Counted from the stretch's first letter, positions 1 through 64,000 are shown. The stretch is DNA of 64,000 bases from Armatimonadota bacterium (GCA_037445735.1 JBBIJY010000002.1:123133-187132), one strand, 5' to 3'. Numbers and translations are program-made. The notes: a model not told the origin generated them from the letters alone.

Positions 1-3000
1 GGCGATGGTGTAGTGGATCCAGTATTCCCAGCCCGTGCTGCTGCGGACGGCGTACGGATTGCGTGCATCGGGCACGAACTCGGTCCAGACCGTGACATCG
101 GTCGGATTGCGCAGGGTGGCGGGCGTGCCGCTGATGTAGTTGGAGCCGAGCAGCCCCTGTCGGTTCGGATCGCGCAGGTTGAGCGTGCCCGTGACATTAC
201 CGCTGGCATCGCGCAACGGCAGCAGGTCGGGCAGGAAGCCGGTGATGGTGCGCTCCTCCTCGCCCGCGCGGTTCAAAATCGCGAGACGATTGCGCTCCGG
301 CTCCACAATCAGGAACTGGTTCTCGCCGTAGCGGTAGACGCGCGCGTTCGGCGTGAGCGGGTACTTGGCGAAGGCGGGTACGAACGAGCCTGTCGCAAAC
401 TCCAGCTGGCTGTTCTCGCTCGACCACACCACCTGACCCGCGCTGTCCACCTCCAGCAGGCGACCCTCGTCGGCGATCACCGTCAGCTGGCGGCTGTAAA
501 TCTGAAGCCCCTCGTTCGTGCCGACCACCAGCACGCCATCGCCGATGCTGACAGGCGATATGGCTGTATAGGGCAGACTGACGATAAATCGACGGAAGAA
601 CTCGCGCAGGAAGGCGAACGGGTTGCGCGAGATTTGAACATCGTTGACCAAATCGTCAATAAAGGGCCAGCGGATGACCGAGCCGTAGCCGAGGTTGGGG
701 AACGGGATGGTTCCCGCCTGCGCGTGGCGCGTGCCAATATCGGGCTGGTAGCGGCGCGGGTCGGTTGCCAGACCCAGCACGCCGTATATCTCCTGCCGAT
801 CGCTCACATTCGGGGGCAGTGCGACTCGCATGGGCAAATAGAGGATATCGCCCGCCACCACTGGCGGTCCCTTCGGCACCTCGCCCAGCAGCACCGCGTA
901 CCAGAGCAGGTTGTCCCACTTGCCAGCGTAGAGCTTCTTGCCGGGATCGAGCGGGTCACGGTCGGGGTCGATCAGCGCGTTGTAGGCGCCGACCGACACC
1001 AGCACAGGCTGCGAGATGCTGAGCGCGCTCAACAGCTCCAGCGAGCCGCCCGCCTGCGACTGACGGAAGCCACTCAGCCGGATTTGACCCGTCGCATAGT
1101 CCACCGTGATGAGCGGGTCAGGACTCTGCGGCGAGTAGGTCAGGCTCACCTGCGTGAAGAGCGACGGGTTAGCCCCTGACCGTGCATAATCGCGCTGGGT
1201 GAGCGTGATGGGCGCATCGGTCGCAATCGGCGCGCCCAGATCGATGATGAACTGCTCCGGCTCCGCATCGAACGCCAGCACGATTGTGTAGGGTATCGGA
1301 AGGAAGCCGCCCAGCCGCACTGTGCCAAGCCCCAGCGCGTAAACAACGCCGTTCGCGTACACAGGCGCCTCGATGAAGGAGAAGTTCATCGCGAGCGGCG
1401 CGCCGCCAGGAAAACTATGGCTGAAATTCAGGAGCGGACCCAGGAAGTCGGACAGATAGCGGTTCGGCTCGTTCCAGATGGTGGCACCGGGCACCGAAAC
1501 CATGTTTGCCTGTCCGCCTGCAGTCACGCGCTGCTGGTAGCCGCCGTGCGACTGCCAGCGCCAGAGGATGACGGAGCCACCGCCGCGCGTGCCAGCGGAA
1601 CTCCACTGCTCCAGCACGGCAATCAGGTTGCCGTTGTCTGTGTTTGGATCGCTGGAGCCGCCGTCAGAGGTGAGGGTGCCCGTGGTGATATACAGGACGC
1701 CGTTGGCGCCGAGTGTGAAGCCCTGCAGATTATTCGGCGGCATCGGGCTGCCTGTCTGGGAGGCGGGCAGGCTCATAAAGGTGCGCATCATCGTGCTGGG
1801 GTTATTCGCCGTTGCCCAGTCGATGTAATAGTCGATGTAATAGAGGTTAGTATTAACTGCGCCAGCATACGCCACACGCCCTGGCGAGCCGAAGTTGAAG
1901 GTACACAGGTCGGTGATTTCCGTAATCTGACCGGTTTGCGGGTTCAGCTCGTACACGCGCGGGCGCAGAGGGCTATTGGAATTATTATAGATTCGTGCCT
2001 GACCCGTGATTCGGCAGCGCAGGTAGCCTGTCGGGTTGCCGTTCGCATCGCGCTCTATGATGAGCTGCTCGCCTTTGGCGCCGAGCCAGAACGCCTGCAC
2101 GCCCTGTAGCGTTTGCGTGCCCTGTCCGCTGATGTCGCGTTGCGTGCCCAGATAGATGACCAGATCGCTGCCGCCGCCCTGCCCGCGATTGGGCACATAG
2201 CCCGCCACCGGCGGCACCAGCCAGTCGCCGATGCTGCTGTTGCGCGGCTGATACCACTCGGGATTCATCACGGGGTTCCGATCATCCGTAATGATATAGC
2301 GCGGTTCGGTGCCGTCGCCCAGATCGATTGCCCAGAAGCCTGCCGAGGGGCGCGTGCTGACCGTCAGCGTCGTGGGCACGATCAGCATATTATCCACCGC
2401 GATTGGCGCAGGCACAGGATAGTTTTGCAGAGCGGGCGAGGTGGCATTTGCACCGCCTGGCGCAGAGAGCGACCAGACGCGCTGCCCCTGGGGTACAATC
2501 CGCCCTGTGTTCGGGTCGCGCGGCAGCAGCCAGAAGCCGGCCGCCTCGCTCCCCGTGGACACAACCACCTGCGTGCCCTTCTGAGTCTCCACAATGACGG
2601 GCGGCGACACCTTGCTGGTGCCCAGATTGAACTCCCACACCTTATCGAATCGCTCGCCACGCTCCAGGTCAGGTACGCCGTCATCGGTGCGCCCGTCGCC
2701 GTCCAGATCGCGGTTCGGATTCGCATCGTAGCAGATGAGCTTGTCGTTGACCGTTGCTAACACCAGCCCGCCATACACCACCACGCCGCCGTTCTGGCGA
2801 GTAAGGTTAACCTGTGCGTCTTTCCAGAAGGTGGCTAACGGTGCGCCGTATCGTTCGGGTGTCGAGTTGGCGCGTCGCATGTTGAGCATATCGCTGGTGC
2901 TGTTGCTCGCCCAGCGCAGCAGGTTATAGGCGAACTTCAATTCGAGGGTGGGCACCGCCTCGATGCGGTCGGCACGAGCCGTATCGGGGATGGAGTTGTC

Positions 3001-3774
3001 CATGCGCACCATCGGCGCATTGATGGCGGCGGCGATGCCCGCCGCGCTCACGATGATGCGCCCTGCGCCGTAAGTGCCCGCCGCAATCACAAGCTGCGAC
3101 GCGCTGACGCCCGCCACCGGTTGCAGCAGTGGCTCCTGCACATTGATGATGCCGCCGCCGAAGCCGCGCCCGCGCGCCCCGATTCGCGCAATCTCGGCGG
3201 GCGCAAGTGTGTAATAGCCTCGCAGAAGCGGATGGTTCAGATTCACAAAGTTGATTGCTCCAGTGCCCGCGCTGAAATTCATTCGCGGGAAGAACAGCTC
3301 GCCCGTGCTGCCATTCGCGGGCAGGTCAATCCACAGGATGCCGCCCCCGTCCACAAAGCGGCGCAGCTTCTCCCGCATCTCGATGGTCATCCCGTTCAGA
3401 GTCGTGCGGCTCAACAGCAGAATCCGGTAGCGGGCGAGTTGCGTATCGCTCACCTTGCTCAGATTGACCAGCCAGTAGGCAGCCTGATGGCGCCCTGTGC
3501 CAGCGGGCGCCAGCGGGTTCTGGAACGACAGCCCTGGCGGCTTGATGTCGTTGCGCTGATCCATCGCGTAGAAGGTGTACACATCGCGCACGACAGAAAC
3601 AGGATTCCGGCTGCTGACGGAAGCGATTTCCTGATCGTTGAACGCGATGACCCCTGCGTAGATGGGCGCCACGCGCGGGTCGTAGTTGCGCCCATCCGCC
3701 AGCGCGCTCGCCAGCCACAGATTCAGCGCAGCGCCAATCGCCATCAGCCTGCCAATCGGTTTCGCCATTTTCAT
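1..3774 (-). CDS. Large secreted PQQ-like beta-propeller protein (PilY1-position gene of pilin operon), partial, runs off left edge, >1258 aa
   Basis: ATG at 3774 after AAGGAG. N-terminus MKMAKPIGRLMAIGAALNLWLASALA is signal-peptide-like. The track reports no ORF in this frame over 1-3774, consistent with a stop-free frame, and spot translations are open. Propeller-like segments include EAPVYANGVVYALG and GPPVVAGDILYL. Confidence 0.8.
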   Translation of the reverse strand, partial: MKMAKPIGRLMAIGAALNLWLASALADGRNYDPRVAPIYAGVIAFNDQEIASVSSRNPVSVVRDVYTFYAMDQRNDIKPPGLSFQNPLAPAGTGRHQAAYWLVNLSKVSDTQLARYRILLLSRTTLNGMTIEMREKLRRFVDGGGILWIDLPANGSTGELFFPRMNFSAGTGAINFVNLNHPLLRGYYTLAPAEIARIGARGRGFGGGIINVQEPLLQPVAGVSASQLVIAAGTYGAGRIIVSAAGIAAAINAPMVRMDNSIPDTARADRIEAVPTLELKFAYNLLRWASNSTSDMLNMRRANSTPERYGAPLATFWKDAQVNLTRQNGGVVVYGGLVLATVNDKLICYDANPNRDLDGDGRTDDGVPDLERGERFDKVWEFNLGTSKVSPPVIVETQKGTQVVVSTGSEAAGFWLLPRDPNTGRIVPQGQRVWSLSAPGGANATSPALQNYPVPAPIAVDNMLIVPTTLTVSTRPSAGFWAIDLGDGTEPRYIITDDRNPVMNPEWYQPRNSSIGDWLVPPVAGYVPNRGQGGGSDLVIYLGTQRDISGQGTQTLQGVQAFWLGAKGEQLIIERDANGNPTGYLRCRITGQARIYNNSNSPLRPRVYELNPQTGQITEITDLCTFNFGSPGRVAYAGAVNTNLYYIDYYIDWATANNPSTMMRTFMSLPASQTGSPMPPNNLQGFTLGANGVLYITTGTLTSDGGSSDPNTDNGNLIAVLEQWSSAGTRGGGSVILWRWQSHGGYQQRVTAGGQANMVSVPGATIWNEPNRYLSDFLGPLLNFSHSFPGGAPLAMNFSFIEAPVYANGVVYALGLGTVRLGGFLPIPYTIVLAFDAEPEQFIIDLGAPIATDAPITLTQRDYARSGANPSLFTQVSLTYSPQSPDPLITVDYATGQIRLSGFRQSQAGGSLELLSALSISQPVLVSVGAYNALIDPDRDPLDPGKKLYAGKWDNLLWYAVLLGEVPKGPPVVAGDILYLPMRVALPPNVSDRQEIYGVLGLATDPRRYQPDIGTRHAQAGTIPFPNLGYGSVIRWPFIDDLVNDVQISRNPFAFLREFFRRFIVSLPYTAISPVSIGDGVLVVGTNEGLQIYSRQLTVIADEGRLLEVDSAGQVVWSSENSQLEFATGSFVPAFAKYPLTPNARVYRYGENQFLIVEPERNRLAILNRAGEEERTITGFLPDLLPLRDASGNVTGTLNLRDPNRQGLLGSNYISGTPATLRNPTDVTVWTEFVPDARNPYAVRSSTGWEYWIHYTIA

Positions 3775-3786
3775 CGCCACCACTCC

Positions 3787-6444
3787 TTACGGACGAGCTT
3801 CGCCTGCATAAATCGGTTTCGGGCACACGGGCAGTTTCGGGATAGGCGGCAGGATGCGCCCCGGATGTTGCCCCGACGGATCCTGCGTGCTGTCATAGGC
3901 GACGCGAATCGGCTGATTGTTCACGCGCGGGTCGCGCAGGATAGGGTCATAGCGCATGAAGAGATTGACCGCATAGCGCCCGCGCCCCGATTGCGTATCG
4001 TGGAAGAACTCCTGATGCTGGTCGGGGATGGTCAGTCCCGAGTTGCCGTACTCGATGGGTATCCAGCCCCATTTGCGCAGCCATTCGGTCTGGTCGCCTA
4101 AGGGCGCGGTGAAGTTTTCGGCAATTGCGCCCACGATGGTGATTTTGATGTCGAGCGGCTCGCCATAGAAGGGAAACTCTGGCGAAGCGACCCCTGCAGG
4201 GCGCCGACCGTTGTTCGCTTGCGCGTTCGCGCGTGTGTCGCGCGGGTTGGTGTTGAACCAGTAGCCCGGTATCACGAAGAAGCAGCCCTCCTGCGCGAAC
4301 AGCACCGCCTCGATGCGAATATCCAGCGGCTGAACAACTGCCGCACTCAACCGATAGGGCGCGTTATCGGTCGGCAGCTGGAACTGGCTCGGATTCACCA
4401 GCGGCTGAAGCTGCAGCTGCAACAGATTCTCCACGCCGGGCGTCGCGTCCAGCGGATAGTTCGAGCCTGCCGGGGTCAGCACCAGCGTGAAGGCTATCTT
4501 CTCATAGTTCGGATAGACCTGAAAAGTGGTGCGCCCCAGCGGGTACATCGCGGGCGGAAAGCCCAGCAGATTGAAATTATAAAACGGGTTCTGGTTGAAC
4601 GACGGGTTCACCAGCAGGTTGATGAACGAGCCGACGCTGGCGGAGGCATGGCGCAGGTGGAGCTTCAGCCCACCGAAGTTGCCCGTGTAGGTCTGCGGGT
4701 CAACCCCGAAGCTGAACTGCAGCTGCATCGGGCGGTTGGGCAGCACCTCAAAATAGAAGGGCGATTCGGGGTTGGTGGGGTCGCCCTCCGCCACCGACGG
4801 GCTTTGCCATGTGCGCCGCACAAACTGCGTCGTGTTCACGCACACATAGTCCTTCGCAATGATTGCCAGCGTGGAGCGGGCGTCCCCCTTCACAAGGTTG
4901 CCCTCGATGTACGCCGTGCCGTTCGTTACAATCGTAATCTGTCGCCCCGATGGGATGATGCCCCGCACGCGCACATTGCCTTCCGCGTAGATGACGCCGT
5001 TGAAAGGCACGCGCAGCGCCTGCCGCTCCTGCTCGCTGCGACCGGGCACTTCGATCAGCTCGTTCGTCAGGAAGTTGAAGTTCGGGTTGCCCGGATCGGC
5101 GCTGCGGAAGAAGAATCGCAGCGTTTTGCGGTTGGTGGGCGTGCCAGTGTAGGGGTCGAACCACACATCGTTGGGCACGCTCTGGTTGCGCGTGATGCGG
5201 AAGCCCTGCTCGATAATCTGGTTGCCGTTGCGCACCTCATAGAGTTCGATATAGGCGCCGGGCGGCTCATAGAAGGGACCGTTCCAGTAGCGGGAGCCGC
5301 CGGGCTTGAGCCAGTCGCTGCGCAGGCTGTAGCCGCCGATCAGCCCGCGGCTCTCCTGCTGGATGTCCTGCGCGTTATTGATGTAGATACCGCGCCCGTA
5401 GCCGTACTGACCCGTGTTGTACCAGGTGCCGCTGGGGCGCTGGCGCCAGATGCCCGATTCGCGCGTGGCGGACACATAGCGGGGTCGTCCGGTGGCGGTG
5501 TCAACGGTATCCATGCGGGGCGGTTCCAGATAGGCGATGGAGCGCGGGAAGCCGTCGATGGCAGTGGTCGGCTTGCCGTCGCGATACAGCCCGCCGACCG
5601 TGAAGAAATCGGGGTCGCGGCTGGGCAATACGGGCGTCGCCCCTGCTGGCGTGATGACCGAAACGGTGGTGTTATCGTTGTGGATAATCTCGCCGGCGAC
5701 ATAGACCCGTTCGCCCCTGTCGGGGTTCAGTGCGATCTGTACATTGCCGCTCCAGCGGAGATTGCCGTTCACATAGATGGGCGCGAAGCCGACCTCGCGG
5801 CGCGTGGGATCGGGGTTATTGCTGTCGGGCACAGGATTGCCCAGAATCAGGCGGTAGGGCATGCCCAGCCCCACATCCTCCGCGCCGAACTCCATCAGCG
5901 TCGCCCGCTGATCGCGATTCATCACGAAGCGCAGGTAATCGATGGTGCCAATCTGCACATAGGCGACCTTCTCGCGGCGGCGCGTGATGTCCGCCCCGCC
6001 CAGCGTGGTCGGATCGTTCGGATCCACCAGCCCCGGTCGCCCGACCGATTCGATCTTGATCACAGGCTGGCGGTGGATGGGACCTGACGGTTGATAGCTC
6101 ACGCGGATCAGCGCGCGCCCTTTGGTGAAGTTGATTCGGGTGAAGCCGCCTGTGCCATCGGCAGGGTTATACGGCTTCAGCCAGAAGTAGTCAGGGTCTT
6201 TTGGATCGGTGATATTGTCGGGAATGGGGCGCCAGTCCGCGCCGTCCTCGCTGTTGACCAGCTGGTCGACCGCGTATTTGATGCCCGCGTCGGCGAAGTA
6301 GTCCGCGCTCAGCCCCTCGCGCGCCTGCTGCACATTCAGCAGGTTGCGGGCGATGGTCACGATGAACACGCCGCCCAGGATCAGCAGCACGAAGGCGACC
6401 AGCAGCGCAATCACCAGAGTCTGTCCACGCCGGGTATGTTTCAT
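3787..6444 (-). CDS. PilX/GspK-like minor pilin, very large (885 aa)
   Basis: Class III signal peptide RRG|QTLVIALLV lacks E5, as is typical of PilX/GspK, and is followed by an A..FADAGIKYA helix. C-terminal GVIYAEGNVRVRG..TIVTNG..YIEGNL beta-rich region. Confidence 0.75.
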   Translation of the reverse strand: MKHTRRGQTLVIALLVAFVLLILGGVFIVTIARNLLNVQQAREGLSADYFADAGIKYAVDQLVNSEDGADWRPIPDNITDPKDPDYFWLKPYNPADGTGGFTRINFTKGRALIRVSYQPSGPIHRQPVIKIESVGRPGLVDPNDPTTLGGADITRRREKVAYVQIGTIDYLRFVMNRDQRATLMEFGAEDVGLGMPYRLILGNPVPDSNNPDPTRREVGFAPIYVNGNLRWSGNVQIALNPDRGERVYVAGEIIHNDNTTVSVITPAGATPVLPSRDPDFFTVGGLYRDGKPTTAIDGFPRSIAYLEPPRMDTVDTATGRPRYVSATRESGIWRQRPSGTWYNTGQYGYGRGIYINNAQDIQQESRGLIGGYSLRSDWLKPGGSRYWNGPFYEPPGAYIELYEVRNGNQIIEQGFRITRNQSVPNDVWFDPYTGTPTNRKTLRFFFRSADPGNPNFNFLTNELIEVPGRSEQERQALRVPFNGVIYAEGNVRVRGIIPSGRQITIVTNGTAYIEGNLVKGDARSTLAIIAKDYVCVNTTQFVRRTWQSPSVAEGDPTNPESPFYFEVLPNRPMQLQFSFGVDPQTYTGNFGGLKLHLRHASASVGSFINLLVNPSFNQNPFYNFNLLGFPPAMYPLGRTTFQVYPNYEKIAFTLVLTPAGSNYPLDATPGVENLLQLQLQPLVNPSQFQLPTDNAPYRLSAAVVQPLDIRIEAVLFAQEGCFFVIPGYWFNTNPRDTRANAQANNGRRPAGVASPEFPFYGEPLDIKITIVGAIAENFTAPLGDQTEWLRKWGWIPIEYGNSGLTIPDQHQEFFHDTQSGRGRYAVNLFMRYDPILRDPRVNNQPIRVAYDSTQDPSGQHPGRILPPIPKLPVCPKPIYAGEARP

Positions 6445-6457
6445 CGTTTTCGCCTCC

Positions 6458-8377
6458 CTACTGCCCGCGCAGCTGCACGATGTTGGGCAGCTCGATCTGG
6501 GTGTTGAGCGCGTAGTTCACCGTGCGCTCCGCGCCGTAGAACTTCATGCCGACCTGCAGCGTCATCACGCGCCGTGTCTCGTAGTCCGCCACCGCCGAAT
6601 CGGTGGGCTGGTTGAACTGGTAGTAGAAGGTGACCATCACATTGTTTTCGCCGGGCGGAAGTGGGCTGTTCGGGTCAGAGTAGAACTCGATATAGCCGCG
6701 CAGCAGCGACGGCTCGAAGCCAAGAGTATTCAGCACCTGTTGCATCGGCGTGCTGTCGGTGTAGAGAATCCGGTACTGATTGGGTCCCACATCGCGGGTT
6801 GCGCTGGCGACACGCTGATAGCGGATGGGCTTGCCGTAGTTGGGTCCAGGGCGCTGATCGGGACCTATCACCACTTCCGAGCCTGCCACAATCGAAGCAT
6901 CAGGCAGCGCCAGATAGTTGCGCAGCGGATCGTCGACCTGTCCATCGTTATCGAGGTCAATCAGGCTGATATAACGCTTCACATTATTGATGTTATTGGG
7001 GTCAAGGCGATACTGGTAGTTGAATCGCCCGTTGATGGTTCTGGTGTCAGGGTTTTGATCGGTGGCGGGTGTGGCGTAGATGCCCGTGCTGAAGACCAGC
7101 CCCACCTGCTGATTGACCGGGTGATCCATCCATGCGCCCATCCACCAGGGGATGGCAAACTCCAGTTGACCCGCCTCGTCGTTCAAATAAAACGCCATCA
7201 TCTCGGTGCTATTCGGATCGGTGAGCGTGAACCAGCGGGTGTCGGGCGTGCCGCTCAAAAGCGCCTGGCGGAACAGCGTGAGGTTACATACCCGCTCGTT
7301 GATCTCCTGCCGCGTGGTCGGGTCGTACCGATAGTAGCAGAGATACCACTGGTCGACAGTGTCGTCGTAGAGCGTGTAGAAGTAGCGCAGAGGCTGGGGC
7401 GGGTTGCGCTGGAGCGAGTCGGGCGCACTGCGAAACACGAAGAGGCGGAACACATCGGGGTTCAGCGTCCACAAGCCGTGTGGGAACTTAATCTGGATAG
7501 GGATAATCGCGCCCATCTCGTCGCTGAGGGTCTGCGTTTCCACAGGCGAGCCTGCCTGATTCACGATCTGGGCGGGCTTGAACTGCAGCAGCGGCACCAC
7601 CTGCGGGTTGCCCCGCGAATCGCGCGTGAGATTGATCATATCGACCTGCCCGACGGGTCCAATGGGTTTGGCGACCTCGCGCCAGCCGCGCCAGTGGCGC
7701 CCGTAGAAGAAGTTCGGGTCATAAAAATCGGCAATTGTGTCGAACAGCTTCGGGTTCAACCGCCACCGATTGTTATTATCCTTCACATAGAGGGGGAACT
7801 CGGCGCGATACAGCATGGCGAGGTTCTCCTTCGCGGTGGCGGCGGTCATTGGCTCCTCTTCCGGGTTGAAGTAGGGCTGGTCAGGAACGCCGTCGTTGTT
7901 GCTGTCGGTATTGTCCTGCAGCCCGATGAAGTACATTACAATCGTGCGTCCGGGCGAGAGCGGCATCGCCAGCTCCGCGTCAGGTTCGCCGCGCCGACCA
8001 ATCGGGATTTCGGAGGTGGGGTCGTTCGACTCCTGAGACGGATCGCCGTAGGCGGGCGGCACCAGGATAATCATCGCGTTGCGCATCGGCACCGCGACGG
8101 GGCGATTATTACTGTCTGTCACCCAGATGTTGATGGTGCGGTGGCTGGTGTCGAACACATAGGCGGCGCGTTTGAGGTCGGTCTGAATCCGTTCGAGGGC
8201 GAGGCGGGTGGTGGTCTGCGCCTGCGATTGCACCTGACCCTGACGGGTGTAGCGGAAGCCCTGAATCAGGGGTATGAGCAGAAGCCCCAGCAGAACTGCG
8301 GTGATGGCAATCACCACCAGCAGCTCCACCAGTGTGAAGCCCTGCCGCTGCCCGATTTGTATCGTCCGTCCTATCAT
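6458..8377 (-). CDS. Prepilin-type N-terminal cleavage/methylation protein (PilW/GspJ-like), 639 aa
   Basis: RQG|FTLVELLVVIAITAVLL prepilin motif; ALERIQTDLKRA helix typical of PilW/GspJ. Confidence 0.8.
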   Translation of the reverse strand: MIGRTIQIGQRQGFTLVELLVVIAITAVLLGLLLIPLIQGFRYTRQGQVQSQAQTTTRLALERIQTDLKRAAYVFDTSHRTINIWVTDSNNRPVAVPMRNAMIILVPPAYGDPSQESNDPTSEIPIGRRGEPDAELAMPLSPGRTIVMYFIGLQDNTDSNNDGVPDQPYFNPEEEPMTAATAKENLAMLYRAEFPLYVKDNNNRWRLNPKLFDTIADFYDPNFFYGRHWRGWREVAKPIGPVGQVDMINLTRDSRGNPQVVPLLQFKPAQIVNQAGSPVETQTLSDEMGAIIPIQIKFPHGLWTLNPDVFRLFVFRSAPDSLQRNPPQPLRYFYTLYDDTVDQWYLCYYRYDPTTRQEINERVCNLTLFRQALLSGTPDTRWFTLTDPNSTEMMAFYLNDEAGQLEFAIPWWMGAWMDHPVNQQVGLVFSTGIYATPATDQNPDTRTINGRFNYQYRLDPNNINNVKRYISLIDLDNDGQVDDPLRNYLALPDASIVAGSEVVIGPDQRPGPNYGKPIRYQRVASATRDVGPNQYRILYTDSTPMQQVLNTLGFEPSLLRGYIEFYSDPNSPLPPGENNVMVTFYYQFNQPTDSAVADYETRRVMTLQVGMKFYGAERTVNYALNTQIELPNIVQLRGQ

Positions 8378-8421
8378 TGCCTGCTCGTCCCTATTTCTGA
8401 CCGTTCATTTAATTTTCAGGT

Positions 8422-8470
8422 TCCCCTCGCTCTTCACCTGACCCCTCACCTGTACCCTCTGGGGGAGAGT
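8422..8470. repeat. Degenerate CCCCTCACC/CCCTCT..GGGGGAGAG REP-like palindrome
   Basis: acccctcacctgtaccctctgggggagag resembles the repeat family at 23142-24245 and 52405-52625. Confidence 0.45.
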
Positions 8471-8474
8471 CGAG

Positions 8475-10325
8475 CTAATCTTTGCGGGTGAGCATCGTGT
8501 CGAAGTCGATTTTAACCTTGCGTCCGTCGGGTTCGTAGTAGAGTCGCACTTTGAGCGACAGCCCCTGCACGCCGCGGATGGCGACGCCCGTCACTTCGGG
8601 CGCCCAGCTGGCACCTGGGTGAAGCTCGGTCAGGTCGGCATACACATAGCCTGTGCCATCGGGCACTTCCGAGATGCGCAGAACACCGTTCACGCCCCGC
8701 CGAACCGTGTTGTCCTGACGATACCAGTATTCGCGCAGCAGAATCGTCTTGCCCGCCTCGCTCCGATTGAAGTAGAGTTTGCTTACCGTGCGACCTGCGA
8801 AAGCCGCTTCAGCGTCGTACCAGCAGGCATCGGCGGGCATGCCATTCAGCACCGGGCTGATAAAGTAGCGGTGGGCGGCTTTCTGCACGGCGAGCGCCCA
8901 GTTCTCGTGCGCCTTATACAGGATACGCAGCTTGCGCCCGCGCAGGTAGGCATTGTTGAGCTGGATCACGCCCGCCGTGTAGTCCACCGCGAAGCTGCCC
9001 AGCGCCAGATCGCCCCCTATCTGGCTGCTTTTCTGGATATAGGCGACCTGACCCGTCAGCATGTCAATCAGCACAATGTCGGGCTGTTGCTGGTCGGGGA
9101 GGTCTGGCAGGTTCAGCCCTTTATACTGACTCTGATCCTCTAACAGGTCGCCGTACTGTTTGATGTCGGTGAAGGCGAGGCGGATGCGCCCTGTGCCGGG
9201 CACGGTGTGTTCCTCGCGCAGGATGAACCAGTCGTACACATTGTAGTCCACATTGGCGACCAGCGGGCGCTGCCCCGCCCAGTAGCGCTCGTAGAAGCCG
9301 GTGCCCGCCGGGTTGAACGCCAGCAACCCCAGCAGCTGGTTCACCACCTTATATTGATAGGGATAGCTGGGGTCCCATGCGTCGCCAGGGCGAAGCCGTT
9401 CAAACAGCCGCGCCGCCGAATCGGAATCGGGCACGATACCCTGAAAGCCCGGCTCGTTGCGCACGGACGGGTAGTTGCTGGGATCCTGACCCGGCACGGG
9501 CAGGGTCAGATCCACCCACATGGGGAAGGGGCGTTGCGGGAAGGTCGGGTTGAGAATAATCACGGTGGAGACCTGCCGAATATCTTCGTGCCCATCATGC
9601 AGCACGCGATAGGAGTAGTCGATTTTGTAGGCGATGGGGCGATTGCGCAGCGGGCGCAACAGCACCCTGCCCTGCTCGTAGTCGATGCCATATTCGTAAG
9701 TTTGCAGGTTCCAGCGATATTCAGAATTCGAATCCATCTCGAATCGGCGCATGGGGTTGCCATACACCAGCAGGTAGCCGCTGGCGATGGGGTCCCACAC
9801 ATCGCCGCTGACATTCGGGGGCGGCACGGCGATGGGCGCAAAAGCGGTTTGATACAGAATCCCTTCGGTGAGGGTGTAGCGCGAGCCAAGATAGGGCGCA
9901 GGCGCCCCCAGATTGACCCGCTCGCCGATAATGCGCCGAACGCGATTGACCCCGCTGGCGTATTCGGGCGGCACATCGGGCGGCAGGTTCGGCTGGACGC
10001 CCATATCGTCGGGCGAGGTGGTCGGGTCAATCACCATCACCGTCTGCCCGTTCACAACCTCATATTTGATGGGCGCAATCATATACGGCAGGTTATCCTG
10101 CCGCCCCTTGAGCCGTTCCAGTTCCTGTTGCGCCAGGCGCGTCGCCGCCTCGCTCTGTCCGGAGCGCTTCAACGCCAGGAAGCCGCTCGGATAGAGCCGA
10201 ATGAACACCAGAATCGCGACCGCCAGTATCATGATCGCGACCAGCACCTCGACGAGCGAGGCGCCGCCCTGCCATCGCTTCTTCCCTGCCATCATCGGTT
10301 CTCGCTTACCCCATCCGAACTGCAT
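8475..10325 (-). CDS. Prepilin-type protein (PilV/GspI-like), ~616 aa; start could be a few codons downstream
   Basis: G|ASLVEVLVAIMILAVAIL motif followed by ATRLAQQELERLK, as in PilV/GspI. Confidence 0.75.
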   Translation of the reverse strand: MQFGWGKREPMMAGKKRWQGGASLVEVLVAIMILAVAILVFIRLYPSGFLALKRSGQSEAATRLAQQELERLKGRQDNLPYMIAPIKYEVVNGQTVMVIDPTTSPDDMGVQPNLPPDVPPEYASGVNRVRRIIGERVNLGAPAPYLGSRYTLTEGILYQTAFAPIAVPPPNVSGDVWDPIASGYLLVYGNPMRRFEMDSNSEYRWNLQTYEYGIDYEQGRVLLRPLRNRPIAYKIDYSYRVLHDGHEDIRQVSTVIILNPTFPQRPFPMWVDLTLPVPGQDPSNYPSVRNEPGFQGIVPDSDSAARLFERLRPGDAWDPSYPYQYKVVNQLLGLLAFNPAGTGFYERYWAGQRPLVANVDYNVYDWFILREEHTVPGTGRIRLAFTDIKQYGDLLEDQSQYKGLNLPDLPDQQQPDIVLIDMLTGQVAYIQKSSQIGGDLALGSFAVDYTAGVIQLNNAYLRGRKLRILYKAHENWALAVQKAAHRYFISPVLNGMPADACWYDAEAAFAGRTVSKLYFNRSEAGKTILLREYWYRQDNTVRRGVNGVLRISEVPDGTGYVYADLTELHPGASWAPEVTGVAIRGVQGLSLKVRLYYEPDGRKVKIDFDTMLTRKD

Positions 10326-10340
10326 CAGCGTGCCAGCCGC

Positions 10341-11156
10341 CTACGGACGCGCATGATAGGGATATTGAGCCATCTCCACCGAATCCATCGGCTTAACGGC
10401 TCCGCTCAGGAACAGCACCAGGTCGTTCCTGGCACGCTCGGGTTGATTACCTCTATATGATCGATGATAACTGCACCATGTAACTACCGTTGTCGGATCA
10501 GGATTGCGATAACCGAGCTGGCGAGGGTTATCTGTTCGCTTGGGGCCTATGCTACCATCAAAATAGCCATCACCGTAGCCATCACCTTGAGGGGGTGGTT
10601 GACGACCCTGGCGCCGATTCTCCTCCTGATTGAGTTGGTAATTCGACCAGAATAGCGTGTAGCGCAGTTCGTAAGTGCCGTCGCGGCGCCTGCCAATATC
10701 ATAACTGTCAAACCGATAAAAGCAGACCTGGATTAAATTCTGGGCTGACGGATCCAGCACAACGGGTTGCCCTGCCCAGGCGTGCCCTGCAGGATAAACG
10801 GCGGATGTGATCAGACGCTTGTCGTCGGTGGGATTATTCGGGCAAAGGAAGATGTCGTCATTTTTGAGGTAAGAGCGTAGCGGGCTTGGCGCGCGACCAA
10901 ACGGCACAGCCGAGTTCTGATTGCATGTGTAGTTGCCCGTGTTATCCACTGCATAGGCGCCCAGCACGGGGGGATAGGCGTTGTAGTCCAGTTTATAGCT
11001 CTGGAGAGCGGTGTAAATCTGGCTGAGATTCGAGGTGCAGCGCGAGCGGCGGGCGTTCTCGCGTGCCGTGCCCGCCACCGGAAAGATAATCGCCGCCAGG
11101 ATCGCGATAATCGCGATCACCGTCAACAGCTCCACCAGCGTAAAGCCCTTTTTCAT
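10341..11156 (-). CDS. Prepilin/pseudopilin, DUF1559-like architecture (271 aa)
   Basis: MKKG|FTLVELLTVIAIIAILAAIIFPV..ARENARRSRCTSNLSQI, a FLCP motif and C-terminal H...LVLFLSGAVK. Confidence 0.85.
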   Translation of the reverse strand: MKKGFTLVELLTVIAIIAILAAIIFPVAGTARENARRSRCTSNLSQIYTALQSYKLDYNAYPPVLGAYAVDNTGNYTCNQNSAVPFGRAPSPLRSYLKNDDIFLCPNNPTDDKRLITSAVYPAGHAWAGQPVVLDPSAQNLIQVCFYRFDSYDIGRRRDGTYELRYTLFWSNYQLNQEENRRQGRQPPPQGDGYGDGYFDGSIGPKRTDNPRQLGYRNPDPTTVVTWCSYHRSYRGNQPERARNDLVLFLSGAVKPMDSVEMAQYPYHARP

Positions 11157-11227
11157 TGTCCCATACCTCGCCGCTCGGATATTAGACAGGGGTCAACCCC
11201 TTCAGGGTTCCCCCGCCATCTCCTATT

Positions 11228-12394
11228 ATGACATACTCGACGCCCTTCCCTGCTTTTGAGACCAGCAATCTGCTGAGTGGGTTCCCGACAGGTATCCTTC
11301 CCTCTGTGGAGCGGGAGCGGCTGAGCGCGTGGATTAAGGCGTATGCGCAGGCGCTGGGCTTTGAGCTGGTGGGGATAGCGCCCGCGGTTCGCCCGCCGCA
11401 TGCCGATCATCTGCTCTGGTGGCTCCAGCAGGGCTACGCGGGCGAGATGCACTATATGGAACGCACTGCCGAACAGCGCACCGACCCGCAATCGCTTCTA
11501 TCAGGTGCCCGCAGCGCGGTGGTGGTCGGTCTCAACTATGCGCCTGCCGCTCTGCCCGATACCGATTATCGAATCGCCCGCTACGCGCTCGGCGACGACT
11601 ATCACGCGGTTATCCGTTCCAGGCTGGAGACGCTGCTCAGTGCAATTCGCGCCGTGCTGCCCGATTGCCAGGGGCGCGTGTGCGTCGATTCGGCGCCCGT
11701 GCTGGAGCGCGATCTGGCGTGGCTGGCGGGGCTGGGCTGGTACGGCAAGAACACCTGCCTGATCAACACTCAGCGCGGCTCCTACTTCTTTATTGGCGTG
11801 CTGCTGCTCACGATCGAGCTGGAGTATGACCATCCCGCGTTTGGCAGCTGTGGGCGTTGCCGCAAATGTATCGATGCCTGCCCGACAGGGGCGATTCGCG
11901 AGCCGTATGTGCTGGACGCCCGCCAGTGCATCAGCTATCTCACGATTGAGCAGAAGGGCGCCATTCCGGAGGCGTTGCGCGAGCCGACGGGCGCATGGCT
12001 CTTCGGCTGCGATATCTGTCAGGAGGTGTGCCCCTTTAATCAGCCGCGAGCGCATCAGCCGTTGCGGGCGGCGCCGACCGCCGAGCCGCGTCTCCAGCCC
12101 CGCCCGCTGCCCAGCCTGGAGACGATTTTAACGATGGACGAGGCGGAGTTCCAGCGGCGCTTTCAGGGCAGCCCGATTCGGCGGGCGAAGTGGCGCGGGC
12201 TGATTCGCAACGCGCTCGTTGTGGCAGGCAACAGCGGCGACCCGCGCTACCTGCCACTGGTGGAACGCTTCCTGCAACATCCCGACCCTCTCCTGCGCGA
12301 GCATGCAGAATGGGCATATCAGCGACTGACCGTTAGTTCCATCAGCGAGCCTCTCACAGAGGCAGGAACAGGGGCGTCCCTCGCGAATCGCTGA
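11228..12394 (+). CDS. queG: tRNA epoxyqueuosine(34) reductase
   Basis: ARYALGDDYH, VDSAPVLER, GWYGKN, CGRCRKCIDACPTGA, CISYLTIE and GCDICQEVCPFN motifs. Start uncertain. Confidence 0.93.
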   Translation: MTYSTPFPAFETSNLLSGFPTGILPSVERERLSAWIKAYAQALGFELVGIAPAVRPPHADHLLWWLQQGYAGEMHYMERTAEQRTDPQSLLSGARSAVVVGLNYAPAALPDTDYRIARYALGDDYHAVIRSRLETLLSAIRAVLPDCQGRVCVDSAPVLERDLAWLAGLGWYGKNTCLINTQRGSYFFIGVLLLTIELEYDHPAFGSCGRCRKCIDACPTGAIREPYVLDARQCISYLTIEQKGAIPEALREPTGAWLFGCDICQEVCPFNQPRAHQPLRAAPTAEPRLQPRPLPSLETILTMDEAEFQRRFQGSPIRRAKWRGLIRNALVVAGNSGDPRYLPLVERFLQHPDPLLREHAEWAYQRLTVSSISEPLTEAGTGASLANR

Positions 12395-12400
12395 GCGTCG

Positions 12401-13630
12401 ATGCCAGAGCAACCTGTTCTGCAGGCGGGCGCGGCGAAGGTCGACATCACGCCCGACATCCGCCAGATACGGGTCCAGCTGGGCGGCTACGGCGCACGGC
12501 TGAACATGCCGCCCACAGGCGTGCACGACCCCATCTACGCGCGCGTGCTGGCGCTGCGCTATGGCGACCAGCAGGCGGCAATCGTCGCGCTGGATCACCT
12601 GCTGGTGCCGGGCAGCCTCACGCGCGCGGTGCTGAACGCCACCCGCCTGAAACCCGACCAGCTCTTTATGGCTGCCAGCCACACGCACTGCGCGCCCGAC
12701 GCGATGGGCATGAACGAGCGGATGCGGTTCCCCATTCCGGGCGTGGCGACTTTCGTGCCAGAGTTCTTGCGTTTCACGGCGGCGCGGGTGAGCGAAGCCG
12801 TTCAACAGGCGTTCGCCCGCTTGCAACCAGCCCGGCTCGCCCTGCACGCCGAAGCGATCCCGAACCTGAACCGCAATCGGCGCGGGCGCGGCATCACCGA
12901 CCCGACGATGACCGTCGTGCGCGTCAGCACGCCCACGCGCAAGCCGATTGCTCTGCTGGTCATCTACGCCGCGCATCCCACCATCTACCCACACACGATG
13001 ATGGAGGTGTCGGCGGAGTTTCCCGGCGTGCTGCAGAACGGGCTGGAGCAGACCATCGGCGACGGTACGATTGCGCTCTACCTGAACGGGGCGCAGGGCG
13101 ATGTGTCGCCTGTCGCTGACGAGGGCAGCACCGACCACGAGCGCGTGCAACGCTACGGCAATCGGCTCAAAACGCACGCGCTGCGCCTGCTGGAGCGGGC
13201 GACGCCTGTGAAGCCGCGCCTGAAAACCCTTCAGGTAAGGGTGTCGCTGCCGCCAGCACGCCCGCATCCAGAGTTCCAGCAATCGGCAGGGCGCGAATAC
13301 AAAGTGCCCGAAAGCCTGCTGAACGAGCTGGTGCGCCAGATTGTGCCCGCTCAGGCGCCCATCTCGCTGATACTGCTGGGCGAGCTGCTGATGGTCGGCT
13401 TTCCAGGCGAACCCATCACCGCGCTGGGGCTGGAGGCGCGGCGCATCGGGCAGGCGCATGGCTTCCGCACCGTCGCACCCGTCGCGCTGGTCAACGACTG
13501 GATTGGCTACATTCTCACCCGCGATGAGTACGAAAAGGGCGGCTATGAGGCGACCGTCTCTTTTAATGGCGCGGAACTGGGCAACGCCATCATGCAGGGC
13601 GTGCAGGAGGCGATTGCCGCCCTTCGATAA
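12401..13630 (+). CDS. Neutral/alkaline ceramidase N-terminal-domain family hydrolase
   Basis: AGAAKVDITP, GVHDPIYARVL, ASHTHCAP, YAAHPT, GAQGDVSP and GYE motifs. Confidence 0.75.
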   Translation: MPEQPVLQAGAAKVDITPDIRQIRVQLGGYGARLNMPPTGVHDPIYARVLALRYGDQQAAIVALDHLLVPGSLTRAVLNATRLKPDQLFMAASHTHCAPDAMGMNERMRFPIPGVATFVPEFLRFTAARVSEAVQQAFARLQPARLALHAEAIPNLNRNRRGRGITDPTMTVVRVSTPTRKPIALLVIYAAHPTIYPHTMMEVSAEFPGVLQNGLEQTIGDGTIALYLNGAQGDVSPVADEGSTDHERVQRYGNRLKTHALRLLERATPVKPRLKTLQVRVSLPPARPHPEFQQSAGREYKVPESLLNELVRQIVPAQAPISLILLGELLMVGFPGEPITALGLEARRIGQAHGFRTVAPVALVNDWIGYILTRDEYEKGGYEATVSFNGAELGNAIMQGVQEAIAALR

Positions 13631-13660
13631 ACAGCTGTCCCCTTGCGGTATAATCAAGTT

Positions 13661-14641
13661 GTGCCACCCATTCGCTCTGTTGAAGAACTGATTGCGCTGA
13701 TTCGCCAGCATCCGGAGTGGCGGGAGGCTCTTTTGAGCGCGCTCCTGCCACAGGACCTGCTAACGCTGCCACAGGAGTTTCGCGAGTTTCGTGCCGAGCT
13801 TCGGGAAGCACTGGCTGCCCACGAGCTGCGCATAGCTGCTATCGAAGAGCGGATTGCTGCCGTTGAAGAGCGCATCGTCTCCATCGAGGAACAGATTGCC
13901 CGACAGCGCGAAGAGTTCCAGCGACAAATAGGCGAACTGCATCGGCAAATAGATGAGCTGCGCCTGGAGATACAGCAGATGCGCAAGGAGTTCCAGCAAC
14001 AGATTGACGAGCTGCGTCTGGAAATGCAACAGATGCGCAAGGAGCTGCAACAGCAGATTGACGAGCTGCGTCTGGAAATGCAACAGATGCGCAAGGAGTT
14101 CGAACAGCGATTTGAAGAGATACAGATGCAGCTGGCTCAACAGCGTGCCGAATATCTGGAGCGATTTGAGCGCGTGGAAAGCGAAATCAAAGCCATCAAG
14201 GACGATATGGGCAGGCTCAAGGGCGATGTGCTGGAGATGAAGTGGGGTCAGCGCGCTAAGTCCTACTTCGGGCGAATCCTGCGCAAGGTACAGGTCTATA
14301 TTCCCGGCGAAATTTGTGATGAGATAGAGGATCGGACGCCGATTCCAGAGCCGCAGCGCACCCAGTTGCTGGAGCTGGACTATGTGGTTCGCGGGCTGCG
14401 GCGCACCGACGGACGCGAAATCTATCTGGCAGTGGAGGTATCGTGGGGCATTGGGGTAACGGATGTGATACGGGCACGCGATAGAGCGCAGATTTTGCGC
14501 GATTATGGCTACGCTGCCTATCCTGTGGCGGTCGGCGTGGAGGCGACGCCCGAAGCCCGCGAGCTGGCAACAGCAGAAGGCGTCGTGTTGATGTTCGATT
14601 CCACCATTCAGGGCGCGGAACAGCTGCAGGTCGAGCACTGA
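13661..14641 (+). CDS. Coiled-coil repeat protein with C-terminal PD-(D/E)XK-like domain
   Basis: GTG 6 nt after TATAAT (13649-13654). N-terminal LIRQHPEWREAL, central coiled coil, C-terminal LDYVVRG..YLAVEVS..DVIRARDRA. Confidence 0.75.
   Translation: MPPIRSVEELIALIRQHPEWREALLSALLPQDLLTLPQEFREFRAELREALAAHELRIAAIEERIAAVEERIVSIEEQIARQREEFQRQIGELHRQIDELRLEIQQMRKEFQQQIDELRLEMQQMRKELQQQIDELRLEMQQMRKEFEQRFEEIQMQLAQQRAEYLERFERVESEIKAIKDDMGRLKGDVLEMKWGQRAKSYFGRILRKVQVYIPGEICDEIEDRTPIPEPQRTQLLELDYVVRGLRRTDGREIYLAVEVSWGIGVTDVIRARDRAQILRDYGYAAYPVAVGVEATPEARELATAEGVVLMFDSTIQGAEQLQVEH
13934..14101 (+). repeat. 54-nt (18-aa) tandem repeat, ~3 units, in coiled coil
   Basis: Units start at 13934, 13988 and 14042 and encode E(F/L)QQQIDELRLEMQQMRK. 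Confidence 0.9.
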
Positions 14642-14654
14642 TCGATTACCGGAC

Positions 14655-14682
14655 TTGACAATCGCTGCCGATATGGTATAAT
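14655..14682 (+). promoter_or_regulatory. Consensus sigma70-type promoter of tRNA-Ser
   Basis: TTGACA (14655-14660), 16-nt spacer ending TGG, TATAAT (14677-14682). Confidence 0.85.
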
Positions 14683-14696
14683 AGCTCATGCAGGGC

Positions 14697-14792
14697 GGAG
14701 GGTTGCCTGAGTGGTCGAAAGGGGCCGCCTGCTAAGCGGTTGTAGGGGGGTTATGCCCTCTACCCCGGGTTCGAATCCCGGACCCTCCGCCA
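14697..14792 (+). tRNA. tRNA-Ser(GCT)
   Basis: Acceptor GGAGGGT/ACCCTCC+G+CCA, D-loop GAGTGG, anticodon arm GCCGC-CTGCTAA-GCGGT, long variable arm, T-loop GGTTCGAATCC. Confidence 0.97.
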
Positions 14793-14799
14793 TCTAATC

Positions 14800-16236
14800 T
14801 TGACCGAGGACTCAGGGGAGATGACGCGCCCGGCACGGTTCACCTGGTGGTGGCTGATCCTGCTCTTTTGCCTCTTCATTCTGCTTAACAGCCTGATCTT
14901 TCTCTATCTGTTCACCCGTTCGAGCCGTGTCGCCCCCATCGATAAAGCGGCTCTGTTCGAAATTGGTCTGGAGGTGCGTCAGGCAGTTGCGCTCACGGCG
15001 TCGCCCCTGCTGGTGAGCGAGTTCAAATCGAGCGCGGAGTCAGCTGCCCGCACGCTTCGGGACTATTATGGCACCGATGCCGAGTGGGAGGCACGGCTCT
15101 ATGTGGCGCTGCTGGAGCGGTCCGCGGGTTTCGGCGACCCGGCACGCACCTTGCAGCCGCTGGCAGATTCGCCCTCGATACGGCTCACCGCGCCTGAGCG
15201 TCGCTGGTACGCCGCGCTCTGGCAGGATGCCCTGCTAAGCGAGCTGAGCGCAGATCGGGTGGCACGGCTGCGCGATGCTCTTGAACCCAGCGCGCCCCCG
15301 CTCGCCCTTCAGCTCGCCGAGAGCGTGATGTGGAAACGGGTCGGCGATAACCAGAAAGCGCAGGCAGTTTTGCGCACGGCGGGCTGGCAGAGCTTGGCGC
15401 GGGTCGGGCTGATAGGCGTCCTGTTTTGCTGTGGCGGACTGCTGGGCATCGCGGGTGTCGGACTGTTCATCTGGTATCTCGTTCAGCGGTTTCCGCTGCC
15501 CGCCCGACCGTTTCCAGAAGCTCCACCCGACGCGCTGGACACCGCCCTGCACGCACTCGCCGCGTTTTTTATCTTCTCGTTCACCTGCGATACACTGTTT
15601 AACGACATTCTCTCGCACACGCCCGAATGGCGGCGCTACTATTCCGAGCAGGCGGCATCGGCGCTGCTCTACTCTCTGGCAGCGCTGTTATCGGTCGATT
15701 TTCTGGTGCTACCCGATGAGCGCGCGCCATCTCATTGGTTGTCTCTGCGCTGGCGATGGCGAACGGATGCGGGTGCCACGCTGGCAGGCTTGAGCATCTA
15801 CTTACCGCTGGCGGTGCTGGCTGCGCTGCTGGTGAGTCTCATTCTGCCTGCCCTTCCTGACCAGCAGACCAACCCGGTGGCAGACCAGCTTGCCAGCGCG
15901 CCCGATCCGCTCGCCTTCTGGACGCTGGTGTTTCAGGCGGTCATCTTTGCACCGTTTATTGAGGAAGTGCTGTTTCGCGGGGTTCTGTTTCAGGCGTTGT
16001 GGCAGCACACGGGTCGTGTCTGGCTCAGCGCGCTGGTGAGCGGCTTTCTGTTCGCGATTGTGCATCCCCAGTTTTTGAGCGGGCTGCTGCACCTGGCGCT
16101 GCTGGGGACGATTCTGGCAATGTTATACGCGCACACGCGCTCGCTACTGCCCTGCATTCTCATTCACGCGCTCAATAACGGCGTCGTGGTGCTGATGGCG
16201 TGGACGGGGTACAATTTCATAATCTTTATGTACTAA
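14800..16236 (+). CDS. CPBP (CAAX/Abi) family intramembrane metalloprotease
   Basis: APFIEEVLFRG, FAIVH and IHALNN motifs; multiple TM segments. Start may be ATG 14821. Confidence 0.85.
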   Translation: MTEDSGEMTRPARFTWWWLILLFCLFILLNSLIFLYLFTRSSRVAPIDKAALFEIGLEVRQAVALTASPLLVSEFKSSAESAARTLRDYYGTDAEWEARLYVALLERSAGFGDPARTLQPLADSPSIRLTAPERRWYAALWQDALLSELSADRVARLRDALEPSAPPLALQLAESVMWKRVGDNQKAQAVLRTAGWQSLARVGLIGVLFCCGGLLGIAGVGLFIWYLVQRFPLPARPFPEAPPDALDTALHALAAFFIFSFTCDTLFNDILSHTPEWRRYYSEQAASALLYSLAALLSVDFLVLPDERAPSHWLSLRWRWRTDAGATLAGLSIYLPLAVLAALLVSLILPALPDQQTNPVADQLASAPDPLAFWTLVFQAVIFAPFIEEVLFRGVLFQALWQHTGRVWLSALVSGFLFAIVHPQFLSGLLHLALLGTILAMLYAHTRSLLPCILIHALNNGVVVLMAWTGYNFIIFMY

Positions 16237-16245
16237 GGAGGCAGG

Positions 16246-17937
16246 ATGATGAGTATCGCCAGCACGCAACAGGTGGAGCAGGCGCCGCTCTGGTCCGTTG
16301 ACGCGGGCAATCGGCGGCTTAATCGGTTTGACTGGCTACTGATGCTGTTTCTGGTTCTCATCACGGTGGGCTATGTGGCGCGTGGAGCACAGTTGTCGGC
16401 GCCGCCTGCTGAGGATGCCGCGATGTTGATGCGCTATGCGACCCATCTGGCGCAGGGGCACGGGATTGTGTGGAACATCGGTGAGAAGCCCGTCGACGGC
16501 GCGACCGACTTCCTGTTCATGGTGATGGTGGCAGGCCTTATAGGCATGGGTCTTTCAGCGGAGGTTGCCGTGCGGCTGCTGGTGTTTCTGGCGCATGTGC
16601 TGAATGTGGTGCTGGTCTATTACGCCCTGCGGTCGCTATTTGGTGCGCCGTGGTGGCTGGCGGTGGCGCCCGCGTTTTTCCTGGCGGTCGCGACGGGGCC
16701 CATCTACATCACCACCTGCTTCGGCGCACCTGTGTTCGCGTTGTTCGCCTCGCTGAGCTGGTTTTTTGCTTTGCGGGCTATCCTGTGGGGCGGTTCACCT
16801 GCGAACGCGCTCGGTTTCGGTCTCTTCTCGCTGATTACGGGGCTTGTTCGTCCCGAAGGCGTCATTCTGACCCTGTTGATGGTGGGGGCGGCTCTCATTC
16901 TCAGGGGATGGCGCGGGGCGGTCGCGCTGGTGCTGGCGTGGGTTATCTTTGTGGTCGGGCTGGGTGCCATCTATTTCCTGTGGCGCTGGCACTACTTCGG
17001 CTATCCACTACCGAACCCCTTCTATAAGAAGGGTGGCGGCACACTCCACCTCGATGGGCTTCGCGATTCCTACACCATGCTGCGCGTCTTCAGCCTGCCG
17101 TTTCTGCTGCTCTACCTTGGCGGCTTGCTTTTCAGGGAGCCACGCCGCCTGCTGATTGGGCTGTTGATCCCGCCTGTCGGCTTCGCAACGGCTTTTATTT
17201 TGATTTCGAACGAAATGAACCTGGCAGGTCGGTTCCAGTACCCTGCGCTGCCGCTCATTTTGATGGGTGTCTATCCTGCTGCGCAGGTTCTCTGGCGCCA
17301 GCTGCAGCCGGAGCCGCGCCATGAGCCGTTGCGCCCTGTGCATCTGTACATGCTGTTCGCCGTGCTGCTGCTCCTGTTGACCTACTCCCGGCAGGCGTTC
17401 TATCGCTCCAGTTTCTATCCCGATGGTCGGGCGGAGGTCGCGAAAAGTCTGGCGCAGTACCGCTCTAAAGGCTACTGGATGGCAGTGACCGAGGCCGGCT
17501 TGCTGCCCTTCTATTCGGGCTGGAACGCCATCGACACCTGGGGCTTGAATGACCAGTGGATTGCCCATCACGGCGCCATTACAGAAGCATATCTGGAGCG
17601 GTATCGCCCGCATCTAATTGTGTTTCACGCTTACTTTTCGCCCATTGTGCCCGCAAATCCCGCGGAACGGCAGGCGCAGCGCGCGGTTCGGTGGGATCAG
17701 ATGGTTGCCACTCTGCAACGCTATGCTGAGCGGCGTGGTTATATTCTGGCAGCGGTGTACGGCGATACACCTCGCGATACCCACTACTACTATGTGCGCC
17801 CTGACTTCCCCGATGCTGCTGCTATCGTGGAGCACATTCGAAACACACGCTACATCTGGTACGAGACGGGCACTGTCAGCGTGAACTATGCCCTGCTGGA
17901 GCCAAAGTCCGACAGGTTTCGCGCAAAAAGCGAATGA
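16246..17937 (+). CDS. Polytopic membrane protein, GT-C-type glycosyltransferase-like
   Basis: EDAAMLMRYA..LAQGHGIVWN.GE.PVDGAT, LVRPEG, GYPLPNPFY and IDTWGLND motifs. Confidence 0.65.
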   Translation: MMSIASTQQVEQAPLWSVDAGNRRLNRFDWLLMLFLVLITVGYVARGAQLSAPPAEDAAMLMRYATHLAQGHGIVWNIGEKPVDGATDFLFMVMVAGLIGMGLSAEVAVRLLVFLAHVLNVVLVYYALRSLFGAPWWLAVAPAFFLAVATGPIYITTCFGAPVFALFASLSWFFALRAILWGGSPANALGFGLFSLITGLVRPEGVILTLLMVGAALILRGWRGAVALVLAWVIFVVGLGAIYFLWRWHYFGYPLPNPFYKKGGGTLHLDGLRDSYTMLRVFSLPFLLLYLGGLLFREPRRLLIGLLIPPVGFATAFILISNEMNLAGRFQYPALPLILMGVYPAAQVLWRQLQPEPRHEPLRPVHLYMLFAVLLLLLTYSRQAFYRSSFYPDGRAEVAKSLAQYRSKGYWMAVTEAGLLPFYSGWNAIDTWGLNDQWIAHHGAITEAYLERYRPHLIVFHAYFSPIVPANPAERQAQRAVRWDQMVATLQRYAERRGYILAAVYGDTPRDTHYYYVRPDFPDAAAIVEHIRNTRYIWYETGTVSVNYALLEPKSDRFRAKSE

Positions 17938-17956
17938 GCGGCAGGGTATACTTTTC

Positions 17957-19174
17957 ATGCAGATGCGGCTCTCGGTTGACGATCTGGAAAGCCTGATTCG
18001 CCTGCTGGACGAGCATCCCGAATGGCGGGAGGCGTTGCAGGAGCGCTTGATGACCGAGCAGGTTCTGCTCCGTCTGCTGCAGCAGAGGGCAGACCTGCGC
18101 GAGGCGGTACGCCGTCTCGTGCTGACTGACGAACTGCTGGAACTGCCTGCCCTGGTTCGGGAGCTGATTGAGGTTCAGCGGCGCACGGAGGAGCGGTTAG
18201 CGGAGCTGGCGGCACAGACGGATGCCCGCTTCGCTGAGCTGGCAGCGGAGCTTGCCGAGTTAGCCCGGCGTACCGACGCCCGCTTCGCCGAGTTAGCCGA
18301 AGCGCAGCGGCGCACGGAGGAGCGGTTAGCGGAGCTGGCGGCACAGACGGATGCCCGCTTCGCTGAGCTGGCAGCGGAGCTTGCCGAGTTAGCCCGGCGT
18401 ACCGACGCCCGCTTCGCTGAGTTAGCTACGGAGCTTGCCGAGTTAGCCCGGCGTACCGACGCCCGCTTCGCCGAGTTAGCTACGGAGCTTGCCGAGTTAG
18501 CCCGGCGTACCGACGCCCGTTTCGCCGAGTTAGCCGAAGCCCAGCGGCGCACGGAGGAGCGGTTAGCCGAGTTAGCGGCACAGACGGACGCCCGTTTCGC
18601 CGAGTTAGCCGAAGCCCAGCGGCGCACGCAGGAGCAGGTGGCTCTGCTGGTAGAAACCCAGCGGCGAATAGAAGAGGAACTCGCTCAACTGCGTCAGGAT
18701 GTCCACGACCTCAGAGAGTGGCGGCGGGGCGAGGAGGGACGACGCGCGGGCGAACGCTTCGAGATCCAGATTATCAAACGCGCCCCACGCCTGCTCAACG
18801 GCGGCGATGGCGGGCGAACCGAAGAACCCCATGTGCGCCAGCGACTGACCCACTGGCTACGCAATCTCCAGCCCGCCGAGATGGAAGACGACTTCGACGG
18901 CGAAAAAGACCCCACCTTAGCCGACCTCATCTGGTGGAAAGACAGTCGGGTGGCAGTAATCGAGATCTCGCTCAAGGTGGACGGGCGTGATGTGCTGCGC
19001 GCCCGCCAGCGAGCCGACACCCTGCGTCAGGCGGGTGTGGATGCCATTCCCCTCGTCATCGGCGAAGAATGGGCAACGCCCGATTCCCGACTGCTCGCCG
19101 AGCAAAACGGCGTCGAATGGATGCTAAAGGGCGACCTCTCGGCAGGCATGATCGAGTTCCGTCGGCTTCCGTAG
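17957..19174 (+). CDS. Coiled-coil repeat protein with C-terminal PD-(D/E)XK-like domain (paralog of 13661-14641)
   Basis: LIRLLDEHPEWREAL N-terminus, AELA repeats, ADLIWW..AVIEIS..DVLRARQRA C-terminus. TATACT lies just upstream of ATG 17957. Confidence 0.75.
   Translation: MQMRLSVDDLESLIRLLDEHPEWREALQERLMTEQVLLRLLQQRADLREAVRRLVLTDELLELPALVRELIEVQRRTEERLAELAAQTDARFAELAAELAELARRTDARFAELAEAQRRTEERLAELAAQTDARFAELAAELAELARRTDARFAELATELAELARRTDARFAELATELAELARRTDARFAELAEAQRRTEERLAELAAQTDARFAELAEAQRRTQEQVALLVETQRRIEEELAQLRQDVHDLREWRRGEEGRRAGERFEIQIIKRAPRLLNGGDGGRTEEPHVRQRLTHWLRNLQPAEMEDDFDGEKDPTLADLIWWKDSRVAVIEISLKVDGRDVLRARQRADTLRQAGVDAIPLVIGEEWATPDSRLLAEQNGVEWMLKGDLSAGMIEFRRLP
18175..18630 (+). 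repeat. Mosaic tandem repeat of 54-nt and 75-nt units (18 and 25 aa)
   Basis: Interleaved units AELA(A/T)ELAELARRTDARF and AELAEAQRRTEERLAELAAQTDARF. Confidence 0.9.
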
Positions 19175-19198
19175 GGGCGCACCACCGTGCGCCTCTGC
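19171..19198. repeat. GTAG-type REP-like hairpin overlapping the stop codon
   Basis: GTAGGGGCGCAC-CACC-GTGCGCCTCTGC. Confidence 0.6.
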
Positions 19199-19236
19199 AG
19201 GAACCCTTTAAGCATTCGAACAGTATAATCCTCACG

Positions 19237-20610
19237 ATGTTATTGACCATTACCACCACCTATCGTCCCGCGACCGATCTGGGCTATCTGCTGGGCAAGC
19301 ATCCCGCGCGGGTGCAGCGGTTTGAGCTGAACTGGGGCGAAGCGGTCGTGTTCTACCCGGAGGCGACCGAGTCGCGCTGTACGGCTGCGCTGCTGCTGGA
19401 GATCAACCCTGTGCTGCTGGCGCGCGGGCGCGAACAGCAACTGAGCGCGTATGTCAGCCCGCAAGCCTACACAGTGAACTCCATGATGAGCACCGCGCTC
19501 ACGAAGGTCTACCGCTCGGCGATGGCGGGACGCTGCAAGGATCGACCCGAGCTGGCGCAGACGCCCATCCCGCTGGAGGCGTTCATGCCGACCTTACCGT
19601 GCAGGGGCGGCGAGCCAATACTGCGCGCGCTCTTCGAACCGCTCGGCTACGAGGTGGAAGCCGGACCCATCCCGCTGGATGAACGGTTCCCGGAGTGGGG
19701 CGAGAGCCGCCTCTATCGCGTGCGCCTGCGCCACACCCTCCGCCTCTGCGACCTCCTGCGCCATCTCTACATTCTCATCCCTGTGCTGGACGGCGAGAAA
19801 CACTACTACATCGACGAGGCGGAGATCGAAAAGCTGGTTCGGCAGGGTCAGGAATGGCTGCCGGACCACCCGGAGCGCGAGCGTATCATCGCCCGCTATC
19901 TGAAGTATCGCCCGACGCTGGTGGAGGCGGCGCTCGCCCAGATACTGCGGGAGGAGACAACGCCCGAAAGCCTCGAACCCGAAACACCGAACTGGATGGA
20001 GCAGGCGCTGGAGAAGCCCCTGAACCTTCAGCAGCAGCGTGTCGGCGCGGTGCTGGTGACCCTGCGCGCGCTCGGTGTCCAGAGCGTGATCGACCTCGGC
20101 TGCGGCGAGGGCGACCTGCTCCTGCAGCTGGTCAACGAGCCGATGCTGAAGCGCATCGCGGGGCTGGATGTCTCCCTGCGCGCGTTGCGAATCGCTGAGC
20201 GCCGCCTCAAGCGCCATCTGCAACAGGAGCGCGTGCGCCTCATGCACGGCTCGCTGCTCTATCTCGATGACCGCTGGAAGGAGTATGAGGCGGCGGTGCT
20301 GATGGAGGTGATTGAGCATCTGGAGCCGACGCGGCTGGAGATGATGGCGCACGCCCTGTTTGGCTACGCCCAGCCCCGCGCCGTAATCATCACCACACCC
20401 AATCGCGAATATAACCCGCTCTATGGGCTGACCGAGACCCAGCGGCGCCATCCCGACCACCAGTTTGAGTGGACACGGGCGGAGTTTGAGGCGTGGGCGC
20501 GCCCGGTCGCCGAGCAGCACGGCTATCGCGTGCGCTTCATCGGCATCGGCGCCGAGCATCCCGAATATGGCTGTCCCACACAGATGGCGGTGTTTGAAAA
20601 ATGCGCATAG
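19237..20610 (+). CDS. hen1: 3'-terminal RNA ribose 2'-O-methyltransferase Hen1
   Basis: MLLTITTT..PATDLGYLLGKHP N-terminal domain; DLGCGEG, EVIEH, TPNREYN and RHPDHQFEWTRAEF. ATG lies 7 nt after TATAAT. Confidence 0.95.
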   Translation: MLLTITTTYRPATDLGYLLGKHPARVQRFELNWGEAVVFYPEATESRCTAALLLEINPVLLARGREQQLSAYVSPQAYTVNSMMSTALTKVYRSAMAGRCKDRPELAQTPIPLEAFMPTLPCRGGEPILRALFEPLGYEVEAGPIPLDERFPEWGESRLYRVRLRHTLRLCDLLRHLYILIPVLDGEKHYYIDEAEIEKLVRQGQEWLPDHPERERIIARYLKYRPTLVEAALAQILREETTPESLEPETPNWMEQALEKPLNLQQQRVGAVLVTLRALGVQSVIDLGCGEGDLLLQLVNEPMLKRIAGLDVSLRALRIAERRLKRHLQQERVRLMHGSLLYLDDRWKEYEAAVLMEVIEHLEPTRLEMMAHALFGYAQPRAVIITTPNREYNPLYGLTETQRRHPDHQFEWTRAEFEAWARPVAEQHGYRVRFIGIGAEHPEYGCPTQMAVFEKCA

Positions 20611-23105
20611 AAATCCCGGAGCTATCGGTTGTGGTGCTGGTGGGGGCGTCGGCGTCGGGCAAAAGCACCTTCGCCCGCCGATGGTTCGCACCGACCGAAA
20701 TCCTCTCTTCGGACGCCTGCCGCGCGATGGTCGCTGACAACGAGAATGACCAGAGCGCGACACCGCTGGCGTTCGAGATATTGCACGCCATCCTCGCCAG
20801 GCGGCTGGAGTTCGGCAAGCTCGCCGTGATCGACGCCACCAACCTTTATCGCGAGGATCGCCAGCCGTACATCGAGCTGGCGCGTCGGTATCATGCCATC
20901 CCTGTCGCGATTGTGCTGGCGCTGCCCGAATCGGTCTGCCTCCAGCGCAATCGCGAGCGCACGGATCGACAGCTGCGCGAGGCGGTCATTCGCGCGCATG
21001 GGCGAGCGGTGCGCCAGTCGCTGCGCCAGCTGGAGCGGGAGGGCTTCCGCTATGTGTATATCCTGCGCACGCCGGAAGAGGTGGACGCCGCCGAGATCGT
21101 GCGCGTGCCTCTGCGCCCCAACCGCCATCGCGACGACGCCGGTCCGTTCGACATCATCGGCGATGTTCACGGCTGCTACGACGAGCTGGTTCGCCTTCTG
21201 CAAACGCTCGGCTGGCGAACGGAGGGCGACTGCCCCATTCATCCCGACGGGCGCAAAGCAATATTTGTGGGCGACCTGGTCGATCGCGGTCCGAACTCGG
21301 TGGGCGTGCTGCAGCTGGTGATGCGCATGGTGGAGGCGGGTGTCGCCTACGCCATCCCGGGCAACCACGACAACAAGCTCCTGCGCTACCTGTGGGGGCG
21401 CAAGGTGCAGGTCTCGCACGGGCTGGAGCGCACGCTCGCCGAGCTGGAGCATCAGCCCGAACCGTTTCGCGACGCCGTGCGCCAGTTTCTGGAGAACCTG
21501 CCGAGCCATCTCGTGCTGGACAGCGAACGGCTGGTGGTCACGCACGCGGGCATCAAGCCCGAATATATCGGTCGCTCCTCGCCCGCCATCCGCGACTACT
21601 GCCTGTACGGCGAGACCACAGGCGAGAGCGACGAGTTCGGGCTGCCGATACGGGTCAACTGGGCGGCGGACTATCGCGGCAGCGCGCTGGTGGTGTACGG
21701 GCACATGCCGAACCCTGAACCGCTGTGGCAGAACAACACGGTGAACATCGACACAGGTTGCGTGTTCGGCGGCAGGCTGACCGCCCTGCGCTACCCGGAA
21801 CGGGAGACGGTCAGCATCCCCGCAGCGCAGGTCTACTATCAGCCGTTGCGCCCGACGGCTGATCGGGGCGCGGTCGCACGCATGCCCATCCTGCGCATCG
21901 AGGACGCGCTCGGCAAGCAATATATCGCCACGCGCCTGCACGGCACCATCCTGTTGCGAGCGGAGCAGACCGCGCCCGCCCTGGAGACGCTCAGCCGATT
22001 CGGAGTCGACCCGCGCTGGGTGGTCTACCTGCCGCCGACGATGGCGCCCGTCGACACCGCGAACGAACCCGACCTGCTGGAGCATCCCGATGAGGCGTTC
22101 GCCTACTATCGCCATCTGGGCGTGGCGCAGGTCGTGTGCGAGCAGAAGCACATGGGTTCGCGCGCGGTGGTGATTGTGTGCCGCGATAGCGCAACTCCAC
22201 GCCGACGCTTCGGCGTCCCGACCGAGGTGCCCGGTGTCATCTACACGCGCACAGGACGGCGATTCTTCAACAACAGCGCGTGGGAGCATGCCGTTCTCCA
22301 GCACCTGCAGGACGCCATCCAGAAGGCGGGACTCTGGGATGAACTGCGAACCGACTGGCTGATTCTGGACGCCGAGCTGATGCCCTGGTCAGCGAAGGCG
22401 CAGGAGCTGCTCAGTCAGCAGTACGCGCCGACGGCGGCCGCAGGTATTACTGCGCTGCAGCACGCGCTCGCGATAGCGCCTGACGAGCTGAAGCCCAACC
22501 TGCAGGCGCGACTGGAGTGCCTCCTGCGCTATCGCGACGCCTATCGCCACTACTGCTGGCAGGTGAACAGCCCTGACGACCTGCGCCTCGCGCCGTTCCA
22601 CCTGATGGCGAGCGAGGGACGGGTCTATGCCGACCAGCCGCACACATGGCATCTGGAGCAGATTGCCCGCCTGTGCGCCGCCGGGCAGGAACTGGGCAAA
22701 GCCATCCTTCAGCCGACCGAATGGAAGCAGGTGGACACCACCGACGCCCACAGCCAGGCAGAGGCAATCCGATGGTTTCTGGACTACACGGGGTCGGGCG
22801 GCGAGGGCATCGTGGTCAAGCCGCTGGCGTTCACCGTTCGCGCCGGGCGCGGGCTGGTTCAACCTGCGCTCAAGGTGCGCGGGCGCGAGTACCTGCGCAT
22901 CATCTACGGCGCGGAATACACCCTGCACCTCGAATCGCTGCGCGAGCGGGCGGTGGGTCGCAAGCGTGCGCTCGCCCTGCGCGAGTTCGCGCTCGGCATC
23001 GAGGCGCTGGAGCGATTCGTCCGCTATGAGCCGCTGCCGCGCGTCCATCAGTGCGTGCTGGGCATCCTGGCGCTGGAAGCCGAGCCTGTCGACCCCCGCC
23101 TGTGA
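20601..23105 (+). CDS. pnkp: Polynucleotide kinase-phosphatase (kinase + metallophosphoesterase + ligase domains)
   Basis: GASASGKST P-loop; GDVHG, GDLVDRG and GNHD; EQKHMGSRA ligase motif; GEGIVVKP; KVRGREYLRIIYG; C-terminal VDPRL. Confidence 0.95.
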   Translation: MRIEIPELSVVVLVGASASGKSTFARRWFAPTEILSSDACRAMVADNENDQSATPLAFEILHAILARRLEFGKLAVIDATNLYREDRQPYIELARRYHAIPVAIVLALPESVCLQRNRERTDRQLREAVIRAHGRAVRQSLRQLEREGFRYVYILRTPEEVDAAEIVRVPLRPNRHRDDAGPFDIIGDVHGCYDELVRLLQTLGWRTEGDCPIHPDGRKAIFVGDLVDRGPNSVGVLQLVMRMVEAGVAYAIPGNHDNKLLRYLWGRKVQVSHGLERTLAELEHQPEPFRDAVRQFLENLPSHLVLDSERLVVTHAGIKPEYIGRSSPAIRDYCLYGETTGESDEFGLPIRVNWAADYRGSALVVYGHMPNPEPLWQNNTVNIDTGCVFGGRLTALRYPERETVSIPAAQVYYQPLRPTADRGAVARMPILRIEDALGKQYIATRLHGTILLRAEQTAPALETLSRFGVDPRWVVYLPPTMAPVDTANEPDLLEHPDEAFAYYRHLGVAQVVCEQKHMGSRAVVIVCRDSATPRRRFGVPTEVPGVIYTRTGRRFFNNSAWEHAVLQHLQDAIQKAGLWDELRTDWLILDAELMPWSAKAQELLSQQYAPTAAAGITALQHALAIAPDELKPNLQARLECLLRYRDAYRHYCWQVNSPDDLRLAPFHLMASEGRVYADQPHTWHLEQIARLCAAGQELGKAILQPTEWKQVDTTDAHSQAEAIRWFLDYTGSGGEGIVVKPLAFTVRAGRGLVQPALKVRGREYLRIIYGAEYTLHLESLRERAVGRKRALALREFALGIEALERFVRYEPLPRVHQCVLGILALEAEPVDPRL

Positions 23106-23141
23106 GCAGGAAACCCATAAAGCCGTGCCTGTGCCAGCGAA

Positions 23142-23188
23142 TCAGACCCCCCTCTCCCGCAGCGTGGGAGAGGGGCTGGGGGTGAGGG
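23142..23188. repeat. REP-like palindromic repeat, identical to 24199-24245
   Basis: tcagacccccctctcccgcagcgtgggagaggggctgggggtgaggg. Confidence 0.9.
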
Positions 23189-23194
23189 ATTGCA

Positions 23195-23641
23195 TCAGGG
23201 AGTCAACTCCTTCACAACAACAATTGACACCTCCTGTACTCTTTTCAATTCTGTATCATTTGTGAGAAAGGCGGTGCAGTTCGCCTGCAGCGCTGTAGCA
23301 ATTTGTAAAGCATCGGGCAATTCTATACCGTATCGCGCACGCAGTTGAGCCGCAAGGCGACCAATGCGCTCATCCTGTAAAACAAACTCCACATTCGCTC
23401 CGTACACAATCAGGTCAAAATAATCTCTTTGAAGATCGGTTAACCCCCGAAGGTAGGGATGAACCAGACACTCCGCCAGCGTAATCACTGAGGTGATCGC
23501 TGTAATATCACCTGCGTCAATAGCTTGAAACAGCGGGGACACCAGCCCGTAATAGAGCGGGTGCTTCTCCGCGTAGTAGATGATGGGGGCTGTGTCGAGA
23601 AACACGCGCGACAGGTCTGGAAGCAGGTCAGCTATTCGCAC
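23195..23641 (-). CDS. PIN-domain (VapC-like) toxin
   Basis: VFLDTAPIIY, SVITLAE, LPDALQIATA and FLTND PIN acidic residues. Confidence 0.88.
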   Translation of the reverse strand: MRIADLLPDLSRVFLDTAPIIYYAEKHPLYYGLVSPLFQAIDAGDITAITSVITLAECLVHPYLRGLTDLQRDYFDLIVYGANVEFVLQDERIGRLAAQLRARYGIELPDALQIATALQANCTAFLTNDTELKRVQEVSIVVVKELTP

Positions 23642-23880
23642 TCTTTATCCTCCAGCAGCTGTTCGCGCTTGTGGGAGGATTCGCGCCTTGTGCGCGAGAC
23701 CCACTGCTGGGCATCCTCACCGACGAGCGGATAGGGCGCTTTGCCAGCAATCTCTGCCCACTTGCGACGCGGTTGCACCCCGCTAATCTGGCGATGCAGA
23801 TAAGCCATCAGCTCCCGCAACTCGTCAGGGCTGAGCTGCTTGATTGCCTCCATCAGGTGTTCCAGAGCTGGTGTTGCCAT
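23632..23880 (-). CDS. Putative antitoxin (82 aa) upstream of and overlapping the PIN gene
   Basis: Small ORF with GEDAQQWVSRTRRE motif, RBS GGAGG and GGGTATAAT upstream; overlaps the toxin start. Confidence 0.75.
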   Translation of the reverse strand: MATPALEHLMEAIKQLSPDELRELMAYLHRQISGVQPRRKWAEIAGKAPYPLVGEDAQQWVSRTRRESSHKREQLLEDKECE

Positions 23881-23969
23881 GACATTGCCTCCATAGAGGA
23901 TTATACCCTTTGCGCCTGAAAGGCGAGCAGGATTAAGTTAGCCCCCTTTTCACGGCGCGAGAGTCTTGC

Positions 23970-24245
23970 TCCCTCACCCGCAGGCGGGGCGAGGGCGAAT
24001 GAACCCCCTCGCCCCAAGCCTGGGGCGAGGGCGAATGAACTCCCTCTCCCCAAGCCTGTGGAGAGGGTTGGGGGTGAGGGGTTTCCTGCAGGCGTGAGAC
24101 ACTTAGCCCCCTCACCCGTACCCTCTCCCCCTTTGGGGGAGAGGGCTTCAGACCCCCCTCTCCCCAAGCCTTGGGAGAGGGGGCTGGGGGTGAGAGCTTC
24201 AGACCCCCCTCTCCCGCAGCGTGGGAGAGGGGCTGGGGGTGAGGG
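23970..24245. repeat. Cluster of ~6 CCCTCTCCC..GGGAGAGGG REP-like palindromes (BIME-like)
   Basis: Tandem hairpins with GGGGTGAGGG tails. 24085-24145 matches 52455-52530 in reverse orientation, including the linker. Confidence 0.9.
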
Positions 24246-24256
24246 CAAATACTCCC

Positions 24257-24652
24257 TCACTGCGCGCCTGATAGCTCGCTCGGTAGCACCACAGCGAAGC
24301 CGCCATACGCCAGCACCGCCTCCACAGCGGGCAGGTCGCGCTCGGTGAACTCACCCAGCAGCACATAGTAGCTCGGCTGCAGCTGCTGCAGAAGCGATAC
24401 CAGCTCGTCTTCCGACACCCTCACCAGATAATCGATGGAGTCCAGCAGGGCGAGTTGCTCCGCCGTGGCAGTATCGCTCGTCAGCAGGGCGATAATCAGG
24501 CAATCGCCAAGGGCGCGCGCTCGCTGCAGAAGGGTTGTCATCGCTGCGGACGGCTCCAGCCGCACGGGAGCCAGCACCACGACCCGATCCGCCTGCTTCA
24601 GTTCGGCGACCGCAGCCTGCAGCTGCTCTACAGACACGATTCTGGGGTTCAT
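24257..24652 (-). CDS. Degenerate RfaE/cytidylyltransferase-like small protein
   Basis: LLQRARALGDCLIIALLTSD and LALLDSIDY, LQPSYY resemble RfaE domain II, but HxGH is absent. Confidence 0.55.
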   Translation of the reverse strand: MNPRIVSVEQLQAAVAELKQADRVVVLAPVRLEPSAAMTTLLQRARALGDCLIIALLTSDTATAEQLALLDSIDYLVRVSEDELVSLLQQLQPSYYVLLGEFTERDLPAVEAVLAYGGFAVVLPSELSGAQ

Positions 24653-24690
24653 CGGCAGCGCGCCCCGTTCGGTATTATACCGAGCCAGCG

Positions 24691-25542
24691 ATGCGGGTGG
24701 GCGAGGCATTGCAGGAGGGGTCAGGGCGATTGGCGGCGGCAGGCATACCCGACGCGGAGCGCGAGGCGGAGCTGCTGCTCGCCGCCTGCCTGCGACGCGA
24801 TCGGGCATGGCTGCACGCCCATCCAGAGCAGGTGCTTCAGCCCGCTGAACAGCGTCGCTGGGAGCGATGGCTGACCCGCCGCGCACGACGCGAGCCGCTG
24901 GCGTACATCACCCATCGCCGCTGGTTCTACGGAATCGAGCTCACGGTGGCGCGGGGCGTGCTGATACCCCGACCGGAGACGGAACTGCTGGTGGAGCGGT
25001 TCCTGCGCTGGGCGGCAGAGCGAGGCACGGCGGGCGTGCTGGTGGATGCGGGCACAGGCAGCGGATGCATCGCGGCGGCGTGCCTGCTGAACGCGCCACA
25101 CTGGTGCGGGATCGGCATCGATCGGAGCCGTCGGGCGCTCCGTATCGCGGCTCGCAATCGCGCCCAACTGGGACTCTGCCGGCGGTGGCTGCTGGTTCAG
25201 GCGGACTGGCTGACCGCCCTGCGCCCTTTCAGCGTCGACGCGGTGCTGGCGAACCCGCCCTATGTGCTACCCGACGAGTGGGCGCAGCTGGCGCCCGAGA
25301 TCACGCGCTATGAGTCGAAACGCGCCCTGCTGCTGTCGCGCCGCGAACCGCTACAACCCTATCGCCAGCTCATCCAGCAGGCGCGACAGGTGCTGAAACC
25401 GAACAGCGTGCTGATTCTGGAGACCAGCCCGACGCTGGCAGATTCAGTGGCAGCCATGCTCGCGCAGCACGGCTATCGGCAGATCCAGATCGATGCTGAC
25501 CTCGCGGGGCTGCCGCGCGTCGTCAGCGCGGTTCAACCCTAA
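24691..25542 (+). CDS. prmC: Release factor glutamine N5-methyltransferase
   Basis: REPLAYI, VLIPRPETELLVE, DAGTGSGCIA, NPPY and DLAGLPRV. Confidence 0.93.
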   Translation: MRVGEALQEGSGRLAAAGIPDAEREAELLLAACLRRDRAWLHAHPEQVLQPAEQRRWERWLTRRARREPLAYITHRRWFYGIELTVARGVLIPRPETELLVERFLRWAAERGTAGVLVDAGTGSGCIAAACLLNAPHWCGIGIDRSRRALRIAARNRAQLGLCRRWLLVQADWLTALRPFSVDAVLANPPYVLPDEWAQLAPEITRYESKRALLLSRREPLQPYRQLIQQARQVLKPNSVLILETSPTLADSVAAMLAQHGYRQIQIDADLAGLPRVVSAVQP

Positions 25543-26720
25543 ATCAGCCCCTGCTGAACCAGCTGCTCGGCATTTTCGATGTTGCGGGCGACCTCGTTCA
25601 GGAACTCCGCGCCGCCCACGCCATTAATCAGGCGATGGTCAAAGGTCAGCACCAGGTTCACATGGGGCACGCCATCGATGGGGAAGGTATCGCCCGCGAA
25701 CAGGATTGCCACCGCGGGCGCGACCAGCACCGGTATCGCGTCGATCATCTGATAGCCGCCCATGTAGGTCAGCAGCAGCTGGATGGAGGCGTCCGCCTGA
25801 TCCTCGCCCTGCCGCGCGCGCCGAATCTGTGCCTGCACCGCGCGGATGAAGCTCACAAAGTCGAGCGCGGACGCCTCTTTGACCAGCGCGGTGACCAGCT
25901 CGTCGCCCGGTCGCGCGACGGCGATACCGAGGTTCACATGCTTATATTCGCGCAGGGTGTCCTCCCCAATCAGCTGGGAGCGGAACCTGGGGTGGTTGCG
26001 CGTTGCCTGCACCACGCAGTAGGCGAACACCTGAAACTCGGAGGGCTGTACGGGCGCGTTCGGTTGCGATTTGAGCTGGCTGACCACGCGCTGGATGGCA
26101 TCCCAGCGGGCGGGGCGCTTCAGCGTGGCAGGCACCACCACCTGACTGCTGCGCTTGACCCGATAGAGGAAGGTACGCTGCTGCGGCGCGAGCGGGTAGT
26201 CAATATATTCGGCTTCGGCGACCGCTGCGGAGCGCGTGGCGAGATAGGCGTCGATATCTTCGGGCATGAGCTTGGTGCCATTTGCAGCGGGGATACGGCG
26301 CAGCTCCTCTTCCGAGATGCCTTTCTCGCGGGCGTAGGCGCGCGTGCGAGGCGGAATGACCACATCGGTGCGGGGTCCCATCAACAGGGGTTCGCGGGGC
26401 GGTGCAGCGACGGTCTCCACTGCAGCGCTCGCTTCGGCGGCAGGCGCGGCGGGCGTCGCAACGGGTGCCTCCACAGCGCCCTCCACCTCGATGCGGGCAA
26501 TCGGCGCGCCAATCGGCAAAATGTCGCCCTCCTTCGCCAGCCACTCCACAATCACGCCGCTGTAGGGGCTTTCCACCTCCAGCGTGGCTTTGTCGGTCTC
26601 CATCTCGTAAAGATGCTCATCCCGCTGGACGCGCTCGCCCGGCTGCTTCAAAAAGCGCAGTACGCGCACCTCCTGCAAGCCCTCGCCCATCTGCGGCACC
26701 AGAATCTCCACAATCGCCAT
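25539..26720 (-). CDS. 2-oxo-acid dehydrogenase E2 (dihydrolipoamide acyltransferase)
   Basis: Lipoyl domain ETDKATLEV, Ala/Pro linker, C-terminal LTFDHRLING. Confidence 0.85.
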   Translation of the reverse strand: MAIVEILVPQMGEGLQEVRVLRFLKQPGERVQRDEHLYEMETDKATLEVESPYSGVIVEWLAKEGDILPIGAPIARIEVEGAVEAPVATPAAPAAEASAAVETVAAPPREPLLMGPRTDVVIPPRTRAYAREKGISEEELRRIPAANGTKLMPEDIDAYLATRSAAVAEAEYIDYPLAPQQRTFLYRVKRSSQVVVPATLKRPARWDAIQRVVSQLKSQPNAPVQPSEFQVFAYCVVQATRNHPRFRSQLIGEDTLREYKHVNLGIAVARPGDELVTALVKEASALDFVSFIRAVQAQIRRARQGEDQADASIQLLLTYMGGYQMIDAIPVLVAPAVAILFAGDTFPIDGVPHVNLVLTFDHRLINGVGGAEFLNEVARNIENAEQLVQQGLI

Positions 26721-26765
26721 CGTTTCTGCCCTCCATTGCGATGGTATATTGTACCCGCTTTCCCC

Positions 26766-27134
26766 CTATGGCGAACTCCCTCGCCGAATACGCACGCGAG
26801 TCGGCTCAAGAATGGTCAGGTTACCCTCGCACTGATCTATCCACTCCGATTCAAGCCAGCTCCGAATCAGTTGATGGATTTGCGCCGCACTTACGGCGGA
26901 TGGTAAGCGCAACACCACAATGCCTGAATAGGCATCTGGGGGATAATTGCGCACATCGGCAAACCCCAGATCGCCACTAATTAAACACAGGTTATTGCGC
27001 TGCGCGTAAGCTGCTATCTCCTCGTCAGGAGCGGCTCGTAAGCCCACATCCCGCACATGAAAGGCTTCATGCCCATACTGCTGGAACAGGTTCACCAGCG
27101 AGCGCGGTAAATCTTCGTCAATCAAGAAGCGCAT
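26766..27134 (-). CDS. DUF5615 PIN-like toxin
   Basis: MRFLIDEDLP..HVRDVGL..DEEI..GDLGF..GIVVLR. Confidence 0.85.
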   Translation of the reverse strand: MRFLIDEDLPRSLVNLFQQYGHEAFHVRDVGLRAAPDEEIAAYAQRNNLCLISGDLGFADVRNYPPDAYSGIVVLRLPSAVSAAQIHQLIRSWLESEWIDQCEGNLTILEPTRVRIRRGSSP

Positions 27135-27138
27135 CTGT

Positions 27139-27369
27139 CTACGGTTTCGCTGGCTGTAAGGGATAGAACAGTTCGCTATCTATCAATTCGGCAGCAAACT
27201 GCAAGGCTGCCCGGATATCCTCTTCGCTCAGCCCATATTCCTCCATGACTTCTTCAAAGCGCATCCCACTGGCTAAAGCGCCCAGCACACGCGCCACAGG
27301 CACTCGCGTGCCCGCAATCACCGGTTTTCCGTGCTGAATGCGCGGATCAATCTGGATGCGTGTTCCCAT
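27139..27369 (-). CDS. DUF433 antitoxin-like protein
   Basis: IDPRIQHGKPVIAGTRVPV..EDIRAALQFA. Confidence 0.9.
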   Translation of the reverse strand: MGTRIQIDPRIQHGKPVIAGTRVPVARVLGALASGMRFEEVMEEYGLSEEDIRAALQFAAELIDSELFYPLQPAKP

Positions 27370-27387
27370 CAGCGATCACCCACGCCA

Positions 27388-27409
27388 AGTATACCCCATC
27401 GGGTATACT
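27388..27409. promoter_or_regulatory. Perfect inverted repeat AGTATACCC-N4-GGGTATACT: back-to-back -10 boxes or operator
   Basis: Lies between divergent genes; each arm reads GGG-TATACT toward its gene. Confidence 0.6.
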
Positions 27410-27427
27410 CTTTCGCGGAGGGAAACA

Positions 27428-28204
27428 ATGCGAACCATAATCGTTGCGATGGCAGCAGCTTTACTGATCAGCGGTCTGCCCGCCCAGGACGCCAAAGCGT
27501 TCCTGAAGCAGGTGCAGCAAAAGTATCGCCAGATGAAGTCGATGGAAGCCACCGTCGTCATCAATTTTCAAGCCAGCGGCGGCAGCACCCCCATGAAGCA
27601 GCAGGCGCGTTCCTCGCTGGCAATTCAAAAACCGAACAAGGTGGCAATGAAATCTTCGGGCGGATCACCAATGGCACAGCAAGAGGTCTATTCCGACGGC
27701 AAGGATCTCTTTATCTACATGCCCGCAATGAAGCAGTATCTCAAGCGACCTGCCCCAGCTAACTTCGATGGTCCAGCCGCCGGCCTGCTCGGTTATCTTG
27801 GCATGCTGCTCGGCTTTGCGAACGAGAATCTGGACGATCCGAACTCGCGGGCGAAGTATGTGTTCAGGGGCAAGCGCACCATCGCGGGCAAGCCGACCCG
27901 AATTGTGGAGGTTACCGAGTCACGTCAGGGCATGAGCGCGAAAATACGCCTGTTTGTGGGCGAGCAGGATAAGCTCATCTATCGGCTGGAGATGGAGCAG
28001 CAGCTGCAGCAGGCGGCTGGTCAGCAGGGTCAACCTGCGCGACCGAGCCGGATAACCCTGCAGGCAGACATCCGCTATATCAGCTTCAATAAGCCCATCC
28101 CTGCCAGCCGATTCAAGTTCACCCCACCGAAGGGCACCACCGAGATGCAGATGCCCCGACCCAGCGGAGCGCCGATGACCCCACCCGGTGGCGGCGGACG
28201 ATAA
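27428..28204 (+). CDS. LolA-like/DUF2092 periplasmic protein
   Basis: Signal peptide; IQKPNK, VYSDGKDLFIYMP..KQY and FNKPIPASRFKFTPPKG motifs. Confidence 0.7.
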   Translation: MRTIIVAMAAALLISGLPAQDAKAFLKQVQQKYRQMKSMEATVVINFQASGGSTPMKQQARSSLAIQKPNKVAMKSSGGSPMAQQEVYSDGKDLFIYMPAMKQYLKRPAPANFDGPAAGLLGYLGMLLGFANENLDDPNSRAKYVFRGKRTIAGKPTRIVEVTESRQGMSAKIRLFVGEQDKLIYRLEMEQQLQQAAGQQGQPARPSRITLQADIRYISFNKPIPASRFKFTPPKGTTEMQMPRPSGAPMTPPGGGGR

Positions 28205-28220
28205 AACCCACAGGAGGTGA

Positions 28221-29240
<1,020 letters not shown>

Positions 29241-29272
29241 CAGAGCGGGTATGGCGGTATGCACCCCTCGCG

Positions 29273-30487
29273 ATGGTGGGGCTGCATATCGCGCTTGCGC
29301 TGCTTTATAATGCACGGACACCGTTCGGCAACAACGGCTACGCGAACACGCCCGATGAGGGCGCGCACTTTCAGTATGTGGCATATGTGGCGCAGGCATG
29401 GCGCCTGCCCCTCTTTGCGGGCTATGCGGGGGTTGGCTATGAGGCGCACCAGCCTCCGCTCTACTACTTCCTAACGGCGGTTCTCTATCACCTTGTGGGC
29501 GGCGCGGGCAAGGGTGTGCGGCTGCTTTCAACCCTCTTCAGCGCGGGAGTCGTGTGGCTTACATGGCTGTGCGCCCGTCGCCTGCTGCCCGACCGACCGC
29601 TGATCGCCCTCACCGCGACAGGCTTCGTCGCCTTCCTGCCGATGCACATCGCGATTGGCAGCGCGGTGGGCAACGACGCGCTCACCAATCTGCTCTTTGC
29701 GGGGGTTCTCTATGGACTGCTGAAGCGTGGCTCCAGCAATCCAGAGCGTCAGGCGTTGTGGGTGGGCATTCTCACAGGGCTGGCGCTGCTGACCAAAGCG
29801 ACCGCGATATTGCTCCTGCCTGTTGTTGGGCTGGGCGTGCTGATTCAGGCGCGACTGGACGGCGCAGGCTGGCAGATGAGTGTGAGGCGGGCAGGTCTCG
29901 CGCTTCTGCCTGCCCTGCTGATTGGCGGCTGGTGGTTCATCCGTAATGCCCTGCTGTATGACGACCCGCTGCTGCAAAAAACCTTCCTGAATGTGTTCGC
30001 GGGCACGGCGAAGGCGCAGGACTTCCTGCAGGCGGGCATGAGCTGGGGCGACTACCTGCGCCTCGTGGCGGACTGGACTTTCCGCAGCTTCTGGTTTGCC
30101 TACGGCACGCCGCGCACGGCGAACACAGGCGCGCCAAACTTCCTGCCATTTGGCGGCGTCTATCTGGCGATGCTGGTGTGGCAGCTGCTCACACTGGCAG
30201 GGGTGGGGCGCGCCCTGCGCACGGTTCAGGAACCGTGCGCACGCTTCTGGCTGGCGCTGGGCGCGTTCACTATCCTGCTGGTGTGTGTTAGCTTTGTGCT
30301 TTTCGTGCGCATCTTCTTTCAGGCGCAGGGACGATATTTTTACCCCGCGCTGATGCCGATAGCCATTTTCAGCGCGCTGGGCTGGGACGGACTGCTGCCC
30401 GACCGCTGGCGCACGCTGGGGCACCTCACGCTGATCGCTTTCTGGCTCTTACTCGCTCTTGCTTGCAGTCTGTATTTGAGCGCGTAA
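29273..30487 (+). CDS. GT39/ArnT-like membrane glycosyltransferase (start uncertain)
   Basis: TPDEGAH, EAHQPPLYY, VGNDAL, LLTK, WWFIRN and QGRY motifs. Confidence 0.7.
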   Translation: MVGLHIALALLYNARTPFGNNGYANTPDEGAHFQYVAYVAQAWRLPLFAGYAGVGYEAHQPPLYYFLTAVLYHLVGGAGKGVRLLSTLFSAGVVWLTWLCARRLLPDRPLIALTATGFVAFLPMHIAIGSAVGNDALTNLLFAGVLYGLLKRGSSNPERQALWVGILTGLALLTKATAILLLPVVGLGVLIQARLDGAGWQMSVRRAGLALLPALLIGGWWFIRNALLYDDPLLQKTFLNVFAGTAKAQDFLQAGMSWGDYLRLVADWTFRSFWFAYGTPRTANTGAPNFLPFGGVYLAMLVWQLLTLAGVGRALRTVQEPCARFWLALGAFTILLVCVSFVLFVRIFFQAQGRYFYPALMPIAIFSALGWDGLLPDRWRTLGHLTLIAFWLLLALACSLYLSA

Positions 30488-30512
30488 TCGCTGTCCTGAA
30501 TGGACAGCGCGG

Positions 30513-31358
30513 TCAGGCAGAGCGGTGGTAGAGACCTTCAAAGCGCAGGGTTGCGGGACCCGTCAGCTGGATGGGGGCGCCAGGCTCCCACTCGACGGTC
30601 AGCACGCCGCCGCGCGAGCGCACCTCCACCGGGTTGCTCGCCCAGTTAGCAAGGCGCGCCAGCACGGCGACCGCCGCCGCGCCGCTGCCACAGCCCTGCG
30701 TCTCGCCCACCCCGCGCTCCCAGATGCGCACAGCGAAGCGGTTCGGCGACTCCACCAGTGCCCACAGCACGGTGGTGCGCTCCGGAAACAGCGGATGGGT
30801 CTCGATGCGCGGACTGATCTGCTCAAACAGCTCATCGTCGGGCAGGCGGTCGGTGAAGATGACGCTGTGGGTTGTGCCCGTGTTGACCGCCCACAATCGA
30901 ACCTCGCGCCCGCTCACGATTAACGGGTAGTCCAGCACCTGCTCGCCCTCCACCAGCATCGGGATGTCGCGCGGGTGAAAGCGCGGCGGCGGTAGCTCGG
31001 TCGTGATCGACTCCACCGCACCATTGTGCAGGTTCAGGCGCACGGGCACCACACCGCTGACGGTCTCGATGGCGAACTGGGGCGTGTCCACATAGCCATG
31101 CTCATAGGCGAATCGGGCGACACAGCGCAATCCGTTACCGCAGAAGTCTTCCGTGCCGTCGGGATTGAACATCCGCATGGCAAGCGCTTCGCGCTCGCCC
31201 CTGCCGACTATCAGCAAGCCGTCGCTGCCGATACCCAGCGGACGCTGACATAGCTGCTGCGCCAGTGCAGGCAGGTTCTCGCCCTGCACGGAATCGGCGT
31301 CCACCAGCACAAAGTCGTTGCCGACCGCCTCCACTTTCCAGAAGCGCAATCGGCGCAT
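30513..31358 (-). CDS. dapF: Diaminopimelate epimerase
   Basis: GNDF, GIGSDG, NPDG..FCGNG and WERGVGETQGCGSG. Confidence 0.92.
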   Translation of the reverse strand: MRRLRFWKVEAVGNDFVLVDADSVQGENLPALAQQLCQRPLGIGSDGLLIVGRGEREALAMRMFNPDGTEDFCGNGLRCVARFAYEHGYVDTPQFAIETVSGVVPVRLNLHNGAVESITTELPPPRFHPRDIPMLVEGEQVLDYPLIVSGREVRLWAVNTGTTHSVIFTDRLPDDELFEQISPRIETHPLFPERTTVLWALVESPNRFAVRIWERGVGETQGCGSGAAAVAVLARLANWASNPVEVRSRGGVLTVEWEPGAPIQLTGPATLRFEGLYHRSA

Positions 31359-31366
31359 CCGTTCGC

Positions 31367-31819
31367 TCACCGCTGTTTCAGCGCCTCCCGGATCTCCTTC
31401 TCGAACTCGGCGTAGGTGCGCGAACCCGACCACGCCTTCAGACGCTTGCCCGACTTGCTGTAGAGGTAGGTGCGCGGCACCTCACCGCCCCATTCGCTAT
31501 CGAAGCCGCGAATGAACTGGTCGGAATCCTGATCCAGTACCAGCACGGGGAAGGTCGCGCGCATTCGCTTCAGAAACGGCTGAACGACCTCGTCGGCGGT
31601 TTCAGGGTCATCCACCGAGACGGCGATGACCATCACGCCCCGCTTGCGATAGGTGTTGTAGAGCCTGACCAGCGCGGGGAACTCCTCCACGCAGGGCTGG
31701 CACCATGTCGCCCAGAAGTTCAGCAGGACGACCTTGCCCTTCTGTTTTGTCAGCCGCGCCCGCAAATCGCGCAGGTTGGTGCGCGGCAACCGCTTCGATT
31801 GAAACCCGAACAGAGCCAT
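31367..31819 (-). CDS. TlpA-family thioredoxin-like protein
   Basis: GKVVLLNFWATWCQPCVEEFP and VPRTYL. Confidence 0.88.
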   Translation of the reverse strand: MALFGFQSKRLPRTNLRDLRARLTKQKGKVVLLNFWATWCQPCVEEFPALVRLYNTYRKRGVMVIAVSVDDPETADEVVQPFLKRMRATFPVLVLDQDSDQFIRGFDSEWGGEVPRTYLYSKSGKRLKAWSGSRTYAEFEKEIREALKQR

Positions 31820-31821
31820 CG

Positions 31822-33867
31822 TTATTGACCTCCATCGTTGTGAGTGGTTGCGGGCGGATCGCGCCACACGCCATCGGCTTTGAGCAGCGCGATCAGCTCT
31901 TCCACGCCGCGCTCGGCGGGAATATCGTTTTTGACGAGTTGCCCTTTGCGATAGAGCGCGATTTTACCCGACCCGCGCCCCACATAGCCATAATCTGCAT
32001 CCGCCATTTCACCTGGTCCGTTCACAATGCAGTTATGCACCACGCAGAGTGAGCCGACATAGGTGTGCGCGTGCGCCACCTCCAGGTTGTGAACCGTGCC
32101 CCGATAGGGAAGGCGCCTCACTGCTGCAACGGGCAGATAGAGGTAGCGTGAATCGAGCACGAGCCGCCCCGTACGCTGACGGCTTTCAGGCACTTCCACC
32201 TTGAAGCCGAGGCGGTCGGCAAATCGCCGCAGCCCATCACCGCTGGTGACGCTGATGATGTATGTGCGCTGGCGGTTTGCAGGTTGCCTGACCGTCAGCG
32301 ACGCTGGTATCCCCAGCCGCAGAAGCAGCTGGTGAACGACAAAGGCGAGCGCTGGCGAAACCGTCACATAGCTGGCACGCGGATAGCCCCTGACCACCCC
32401 ACAATAGCCATCGCACCGCCAGAGCTTCTGCAGGTACTCTATAATCTGCTTTGCTTCGTCAGGGACGCGCTCCGATATCTGGTTCTCTTTCAGCACAGGG
32501 TAGAGCAGTACATGATTGCGGGTAATCTCCTGCGCCGGGTACCAGCGTGCCTCCTGCCAGCGATTGATGAGGTCTGCCATGTTTTGCCAGCGTGGTCGGT
32601 CGCCTTTAATTGTGCAGGAGCGGGTGAGCGCCAGCACGGGGTGATTGGGCGTCAGGCGCAGGGGCGGTGCGCCGCGCGGCACAATCTCTATCAGCTCGCC
32701 CTCGAATGAATGGCTCTCGATGGCGGATACAGGCTCCAGCGTGCCCTGCTCGGTCAGCACGCGCTCGCCCACCTGAATCCGATGAATGGGTTTCAGCCCC
32801 GTCTCGGTCATCACGGGCTGGTCGGGTGGCAGGCAGCCCATCACGGCGATGTCCAGTCCCACCAGGTGCCTGGTGGCTTCGCGCACCTGGTTCAGCACGG
32901 TTGGCAGGTCAAACTTGGTGCGTCCGCAGGAGGGGCAGGCGATATACTCCACTTTGGTCTTGCGCAGTCCCAGCGCCTGCAGGATGTCGTAGCACGCCTC
33001 AATCTCGTTCAGCGGGTCTTCGGCGAGCGAGACGCGAATGGTGTCGCCAATGCCTTCTGCCAGCAGGGTGCCGATGCCGATCGCGCTCTTGATACGGGCG
33101 TACATCCCATCGCCCGCCTCGGTTACGCCCAGATGCAGGGGGTAGTCCATGCCCAGCTGGTTCATGCGCTCCACCATCAGGCGGTTTGCCGAGAGCATCA
33201 CAGGCACACGGCTCGCCTTGAGCGAGATGACAATATCTTTGAAGCCGTGCGACTCGCAGATGCGAATATACTCTAATGCCGATTCGACCATTCCGACGGG
33301 CGAGTCGCCGTACATCACCTTGATGCGCTCCGAGAGGCTGCCGTGATTGACGCCGATGCGCATGGCGACGCCGCGCTCCTTGCAGGCGCGGATCACGGGC
33401 AGGAGCGCCTGCTCGATGGCTTCCAGCTCCTGCTGAATCTCGCTCGGGCTGTATTCCACGCGGCTGGGGTCAGGCTTGCGGAACACGAACAGCCCCGGAT
33501 TGATGCGAATCTTCTCCACATGTTTGGTGCATTCGAGGGCGATCTCCATGCCCTGGTGATGCACATCGGCGACGAGCGGGATGTGCCCGTAGCCGCGCCG
33601 TCGCAGCTCGGCTTTGATTTCGCCGAGGTTTTGCGCCTCGCGCAGGTTAGGCGCAGTGACACGCACGATTTCCGCACCCGCCTCGTAAAGCTGGATAATC
33701 TGCTCGACGGCGGCGGGCGTGTTCATCGTCTCGGCGGTGATCATCGTCTGCACACGGACGGGATTGTTCCCCCCAATCCCGATATCGCCCACCCGGACCT
33801 CGCGCGTCTTGCGACGGCGATAGGTGTTCGGCAGTTGCACCCCTGTCAGCGGAACGAACGCACTCAT
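31822..33867 (-). CDS. ispG: (E)-4-hydroxy-3-methylbut-2-enyl-diphosphate synthase, intein-containing (681-aa precursor; ~413 aa after splicing)
   Basis: [33 protein letters not shown] and ACPSCGR. The [12 protein letters not shown] motif is split by an insert. Confidence 0.95.
32032..32835 (-). mobile_element. Intein (268 aa) with LAGLIDADG remnant in ispG
   Basis: Starts [10 protein letters not shown], block B LTPNHP, block F VHNLEV, ends VVHN followed by +1 Cys. Confidence 0.93.
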
Positions 33868-33904
33868 GCCGTTAAAAGTTTACCTGACCCACCGCCTGCC
33901 CGAT

Positions 33905-33941
33905 AAAAACGCCCTCTCTCCCATCTCAGGGAGGGAGGGCG
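33905..33941 (-). terminator. Likely intrinsic terminator after the WD40 gene
   Basis: Stem CGCCCTCTCTCCC/GGGAGGGAGGGCG followed on the minus strand by a T5 tract. Confidence 0.6.
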
Positions 33942-33963
33942 CTGTGGGAGGCGATGTCACTGT

Positions 33964-36069
33964 TCAGCAGCCCGCGCTGTAGTTGAACAGCACGATCAGC
34001 AGGTCGGCGTCGTCCACGCGCCCGTCATCGTTCAGGTCGCCGTCCGTGCGGTACTGCCCGTAGTTGAACAGCACGATCAGCAGGTCGGCATCGTCCACAC
34101 AGCCGTTGCCATCGGCGTCCCCATCCAGAATCGGGCTGCGAGCCACCATGAGGCTGCCGTCTTCGAGCTGAAGCGCGTAGCGACTCTCATCTCGCGAGAC
34201 CCGCAGCTGACTGACAATCAGCCCGCGCGTTGAGATGCTTCGATAGTAGCCGGTGGCGGGCGGCACGGGGATAAAATCAACCCCTGCACTGCCAACAGCC
34301 AGATATCGCCCGTTCTTGACGAACTGAACCACAGGCAGCCAGCCGTACCACGGGGTGTCCACGAGGAACTCGCCGTTTACAATATCCCAGAGTTCAACCC
34401 GCCTCGGTATCGCCACTGCCAGGAACCGCTTATCGGGCGAGAGGGCGAGCTGATAGACTTCGATATCCCCGCTGTATGCTATCTGCCAGCGGATGGCGCC
34501 CGTTGCAAGGTCCACAAGACGGATGGAGGAGTCGGTATCGGCGTAAGCCAGCAGGGTGCCATCGGCGGAGAGCGTGGCTATATGCGCCCAAACAGGCGCC
34601 TGATAGACAGTTGTGCCTGTCAGGGTGTCCAGCACCAGCAGCGGCGCTGAACCGTACACGGTTAGTCGCGATCCATCTGCCGAGAAGGTCAGTTTTGCCC
34701 CCGGGTATGCAAGCGGTACCTGCCACATCCGCTGCGCGTCGCTCAGGCGATAGAGGGCGAGCTGGCTGGGGTCAGCCGTGGGAACCGCCAGATAGTCCGA
34801 ATCGGGTGAGAAGGTCGCGTTTGACCAGTCGGCGCTGGGCGGGAGCGTCAGGATCGGCGTGCCGTCGGCGGAGCGAACGACATCCTGCGTGGTCAATATC
34901 CAGCGCCCATCGGGCGACATGCGCACGGCGGGCGCCATCAGCGGTACATTTCGCACGAAGCGTCCCTGCCCGTCGTGCAGCGCGGGCAGTTGCGCACTGC
35001 CGACCGCCCACACCCACAGGTTGCGGCTGTCGCCGTCGAACGCGCCCAGCTGCCAGTGGCGCGCCACGACGGCTTCAAACTGGAGATGCGGCAGGGACAG
35101 GCGGTCGATCTGATCGTTTGGACCGCCCGTGTAAAGGTGCTGCCCATCGGGGCTGACGGTCATGCCCCGAATCGGGTAGACGGTTCCGCCCTCTTCAGCG
35201 GGGTAGAGATTGGGTACGGTGTAGAGGCGCAGCGTATTGCCCATCCAGTTGGGTAGGGGCGCATAGTCCGCCACCAGATGGCTCCCGTCAGGCAGGAAAA
35301 CAAGCAACGAGGCAGGGTCGGGACGATGAAACAGCTGCCCGTCCGCCAGCCGCTTGAGCCAGACGCCATCGCGGGCAGCAACCGCCAGATACGCGCCATC
35401 GGGTGAGAACGCGACATCGCGCGCGGGCACCTGCCAGTAATCCACCAGCCTGCGGGTGGCAACCTCCCACACGCTCACGAAGCCGTTGCACACCGCCAGC
35501 AACCGCCCATCGGGGGAGAACACCACTCGCTCAACAAAGTTGTATCCGCACCCACCTGGCAGGCACTGCTGGGATGCGCCAAACAGGGTGACCAGCCAGA
35601 AGCTGTTGTTCGCACTGCCAGCGGCAAGCGGCAAGCCCAGCGGCGAGATGTCGAGCGAGACACCATACACATATTAGTGGGCAATCAGATTCCAGTCGGG
35701 CACTGACCAGAGCGCCAGGGATGTTTGCAGACCGATGGTGGCAGCCGCGGTTCCATCAGGTGAGAAGGCTATCCCGTTGGTCTGATAGAAACCTGCTTGA
35801 CCGACTCGCCATGAGTGGAGGGGCAGAACGGTCTGGTTCGTCCGCAGGTTCCAGACTTTGAACAGGGTGTAGGGTGGCTCGTACCAGGAGCGTCCTTCGC
35901 CTGTGGCGAGCCACTGTCCATCAGGCGAGATCGCGAGCGCTCCAGCGGGCGTGGAGCGCCCTTCCAGCTTCCACACAAGGCGCGGGTCTTCCACCTGCGC
36001 CAGCAACACTGCCATGCTGACGCCCGCCATCAGCAGGCAACTTAACCCTTTCGCAACAGCTGCTCGCAT
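33964..36069 (-). pseudogene. Secreted WD40 beta-propeller with C-terminal dockerin-like pair, interrupted by a single in-frame TAA at 35674-35676
   Basis: Track ORFs 35674-36069 and 33964-35670 are in the same frame (..LIAH*YVYGV..). Signal peptide is in the first, FSPDG repeats in both, and DDADLLIVLFNY occurs twice at the end. Confidence 0.75.
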
Positions 36070-36200
36070 GATGCCCTCCTGTCCATCGGCAAGCGCCGAT
36101 TCTCGCAGCGGCTGGCTTATTATACTCCATCAATAATAAAGCAGGCAAGCCCATGAGTGCTGAAGCCTGCCTGCAAGCGGGTGTTGCCAATGGGGACGAG

Positions 36201-36860
36201 CTATTTCCGCTCGTTGATGGGCTTGCCCTGGAGCGGGGAGAGCTGTTCCGCCTTTCTGGCGTAGGTTTCGGGGTCGGCAAGGAACTTGCGCCGGCAGCTG
36301 CTGCAGCACACATAGTAGCGCTTGCCATTATACTCGAAAGCAATCGCCTCGTCAGGGGTGATCTCCTCCTCCGACACAGGGCAGAACAGTTTCGCCGTCT
36401 GATCAGCTTGCTGTTCGCTGGACGGTTGATTATTGCCCGGATTGACGGACGGATTCGTCCTGCTCTCCTTGCTGGATGCAGAGGGCGTGCTGCAACAGCC
36501 TTTGTTAGCCGCTGTGCCCTTCTCAGCTGCGCAGCAGCTCCCACCGCTCGCCTTCTCCGCGCTGCAGCAGGCTTTGCTGGCGCTGCTGGTGTTGCTTGCG
36601 GGGGCAGGCTTGCGGTTGAGATAGGTGGCGGGCGACGCCTTGAACCTGGTCAGGCAGTCCTTGCAGCAGAAGTAGTAGGTCTTGCCCCGATAGGTGTAGC
36701 GCGGGGCGCGGGCGGTGTTTTTAATCGCCTCGCCCGAAACGGGGCAGGTAATGGCGGGCTTTTTCACCGTCGTATCTGCCTTTTTCGTCTGCTGATATGC
36801 GACTGCACCCAGAATCAGCCCTGCGGTTAAAAGCAGACTCAGAATCGCTCGATTGCTCAT
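36201..36860 (-). CDS. Secreted tandem YHS/TRASH-like domain protein with Cys-Cys-rich linker
   Basis: CPVSGE..YRGKTYYFCCKDC..F...PATY and CPVSEE..YNGKRYYVCCSSC..F.ADPETY; RBS AAGGAGG. Confidence 0.85.
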   Translation of the reverse strand: MSNRAILSLLLTAGLILGAVAYQQTKKADTTVKKPAITCPVSGEAIKNTARAPRYTYRGKTYYFCCKDCLTRFKASPATYLNRKPAPASNTSSASKACCSAEKASGGSCCAAEKGTAANKGCCSTPSASSKESRTNPSVNPGNNQPSSEQQADQTAKLFCPVSEEEITPDEAIAFEYNGKRYYVCCSSCRRKFLADPETYARKAEQLSPLQGKPINERK

Positions 36861-36895
36861 TTGGTTAGCCTCCTTGTGGAGGATTATACCTCGTG

Positions 36896-38005
36896 TCATT
36901 CAGGCGGGTGTTGATAGGCTTCATAGTGCTGGGCGATGCCTGCCTGCTCGGTGCGCCCTTTGTGCAGGCAGAGGCGGTAGCGGAAGGTGAGTTGCTCGCC
37001 GCGTGCGAGGCGGTAGTCGCCCGTGCCTTTCGGCGTGCCGGGCACAAAGTCGTGGACGCCGAACGGGTTCGCGGCGAACAGCCCATAGTCGCGCACATGC
37101 CAGTAGGTCGGATGGCGCAGGTTGTCGGGATGGTCGAAAACAGCGATACCGACGATTTCGCCTTCGACGGGTCCGGTGTAGTCGCACCATTCGGCGCGTT
37201 TGCCCCATGCGTCGCGGTCGCGCTGACCGGCGGCGGTGACGATTTGCCCGCCTGTCCCGCGTTTGACCTCCATGCTGGAGGCGACGCGGATGCCAAAAGT
37301 GCCCTCTTTGGTATCGCCGAACCGCACCTCGCCCTCGCTGGCAGTCAGCGTGACGCGGTAATCGAGCCAGCCGAAGTCGGGCGTGCGGTAGGCGATAATC
37401 TCGGTTGTCTCAGTGCACACCTTTTTGCCGTCGGGCGCGAGCCACTCGTTGTGTGCCACGATCCGCGCCAGCACGGCGCCCGCCTCCACGCGCTCGATCT
37501 GGCGATGGACAATCGTGCCCTTGCCCGCGCCTTCCGCCCAGAAGTCGACACCGTTCACCTCGCCGTGCGTGAACCAGACGGAGCGGTGGTGCGGGTGATC
37601 CATCGATTCGCCCGGCACAATCTGCATGGGGAAGTGGCGCGTGAGGGGTTTGCCGTTGGGTGCGTAGAGCGGGTAGAGATAGGGCTTGGGCGCGCCGCGA
37701 TAGACATACGCCGTGACGGGCTGCCCGCGCCAGCGGATGGTAACGGCGTTCTCGCCCTGTTTCACTTCGAAGCCCTGGGGGGCTTCAGATGCGGTGCGCA
37801 GCTCGTATCGCTTCTGGCTGCCGCGCGGCAGGTCGGGTTCGATCCAGACCAGCCAGCGTTTGCCGTCGCGCTCCACCACCTGCGCCGGGATGGGTTCGCC
37901 CGCGTCTGTCAGCATCAGTGGCTCCGCTGGCAACCGTTCCGAAACCGTTCGCCAGATGGGCACCTGCCGATAGCTTGCCCTGACCGCCCGAATGATAAGA
38001 CGCAT
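36896..38005 (-). CDS. PmoA-like/DUF6807 family protein
   Basis: KPYLYPL, DHPHHRSVWFTHG.VNGVDFW, DHPDN and WHVRDYGLFAANPFG. Confidence 0.7.
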   Translation of the reverse strand: MRLIIRAVRASYRQVPIWRTVSERLPAEPLMLTDAGEPIPAQVVERDGKRWLVWIEPDLPRGSQKRYELRTASEAPQGFEVKQGENAVTIRWRGQPVTAYVYRGAPKPYLYPLYAPNGKPLTRHFPMQIVPGESMDHPHHRSVWFTHGEVNGVDFWAEGAGKGTIVHRQIERVEAGAVLARIVAHNEWLAPDGKKVCTETTEIIAYRTPDFGWLDYRVTLTASEGEVRFGDTKEGTFGIRVASSMEVKRGTGGQIVTAAGQRDRDAWGKRAEWCDYTGPVEGEIVGIAVFDHPDNLRHPTYWHVRDYGLFAANPFGVHDFVPGTPKGTGDYRLARGEQLTFRYRLCLHKGRTEQAGIAQHYEAYQHPPE

Positions 38006-38055
38006 CCTGCGCTAAAGTTTACCTGCCTGCAGGTGAAGCGGGTATATTCTGTGCC

Positions 38056-41000
38056 GTGCGCAGGCTGGAGTTGCTTGTGTGGCTGGTTGCGGGCTTATCC
38101 GGTGCGCTGGTGTTCTGGCGACTCTATTCGCGGGCGTTTCCCGAAGCCAGCATCCAGCTGCGCATCACTCCCCAGCAGGCGTTGCAAATCGGCGAATCTG
38201 CCCTCAAGCAGCTGGATCCGCAAATCAACCTTAAAGGCTGGCGCAGCGCGGTGGTGTTCGAAAGCGACTCGAACGCCAAGCATTATCTGGAAAAGACGCT
38301 GGGGCTGGAGAGAGCCAATCGGCTGATGCAGCGCGAGGTTTCCACCTGGTACTATGAGTGTCGCTGGAAGCGGCATCGGGAGCGGCTTCAGTACTTTGCG
38401 CATGTTGCGCCTGCTGGTGTGGTGGTCAGCGCAGGTATTCGCCTGCCCGACGAAGCGCGGCTCCCAACCGTGTCGGCGGCACAGGCACGCCAGATTGCCG
38501 AGCGGTTCCTGACCCAGCAGCTGCGCCTGGAGCTGGGTCAGTGGCGACTGGTGGAGCGATATGAGCAGAAGCGTCCGAATCGGGTTGACTACACCTTCAC
38601 CTACGAACACCGTTCCCGTAAGTATCCGCCGAATGCCGACACGCCTGCCACCCTGCGCACCACGCTGGTGGTGCAGGGGAATCGGGTTGGATATTATCGC
38701 CTGAACCGTCTCTGGACGCCCCAGAAGTGGCATTTTGAGCAGGATCGCTATGAGAACCGTCGCTGGGTGATTCAGACTGCGGCGGAGGTGCCCTATCTGC
38801 TGTTGCGTGCTGTGTTGTTTGGTGTGCTGATTTACTGGCTGGTGAAGCGTGTGCCGCTGGCGTGGCGGTTTGCCTGGCGGGGCGTGCTGCTGCTTGTTGC
38901 AATCTATCTGCTGACAGCGCTGAACTATCTGCCGCTCTGGTGGGCGGATTACGACCCATCCAAGCGAGAGGTTGTCTATTTGCTGGCGCGGCTGGTTTTT
39001 GTGCTGAGTGGGACTTTTCAAATCGGGCTGTGGAGCCTGGTGTTGCTGGTGACGGCGGACGCGCTCTCGCGTCAGCAGCCGCCTGCAGGAATGCGCCTCG
39101 CGCTGATGGCGACAGGCTCCTTCTGGACGACGCGTGAGGTGGCACGCGGGCTGCTGGTGGGGCTGTGCTTTGCAGGGGTGCATCTGGGCTATGTGACGCT
39201 GCTTTACCTGCTGGGGCGACAGGTCGGCGTGTGGACACCACTGATAGTGCCTTACACCGATGCGGTGGCAACACCACTGCCCTTTCTGGAACCTGTGTTC
39301 TATGGGCTGGAGCCTGCAATTCTGGAGGAGACCTTCTCCCGCGTGGCTGCAATTTATCTGTTATGGCGCGTGGTGCGCCACTTCTGGCTGGCAGCGTTCA
39401 TCAGCAGTGTTATCTGGGCATTTTTGCACACTCTGTATCCGACGGAACCTGTATACATGCGCGGGCTGGAGCTGACGATTATCGCCCTCCTGATGGTGTG
39501 GGTGGCGTTTCGTTACGGGCTGGTTGCCACGATCGCCTCGCACTACACCTATAATGCGCTGCTGACGGCGACCGCGTTCTGGCACATGGACGCACCCTAT
39601 CTGTGGCTGTCCACAGCGCTGGCTGTGCTGGCACCCGCGCTGCTGTTGTTGCCTGCGGCGATGGTGTATCTGCGTCGGCGCACGCTGCCTTCCATCGAGC
39701 AGGTTCAGCCGCTGCCAGAGGGAACTGCGCCGTCTGGGCCGACTGTCAGCCGCCCCATTCTGCCCTATCGTCCGCTGCGCCGCCTGGACTGGGCGCTGCT
39801 CGGCGCACTGGTGTTGCTCGCCGTGGCGATAGCTCTTTTCCATCGCGAAGAGGACAGGCTTGCGCCGCAGGTAACGGTCAATCGCCAGGAAGCGCTCCAG
39901 ATTGCCCGCCGCTATCTGCAGGCGAAAGGCGTGGCGGTGAGGCAGTATCGCACCTTCGTGCAGTTTGAGGATGAGGCTGGTGAGGCTGGTCGCGACTATG
40001 CGCGCAGCATCCATCAGGAGCGGGCGTTTCAGCAACTCCAGCGGGAATATCTGGGCACGGCATGGTGGTATGTGCGCTTTTTCCGCCCGCTACAGCGCGA
40101 GCAGTGGGAGGTCTGGCTCAGCCCGCAGGGTGAAGTGCTGACCTTCGCGCGTGTTCTGCCCGAAGAGGCACCTGGCAGGCGACTGCCACCTGCGCAGGCA
40201 CGCACACGGGCGGAGCAATACCTTCGGGAAGAAGGTGGCTACAACCTGCAGGAGTGGCAGCTCATCGAGACCGACCGCATCGAACGCCCCCATCGCCTCG
40301 ACTATGCGTTCACCTATGAGCATCGCCAGCATCAGCTGGGCGAGGCGAAGCTGCGCCTGCGCGTGCTGGTACAGGGCGACCTGCCACAGGACATCGCCAC
40401 CTGGCTCCACATCCCTGAAGAGTGGCGGTTCGAGCGTGAGCAGTTCGAAGACTGGACGATTCTGGCGCTTGCATGGCTATTGCTGTTGCTGCTTGTGCTG
40501 CTGGGTATTGTGCTGGTGCGTGAGTGGCGCGATGGTACTTTTGCTTCGTATTCGTGGTCATCGGGACTGAAGGTGGGGCTGTTCGGCACGATAACGATAT
40601 TGCTCCTGATTGTTGCCAATTGGGATCAGTTCATGTGGGGTGGCTACGACACCTCAACGCCCGAAGGGGTTCAGCTGATGATGATGAGCGTGGCGCTCTT
40701 GCTGGTGATTCTGATTGGCGGTGGTTTGCTGATCGGCTGCTATGCGAACATGGAGCCGTTATGGTGGCGATTGCGCTTGCCGCATCTGGTGCCGCTTTCG
40801 GTCTGGCTGAAGCCGTCCGCGTGGCGCGAGATGCCTGCCGATTCGCCGTTGCGCCATTCACGCGCCCTGTCCGAAAGCCTGATTGTGGTCTATTTGCTTG
40901 CGCTGGCGGCGGGGCTGCTCAACTATGCCTCCTCTGACGGTGTGCCAAACCTGCACGCGAACCATTTGTGGCTGGAGGGCGTCGCTCTGGCAGCCTTCCT

Positions 41001-41490
41001 GACGGTGCTGGGCGGTCTGGTGCTGATCGGGGCAGCGGGCATCTATCACGGCTACCTGCGCTCCTTCTGGCGGGTGCTGATGCTCGCCGCGCTATTTACG
41101 CCCGCCACCCTGATCGGCGCTGGCTCGTGGACAGAAGTGGGCGAGAATCTGACCGACTATGGGCTGGGCTTCTTGATGATCGCGGCGCTGGGCTACTGGC
41201 TGGGGCGGTATCTGCTACAGGGCAACCTGTTCGGCTGGGCTGCTTTTATCTATCTGAGCATGCTAACGGTCTTTATCACCGATTGCTGGCTGGTGAACGA
41301 TTCGGCGGTTCGCTGGCAGGGTGTGTGGATGCTGCCTTTCGGCTTGCTGCCAGTTGCGGGATGGCTGTTATGGAGGCGCTATCTCCCTCCAGCGCCGCTG
41401 CCACCATCCGATGCGCTGACCGAAGCCGCGTTCTCATCGGCGCTTGCAACTATGGAGGCGCCCCGGAGGGTGGCGGAGGACGAGCTATAG
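38056..41490 (+). CDS. Large (1144 aa) CPBP-family membrane protease with duplicated extracytoplasmic domain
   Basis: AILEETFSR, WAFLH and ASHYTYN CPBP motifs; two homologous soluble domains (..DY(T/A)FTYEH..LVQG..W.FE). Confidence 0.7.
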   Translation: MRRLELLVWLVAGLSGALVFWRLYSRAFPEASIQLRITPQQALQIGESALKQLDPQINLKGWRSAVVFESDSNAKHYLEKTLGLERANRLMQREVSTWYYECRWKRHRERLQYFAHVAPAGVVVSAGIRLPDEARLPTVSAAQARQIAERFLTQQLRLELGQWRLVERYEQKRPNRVDYTFTYEHRSRKYPPNADTPATLRTTLVVQGNRVGYYRLNRLWTPQKWHFEQDRYENRRWVIQTAAEVPYLLLRAVLFGVLIYWLVKRVPLAWRFAWRGVLLLVAIYLLTALNYLPLWWADYDPSKREVVYLLARLVFVLSGTFQIGLWSLVLLVTADALSRQQPPAGMRLALMATGSFWTTREVARGLLVGLCFAGVHLGYVTLLYLLGRQVGVWTPLIVPYTDAVATPLPFLEPVFYGLEPAILEETFSRVAAIYLLWRVVRHFWLAAFISSVIWAFLHTLYPTEPVYMRGLELTIIALLMVWVAFRYGLVATIASHYTYNALLTATAFWHMDAPYLWLSTALAVLAPALLLLPAAMVYLRRRTLPSIEQVQPLPEGTAPSGPTVSRPILPYRPLRRLDWALLGALVLLAVAIALFHREEDRLAPQVTVNRQEALQIARRYLQAKGVAVRQYRTFVQFEDEAGEAGRDYARSIHQERAFQQLQREYLGTAWWYVRFFRPLQREQWEVWLSPQGEVLTFARVLPEEAPGRRLPPAQARTRAEQYLREEGGYNLQEWQLIETDRIERPHRLDYAFTYEHRQHQLGEAKLRLRVLVQGDLPQDIATWLHIPEEWRFEREQFEDWTILALAWLLLLLLVLLGIVLVREWRDGTFASYSWSSGLKVGLFGTITILLLIVANWDQFMWGGYDTSTPEGVQLMMMSVALLLVILIGGGLLIGCYANMEPLWWRLRLPHLVPLSVWLKPSAWREMPADSPLRHSRALSESLIVVYLLALAAGLLNYASSDGVPNLHANHLWLEGVALAAFLTVLGGLVLIGAAGIYHGYLRSFWRVLMLAALFTPATLIGAGSWTEVGENLTDYGLGFLMIAALGYWLGRYLLQGNLFGWAAFIYLSMLTVFITDCWLVNDSAVRWQGVWMLPFGLLPVAGWLLWRRYLPPAPLPPSDALTEAAFSSALATMEAPRRVAEDEL

Positions 41491-41493
41491 TCT

Positions 41494-42567
41494 CTACGGG
41501 ATGGATGAGGGGATAGCATGGAGTGTCTGGCGCACGCGCTCCAGCACCTCGTCCACTGTGATCCATTGCAGGCATTCGTGCGCCAGGCAGCGGTCGGGCG
41601 GGCACTGGCGGCACAGGGGGCGTTTGTACAGCACGCGCTCGCGCTGCCCGAACGGGCCCGTGCGGTCGGGGCTGGTGGGTCCGTAGAGCGCGACGCAGGG
41701 TGTGCCGAACGCCGCCGCGATATGCGCCGTGCCCGTGTCGCCACAGATATGGAGCGCCGATTGAGTCACGACCGCCATCGCCTGCTTGAGCGTGGTGCGC
41801 CCGATGAGGCTGCGCAGCGGGCGATCTTTGAGCGTGCGCAGTTTCTCTTCTAACGGTTTATCGCTCGCGCCGCCGATGAACACGGCGGGCAGACCCAGCT
41901 CGGCTTCGATGCGGTCGGACAGCGCGGCGAACTTCTCAATCGCCCAGCGTTTCCACTCCCTGCCCGCGGAGGGGTTCAGCGAGATAAACACCCCCGCCGC
42001 GCCCACCTGCTGGAGCATCGCCCGCGCACTCTGACGCGCTTCTTCAGGAATGACCAGCGGGAACTCCACGGGCAGAGCAGGCTCCACGCCCAGCCAGCGG
42101 ACCGCCTCCAGATATTGCAGCACCACATGCCAGTCGGGTCGGTCGGGGATCGGCAGGCGTTTCATCAGCAGGGGCGTGCCCTCGCGCATGCGGTGCGCCC
42201 CGAATCGCAGGGGCACACCGCCCAGCACGCCCCAGAGGGCACTTTTGAGCAGACCCTGCAGGTCCAGCGCGACCTGATACCGCTCGGCGCGAATCTCGCC
42301 GATGAGCTGGCGGATGGCTCGCCACCATTCGCGGCGAAACGGACGCTCGCGCAACAGGCGATGGGGCACGATATGGAGCCGATCGATGCAGGGCGAATCG
42401 GCGATCACACCCGCATGGCGGTCTTCCGCCACCCAGCCGATGATCAGATGCGGGTAAGCTCGCTTCAGTGCCGCGGCGACGGGCGACGCATGCACAATAT
42501 CGCCCATTGACGAAACCTTCAGGATCAGCAGCCGCTGCACCCGCCCCAGATCGACGACAGGCTCCAT
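41494..42567 (-). CDS. Glycosyltransferase family 9 (ADP-heptose:LPS heptosyltransferase-like)
   Basis: KVSSMGDIVH, DLQGLLKSA, KRW, DTGTAHIAAA and LYGPT. Confidence 0.9.
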   Translation of the reverse strand: MEPVVDLGRVQRLLILKVSSMGDIVHASPVAAALKRAYPHLIIGWVAEDRHAGVIADSPCIDRLHIVPHRLLRERPFRREWWRAIRQLIGEIRAERYQVALDLQGLLKSALWGVLGGVPLRFGAHRMREGTPLLMKRLPIPDRPDWHVVLQYLEAVRWLGVEPALPVEFPLVIPEEARQSARAMLQQVGAAGVFISLNPSAGREWKRWAIEKFAALSDRIEAELGLPAVFIGGASDKPLEEKLRTLKDRPLRSLIGRTTLKQAMAVVTQSALHICGDTGTAHIAAAFGTPCVALYGPTSPDRTGPFGQRERVLYKRPLCRQCPPDRCLAHECLQWITVDEVLERVRQTLHAIPSSIP

Positions 42568-43655
42568 CACAGCGCCATCGGCATAATCACGCACAGGTAG
42601 TCGCTGCGGTCAGCGGGCTTGAACACCGCGGGTCGCAATGCCTCCGTGAGTTCGATGGCGACGCCCTCGCTCTCCAGCACCTCCAGCACATCGAGCAGGT
42701 AGCGGGCGTTGAAGGCGATTTCGAGGTCGTCGCCCTCGCGCACCAGGTCGACGGCTTCCTTCGCCTCGCCGGCGTCGCCCTGCGCGGTGATGACCAGCTT
42801 CTCGCCCTCGGTGCGCAGGTAGACCTTGTTCGCGTTGCTTTTGGCGATGAGGTAGGCGCGGCGCAGCGCGTCGCGGAACTCGTCGACCATCAGCACCCAG
42901 CGGCGCGTGTACTCCTGCGGGATGACCCGCTGATAGTTCGGGTACTGCCCCTCGATGAGCTGGGTGACGACGCTGGCGTTCTCGCCGTAGAAGGCGGCTC
43001 GCTGCGTGCCCAGCTGGATGGTGAAGGTCTCGGAGGCGGGCAGGCGGGGCAGGAGCTGAATCGCCTTGAGGGGCACAATCGCGCTGACGGGCTCGCCGTC
43101 GCCGCCAATCTCGGCGTCGCGCACCGCCAGCCGATGCGTGTCGGTCGCCACCATGCGCAGGTTCGAGCCGCTATACTCCATGCGGATGCCCGTCAGGGTC
43201 AGGCGCACCTCCTCGCGCGAGACGGCGAACTCCACCGAGTCGACCATCTCACGAAAGAGCGGCGCAGGCACAATAAGCTGGGTGCTGTCTTCCAGCTCTG
43301 GCACGGGCGGGTACTGGTCAGCGGGCAGCCCCACCAGCTGATAGCGCGATTCGCCCGCCTGAACAATCAGCTGGTTGCGATCGCCCGTTTCCAGATTGAC
43401 CTCCTCGGTGTTGAGCGAGCCGATCAGGTCGGAGATGAGCTTCGCGCTGACGGTGGTGGCGCCCGTCTCGCCCACAATCGCGGGGATTCGGCACTCGACC
43501 CACTGTTCGAGGTCGCTCCCGATCAGGCGCAGGCTGTCGTCCTGAGCCTCCAGATAGAGGTGGCTCAAGATGGGCAAAGTGGAGCGGGTTGCCGCCGCCG
43601 GCGCCACAACGCTCAGTGCATCATCCAGCTGCTTCCGATTGCATTGCAGTTTCAT
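42567..43655 (-). CDS. dnaN: DNA polymerase III beta clamp
   Basis: TLPILS, VATDTHRLA, LIEGQYPNY.RVIP, IAFNARYL and VIMPM; RBS AGGAGG. Confidence 0.96.
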   Translation of the reverse strand: MKLQCNRKQLDDALSVVAPAAATRSTLPILSHLYLEAQDDSLRLIGSDLEQWVECRIPAIVGETGATTVSAKLISDLIGSLNTEEVNLETGDRNQLIVQAGESRYQLVGLPADQYPPVPELEDSTQLIVPAPLFREMVDSVEFAVSREEVRLTLTGIRMEYSGSNLRMVATDTHRLAVRDAEIGGDGEPVSAIVPLKAIQLLPRLPASETFTIQLGTQRAAFYGENASVVTQLIEGQYPNYQRVIPQEYTRRWVLMVDEFRDALRRAYLIAKSNANKVYLRTEGEKLVITAQGDAGEAKEAVDLVREGDDLEIAFNARYLLDVLEVLESEGVAIELTEALRPAVFKPADRSDYLCVIMPMAL

Positions 43656-43681
43656 CCGTGTCCTCCTCTCCTCTGTGGGGA

Positions 43682-43927
43682 TTATTGTACCCCCTGATGG
43701 AGGCTTTTGTCGAAGCGCAGGCGCCAGCGTCGGTCGCCGCATCGGGTCAGCCGTCCGTCGGCGCGGGCACGCCGAATGCGCTGAACGGCGATCTGAATGA
43801 GCAGGGCTTCCTCGTCGGGGTCGCGCGGGCGCGTGCGGGGCAGCCGCTTCAAACTGCCACTGCGCAACAACATCTGGCGCACCTGCCGATGCCGCGCTTT
43901 CAACTCATCCCAGCGGTAGGTCGCCAT
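43682..43927 (-). CDS. Small basic hypothetical protein (81 aa)
   Basis: ORF overlaps the 3' end of the upstream nucleotidyltransferase gene. Confidence 0.5.
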   Translation of the reverse strand: MATYRWDELKARHRQVRQMLLRSGSLKRLPRTRPRDPDEEALLIQIAVQRIRRARADGRLTRCGDRRWRLRFDKSLHQGVQ

Positions 43928-44471
43928 CGCTCTGCACCACCTGCCACAGCTCTTCCAGCGCTGTCAGTACCTCCTCCTGCTGTGCCCGCTGGCGCAGGTA
44001 GGTCATGTCCAGCTCGCCACGGTAGGCACGCAGCAGGGTCTCCGCCCAGCGTCGGTCCTCACGCGAACCCCAGTGGACAGCCGCATTCAGCCGATCGATA
44101 ATCAAATCTTCCAGCCCGATGCAGTGAACCTGATAGCCGTCAATCTCGATGGTGTTGACGCGCCCGCTATCGCCCGCCAGCGCAACATCGGGGATCTCCA
44201 GCACGACCTCCCAGTGTGGATGATAAAAGAGCCGTCCCATCGGTTCGAAGCCCATCACCTGCAGCTCGCGCACAGCACGCTCCCGCTGCGGCACAACAAG
44301 ATCGACATCGTGGCTCTGATAGTCGCCCGATGAATAGATTTCCACCGCGGTGCCTCCCACGATAATCGGCTGTATTCCTTCCGCGCTCAGCCGACGGGTC
44401 AGCTCGCCGACAATCAGCAGCTTCTTTTCGAGTTCGCTGCTTGCCGCACGCAACCGCTCCTCAAGGCTCAT
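43905..44471 (-). CDS. Nucleotidyltransferase-fold protein (DUF6036-like)
   Basis: [21 protein letters not shown] (GG..DxD) and LEDLIIDRL. Confidence 0.7.
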
Positions 44472-44591
44472 GCAAAGAGTCTACCCCCTCGGCTGGGGTA
44501 TACTTGCTATGGTCTGCAAGGCGGCAGCAGGCGTTGTGGGGCGGAGCGTTCGCCCCCACTCAAAGCAGAGCCATACTGGAGGAACGGAGCG

Positions 44592-46178
44592 ATGCTAACT
44601 GAGATCGAAATGGCGCAGGTGGTGGACAACCCGCAAATCGACCAGTTACTGGGTCAGGCGGCACCTCTTTATCACAATCTTTCGGTAGCGGCGCTGGTGG
44701 AGCATGCAGTGATGCGTGGGGAGGCGCAGTTAGCCTCGAACGGCTCCCTCGTGGTGCGCACGGGCAGATACACAGGACGCTCCCCCAGAGACAAGTTCGT
44801 GGTGGCTCGCCCCGAATATGAGTCGCTGATCGACTGGGGCGCGATCAATCAGCGGATGGAGCCAGCCGTCTTTGAGGCGCTGCTGATGCGCGTCACGGCG
44901 TACCTGTGCAATCGCCCGCTCTATGTGCAGGACTGCTTCGCCGGCGCAGATCCGCGCTACCGCCTGCCCGTGCGCGTCATCACCGAATATGCCTGGCATA
45001 ATCTATTCGCTAAACAGCTTTTTATCCGTCCCGCGCGTGACGAAGTCGCAAATTTTCGTCCTGCGTTCACCGTGCTGTCGGCGCCGGGCTTCAAGACCGA
45101 CCCCGCGATTGATGGCACGCGCAGTGAGGTGGTGATCGCGCTTGACTTTCGGCGGCGCATCGTGCTGATTGCAGGCACGGCATACGCAGGCGAGATTAAA
45201 AAATCTATCTTCACGGTGATGAACTTTCTGCTTCCGTTGCAGGGCGTCTTTCCGATGCACTGCTCGGCGAATGTGGGTGCCTCAGGCGATGTCGCGCTCT
45301 TTTTCGGGCTGAGCGGCACAGGCAAAACCTCGCTCTCCGCTGACCCGCAACGCCGACTCGTCGGCGACGACGAACATGGCTGGACCGACGACGGCATCTT
45401 CAACTTCGAAGGGGGCTGCTATGCCAAGTGCATTCGGCTCTCGCGCGAGAACGAACCGCAAATCTGGGACGCCATCCGATTTGGCAGCGTGGTGGAGAAT
45501 GTGGCGGTGGATCCCGAAACGCGCGAGCCGAACTATGACGACGACTCCATCACCGAGAACACGCGCGCGGCGTACCCGCTGGACTATATCGCGAACGCGG
45601 TGATCCCGAGCGTGGCGGGTCATCCCCAGCATCTGTTTTTCCTGGCGTGCGATGCGTTTGGCGTGCTGCCACCCATCAGCCGATTGAGCATCGAGCAGGC
45701 GATGGAGATGTTTTTACTGGGCTACACGGCGAAGGTGGCGGGCACAGAGCGGGGCATCACCGAGCCGCAGATGACCTTCAGCGCGTGTTTCGGTGCGCCG
45801 TTTCTGCCGATGCATCCGAGCCGCTACGCGCAGATGCTGGGCGAACGGCTGGAGCGCCACACTGCGCAGGCGTGGCTGGTCAACACGGGCTGGACCGGCG
45901 GCGCGTACGGCATCGGCACGCGAATCCCCATCCGCTACACCCGCGCGATGATTCGGGCAGCGATGCAGGGCGCCCTCGATGCCGTGCCCTACCGCAAAGA
46001 CCCCCTCTTTAATCTGGAAGTGCCCGCCGCCTGCCCCGATGTGCCCGCCGAGCTGCTGAACCCGCGCGACACCTGGCAGGACAAAGCCGCTTATGACCAG
46101 AAGGCACACTGGCTGGCGGAGCAGATGCGCGCCCATCTGGAACGCATCATCCCTGCCGATGAAGACGACAGCGCATGA
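44592..46178 (+). CDS. pckA: Phosphoenolpyruvate carboxykinase (ATP)
   Basis: [38 protein letters not shown] and NFEGGCYAK. Confidence 0.97.
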
Positions 46179-46219
46179 GAGATGAAGTTCCCGTTAGGGG
46201 GCAGCTGTCCACAGGGGCA

Positions 46220-48376
46220 TTAGAATCTTTTGTGATGCCCGTTGGTGGGCAGCTGAACCCACTCCACCTGGCTGACCAGCGCGTCGAGCAGCCACAGCAC
46301 GACACCTCCTGCAATCAGCGCAGCGGTCACCAGCCCCGAATCGTTGAACAGCACGGCGGCGACCGCGCCCACCCCGCAGGCGTAGATTGCCGAGAGGAGC
46401 GCGTCGATGCCGTGCCAGAGCCGAACCAGTGGCAGACGCAGCCATCGCCAGACCGCCAGCGCGAACAGCCCGAAGCCCGCCAGCGCCATTAGCATCGGCG
46501 CGGCGAACAGCACCCGCTGCGCCACCGCCAGCTTCGCCATCAGGAGCATGCCGAAATCGCCCATCAGCATCGACTGCCACGCCCGCCCGAAATGCGACTG
46601 CAGCCGCCAGTGCTGACGCGAATCGAGCCAGACGACCAGCGTCATCGCAATGAGCGCGAGCAGCAGCAACGCAGGCAGCACCCAGCGGCTGGGCAGGGGC
46701 GTGCGCCAGCTTGCCGATACACGCTCCGGCAGCAGTGCGTTCAGCATCCAGCCGAAAGCCAGCGCCATCGGCGCCCACGCGCCCAGGTTCGAACCCAGAA
46801 TTGGCAGCCCGAAGGTGAGAATGAGGAGCGCGTAGACCGCCGTGAGCGCCATCAGCCCGCGCCCGCCAGGGCGATGGCGCCCGATGCTCTCCAGCCAGCT
46901 CGCGGGCGCAAGCAGCGCCAGCGGCAGCACAATCCCCAGATAGGTGTTGTCCAGCCCGTACAGGCGCGCCCCCTCCCATAAATAGAGACCCATCAGCGAG
47001 CGATTGACGCCATAGCCGCCCGCCAAATACATATCGAGCAGAATGACCAGCAACACAACCGCGCCCGCCGCGCTGAGCGGTGGCATCTCCAGCCGGTGAA
47101 TGAACGCTGCCATCACGAGGCTCAACACGACCCAGCCTGCCACCAGCCAGCCCACCAGCACCGACGCATCGCCTGCCCGATCGCCTGTCCACAGCTCAAA
47201 CGGGCAGTAGCTGTACCAGATGGCAACGGCAGGGAACAGCAGCAGCGCTGCCAGCCCGACCCGATAGAGCGAGCGCAGCCAGCCACCCAGCCGCTGGAGC
47301 CACCACAGCCCAAGCCCGCCAAGAACCCACACGGTGCCAATCGCGGCGACGGCAATGAGCAGCACGGGCGCCAGCTCGTGCTGAACGCGCCAGTGTTCCT
47401 CGATCCGGGTGAGCATATCGCGGCGGTCGCTCAGTCCCATCGTCTGGCGCAGGGCGCGCGTGCCCGTGCGCAGCAGTTGTCCGTTCCAGAAGGCGTGCCA
47501 GTCCGATTCGCTCGCGTTGAACGCCGGCGTGCCGTCAGCTTCCCGCCAGTTTGCCGATTCGCCCCCAATCGCTTGCGTCAGCGTCGGCACAAGGTCCGCC
47601 TCTATAATCAGCCCTGTCCAGCGGGTGGACGCCGAAGTGAGCAGACCGGGCGGCTCGCGGGCGGCATAGCGCACAACCGCGGTCAGCCGCGCGACGCCGT
47701 CCAGACCGCCATCGGGCGGCTGAAGGCTCACCACCCAGGTTTCGATGCCTTCCGCCATCAGCAGCTCCAGCGCGGCGTAGTCCCAGCGTGCCATCTCGAT
47801 CAGTACCCAGTCGGCGTCGAGCGCAGGCAGGGCAACGCGCAGGCTCTCAAAATCGGGGAAGGCACGCACGGGCATATAACCGCGACTGTTGACCCCAATC
47901 AGCGCGCAGGGGCTGGGCGGGGGCGATTCAGGCGTGACGAGATAGAGTCCTGTCAGCCCCGTGCGCTGCAGGCGTGCGCCCAGCGTGTATTGCAATATTT
48001 CTCGTCGGCTCAAACTGCCCGCATTAAGCGCCAGCAGAGCTGGTCGGGGCGGTGTCGTCCCCGTGCGTCGCCGAAACGCCTGCCACGCCGTGCCGCGCTC
48101 AAACGGCGCGCCGTCCATCAGCACCACCCCATCGCTCGCATGCGCGGGCAGCCGACGCCCCGTCGCAAACACCAGCGCACGCCCCATCTGCCACGGCTCG
48201 GCAGCATCGGGCACCGCTGGCACGCGCTTCCACAGCATCCACGCCGACTGGTGCGGAATGTCGCCACTCAGTTGCTCCGGCGTCAATCCTTCGTGAACCA
48301 GCACCAGTACCAGGCGCGGCTCTGCCCGCGCGGAAATCAGCAGGCACAACAGCAGTGCGGGAACCGCCCCTCTCAT
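46220..48376 (-). CDS. Membrane protein with N-terminal exported domain (718 aa)
   Basis: Signal peptide and many TM helices; GARLYGLDN, SHFGR and FNDSG motifs. Function unassigned. Confidence 0.7.
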   Translation of the reverse strand: MRGAVPALLLCLLISARAEPRLVLVLVHEGLTPEQLSGDIPHQSAWMLWKRVPAVPDAAEPWQMGRALVFATGRRLPAHASDGVVLMDGAPFERGTAWQAFRRRTGTTPPRPALLALNAGSLSRREILQYTLGARLQRTGLTGLYLVTPESPPPSPCALIGVNSRGYMPVRAFPDFESLRVALPALDADWVLIEMARWDYAALELLMAEGIETWVVSLQPPDGGLDGVARLTAVVRYAAREPPGLLTSASTRWTGLIIEADLVPTLTQAIGGESANWREADGTPAFNASESDWHAFWNGQLLRTGTRALRQTMGLSDRRDMLTRIEEHWRVQHELAPVLLIAVAAIGTVWVLGGLGLWWLQRLGGWLRSLYRVGLAALLLFPAVAIWYSYCPFELWTGDRAGDASVLVGWLVAGWVVLSLVMAAFIHRLEMPPLSAAGAVVLLVILLDMYLAGGYGVNRSLMGLYLWEGARLYGLDNTYLGIVLPLALLAPASWLESIGRHRPGGRGLMALTAVYALLILTFGLPILGSNLGAWAPMALAFGWMLNALLPERVSASWRTPLPSRWVLPALLLLALIAMTLVVWLDSRQHWRLQSHFGRAWQSMLMGDFGMLLMAKLAVAQRVLFAAPMLMALAGFGLFALAVWRWLRLPLVRLWHGIDALLSAIYACGVGAVAAVLFNDSGLVTAALIAGGVVLWLLDALVSQVEWVQLPTNGHHKRF

Positions 48377-48654
48377 CGCGCGATGAAAAACTGCTCAAAC
48401 TCGCCTGTCGGCTCGCTCCAGTGGGTCTCCACCTCACGCACCATCGCGCCGATGGGACCTCTCTGCAGGTGGGCAATCAGCAGATGCAGGGCGGTCTCGT
48501 CGCCTTCAGCCACGACCTCCACCTCGCCGTCGGGCAGATTGCGCGCATAGCCCTTTAAGCCCAGCCGTCGCGCATGCTCCAGCACGAACAGCCGATACCC
48601 CACACCCTGCACTCGCCCGCGCACAATCGCGGTCAGCCGACGCATCGCCACCAT
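48373..48654 (-). CDS. acyP: Acylphosphatase
   Basis: VRGRVQGVGYR..GYARNLPDG.VEVVAEG..GP. Confidence 0.93.
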   Translation of the reverse strand: MVAMRRLTAIVRGRVQGVGYRLFVLEHARRLGLKGYARNLPDGEVEVVAEGDETALHLLIAHLQRGPIGAMVREVETHWSEPTGEFEQFFIAR

Positions 48655-48660
48655 GCGCGA

Positions 48661-49302
48661 TTATACCCCTTGCGCCCGCGCACGCTGAATGAACTGTTTC
48701 ACTTTTTCGGCATCTTTGGTGCCAGTTTGCGCCTCCACGCCGCTGCTGACATCCACGCCGTCGGGGCGAACCTGCCGAATCGCCGCCGCCACATTGTCGG
48801 GGTTCAGCCCGCCCGCGAGCAGCACGGGGCGCGGCGCCTGCGCACACACCACCTGTGCCAGTCGCCAGTCGTGAACAGCGCCCGTGCCGCCAGGCAGGGT
48901 GGGATGATAGCTGTCCAGCACGAACCGCTCCACATACGGCTCGAACGCCCGCATCACCGTCAGCAGCGATTCAGGCGTGTCGGTAGGCTTGACCCGCAAC
49001 GCCAGCCATAGCGGTAGGGGTGGGAGCATGCGTGTCAGCGATTCGGCGTCCCCACCCTCCATCGGAGTGCACTGGATCGCCTCAAACAGCTGCCATTCGG
49101 CGGGCAGATTGGCAGGGTCTGCCATCACCAGCACGCGCAGTGCACCCCTGAGCGCGGGCAGCCACTCCTGCCAGCCCGCTCGCAGAGGCAGGTGGCGCGG
49201 GCTGCGCGGCTCGAACACGAATCCGAGCGCGTCCGCGCCTGCCTCAATCGCCACCTGCGCGTCCTGCAGGCGCGTGATGCCGCAAATCTTGACAAAAATC
49301 AT
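48661..49302 (-). CDS. trpF: Phosphoribosylanthranilate isomerase
   Basis: VKICGIT, GADALGFVF..SPR, GGTG, LAGGLNPDNV and DVSSGVE. Confidence 0.93.
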   Translation of the reverse strand: MIFVKICGITRLQDAQVAIEAGADALGFVFEPRSPRHLPLRAGWQEWLPALRGALRVLVMADPANLPAEWQLFEAIQCTPMEGGDAESLTRMLPPLPLWLALRVKPTDTPESLLTVMRAFEPYVERFVLDSYHPTLPGGTGAVHDWRLAQVVCAQAPRPVLLAGGLNPDNVAAAIRQVRPDGVDVSSGVEAQTGTKDAEKVKQFIQRARAQGV

Positions 49303-49344
49303 CCCTTCACAGATACCGCGCGGGGCGGGCATTCTCCTGCCTCA

Positions 49345-50121
49345 TCAGCCGCCCAGCGCTTTGATCCAGTCGGTAAGGAATCGGGCAGCCAGCTCCGTCA
49401 TGCGCAGGCTGATGTCCACCAGCGCGGGCAGGCTCGCGCCCAGCGCGATGAAGCCTATCGCGATTTTGGCGGGCATGCCCACCAGCCAGATGGGCACCTG
49501 CGGCACCGCGCGCGACACCGCCGCCATCGCCGCGTCCACAATCAGCAGCACACCCCCTGCTGGTGCCGCAATCTGAATGCACAGTACCATGACGCCACTC
49601 GCCAGCTCCAGCATGCCTGCCAGTCCCCGCTGAGCCACCATCGTGAGACCGGCGCCGCCGCTCACCTCAAAACTGCGCACCAGCGCCAGCATCAGCAGGT
49701 GATGCCCATCCACCAGCGCGAACAGCACCATCGCCAGCAGATAGTGGAACTGCGCCAGTAGCGAGGTCGGGAAACTGCTGACGGGGTTCAGCAATTGCAT
49801 CAGCCCGAAGCCCATCTTCATATCGAGCAGCTCGCCTGCCATCGCCGCCGCGCCGATAATCAGGCTCACCCCATAGCCCATCACCAGCCCGATTAAGGCT
49901 TCCGACACGAGGCGCAGCAGCAGGGGTATCCAGTCGGCGGGCGGTTCACCGACGCTGGTGCGCAGCATCGGCGCCAGCCCCAGTGCCAGCACCGCCGACA
50001 GCCCGATGCGCACCGACACAGGCACGAGCCGACTGCCGAACACGGGCGCCTGCAGACTCAACGCCGACGCCCGCACAAACGCCACCAGAAACGCCCACAG
50101 CCACTGCGTATCTAACGCCAT
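49345..50121 (-). CDS. fliR: Flagellar export protein FliR
   Basis: APVFGSR.VP..VR, AGELLDMKMGFG, DGHH and SRAVPQ. Confidence 0.9.
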   Translation of the reverse strand: MALDTQWLWAFLVAFVRASALSLQAPVFGSRLVPVSVRIGLSAVLALGLAPMLRTSVGEPPADWIPLLLRLVSEALIGLVMGYGVSLIIGAAAMAGELLDMKMGFGLMQLLNPVSSFPTSLLAQFHYLLAMVLFALVDGHHLLMLALVRSFEVSGGAGLTMVAQRGLAGMLELASGVMVLCIQIAAPAGGVLLIVDAAMAAVSRAVPQVPIWLVGMPAKIAIGFIALGASLPALVDISLRMTELAARFLTDWIKALGG

Positions 50122-50129
50122 CACCTCGC

Positions 50130-50393
50130 CTATCGCGGCGGCAGGTTCGACAGCACGCGCACGGTGAAGTCCACCAGCTGCATCAGCATCCAGCCGCCCG
50201 CGAACAGAAACACCAGCCCGACCGCCAGCATCTTGGGCACAAACTGCAGCGTCATCTCCTGAATCTGCGTCACCGCCTGAAAAATGCTGACCAGCAGCCC
50301 CACAATCAGCCCTGTTAGCAGCACGGGGAGGGCAACCTGCAGCCCCACCCACATCGCCTGCCGACCCAGCTCAATCACTTCCGCCTGACTCAT
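50130..50393 (-). CDS. fliQ: Flagellar export protein FliQ
   Basis: GLLVSIFQAVTQIQEMTLQFVPK. Confidence 0.93.
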   Translation of the reverse strand: MSQAEVIELGRQAMWVGLQVALPVLLTGLIVGLLVSIFQAVTQIQEMTLQFVPKMLAVGLVFLFAGGWMLMQLVDFTVRVLSNLPPR

Positions 50394-50479
50394 CACCCTC
50401 TGATTGTCGGATAGATGCCCCACTCCTTTCAGAGGTCGCGCGGCTGTGGCATGGTACAATCTGACTGGAGGCAAGACAA

Positions 50480-50767
50480 ATGGCAAAAGCGCATCCCGCG
50501 CCTAACAAGTCAGAAGCCGCTGACCGCCTGTGCATGAGCTACGAGGAGTTCCTCGCCTGGGCGGATGAGGATACACGCGCTGAATGGGGGAATGGCGAGG
50601 TGATTGTGTTTATGCCACCGAAAGACCGACATCAGGATATCGTAACATTTCTTGTGGCGCTGCTCAGACTCTTCGCCGATTTCTTCAATCTGGGCAAGGT
50701 TCGAACGGCTCCGTTTGAGATGAAGTTTTCCCCGACAGGCTCGGCGCGGGAGCCCGACATCCTGTGA
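50480..50767 (+). pseudogene. Truncated Uma2-family endonuclease
   Basis: MSYEEFL..EW.NGEV...P...HQ..REPDIL* stops right after the PD motif; the VE(I/V)xS half is missing. Confidence 0.75.
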
Positions 50768-50813
50768 ATAGCCATCGCCGAGCCTGCCCCGCTTGCCAGC
50801 TGCAGTTATAATA

Positions 50814-52403
50814 ATGAGCGAGATGGCGCGTATACTGGTGAGCGACGCGATAGCCGAGGAGGGGCTGGCGATTCTGCGTCAGGCGGGCGAGGTAGAATAT
50901 CGCCCTGGTATCACTCGCGAGCAGCTGCTAACAATCATCGGCGACTACGACGCGCTGATGGTGCGCTCGCAGACGCAGGTGGACGCCGCGCTGATTGAGG
51001 CGGGCACGCGCCTCAAGGTGATTGGCAGGGCAGGCGTCGGCGTGGACAACATCGAGGTGGACGCCGCCACCCGACGCGGTATCGTGGTGGTGAACTCGCC
51101 CGAAGGCAACACGATTGCAGCGGCGGAGCTGACCTTCGCGCTGCTGCTCGCGCTCGCCCGCAAAGTGCCGCAAGCCGACCGCTCCATCCGTGCAGGCGAA
51201 TGGAAGCGCAACGCCTTCATCGGAACCGAACTCTACAAAAAGACGCTCGGCATCATCGGCATCGGCAAGATTGGCAGGGAGGTCGCCCGTCGGGCCCGCG
51301 CGTTCGGCATGCAGGTGCTGGCGTACGACCCCTTCGTGCCGCCCGCCTACATCCAGCAACTGAGCGCGGAGCCAGTTAGCCTGGATGAACTGCTCCAGCG
51401 CAGCGATTTTATCAGCCTGCACGCGCCGCTCACGCCCGAAACTCACCACCTGCTCAATCGCGAACGGCTGGCAAAGACCCGACCTGGCGTGCGGATCATC
51501 AACTGCGCACGGGGCGAGCTGATCGATCTGGACGCGCTGGCGGAGCTGATCGATTCGGGGCATATCGCGGGCGCGGCGCTCGATGTGTTCCCGCAGGAAC
51601 CGCCGCCAGGCGACCTGCGCGTGCTGCACCAGCCCCAGAATGTGCTGACGCCCCATTTAGGTGCGTCCACCGAAGAGGCACAGGTCAAGGTCGCCCTCGA
51701 TGTGGCGGAGCAGATTGTGGCGGTGCTGACAGGTGGCGTGCCGCGCAGCCCGGTGAACCTGCCGCCGATCCCTGCTGAACAGCGCGAGCGTGTTCAGCCC
51801 TACCTGCAGCTCGCCGAGCGCATGGGACGCCTGCACGCCCAGCTGCTGAACGCGCCTGTCGAGCAACTGCAGGTGCGATTCGCAGGCGACTGGGAGGGCA
51901 TCCCGCTCGATATGATTGCCCGCGCCGCCCTGGTCGGACTGTTCAGCCACACGACCGATGCGCCGGTGAACCTCGTGAACGCGCCCCTGATCGCCCAGCA
52001 GCGCGGGCTGAAACTGGAATGGAGCCACCGCGCCGAATCGGAACTCTACCCCGACACGCTCACCACTATCGCCACCACCGCGCAGGGCGAACAGCGCCTC
52101 ACCGGCACCGTGTTCGGACGCCACGACCTGCGCATCACCCACCTGGATGACCTGTTCGTCGACATCAAACCCGAAGGGATCCTGCTGGTGACGGAGCATC
52201 ACGACCGTCCGGGCATCATCGGGCGTGTGGGCACGCTGTTAGGCAGCCATCAGATTAACATCGCGGGCATGCATGTGGGGCGCGAGCGCATCGGCGGACG
52301 CGCCGTCATGATGCTGCAGGTGGATGACCCCATTCCACCCGCTGTGCTGACCCAGATTCGGCAGTTAGAGGGCGTCGAGAGCGCGCGCGTGGTGCAGTTC
52401 TAA
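50814..52403 (+). CDS. serA: D-3-phosphoglycerate dehydrogenase (with ASB/ACT domains)
   Basis: GRAGVGVDNI, GIIGIGKIG, NCARG, TPHLGASTEEAQ and DRPGIIG ACT domain. Confidence 0.96.
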   Translation: MSEMARILVSDAIAEEGLAILRQAGEVEYRPGITREQLLTIIGDYDALMVRSQTQVDAALIEAGTRLKVIGRAGVGVDNIEVDAATRRGIVVVNSPEGNTIAAAELTFALLLALARKVPQADRSIRAGEWKRNAFIGTELYKKTLGIIGIGKIGREVARRARAFGMQVLAYDPFVPPAYIQQLSAEPVSLDELLQRSDFISLHAPLTPETHHLLNRERLAKTRPGVRIINCARGELIDLDALAELIDSGHIAGAALDVFPQEPPPGDLRVLHQPQNVLTPHLGASTEEAQVKVALDVAEQIVAVLTGGVPRSPVNLPPIPAEQRERVQPYLQLAERMGRLHAQLLNAPVEQLQVRFAGDWEGIPLDMIARAALVGLFSHTTDAPVNLVNAPLIAQQRGLKLEWSHRAESELYPDTLTTIATTAQGEQRLTGTVFGRHDLRITHLDDLFVDIKPEGILLVTEHHDRPGIIGRVGTLLGSHQINIAGMHVGRERIGGRAVMMLQVDDPIPPAVLTQIRQLEGVESARVVQF

Positions 52404-52404
52404 T

Positions 52405-52806
52405 TCCCTCACCCCCAGCCCCTCTCCCACGCTGTGGGAGAGGGGAACCTGATCCCTCTCCCCGCTGGGGAGAGGGTACGGGTGAGGGGGCTATGCACCG
52501 CACGCCTGCCAGAAAGCCCTCACCCCCAGCCCCTCTCCCACGCTGGGGGAGAGGGGAGCCACACGCTCGCACACCAGAAACCCCCTCTCCCGAAGCTTCG
52601 GGAGAGGGGGCACGGGGGTGAGGGCAAAAACCCCTGCGCAGGGGCGGTCCTTCGCAACTACGGTAGCAAGCGCATCCTGCGCTTGAACCCACAGCTTCAC
52701 TTCCCTGCACAGGCGCAATCCGCCGACAGCAAGCCGTGCTACACGGGCAGGGATGCCCCTGCTACAGCCTCAATCCCCTGCGCAGGGGCGGTCCTTTGGG
52801 ACTACG
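52405..52806. repeat. Composite cluster of REP-like palindromes from three families
   Basis: Four CCCTCTCCC..GGGAGAGGG hairpins (52405-52625); 22-bp direct repeat CCCCTGCGCAGGGGCGGTCCTT at 52631 and 52775; CACGGGCAGGGATGCCCCTGCTAC near 52742. Confidence 0.85.
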
Positions 52807-53586
52807 CGCCGATTGTACCCCATTCTGAACCCGAAAATCAAGTCCCGATTCCGACGCTGGGTCTCCGAGCGCGTGTTTCAGGCGTACCTGAACGGCGAAC
52901 CCATCCGTCTGGAGGCAGAAAGCCAGCGACCGCCCGGCGAGTCCCGCCGCCTGCTGCTTCAGGACGGTAAGATTCTCATCCACCCCGACGACTGGCAGGC
53001 GCTCCAGGAGTTCTGGAGCTACGAGGTGGACGACCTGCGGGTCTACGAGGTTGCTACCGTGCCGTGTGTGACGCTGGATCGCATCTCGAACGCTTCCCAA
53101 ATCTGGCTGTTTGGCGAGGTGCATTTTACGCGGGGCTGTGGGCTGTGGTTCGTGGTGGTGTTCGGAGAGGAAAGCTTCCGAGAGCCGTTTGAGGCGTGCC
53201 TGCGGTTGCTGGGCGACACGGGGCTGGGCGGCGAGCGTAACGCAGGACGCGGGCTTTTCAACTTCGAACGACGCGACTGGACGCTCCAGACGCCCCGCGA
53301 CGCCAGTCGCTTCGTGACGCTCTCCCCATGGCTGCCTGCGGATTCAGAGCAGCGTGGCTGGTTGCGTGCTGAAGGCTCAGCCTACGAGCTGACTCTCAAA
53401 CGCGGCTGGCTCGGCTCGCCTCACGCCAGCAACCTGCGCCGCAAAGAGGTGTGGATGGTCAGCGAAGGCTCGGTGATTGCGCACCCGCCAGAGTTCCGTG
53501 CCGGGCAGCTGGCGAACCTCCAGCCCAACGGCGCGCCGCATCCCGCCTATCGCTACGGCTACGCATTCCCCGTGGGGGTGAAATGA
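52753..53586 (+). pseudogene. csm4: Type III-A RAMP Csm4, 5'-truncated
   Basis: P.VTLDR, LRLLGDTGLGGER..GRG.F, TLSP, RGW..LRRK..M..EGS and HP.YRYG motifs. The N-terminal LH(F/I)G region is missing and replaced by repeat-derived sequence. Confidence 0.8.
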
Positions 53587-53587
53587 G

Positions 53588-54751
53588 ATGGCGACCCAAA
53601 TCTATCGCGTGGAGGTACTCAGCCCGCTCCATATCGGCAGTGGGCAGGAATACACCGCGTTCGACGGCGTCTTCCAGAACGGGCGCTGGCACCTGATTGA
53701 CCTTGAGAAAGTCATCAACCTGAGCAGGGAAGACCCCACCAATCTGGCGAACGCGATGATGCGAAGCGACTTCAGCTGGGCAGGCTGGCTCCAGCGACGC
53801 AACCTCAGCCCCGAACAGGTCGCCCAGCGCAGCGTTGCCTGCCTGCAAAACCCTGGCAACACCCGAATCCGCGCCTGCATCCGTGATCCCTTCTGGCGTC
53901 CCTACCTGCCTGGCAGCACGCTCAAGGGCGCCATCCGAACCGCCATTTTGGAAGAGCTGGTAACCCAGGCAAGCCACAGCCAGCGCCAGCAGTTGGCACG
54001 ACGCGCCACCCAGCGCGACGATCGGGGCAGACCCCCCGACCGACGCTATGTGGGGCGCAATGTGCTGGAGCGCGACCTGCTGGTTGGCAAAACGCCTGGC
54101 AGAGCCAACGAATCGAACTACGACCTGCTCCGCGTCCTGCCTGTGGGCGACTCGGAACCAGCAAACCCTGACCGCGTGCAGATTGGACTCATCTGGGTGC
54201 ATACCCTGCGCAACAATCAGCTGGTTCAGAAGCGCGTGAACGGCGAGGAGTATAAAATCTTCGCCGAGTGGCTCCCTGCAGGCGTGCAGGCGCGGCTGAG
54301 CATCCAGCTCGATGCGCAACTGCTGACAACTCGGTACCGCTCCGACTTAGGCTTTAACGACGCGCAGGTGGAGGCGATTCGTGATTTTGTCGCCATCTGC
54401 AACAGCCGCGCTCAAGCCATCATCGAAAGCGAGCAGGACTTCTATGAGGACTACGGCTTGCCCGCCATCGCCCGATTCTATTCTGGCTTAGGCGAGCGAC
54501 TGAAATCTGTAGAAAGCCAAAAAGGCTTCCTGCTCAACATCGGCTGGGGCGGCGGCTGGGAGATGAAGACTGTTACTAACCCGCTCACAGAAGAGTTAGA
54601 TGAGGAATACTGGAACATCCGCCGAGCCTACAGCCTTGGGCGTCGCGACTCGGATGTGTTTCCCAAAACCCGCCGACTGGCTTATGAGAACAACCAGACT
54701 GCCGCACCACTGGGCTGGGTTGCATTATATCCAGAGGAGGTGAAACCGTGA
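53588..54751 (+). CDS. csm5: Type III-A RAMP Csm5
   Basis: LSPLHIGSG, PYLPGSTLKGAIRTA, DLLRVL.VGDS, IGWGGG..KT, FPKTRR and PLGWV. Confidence 0.9.
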   Translation: MATQIYRVEVLSPLHIGSGQEYTAFDGVFQNGRWHLIDLEKVINLSREDPTNLANAMMRSDFSWAGWLQRRNLSPEQVAQRSVACLQNPGNTRIRACIRDPFWRPYLPGSTLKGAIRTAILEELVTQASHSQRQQLARRATQRDDRGRPPDRRYVGRNVLERDLLVGKTPGRANESNYDLLRVLPVGDSEPANPDRVQIGLIWVHTLRNNQLVQKRVNGEEYKIFAEWLPAGVQARLSIQLDAQLLTTRYRSDLGFNDAQVEAIRDFVAICNSRAQAIIESEQDFYEDYGLPAIARFYSGLGERLKSVESQKGFLLNIGWGGGWEMKTVTNPLTEELDEEYWNIRRAYSLGRRDSDVFPKTRRLAYENNQTAAPLGWVALYPEEVKP

Positions 54752-55890
54752 AGCTAATAACCTTCCTTGGTAAGGGACCGTACCATCTCGTTACCTACCG
54801 CTGGGGCGAGCGTGAGAAGGAAACCAAATTCTTTGCCGAGGCGCTGGTGGATTGGCTCCAGCCAAAAACAGTTTGCGTCATGCTGACGCAAGGCGTTCGT
54901 GATGACGACAGCTGGAGAGAGCTAGAATCCCAACCGCAGAGGTACCCCTCGGAAATCTGCCCGATTACCATCCCCGACGGCAAGAACGAGCAGGAGCTGT
55001 GGATAATCTTTCAGCAGATAACTGCTGAGGCTGTGGAAGACGAAGACGAGCTGGTGTTTGACATCACCCACGGCTTTCGCTCGATACCTGTGCTTGGTCT
55101 CTTGGCAGTCGCATACCTCAAGCAGGTCAAGCATGTGCGGATACGATACTTGTTGTACGGTGCATTCGAAGCAGTGCCGAGAGAGGAAAAGACAAAGCCT
55201 GTCTTCGACCTCACCCCGTTCGCCGAGCTGCTGGACTGGCTGACCGCGGTGAAGATGTTTATCGCGACTGGGAATGCGAGCGAGATGGCACAGAAGCTGA
55301 AAGCCATTCACAAAGAAGCGTGGAAAGAGCGTCTTCCCGAACCTCCCCGCCATCTCAAGGGGCTTGCAGAGGCGCTGGAAGAGGTGTCAAACAGCCTCCT
55401 GCTGAGTCGCGTGCCACTGCTCTCGGAATCGGTTGCCAGTCTCCAGCAGCGTGCCAGTATCTCTGAGACGCGTGCGGAGATCGAAAGATGGGCGCCTCCG
55501 TTGGTACCCCTGCTGGACCAGATTAGCGAAACCTACCACCCCTTCGCCCGAGACGACCTGCGCACACAGGTAAAGCTCATAGAATGGTACTACCAGCACG
55601 GGCACATCGTACAGGCAGTTACGCTCGCACGCGAGTGGGTGATTAGCTACAATCTCCAACAACAGGGCAAGGACTGGCGCGATATGCGCGAGCGCAAGGC
55701 GATGGAATGCATGTTGAACGCAGAGGCTATCAAAGACCCACTGTGGAGCAAGGTGCGCGACCTGCGCAACGACCTCGCCCACTGCGGCTTCGGACGCGCC
55801 GAAGGACAGGTGCTATCGGTTGACTCAATTCTGTGTCAAACTTCTAAAATTATCGACGAGATACGCGCTTTAGCGCAAAAACCTGCCTGA
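54748..55890 (+). CDS. csx1: CARF-HEPN cOA-activated RNase (Csx1/TM1812-like)
   Basis: ITFLG..Y N-terminus, FDITHGFRS (DxTHG) motif, C-terminal RNDLAH HEPN motif. Confidence 0.85.
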   Translation: MKLITFLGKGPYHLVTYRWGEREKETKFFAEALVDWLQPKTVCVMLTQGVRDDDSWRELESQPQRYPSEICPITIPDGKNEQELWIIFQQITAEAVEDEDELVFDITHGFRSIPVLGLLAVAYLKQVKHVRIRYLLYGAFEAVPREEKTKPVFDLTPFAELLDWLTAVKMFIATGNASEMAQKLKAIHKEAWKERLPEPPRHLKGLAEALEEVSNSLLLSRVPLLSESVASLQQRASISETRAEIERWAPPLVPLLDQISETYHPFARDDLRTQVKLIEWYYQHGHIVQAVTLAREWVISYNLQQQGKDWRDMRERKAMECMLNAEAIKDPLWSKVRDLRNDLAHCGFGRAEGQVLSVDSILCQTSKIIDEIRALAQKPA

Positions 55891-55924
55891 ATAGCATAGA
55901 GGTATAGCCATCTAAAACACACTT

Positions 55925-56737
55925 TTATATCACAACCTTAATATCAGAAGGGTTCAAGCCAGCTTGCCTGGCAATATCAATGCTGTTCTGAATTATCTGC
56001 AATGCACGGCCATGTGTCTCGATGTACCAGATGTTATCCAGTTTGGCGGGCTTTTGGAAACCACTGGCACTATTTGCAATCTTCGGCGATTTTAAAGGAA
56101 GCCGCCCGCTCTGCTGGAGTAGTGGAAGCGCGTATTTAGCGACAACAACCAGAATCTTATACCAGTGCTTGATTGGATAAGTTGTACCATCGGGCATCTT
56201 TATAGACGAAGGCGGCGGAGCGCCCGGATGCCAATACCCGCTCAGCTGATCTAAGGATATTTCTCCTGAATCAGTCCGGCCAATATCGCGCCACAATAAA
56301 ATCAGCTCACGAACTATGCGAAACAGAGCGTCGGTCTTGACTTGCACCCTTGCAACGAGTTTATCGGGCAGCGGCACAGGCTTATGCGACTCGTATATCT
56401 CCCAGATGTTGCCATCTGTGCAGACAAAGTAGTGTGCTCCTAACTGAACCGCACCGTTGACGCCCTGATTCACAGCAGGCTGCAGGTTAGCATTCAGCGC
56501 CTTGGTCTCCACCACAATGTAGGGCTTTCCATCCTTCAAAAGAGCGTAGTCAAAGCGGTTTCCACCAGTGGAAAACTCTGGAATCACTTGCTGGGGGTCT
56601 TCCGTGTCCCAACCCAGCACGCGCAAAACGGGATCTACGAGAGCATATCGCGTCAACCACTCGTTGTTTACCAGGTTGGCTGAGTGATTTCGAATGCGTC
56701 CTCGAACCCGATCAATCACCTCTAAAAATGCCTGCAT
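55925..56737 (-). CDS. HsdR-N-like restriction endonuclease domain protein
   Basis: NE..TR..LVDPVL..LGW, PEF, DYAL and IVVETK PD-(D/E)XK motifs; visibly lower GC than neighbours; own GGGTATAAT and GGAGG. Confidence 0.7.
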   Translation of the reverse strand: MQAFLEVIDRVRGRIRNHSANLVNNEWLTRYALVDPVLRVLGWDTEDPQQVIPEFSTGGNRFDYALLKDGKPYIVVETKALNANLQPAVNQGVNGAVQLGAHYFVCTDGNIWEIYESHKPVPLPDKLVARVQVKTDALFRIVRELILLWRDIGRTDSGEISLDQLSGYWHPGAPPPSSIKMPDGTTYPIKHWYKILVVVAKYALPLLQQSGRLPLKSPKIANSASGFQKPAKLDNIWYIETHGRALQIIQNSIDIARQAGLNPSDIKVVI

Positions 56738-56797
56738 GTTGATTTCGCCTCCGACTAATCTCAATTATACCCGACTCTGTCGCAAGGGAGGAGTGTC

Positions 56798-56977
56798 TTG
56801 CGCTCCCTTCGAGAGGCGCGCAACGCGATTGTGCATGGCACGCGGCGTTCGGAGCGCCATCTGGTAAAATCGGCACTGGAGGATGATGAGGGAATGCAGA
56901 ACCTCTACAAGCAGGCGCGCGACATCTATGAACGGCTCAGGGACATTTACCAGCGACAGCAGGAGGCAATCCGATGA
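56798..56977 (+). pseudogene. 59-codon HEPN-motif fragment or mini-ORF
   Basis: Translates (L/M)RSLREARNAIVHG..., an RN..xH motif; its TGA overlaps the csx15 ATG (ATGA). Confidence 0.55.
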
Positions 56978-57354
56978 TTCTGATTAACTTTGCGCACCCG
57001 ATAACGGAGCTGCAACGCACCCAGATCGAGACACTCACAGGCAAACAGATAGAAAGGATTATCGATGTGCCTGTCCAGCTGGACAATATGCAGCCCTTCG
57101 AACCGCAGGTGCTGAGCCTGCTGGACAGGGTGGGACTGAGTTCGCAAGAGTGGCAAACTTTGCCAATCCTGATCAATCTCCCCAGCCTGAATGTGATTGC
57201 CGCGATTCTGCTGGCGGAGCTGCATGGGCGCACGGGGCACTTTCCTGCGGTTGTGCGCCTGCGTCCCATGCCAGATAGCACCCCACCGCAATTCGAGGTC
57301 GCAGAGATTATTAATCTGCAGGCGATTCGCGACAGTGCCCGTGCACGGCGGTAA
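56974..57354 (+). CDS. csx15: CRISPR-associated Csx15-like protein
   Basis: ILINFAHPIT..Q..QI, WQ..PILINLP, LAELHGR.GHFP..VRLR and FEVAEIINLQ.IR..AR. Confidence 0.75.
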   Translation: MILINFAHPITELQRTQIETLTGKQIERIIDVPVQLDNMQPFEPQVLSLLDRVGLSSQEWQTLPILINLPSLNVIAAILLAELHGRTGHFPAVVRLRPMPDSTPPQFEVAEIINLQAIRDSARARR

Positions 57355-57416
57355 TCGCATCCTTGCACGGGTAGTCAGAGGGCAATCGGAGCGTTGACCG
57401 GGTGCTTCTTACTTCT

Positions 57417-57450
57417 GCACCCTCTCCCCCGCTACTGGAGGAGAGGGTGC
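57417..57450. terminator. Hairpin between convergent csx15 and prkA (REP-like)
   Basis: GCACCCTCTCC/GGAGAGGGTGC 11-bp stem. Confidence 0.5.
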
Positions 57451-57475
57451 TGGTCAAGTTATTCAACAGCGGGTT

Positions 57476-59404
57476 TCAGCGGTTGAGCAGGGTGCCCACA
57501 TAGCGCAGCGCTTCGTTCGCGCAGATGGGGCAGTAGCCACCCTGCGAGACCATGCGGTCGACCACCTCGTTGATTTTACGCAGCTGGTCGGGGTCGGGCG
57601 TGCGGGCAGAGGTGGTGATTTTGACCACATCTTTGAGGTCGGCAAACAGTTTGCGCTCGATGGCTTCGCGCAGGCGTTCGTCGCTGCCGATCTCGAAGCG
57701 CAGCCCGCGCCGTGCCAGCGACGCCACAGAGCGCATGATGCCCTCACGGAACTCCCGCTTGGCGTTCTCGGACACTCCGATCTGCTCCTCGATGCTGCGC
57801 ATCAGCTTCTCGTCGGGGTCCATCTCCTCGCCCGTGATGGGGTCGCGCACTTTGGTCTTGTTGCAGTAGGCGTCCACATTATCGAGGTAGTTCTCCAGCA
57901 GGGTGTGCGCGGCTTCCTCATAGCTGTAGACGAAGAAGCGCTGCACCTCCTTTTTGATCTGCTCGTCGTATTCCTTGCGCACATCGTCCAGGAAGGTAAG
58001 CAGCTTCTTGCGCTCTTCCTCGTTGCTGGTGTACTCGGTCAATCCGTCGCGGATGGAGCGCAGGATATCGATGGGCGTGATGCAGGGGCGCCCTTTGACC
58101 ATCGCGGCGGAGAGGCGATTGATGATGAATCGGGGCGAGACGCCCGTCATGCCCTCATCGGGGTACTCCTCGCGCAGCTCCTTCACATGGCGCTGGTCCC
58201 AATCGCCGACCTGGCGCTCGCCGTCGTAGAGTTTCATCTTGGTCATCAGTGACAGTCCGCTCTTTTTGGGCGGCTTCAGACGGCTCAACACCGCGAACAT
58301 CGCCGCCACACGCAACGAATGCGGCGCGATATGCACCTTCGACAGGTCCTGGGTCTCGTCGCTGAACTGGGACTGCCGGATGAGTTTCTCGTAGATACGA
58401 ACCTCCTGGGAGACCTGCAGGTTATAGGGCACTTTGACCACGAACATGCGGTCGATCATTGCCTCGTTCTCTTTGTTGGAGAAGTAGGCGTTGTATTCAT
58501 ACTCGTTGGTGTGCGCGACGACGACCACATCGGTGTAGATCATGGCGAACCGCCCGATTTTGATCATCTGCTCGCCGGCGACGGTGTTGAGTTCGTACAG
58601 GAACCGTTTGTCCGCCTTGAGCATTTCGATGAACTCCATGATGCCGCGGTTCGCCTTGTTCAGTTCGCCATCGAAGTTATAGACGCGCGGGTCCGATTCG
58701 ACGCCGATCTGGGTGAGCAGGCTCAGGTTCACGCTGCCGGTGAGTTCCGATACATCCTGCGACTTGGGGTCGGAGGGCTTGAAGGTGCCGATGCCAACGC
58801 GCTCGCGCTCGGAGAATCGGATGCGCACGACGGGCACATCCTGAATGTTCTCGCCCCATTCGTGTTTGAGTTTCCACTGGCACACGGGGCAGAGGTCGCC
58901 TTCGATATGCACGCCGAACTGGCGCTTGAAGTCGGCACGCAGCTCTTCGGGCACGAGGTGGAGCGGCTCCTCATGCATGGGGCAGTCCTTGATGGCGTAC
59001 ACGGCGCCCTCGTCGGTGCGCGAATAGCGTTCCAGCCCGCGCTTGAGCATCGTCACCAGCGTCGATTTGCCGCCGCCGACGGGACCCACCAGCAGCAGGA
59101 TGCGCTTGCGCACATCGAGTCGGCGTGCGGCGGGCGCGAAATACTCCTCCACCAGTTGCTGGAGTGTGCGGTCGAGCCCGAACAGCTCGCTGGTGAAGAA
59201 TTTGTACTCTTTGGGTTGTCCTTCACCACGCTCTTCGACGCCAGCGCTGATAATCATGTCGTAGATACGCGCGTGCGCCAGATTGGCGACTTTCGGGTTG
59301 CGCTGGACAATCTCCAGATAGTCCCGAAAAGTGCCTTCCCAGCTGATCTGTTTTTCCAGCCGTCGCTGTTCCTCGATCTGGCGCAGGAAGTCCGCTGCGC
59401 TCAT
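57476..59404 (-). CDS. prkA: PrkA/YeaG-family AAA+ serine kinase
   Basis: LLVGPVGGGKS, CPMHEEPL, SQDVSELTG, GELNKANRG..EFIEMLK, HTNE and GVSPR. Confidence 0.93.
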   Translation of the reverse strand: MSAADFLRQIEEQRRLEKQISWEGTFRDYLEIVQRNPKVANLAHARIYDMIISAGVEERGEGQPKEYKFFTSELFGLDRTLQQLVEEYFAPAARRLDVRKRILLLVGPVGGGKSTLVTMLKRGLERYSRTDEGAVYAIKDCPMHEEPLHLVPEELRADFKRQFGVHIEGDLCPVCQWKLKHEWGENIQDVPVVRIRFSERERVGIGTFKPSDPKSQDVSELTGSVNLSLLTQIGVESDPRVYNFDGELNKANRGIMEFIEMLKADKRFLYELNTVAGEQMIKIGRFAMIYTDVVVVAHTNEYEYNAYFSNKENEAMIDRMFVVKVPYNLQVSQEVRIYEKLIRQSQFSDETQDLSKVHIAPHSLRVAAMFAVLSRLKPPKKSGLSLMTKMKLYDGERQVGDWDQRHVKELREEYPDEGMTGVSPRFIINRLSAAMVKGRPCITPIDILRSIRDGLTEYTSNEEERKKLLTFLDDVRKEYDEQIKKEVQRFFVYSYEEAAHTLLENYLDNVDAYCNKTKVRDPITGEEMDPDEKLMRSIEEQIGVSENAKREFREGIMRSVASLARRGLRFEIGSDERLREAIERKLFADLKDVVKITTSARTPDPDQLRKINEVVDRMVSQGGYCPICANEALRYVGTLLNR

Positions 59405-59422
59405 TGTTCATAACCCCCTTGT

Positions 59423-59766
59423 GTGTGGCGTCGGGTGAAACAGGGTTCACCGTCCACCACTCGTTCACGACGATCAGGCAGGATGGGTCCTTGAAGCCAT
59501 CTCCCGATGGCAGTTGCCTCTGCCTGGTTCCCCATTCCAGAAGGGCGGTGCGTGCCAGCCCTGTCAACAGAACCCTCTCCCATTATCGGTTCGACGGAAC
59601 TGCCTTTGGATGGGGTTCCAGTGCGATTCCGTGGGAAATATTCCACAGGCACGCCCGAAACTGCAACGCTGTTCGGAGCGCCTGTGCACTGCCAGTGGAG
59701 ACCGCTTCGTTGCCACACCCGATTGTCAATGTACCCGAAGGCATCTGCCGCTGTTTCGATGCCTTC
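59423..59766 (-). ncRNA. Candidate structured leader/ncRNA upstream of prkA (family not recognised)
   Basis: Nested stems closed by GTGTGGC/GCCACAC, a GGGA tetraloop on the minus strand, and TATAAT at 59790-59785. Confidence 0.5.
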
Positions 59767-59891
59767 TCACCTGCCTGCTGCTATATTATACTACGGATTC
59801 ACCGCCAATCGGGTTTCGGAAGGGCGTCTCGTCCATCAAGACGCCTGCCGCTGATTAAAGTTCGTCGGCGCGTCGGGCGATTCCTGCCGTT

Positions 59892-61550
59892 TCAGTGGCG
59901 GCGGCGCAGGATGGAGATAAGCAGCCACACGCCGAGCAGGGTCGCCCCCAGAAAGCCGAGGAAGGTGAGCGCGGGCGCGAACGGGATTTCGCGGGTGGCG
60001 GGCAACAGCAGCGCCAGCCCCACAATAAACGCCGCCACCAGAATACTGAGCGACAGGCGCGTGATCATCGCGTCGAGCCGATCGAGCGTTTCGGGCGACG
60101 CGCCAATCTGCGCTTCCACCGGCACCTTGCCCCGCTCCACACCCTGCAACCACTGCATCACCAGCACGGGCAACTCGCGCATCAGGTAGCGCCAGGTATC
60201 CACCTGCTCCAGCAGGTCGCGCGTGGACAGGTGCGGACGCCACACCTGCTTCGCCAGCTGCCGCACGAACGGCTCCGAGACCGCAAACAGGTCATAATCG
60301 GGGTCCAGCTGGCGCCCGATGCCCTCCAGCATCGCCAGCGTCTTGCCCACCAGCCACAGGTTGGTCGGCAACCGCACATGGTGCTGGCGCATCAGCTCGG
60401 TCAGATCGCTCCAGAACTCGGCGAAGGAGCTTTCCTTGAGCGTGCGCCCGCGATATTTGCCGATGAGCCGTTCAGTGGCGCGGATCAGGCGCGGGCGATC
60501 GGTGCGCGAGGAGAGCGCGCCCATCCGCGCAAACACATTCAATATCGAGTGGGTATCCTGCCGAATCACCGCCACATAGAGGCGGGTGAGATTGATGCGG
60601 TCGTCCTCGCTGAGCGTGCCCACCATACCGAAATCCAGCACGCCGATGCGCCCGTCCGCCTCCACCAGATAGTTGCCCGGGTGGGGGTCTGCATGGAAGA
60701 AGCCGTCTTCCAGCACCTCTTTGATGATGAGGCGCGAGGCGTCGAGCGCGATCTGGCGCGTGTCGTGCCCCGCCGCGCGCAACGCCTCCACCTCGTCCAC
60801 CTTGATGCCGTGAACCCGCTCCATCACCAGCATGCGTGGCGTGGTGTAATCCCAGTAGATGCGCGGGATATGCACCTTCGGCTCGTCGGCGAAGTTCTGG
60901 CGGAACTGCTCGGCGTTGCGCCCCTCCCGCCGAAAATCGAGCTCGTTCAGCAGCATAAAAGCGATATCTTCAGCGACCGCTTCCGCGTCATACAGCTCGC
61001 CCATCGGCGTGCGCTGCGCCAGCGCTGCCAGATCGTGCAGAATCTCCAGGTCGGTCTCCACGATGTCACGGATGCCGGGGCGCTGCACCTTGATGGCGAC
61101 CGCCGTGCCGTCGGGCAGTGTCGCTGCATGCACCTGCGAGAGCGAGGCGGAGCCGATGGGGTTCGGGTCCAGGTTCTGGAACACCGCTTCGGGTGGACAC
61201 CCCAGCTCCTGCTCCATCACGGCGCGAATCTCGGACCATGGCGTGGGTGGCACACTGTCCTGCAGCTTGCGCAACTCCTCAATAAACGGCTCCGGCAGCA
61301 GATCGGAGCGCGTGGAGAGCATCTGCCCCAGCTTGACGAAGGTGGGACCCAGCTCTTCGATGGCGAGGCGCAGATGCTCGGCAGGGGAGTGGAGCGGCTC
61401 TATGTCGGGCTGGAGTTCGGCGCGAGGGAGCGCGAGCCGCCGATGCACGCTCAAATACTCCAGCGCGGAGCCGAACCCGTGTCGCGCCAGCACACCCACC
61501 ACCTGACGGTAGCGTTGCAGGCTCCGCACACGCCGCGCTAAGAGACGCAT
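59892..61550 (-). CDS. AarF/ABC1/UbiB-family kinase
   Basis: LGPTFVKLGQ.LSTR.DL, SASLSQVH.A, VAIKVQRP, FFHADPHPGN and LDFGMVG. Confidence 0.92.
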   Translation of the reverse strand: MRLLARRVRSLQRYRQVVGVLARHGFGSALEYLSVHRRLALPRAELQPDIEPLHSPAEHLRLAIEELGPTFVKLGQMLSTRSDLLPEPFIEELRKLQDSVPPTPWSEIRAVMEQELGCPPEAVFQNLDPNPIGSASLSQVHAATLPDGTAVAIKVQRPGIRDIVETDLEILHDLAALAQRTPMGELYDAEAVAEDIAFMLLNELDFRREGRNAEQFRQNFADEPKVHIPRIYWDYTTPRMLVMERVHGIKVDEVEALRAAGHDTRQIALDASRLIIKEVLEDGFFHADPHPGNYLVEADGRIGVLDFGMVGTLSEDDRINLTRLYVAVIRQDTHSILNVFARMGALSSRTDRPRLIRATERLIGKYRGRTLKESSFAEFWSDLTELMRQHHVRLPTNLWLVGKTLAMLEGIGRQLDPDYDLFAVSEPFVRQLAKQVWRPHLSTRDLLEQVDTWRYLMRELPVLVMQWLQGVERGKVPVEAQIGASPETLDRLDAMITRLSLSILVAAFIVGLALLLPATREIPFAPALTFLGFLGATLLGVWLLISILRRRH

Positions 61551-61563
61551 GGATGTTCAGAAC

Positions 61564-61875
61564 CTATTGCTGATTCTCCAACCGCTGCAGGATGGCGTCC
61601 AGTCGCCTCTCGATGGCTTGCAGGTCGTCGCGCGTGGGCAGATTGAGCGCCTTCAGCGCGTCCTCCACCTCGGTGCGCACCAGCTTGCGCAGGGCGTCGC
61701 GCTGTTGTTCGCCTCGCTTGACCAGCTTCTCCACCAGCTCGGACGCCTCCTCGCGCTGCGCCTGACCGCGCTTGATCATGTCGTCCACCATCTTCTGCGC
61801 GGTTTCACGGGTGAGCGCGACCGCGCCCAGCCCCATCAACACGCTCTGCTCCAGCAGGTCTTTCAAAGTCGCCAT
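61564..61875 (-). CDS. Phasin-family protein
   Basis: LMGLGAVALTRE..DDMIKRG..LPTRDDL..IERRL; commonly upstream of ABC1 kinases. Confidence 0.75.
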   Translation of the reverse strand: MATLKDLLEQSVLMGLGAVALTRETAQKMVDDMIKRGQAQREEASELVEKLVKRGEQQRDALRKLVRTEVEDALKALNLPTRDDLQAIERRLDAILQRLENQQ

Positions 61876-61973
61876 AGGTGCCTCCCTCCTGTCGGCAGGC
61901 GAGCCGTTTTATAAGAAATTGCTCGCCGCGTCGCTTATAGGATACCCCCTGGCGGGGGTATACTTCGGGCGCG

Positions 61974-63062
61974 ATGGAGAGAGCGCTGATCACAGGCGGT
62001 GCGGGCTTTTTAGGCTATCACCTCTCGCACCATCTGAGCGATAAAGGGGTGCAGATTGCTCTGTTCGATATCGCACCCTATGACGAGTCGGAATATCCGC
62101 CGGGCACCCAGTTTTATCGGGGCGATGTGCGCGATCGGGAAGCGGTCCGGCAGGTGCTGGAGCAGGTGCGCCCGCGCTGGGTCATTCATGGCGCCGCTGC
62201 GCTCCCCCTCTGGAAACGGCAGGACATCTTCAGCACGAATGTGGACGGCACCCGCACCGTGCTGGAGGAGGCGTTCCGCGCGGGCGCCGAGCGTGTCGCC
62301 TTCGTTTCGTCCACCGCCGTGTACGGCGTGCCGCGCAAGCACCCGATCGAGGAAGATGACCCGCTGGTCGGTGTCGGTCCCTACGGCGAGAGCAAGATTC
62401 TTGCCGAGCGTGTGTGCCTGGAGTTCCGCGAGAAGGGGCATATCGTGCCCATCATTCGCCCCAAGACCTTCATCGGACCCGCGCGGCTGGGCGTGTTCCA
62501 GATTCTGTACGACTGGGTGGAGTCGGGAGCGCGCATCCCGATGATTGGCAGCGGGCGCAACCGCTACCAGCTGCTGGAGGTGTCCGACCTGTGTGAAGCG
62601 TTCTGGCTCGTCTGCACGGTCGATGCAGCGCAGGCGAACGACACCTTCAACATCGGTGCGGAGCGGTTCCAGACCGTGCGCGAAGATTTGCAGGCGCTCT
62701 GCGACTTCGCGGGTTCGGGCGCGCGACCGATGGGCACGCCCGCGTCGCTGGTGAAGCTCATCCTGCGCATTCTGGAGTGGCTGCGCCTCTCGCCCCTGTA
62801 TAAGTGGGTCTACGAGACCGCCGACAAAGATTCGTTCGTGTCGGTGGCGCGGGCGAAGGCGAAGCTGGGCTGGGGCGCACGCTACAGCAACGCCGAAGCG
62901 CTCATCCGTTCCTATCAGTGGTATCTGGAGCATGCGAGCGGGCTGGAGGTTGGCACGGGCGTGACGCATCGCGTGGCGTGGGAGCAGGGCGCGCTCAAGC
63001 TGTTCAAGTGGCTTCTGGGCGGGCGGAAGAAACGCGCCCCGCGGGCGACCGCACGCCCCTGA
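61974..63062 (+). CDS. NAD-dependent epimerase/dehydratase (extended SDR)
   Basis: ITGGAGFLG, HGAA, SSTAVYG and YGESK. Confidence 0.9.
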   Translation: MERALITGGAGFLGYHLSHHLSDKGVQIALFDIAPYDESEYPPGTQFYRGDVRDREAVRQVLEQVRPRWVIHGAAALPLWKRQDIFSTNVDGTRTVLEEAFRAGAERVAFVSSTAVYGVPRKHPIEEDDPLVGVGPYGESKILAERVCLEFREKGHIVPIIRPKTFIGPARLGVFQILYDWVESGARIPMIGSGRNRYQLLEVSDLCEAFWLVCTVDAAQANDTFNIGAERFQTVREDLQALCDFAGSGARPMGTPASLVKLILRILEWLRLSPLYKWVYETADKDSFVSVARAKAKLGWGARYSNAEALIRSYQWYLEHASGLEVGTGVTHRVAWEQGALKLFKWLLGGRKKRAPRATARP

Positions 63063-64000
63063 GCCAGCCCAATAGCACCAGCACCACGCTCACAGGCACG
63101 ATCCAGTCGCCCCAGCGCTCATAGAGTGTCGGCACGCTCAACAGCGGCACCGTGTGGGTGGCGACCGCTTCGCGAAACGCGGGCAGGCGCTGAACCCTGC
63201 CCGATGGCGCAATCACCGCGCTCACCGCCTGCGGCGCACTGCGCACCACGAACCGCCGTGTCTCCACCGCCCGCAGCACACTGTACGCCAGATGCTGCTC
63301 CAGCGCCGCCGTGCGCCCAAACCACGACTCGTTGGATAACACCACGATCAGATTCGCGCCGTGGCGCGTCATCATGCGGGCAATCCACGGATAGGTCGAC
63401 TCCATGCAGATGACCGCGCCGATGCGCAGCGGTTCCATCCGAATCGGCTCCAGCGAGCTGCCAGGTATTAAATCGCGCTCCACCACGCCGAACGCATCCA
63501 GAAAGGGTAATTGCTCGCGGAAGGGCACACGCTCGCCCAGCGGCACGAGCTGCACCTTATCGTGATAGCGCCATGTGCCGTCGGGCAGGAACAGGTGCGT
63601 TGTGTTCGCGTACTGGCGCGTGATGGGGTCGGCGATCCGATAGCCGCCCACCAGAATGGGCGTTTGCGTCTGCCCCGCAAGCTGGCGCCAGAACTCGAAC
63701 GCCCACTCCACCTCAGGCATCGGGTACGGCTCCACCGATTCGGGCAGGATGATGAGCTGCGGGCGGTCGCGGGCTGCCTGCCGAACCAGCTCCGCGAGCC
63801 GTGCACGAACGGGCGCCCATTCGCGGGGCGTGTAGGTGCGCGTCAGGTCAAGATTCGGCTGAATGATGGTGAACCTGAACGCCTCTCCCTGGAGGGCAGG
63901 CGCGGACCACTGCACCCACCGCCAGATGCCATAGCCCAGCCAGATCAGCAGGGTAAGCGCCAGCGCAACGAGCAGGTATTTTGCCCCCTCACCCCTACCC
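63004..64000 (-). CDS. lnt: Apolipoprotein N-acyltransferase, partial (continues beyond right edge)
   Basis: IQPN, ILPES, K..LVPLGE.VP, ICMES, SNESWF and RAVETRR; frame is open to the window end. Confidence 0.9.
   Translation of the reverse strand, partial: GRGEGAKYLLVALALTLLIWLGYGIWRWVQWSAPALQGEAFRFTIIQPNLDLTRTYTPREWAPVRARLAELVRQAARDRPQLIILPESVEPYPMPEVEWAFEFWRQLAGQTQTPILVGGYRIADPITRQYANTTHLFLPDGTWRYHDKVQLVPLGERVPFREQLPFLDAFGVVERDLIPGSSLEPIRMEPLRIGAVICMESTYPWIARMMTRHGANLIVVLSNESWFGRTAALEQHLAYSVLRAVETRRFVVRSAPQAVSAVIAPSGRVQRLPAFREAVATHTVPLLSVPTLYERWGDWIVPVSVVLVLLGWLRGVRSPAGRVSSARPEAT

Follow-up and report, generated by a model that had tools for sequence, protein, structure and literature searches.

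What occupies the 487 non-coding bases upstream of prkA in this genome, and at which level does it act? We analysed a window of 64,000 nucleotides, the whole stretch GCA_037445735.1 JBBIJY010000002.1:123133-187132 of an Armatimonadota bacterium, in which prkA lies on the minus strand (57476-59404). Its 642-aa product carries the Pfam domains AAA_PrkA and PrkA (E 2e-123 and 4e-89), and the gene call of a preliminary description of this DNA is confirmed. Proteins 92-99% identical to it come from Fimbriimonadales/Armatimonadota records, mostly hot-spring MAGs, which places the window in that lineage. The next gene upstream, at 59892-61550, encodes an ABC1-type kinase; the preliminary description took most of the gap between the two genes for a highly structured non-coding leader and a candidate for a new RNA motif.

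To our knowledge, gene regulation in Armatimonadota, an uncultured thermophilic phylum, is essentially unstudied. In other bacteria, few genes are induced by starvation as strongly as prkA/yeaG, whose induction depends on (p)ppGpp, and in Rhizobium etli it is negatively autoregulated, according to PMC3188799. PMC9512850 and PMC13684143 link PrkA to ATP-dependent proteolysis and to turnover of the proteome in starvation.

The answer that we favour, with somewhat better than even confidence, is a conserved prkA leader that stands behind an ECF-type promoter (P1), is folded by a 5'/3' clamp, contains an internal promoter-like site (P2) and is the seat of clamp-based post-transcriptional control. 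This leader and its relatives form a structured mRNA-leader family that is new, the mechanism of which we infer.

Table 1. Features of the prkA upstream region, in window coordinates.
Feature	Position	Strand	Basis and conservation
prkA 5' leader RNA, predicted	59405..59779	-	~375 nt; putative start taken from P1; fold z and leader HMM
P1 -35-like element, GAAAC	59813..59817	-	G[GA]AAC, then exactly 17 nt, then CGTA in 27/27 distinct leaders
P1 -10 region, CGTAGTATAAT	59785..59795	-	invariant CGTA + (N0-3)TATAAT, 27/27 leaders
Outer long-range helix, 5' strand, CAGGCAGG	59770..59777	-	pairs with 59475-59482 in MFE and centroid; helix 1 of alignment A4, 96.7% paired
5'-proximal 9-bp hairpin	59737..59766	-	9/9 pairs in MFE; A4 helix 2
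Conserved block 1, UUGACAAUCGG	59719..59729	-	kept in all four groups; unpaired in most single-sequence folds
Inner long-range helix P4, 5' strand, AAGCGGUCUCC	59697..59707	-	pairs with 59494-59505 in MFE; A4 helix 6, 95.9% paired
Hairpin P5 (CACAGGC/GCCTGTG)	59644..59686	-	7/7 pairs in MFE
P2 -35-like element, GGAAC	59615..59619	-	G[GA]AAC 17 or 18 nt before nGTC, 27/27 leaders
P2 -10-like element, CGTCGAACCGATAAT	59582..59596	-	most conserved block; GTC[GTA]AACC[GA]ATAAT, 27/27 leaders
Inner long-range helix P4, 3' strand, GGGAGAUGGCUU	59494..59505	-	MFE, A4
Outer long-range helix, 3' strand, CCUGCCUG	59475..59482	-	MFE, centroid, A4
Lineage-specific stem-loop just 5' of the SD	59425..59460	-	holds GCCACAC and GGTGAA/TTCACC; local in MFE and centroid
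Shine-Dalgarno (SD), AAGGGGGU	59413..59420	-	invariant in all 27 leaders and L018

Distribution and coding capacity of the leader

We collected 80 prkA loci and ran an HMM of the upstream region against all of them. It matched over its full length in 20 of the 80 and weakly, over a part, in locus L018; metagenome loci with a full-length match number at least five (5 of 80 among the matches listed, in a scan keyed on the RBS and start codon). Once two duplicates were dropped, 27 distinct leaders were left, 235-384 nt long, with lengths that vary between genera. By sequence they fall into four groups, each more or less equivalent to a genus: the window's genus with five leaders, the L008 group with four, the L011 group with two and genus g3 with 16. 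BLAST with the interval itself gives matches confined to the genus (4 of 61 genomes, including the window's own), and in its own genome the leader is present in a single copy. The ABC1 gene stands upstream of prkA in only one of the 80 relatives' loci; the conservation of the leader therefore travels with prkA. Judged from sequence, this leader family precedes prkA in one family of Armatimonadota, in hot-spring lineages.

The expectation that the interval would match no known RNA family was borne out by a search of Rfam 15. Between 58500 and 60800 of the window its best matches were miRNA and snoRNA noise that scored 18-23 bits, where the gathering thresholds are 45-82, and across the loci of six relatives it placed nothing inside the leaders. 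In the literature on prkA/yeaG leaders, Armatimonadetes structured RNAs and prkA promoters, mostly at the level of abstracts, we found no prkA leader RNA.

Among the 27 leaders, the stem-loop just 5' of the SD exists only in the window and in its nearest relative, L030. In two loci of the window's genus, L143 and L004, an extra GC-rich hairpin of ~45 nt is inserted in the middle of block 1.

Might the interval code for protein, either as a plus-strand gene or as a leader peptide read from a minus-strand uORF? Three overlapping mechanical ORFs do cross it, at 59404-60189 (+), 59401-59718 (-) and 59507-59854 (+), and by eye the g3 leaders show an in-frame AUG 75 nt upstream of the prkA start, with an open frame between the two. 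None of the three ORFs, however, has a Pfam match at E <= 1, and no upstream ORF is conserved, which agrees with the earlier view of the interval as non-coding. By eye again, indels among the relatives break the triplet register, the groups do not read the invariant block in a common frame, and in one g3 member the AUGGAA uORF is closed by a stop at its third codon. A coding role is scarcely credible to us. The upstream in-frame AUG occurs in 15 of the 16 g3 leaders (e.g. L019:1425-1503) and may reflect a 25-residue N-terminal extension or chance; its segment is also the 3' strand of the clamp. A leader-peptide attenuator was rejected as well: no frame is conserved between groups (by eye) and there is no terminator.

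Promoter-like sites and a candidate stress regulon

The TATAAT noticed earlier at 59790-59785 on the minus strand is present, and it is part of a predicted promoter, P1, that is invariant in 27 of 27 relatives and at which the leader would begin. AAC at -35 and CGT at -10 are characteristic of ECF promoters. With GGAAC or GAAAC at -35, a fixed spacer and CGT at -10, P1 is, by its sequence, an ECF-sigma-type stress promoter. Transcription would start just 3' of it. A scan with the sigma-70 consensus called neither P1 nor P2.

Across the genome assembly (2.78 Mb in 59 contigs), the full P1 motif has one occurrence, and its core, G[GA]AAC-N17-CGTA, has 20 matches against 11 for the backward control. 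Genes that Pfam assigns to Hsp70 (dnaK), Lon, Hsp20, an ECF sigma factor and two ArsR-type regulators have a P1-type core 17-84 nt ahead of their start codons. These regulon motif sites (loci L213-L218) map to contigs C1 (~136.9 kb), C3 (~49.5 and ~79.1 kb), C7 (~43.8 kb), C21 and C40. The ECF sigma ORF, at about 78.5-79.1 kb of C3, has a P1-type motif 23 nt before it, and its gene carries a tandem motif pair, GGAAC-N17-CGTCTAA and GGAAC-N17-CGTATAA. The P1 motif is found, then, before an ECF sigma gene, as in autoregulation, and before other members of a candidate regulon.

The usual operon partners of prkA are yeaH and spoVR. Here the three genes are split over three contigs, with yeaH at C7:~49943-51135 and spoVR at C12:~21503-22766 (L236-L238). 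Both yeaH (DUF444) and spoVR have a related motif, GRAAC-N18/19-GTA, that begins 47-49 nt upstream of the start codon, and the two genes appear to be co-regulated with prkA. Given P1-type motifs before stress genes and related ones before yeaH and spoVR, prkA would therefore belong to a stress-type regulon. As a hypothesis, we propose dnaK, lon, hsp20, the ECF sigma gene, prkA, yeaH and spoVR as its candidate members; prkA alone among them has a long leader (~375 nt), the others having short ones. Downstream of prkA, the window (55925-57368, minus strand) holds, in place of yeaH, a 143-aa ORF with no Pfam match and a 279-aa ORF that weakly matches HSDR_N (type I restriction R, N-terminal).

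The two most invariant sequences in the centre of the leader are GGAAC at 59619-59615 and GTCGAACCGATAAT at 59595-59582. Their architecture is that of P1, with a spacer that is rigid in length (17 or 18 nt; 18 in the window) and variable in sequence. The -10-like block is unique in the genome and resembles the GGAAC-N17-CGTCTAA before the ECF sigma gene. Two features speak against a plain promoter: the base preceding GTC is C in 19 of the 27 leaders and A, T or G in eight, and the ten bases following GTC are kept more strictly than the function of a -10 element would demand. Altogether, the central conserved blocks are probably a second promoter rather than an RNA motif, and P2 probably serves, in a judgement that leans only slightly beyond even, as a proximal promoter giving a shorter transcript.

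In the class-level relative L018 (1046-1503), with a PrkA 86% identical, the distal motif stands 455 nt and the internal one 336 nt ahead of the ATG. The block at the internal site is GTCGAACCTATAAT, which contains a perfect TATAAT.

The same sites support an account in which conservation acts on DNA only: two tandem ECF-type promoters with regulator sites (e.g. block 1), the folding being a by-product of G+C content. The central blocks do copy the P1 architecture in all 27 leaders, down to the rigid 17/18-nt spacer of variable sequence, and a tandem motif pair also stands at the ECF sigma gene of the same genome. The central region, in addition, has no cross-group consensus structure, and each half of a leader alone folds no better than shuffles. 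We hold this account to be unlikely, though a serious contender; what it leaves unexplained emerges from the folding of the whole leader.

Folding and covariation of the leader

The description of the interval as highly structured withstood a comparison of its MFE with dinucleotide shuffles. On the minus strand, 59395-59790 reaches -162.7 kcal/mol (z -4.14), and none of 100 shuffles equals it; on the plus strand, where z is -1.83, five of 100 do. Over 17 representative leaders, z runs from -0.17 to -3.85 with a mean of -2.45, and 13 of them have z <= -1.85. In 12 of the 17, z is lower for the sense strand than for the antisense (antisense mean -1.32); the antisense is somewhat structured too, as in L030, where it has z -4.12. 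Two leaders, L010 (z -0.38) and L014 (z -0.17), fold no better than shuffles.

The particular stems drawn in the preliminary description fared less evenly. Its ten word pairs all lie where it had placed them on the plus strand and are exact reverse complements, but only four form in the MFE structure, namely GGTGAA/TTCACC, AGGGC/GCCCT, CACAGGC/GCCTGTG and the 9-bp hairpin; the other six do not. The supposed outer stems, GTGTGGC/GCCACAC and CCACT/AGTGG, have 0 of 7 and 0 of 5 pairs there. Both depend on a 3' extension of ~45 nt that only the window and the near-identical L030 possess. The nested model closed by GTGTGGC/GCCACAC fails, and comparative data favour other long-range helices.

Five leaders drawn from the four groups were folded whole and by halves. 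For the window leader, the 5' half, 3' half and whole gave z of -0.38, -0.55 and -3.85; the corresponding values were +0.75, -0.77 and -3.83 for L008, -0.08, -1.27 and -3.25 for L013, -1.94, +0.16 and -3.24 for L012, and -1.35, -0.83 and -3.49 for L054. In these predicted folds the excess stability belongs to the molecule as a whole and comes from pairing of the 5' half with the 3' half.

This bears on the question of what kind of RNA is made, which the preliminary description had left as either a cis-regulatory element or an independent ncRNA. The internal promoter-like element and the conserved hairpins of the 5' half would suit an arrangement in which the product of P1 is a separate small RNA, terminated ahead of prkA, and prkA is transcribed from P2 alone. 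No terminator-like site was found, however, on the minus strand from 59950 to 59300, and hence none within the leader, so that an independent ncRNA is unlikely; the stability signal, moreover, requires both halves on one molecule. We judge the small-RNA arrangement very improbable.

How general is the long-range pairing? Of the nine nucleotides that follow block 1, at least five find partners 3' of block 2 in 21 of the 27 MFE folds, a proportion that drops to 30% once the 3' sequence is shuffled. This helix is absent from the window's own MFE; the window's genus has five leaders, and in four of them, the window included, none of the nine nucleotides pairs long-range in the MFE. By eye, the 5' strand of the clamp is GGCGUU in g3 and GGGUG elsewhere, its partner being AACGCC in the former and CACCC or ACACC in the latter. 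When 5' and 3' parts were swapped between groups, the cognate duplex was the best in every row of the matrix (-31.9, -36.1, -26.1 and -29.9 kcal/mol), the non-cognate ones ranging from -22.5 to -27.6 kcal/mol, with a small margin for the L011 group. A swap of 14-nt against 70-nt duplexes gave no discrimination over a high G+C background. As for contiguous runs of complementarity in the helix after block 1, the shuffled baseline is ~6 bp, and the L008 group alone reaches significance (p <= 0.003); g3 is marginal (0.03-0.12 for most), and the window's genus and the L011 group are not significant.

Pairs that changed on both sides were counted in three alignments. In A4, the five sequences of the window's genus, 96 pairs (88% paired) contain 13 such changes, against 7.3+-1.9 in shuffled controls (0/500) and 3-6 in slid ones. 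Three of its pairs with changes on both sides belong to the 9-bp hairpin (helix 2), and P4 (helix 6) shows one C-G to U-A double change. For g3, the domain alignment A2 (53 pairs) has seven against 2.4 shuffled (1/500) and 0-3 slid, and the full-length alignment A5 (78 pairs) has seven against 3.7 shuffled (4/500) and 2-5 slid; the g3 hairpin homologous to P5 accounts for three pairs changed on both sides. Within-genus covariation thus appears modestly above controls, with the caveat that the sequences are related and that kinship alone can beat shuffles without any structure.

No such agreement was obtained across groups, either from the alignments or from the covariance model that we tried. 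Applied to the central 118 nt in 25 of the sequences, RNAalifold predicted 0 pairs; it gave few helices on the 27-sequence MAFFT alignment, where all-pairs covariation produced only pairings of pyrimidine runs with G runs. In the 27-sequence domain alignment A1, the 3' strands were out of register. A covariance model built on g3 (R1) either missed the other groups or reached them at E 4e-4 to 0.03; it is too specific, finding 16 of 17 g3 genomes, one of four g5 genomes and 0 of 122 genomes of other families, and under strict filters it had 0 matches in the window's own genus. The anticipated conservation and covariation in relatives are present to this extent: 27 leaders and a within-genus signal above controls, but no cross-group consensus. 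The 5'-proximal hairpin is present in every group, with differing sequence.

It is in these results that an account by DNA-level conservation falls short. It leaves unexplained why the whole leader lies 3-4 sd beyond shuffles and neither half does so, why the sense strand is favoured in 12 of 17 leaders, why double-sided pair changes exceed shuffled and slid controls, and why hairpins are kept in place despite differing sequence.

A proposed role for the clamp, and known systems

In the window's genus, the predicted unpaired probability of the SD is 0.55-0.87 in the long isoform against 0.03-0.48 in the short one, and all five leaders are more open when long. In the short isoform the C-rich 3' strands of the clamp are predicted to pair with the SD, which itself sits outside the clamp. 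Outside this genus the difference is absent or mixed.

We propose the following mechanism, in keeping with the clamp-folded leader that we favour. The transcript from P1 would be a long prkA mRNA with the ~375-nt leader, starting just 3' of P1. Its first ~100 nt, which only this transcript would contain, may pair with the ~60-100 nt before the SD to form the clamp, in helices whose sequences would differ between genera. A start at P2 would yield a shorter, clamp-less transcript, which is probably also made. The clamp would then impose on prkA a post-transcriptional control, of translation efficiency or of mRNA stability, that has no parallel in the regulon partners; in the window's genus it may sequester C-rich segments otherwise free to pair with the SD. 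We infer this role of the clamp because the leader has no terminator and no conserved upstream ORF, and because the SD is more open in the long isoform of the window's genus.

Could the leader instead be a riboswitch, its aptamer binding a metabolite of starvation or stress and thereby gating the translation of prkA? It is long, multibranched and conserved, it precedes a single gene, its invariant blocks are unpaired, and it lacks an Rfam match. Strong induction of prkA by (p)ppGpp and starvation in other bacteria, as reported in PMC3188799, would agree with such a sensor. The best-conserved 'loop' sequences are nevertheless better explained as a promoter, the groups share no aptamer-like consensus, and the length of 235-384 nt varies between genera. 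As to an expression platform, there is neither a terminator nor a consistent SD-sequestering switch; SD accessibility differs consistently in no group but the window's genus, where the contrast is one of promoter isoforms, not of alternative folds. A riboswitch seems to us distinctly improbable.

An RNA thermometer was also considered and rejected. Thermometers of the ROSE and fourU types are short hairpins that pair with the SD and melt with temperature. The SD of the window (GGGGG) has a predicted unpaired probability of 0.55, and no SD hairpin is common to the groups.

Beyond this leader family, an ECF-like motif stands 280-320 nt before the ATG in 15 of 29 other Armatimonadota prkA loci, against two of 29 for the backward control and one of 31 in other phyla. 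Nine of these 15 loci represent one lineage (L021-L027, L042 and L055), whose leaders of ~260 nt (positions ~1210-1503) are 85% conserved and have z of -1.8 to -6.1 in all nine. By HMM or CM they show no sequence homology to the window's family. In them, a predicted 14-bp helix pairs the SD region with upstream sequence; covariation in their alignment (A7), which varies too little to reveal any, does not exceed that of shuffles (3 against 3.3). Of the other leaders outside the family, four have z of -2.6 to -4.5, and L049 and L040 do not fold well. These ECF-like motifs and the folding of leaders outside the family suggest that a long folded prkA leader, preceded by a stress-type promoter, is an Armatimonadota-wide trait.

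A bolder version of this idea makes the leaders one phylum-wide prkA riboregulator of ~260-400 nt behind a stress-sigma promoter, with the window's family as one of its sequence variants. It would be an ancient, fast-diverging switch that senses a (p)ppGpp-like metabolite or PrkA feedback and gates translation of the long transcript, leaving the short form from P2 unregulated. We consider this rather improbable.

Within our preferred reading, the long leader of prkA, set beside partners that share its promoter class and have no such leader, points to an additional, prkA-specific post-transcriptional layer. The leader offers a defined RNA for testing, and the candidate regulon a usable hypothesis on how the stress response is wired.

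Two known systems invite comparison. The Bacillus subtilis sigma-W consensus is TGAAAC-N16-CGTATA, and that of alphaproteobacterial EcfG is GGAAC-N16/17-CGTT. P1 resembles the promoters of ECF (group IV) sigma factors in its -35 AAC, its rigid spacer (17 nt) and its -10 CGT, and in that its type also precedes an ECF sigma gene and stress genes. It differs in that its -10 is followed by a perfect TATAAT, and in the leader of ~375 nt behind it, against 17-84 nt for the other regulon members.

The second is the rpoS leader of E. coli, where the mRNA of a stress regulator has an extended 5' UTR and long-range pairing in it controls translation. We know of no involvement of an sRNA or of Hfq at the prkA leader. 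As in rpoS, several hundred nucleotides precede a stationary-phase or stress gene, and upstream sequence is predicted to pair with the region before the SD. In contrast to it, the prkA leader, which shares with rpoS no kinship by sequence or Rfam, leaves its SD mostly outside the long-range helix and carries a promoter-like site of its own within.
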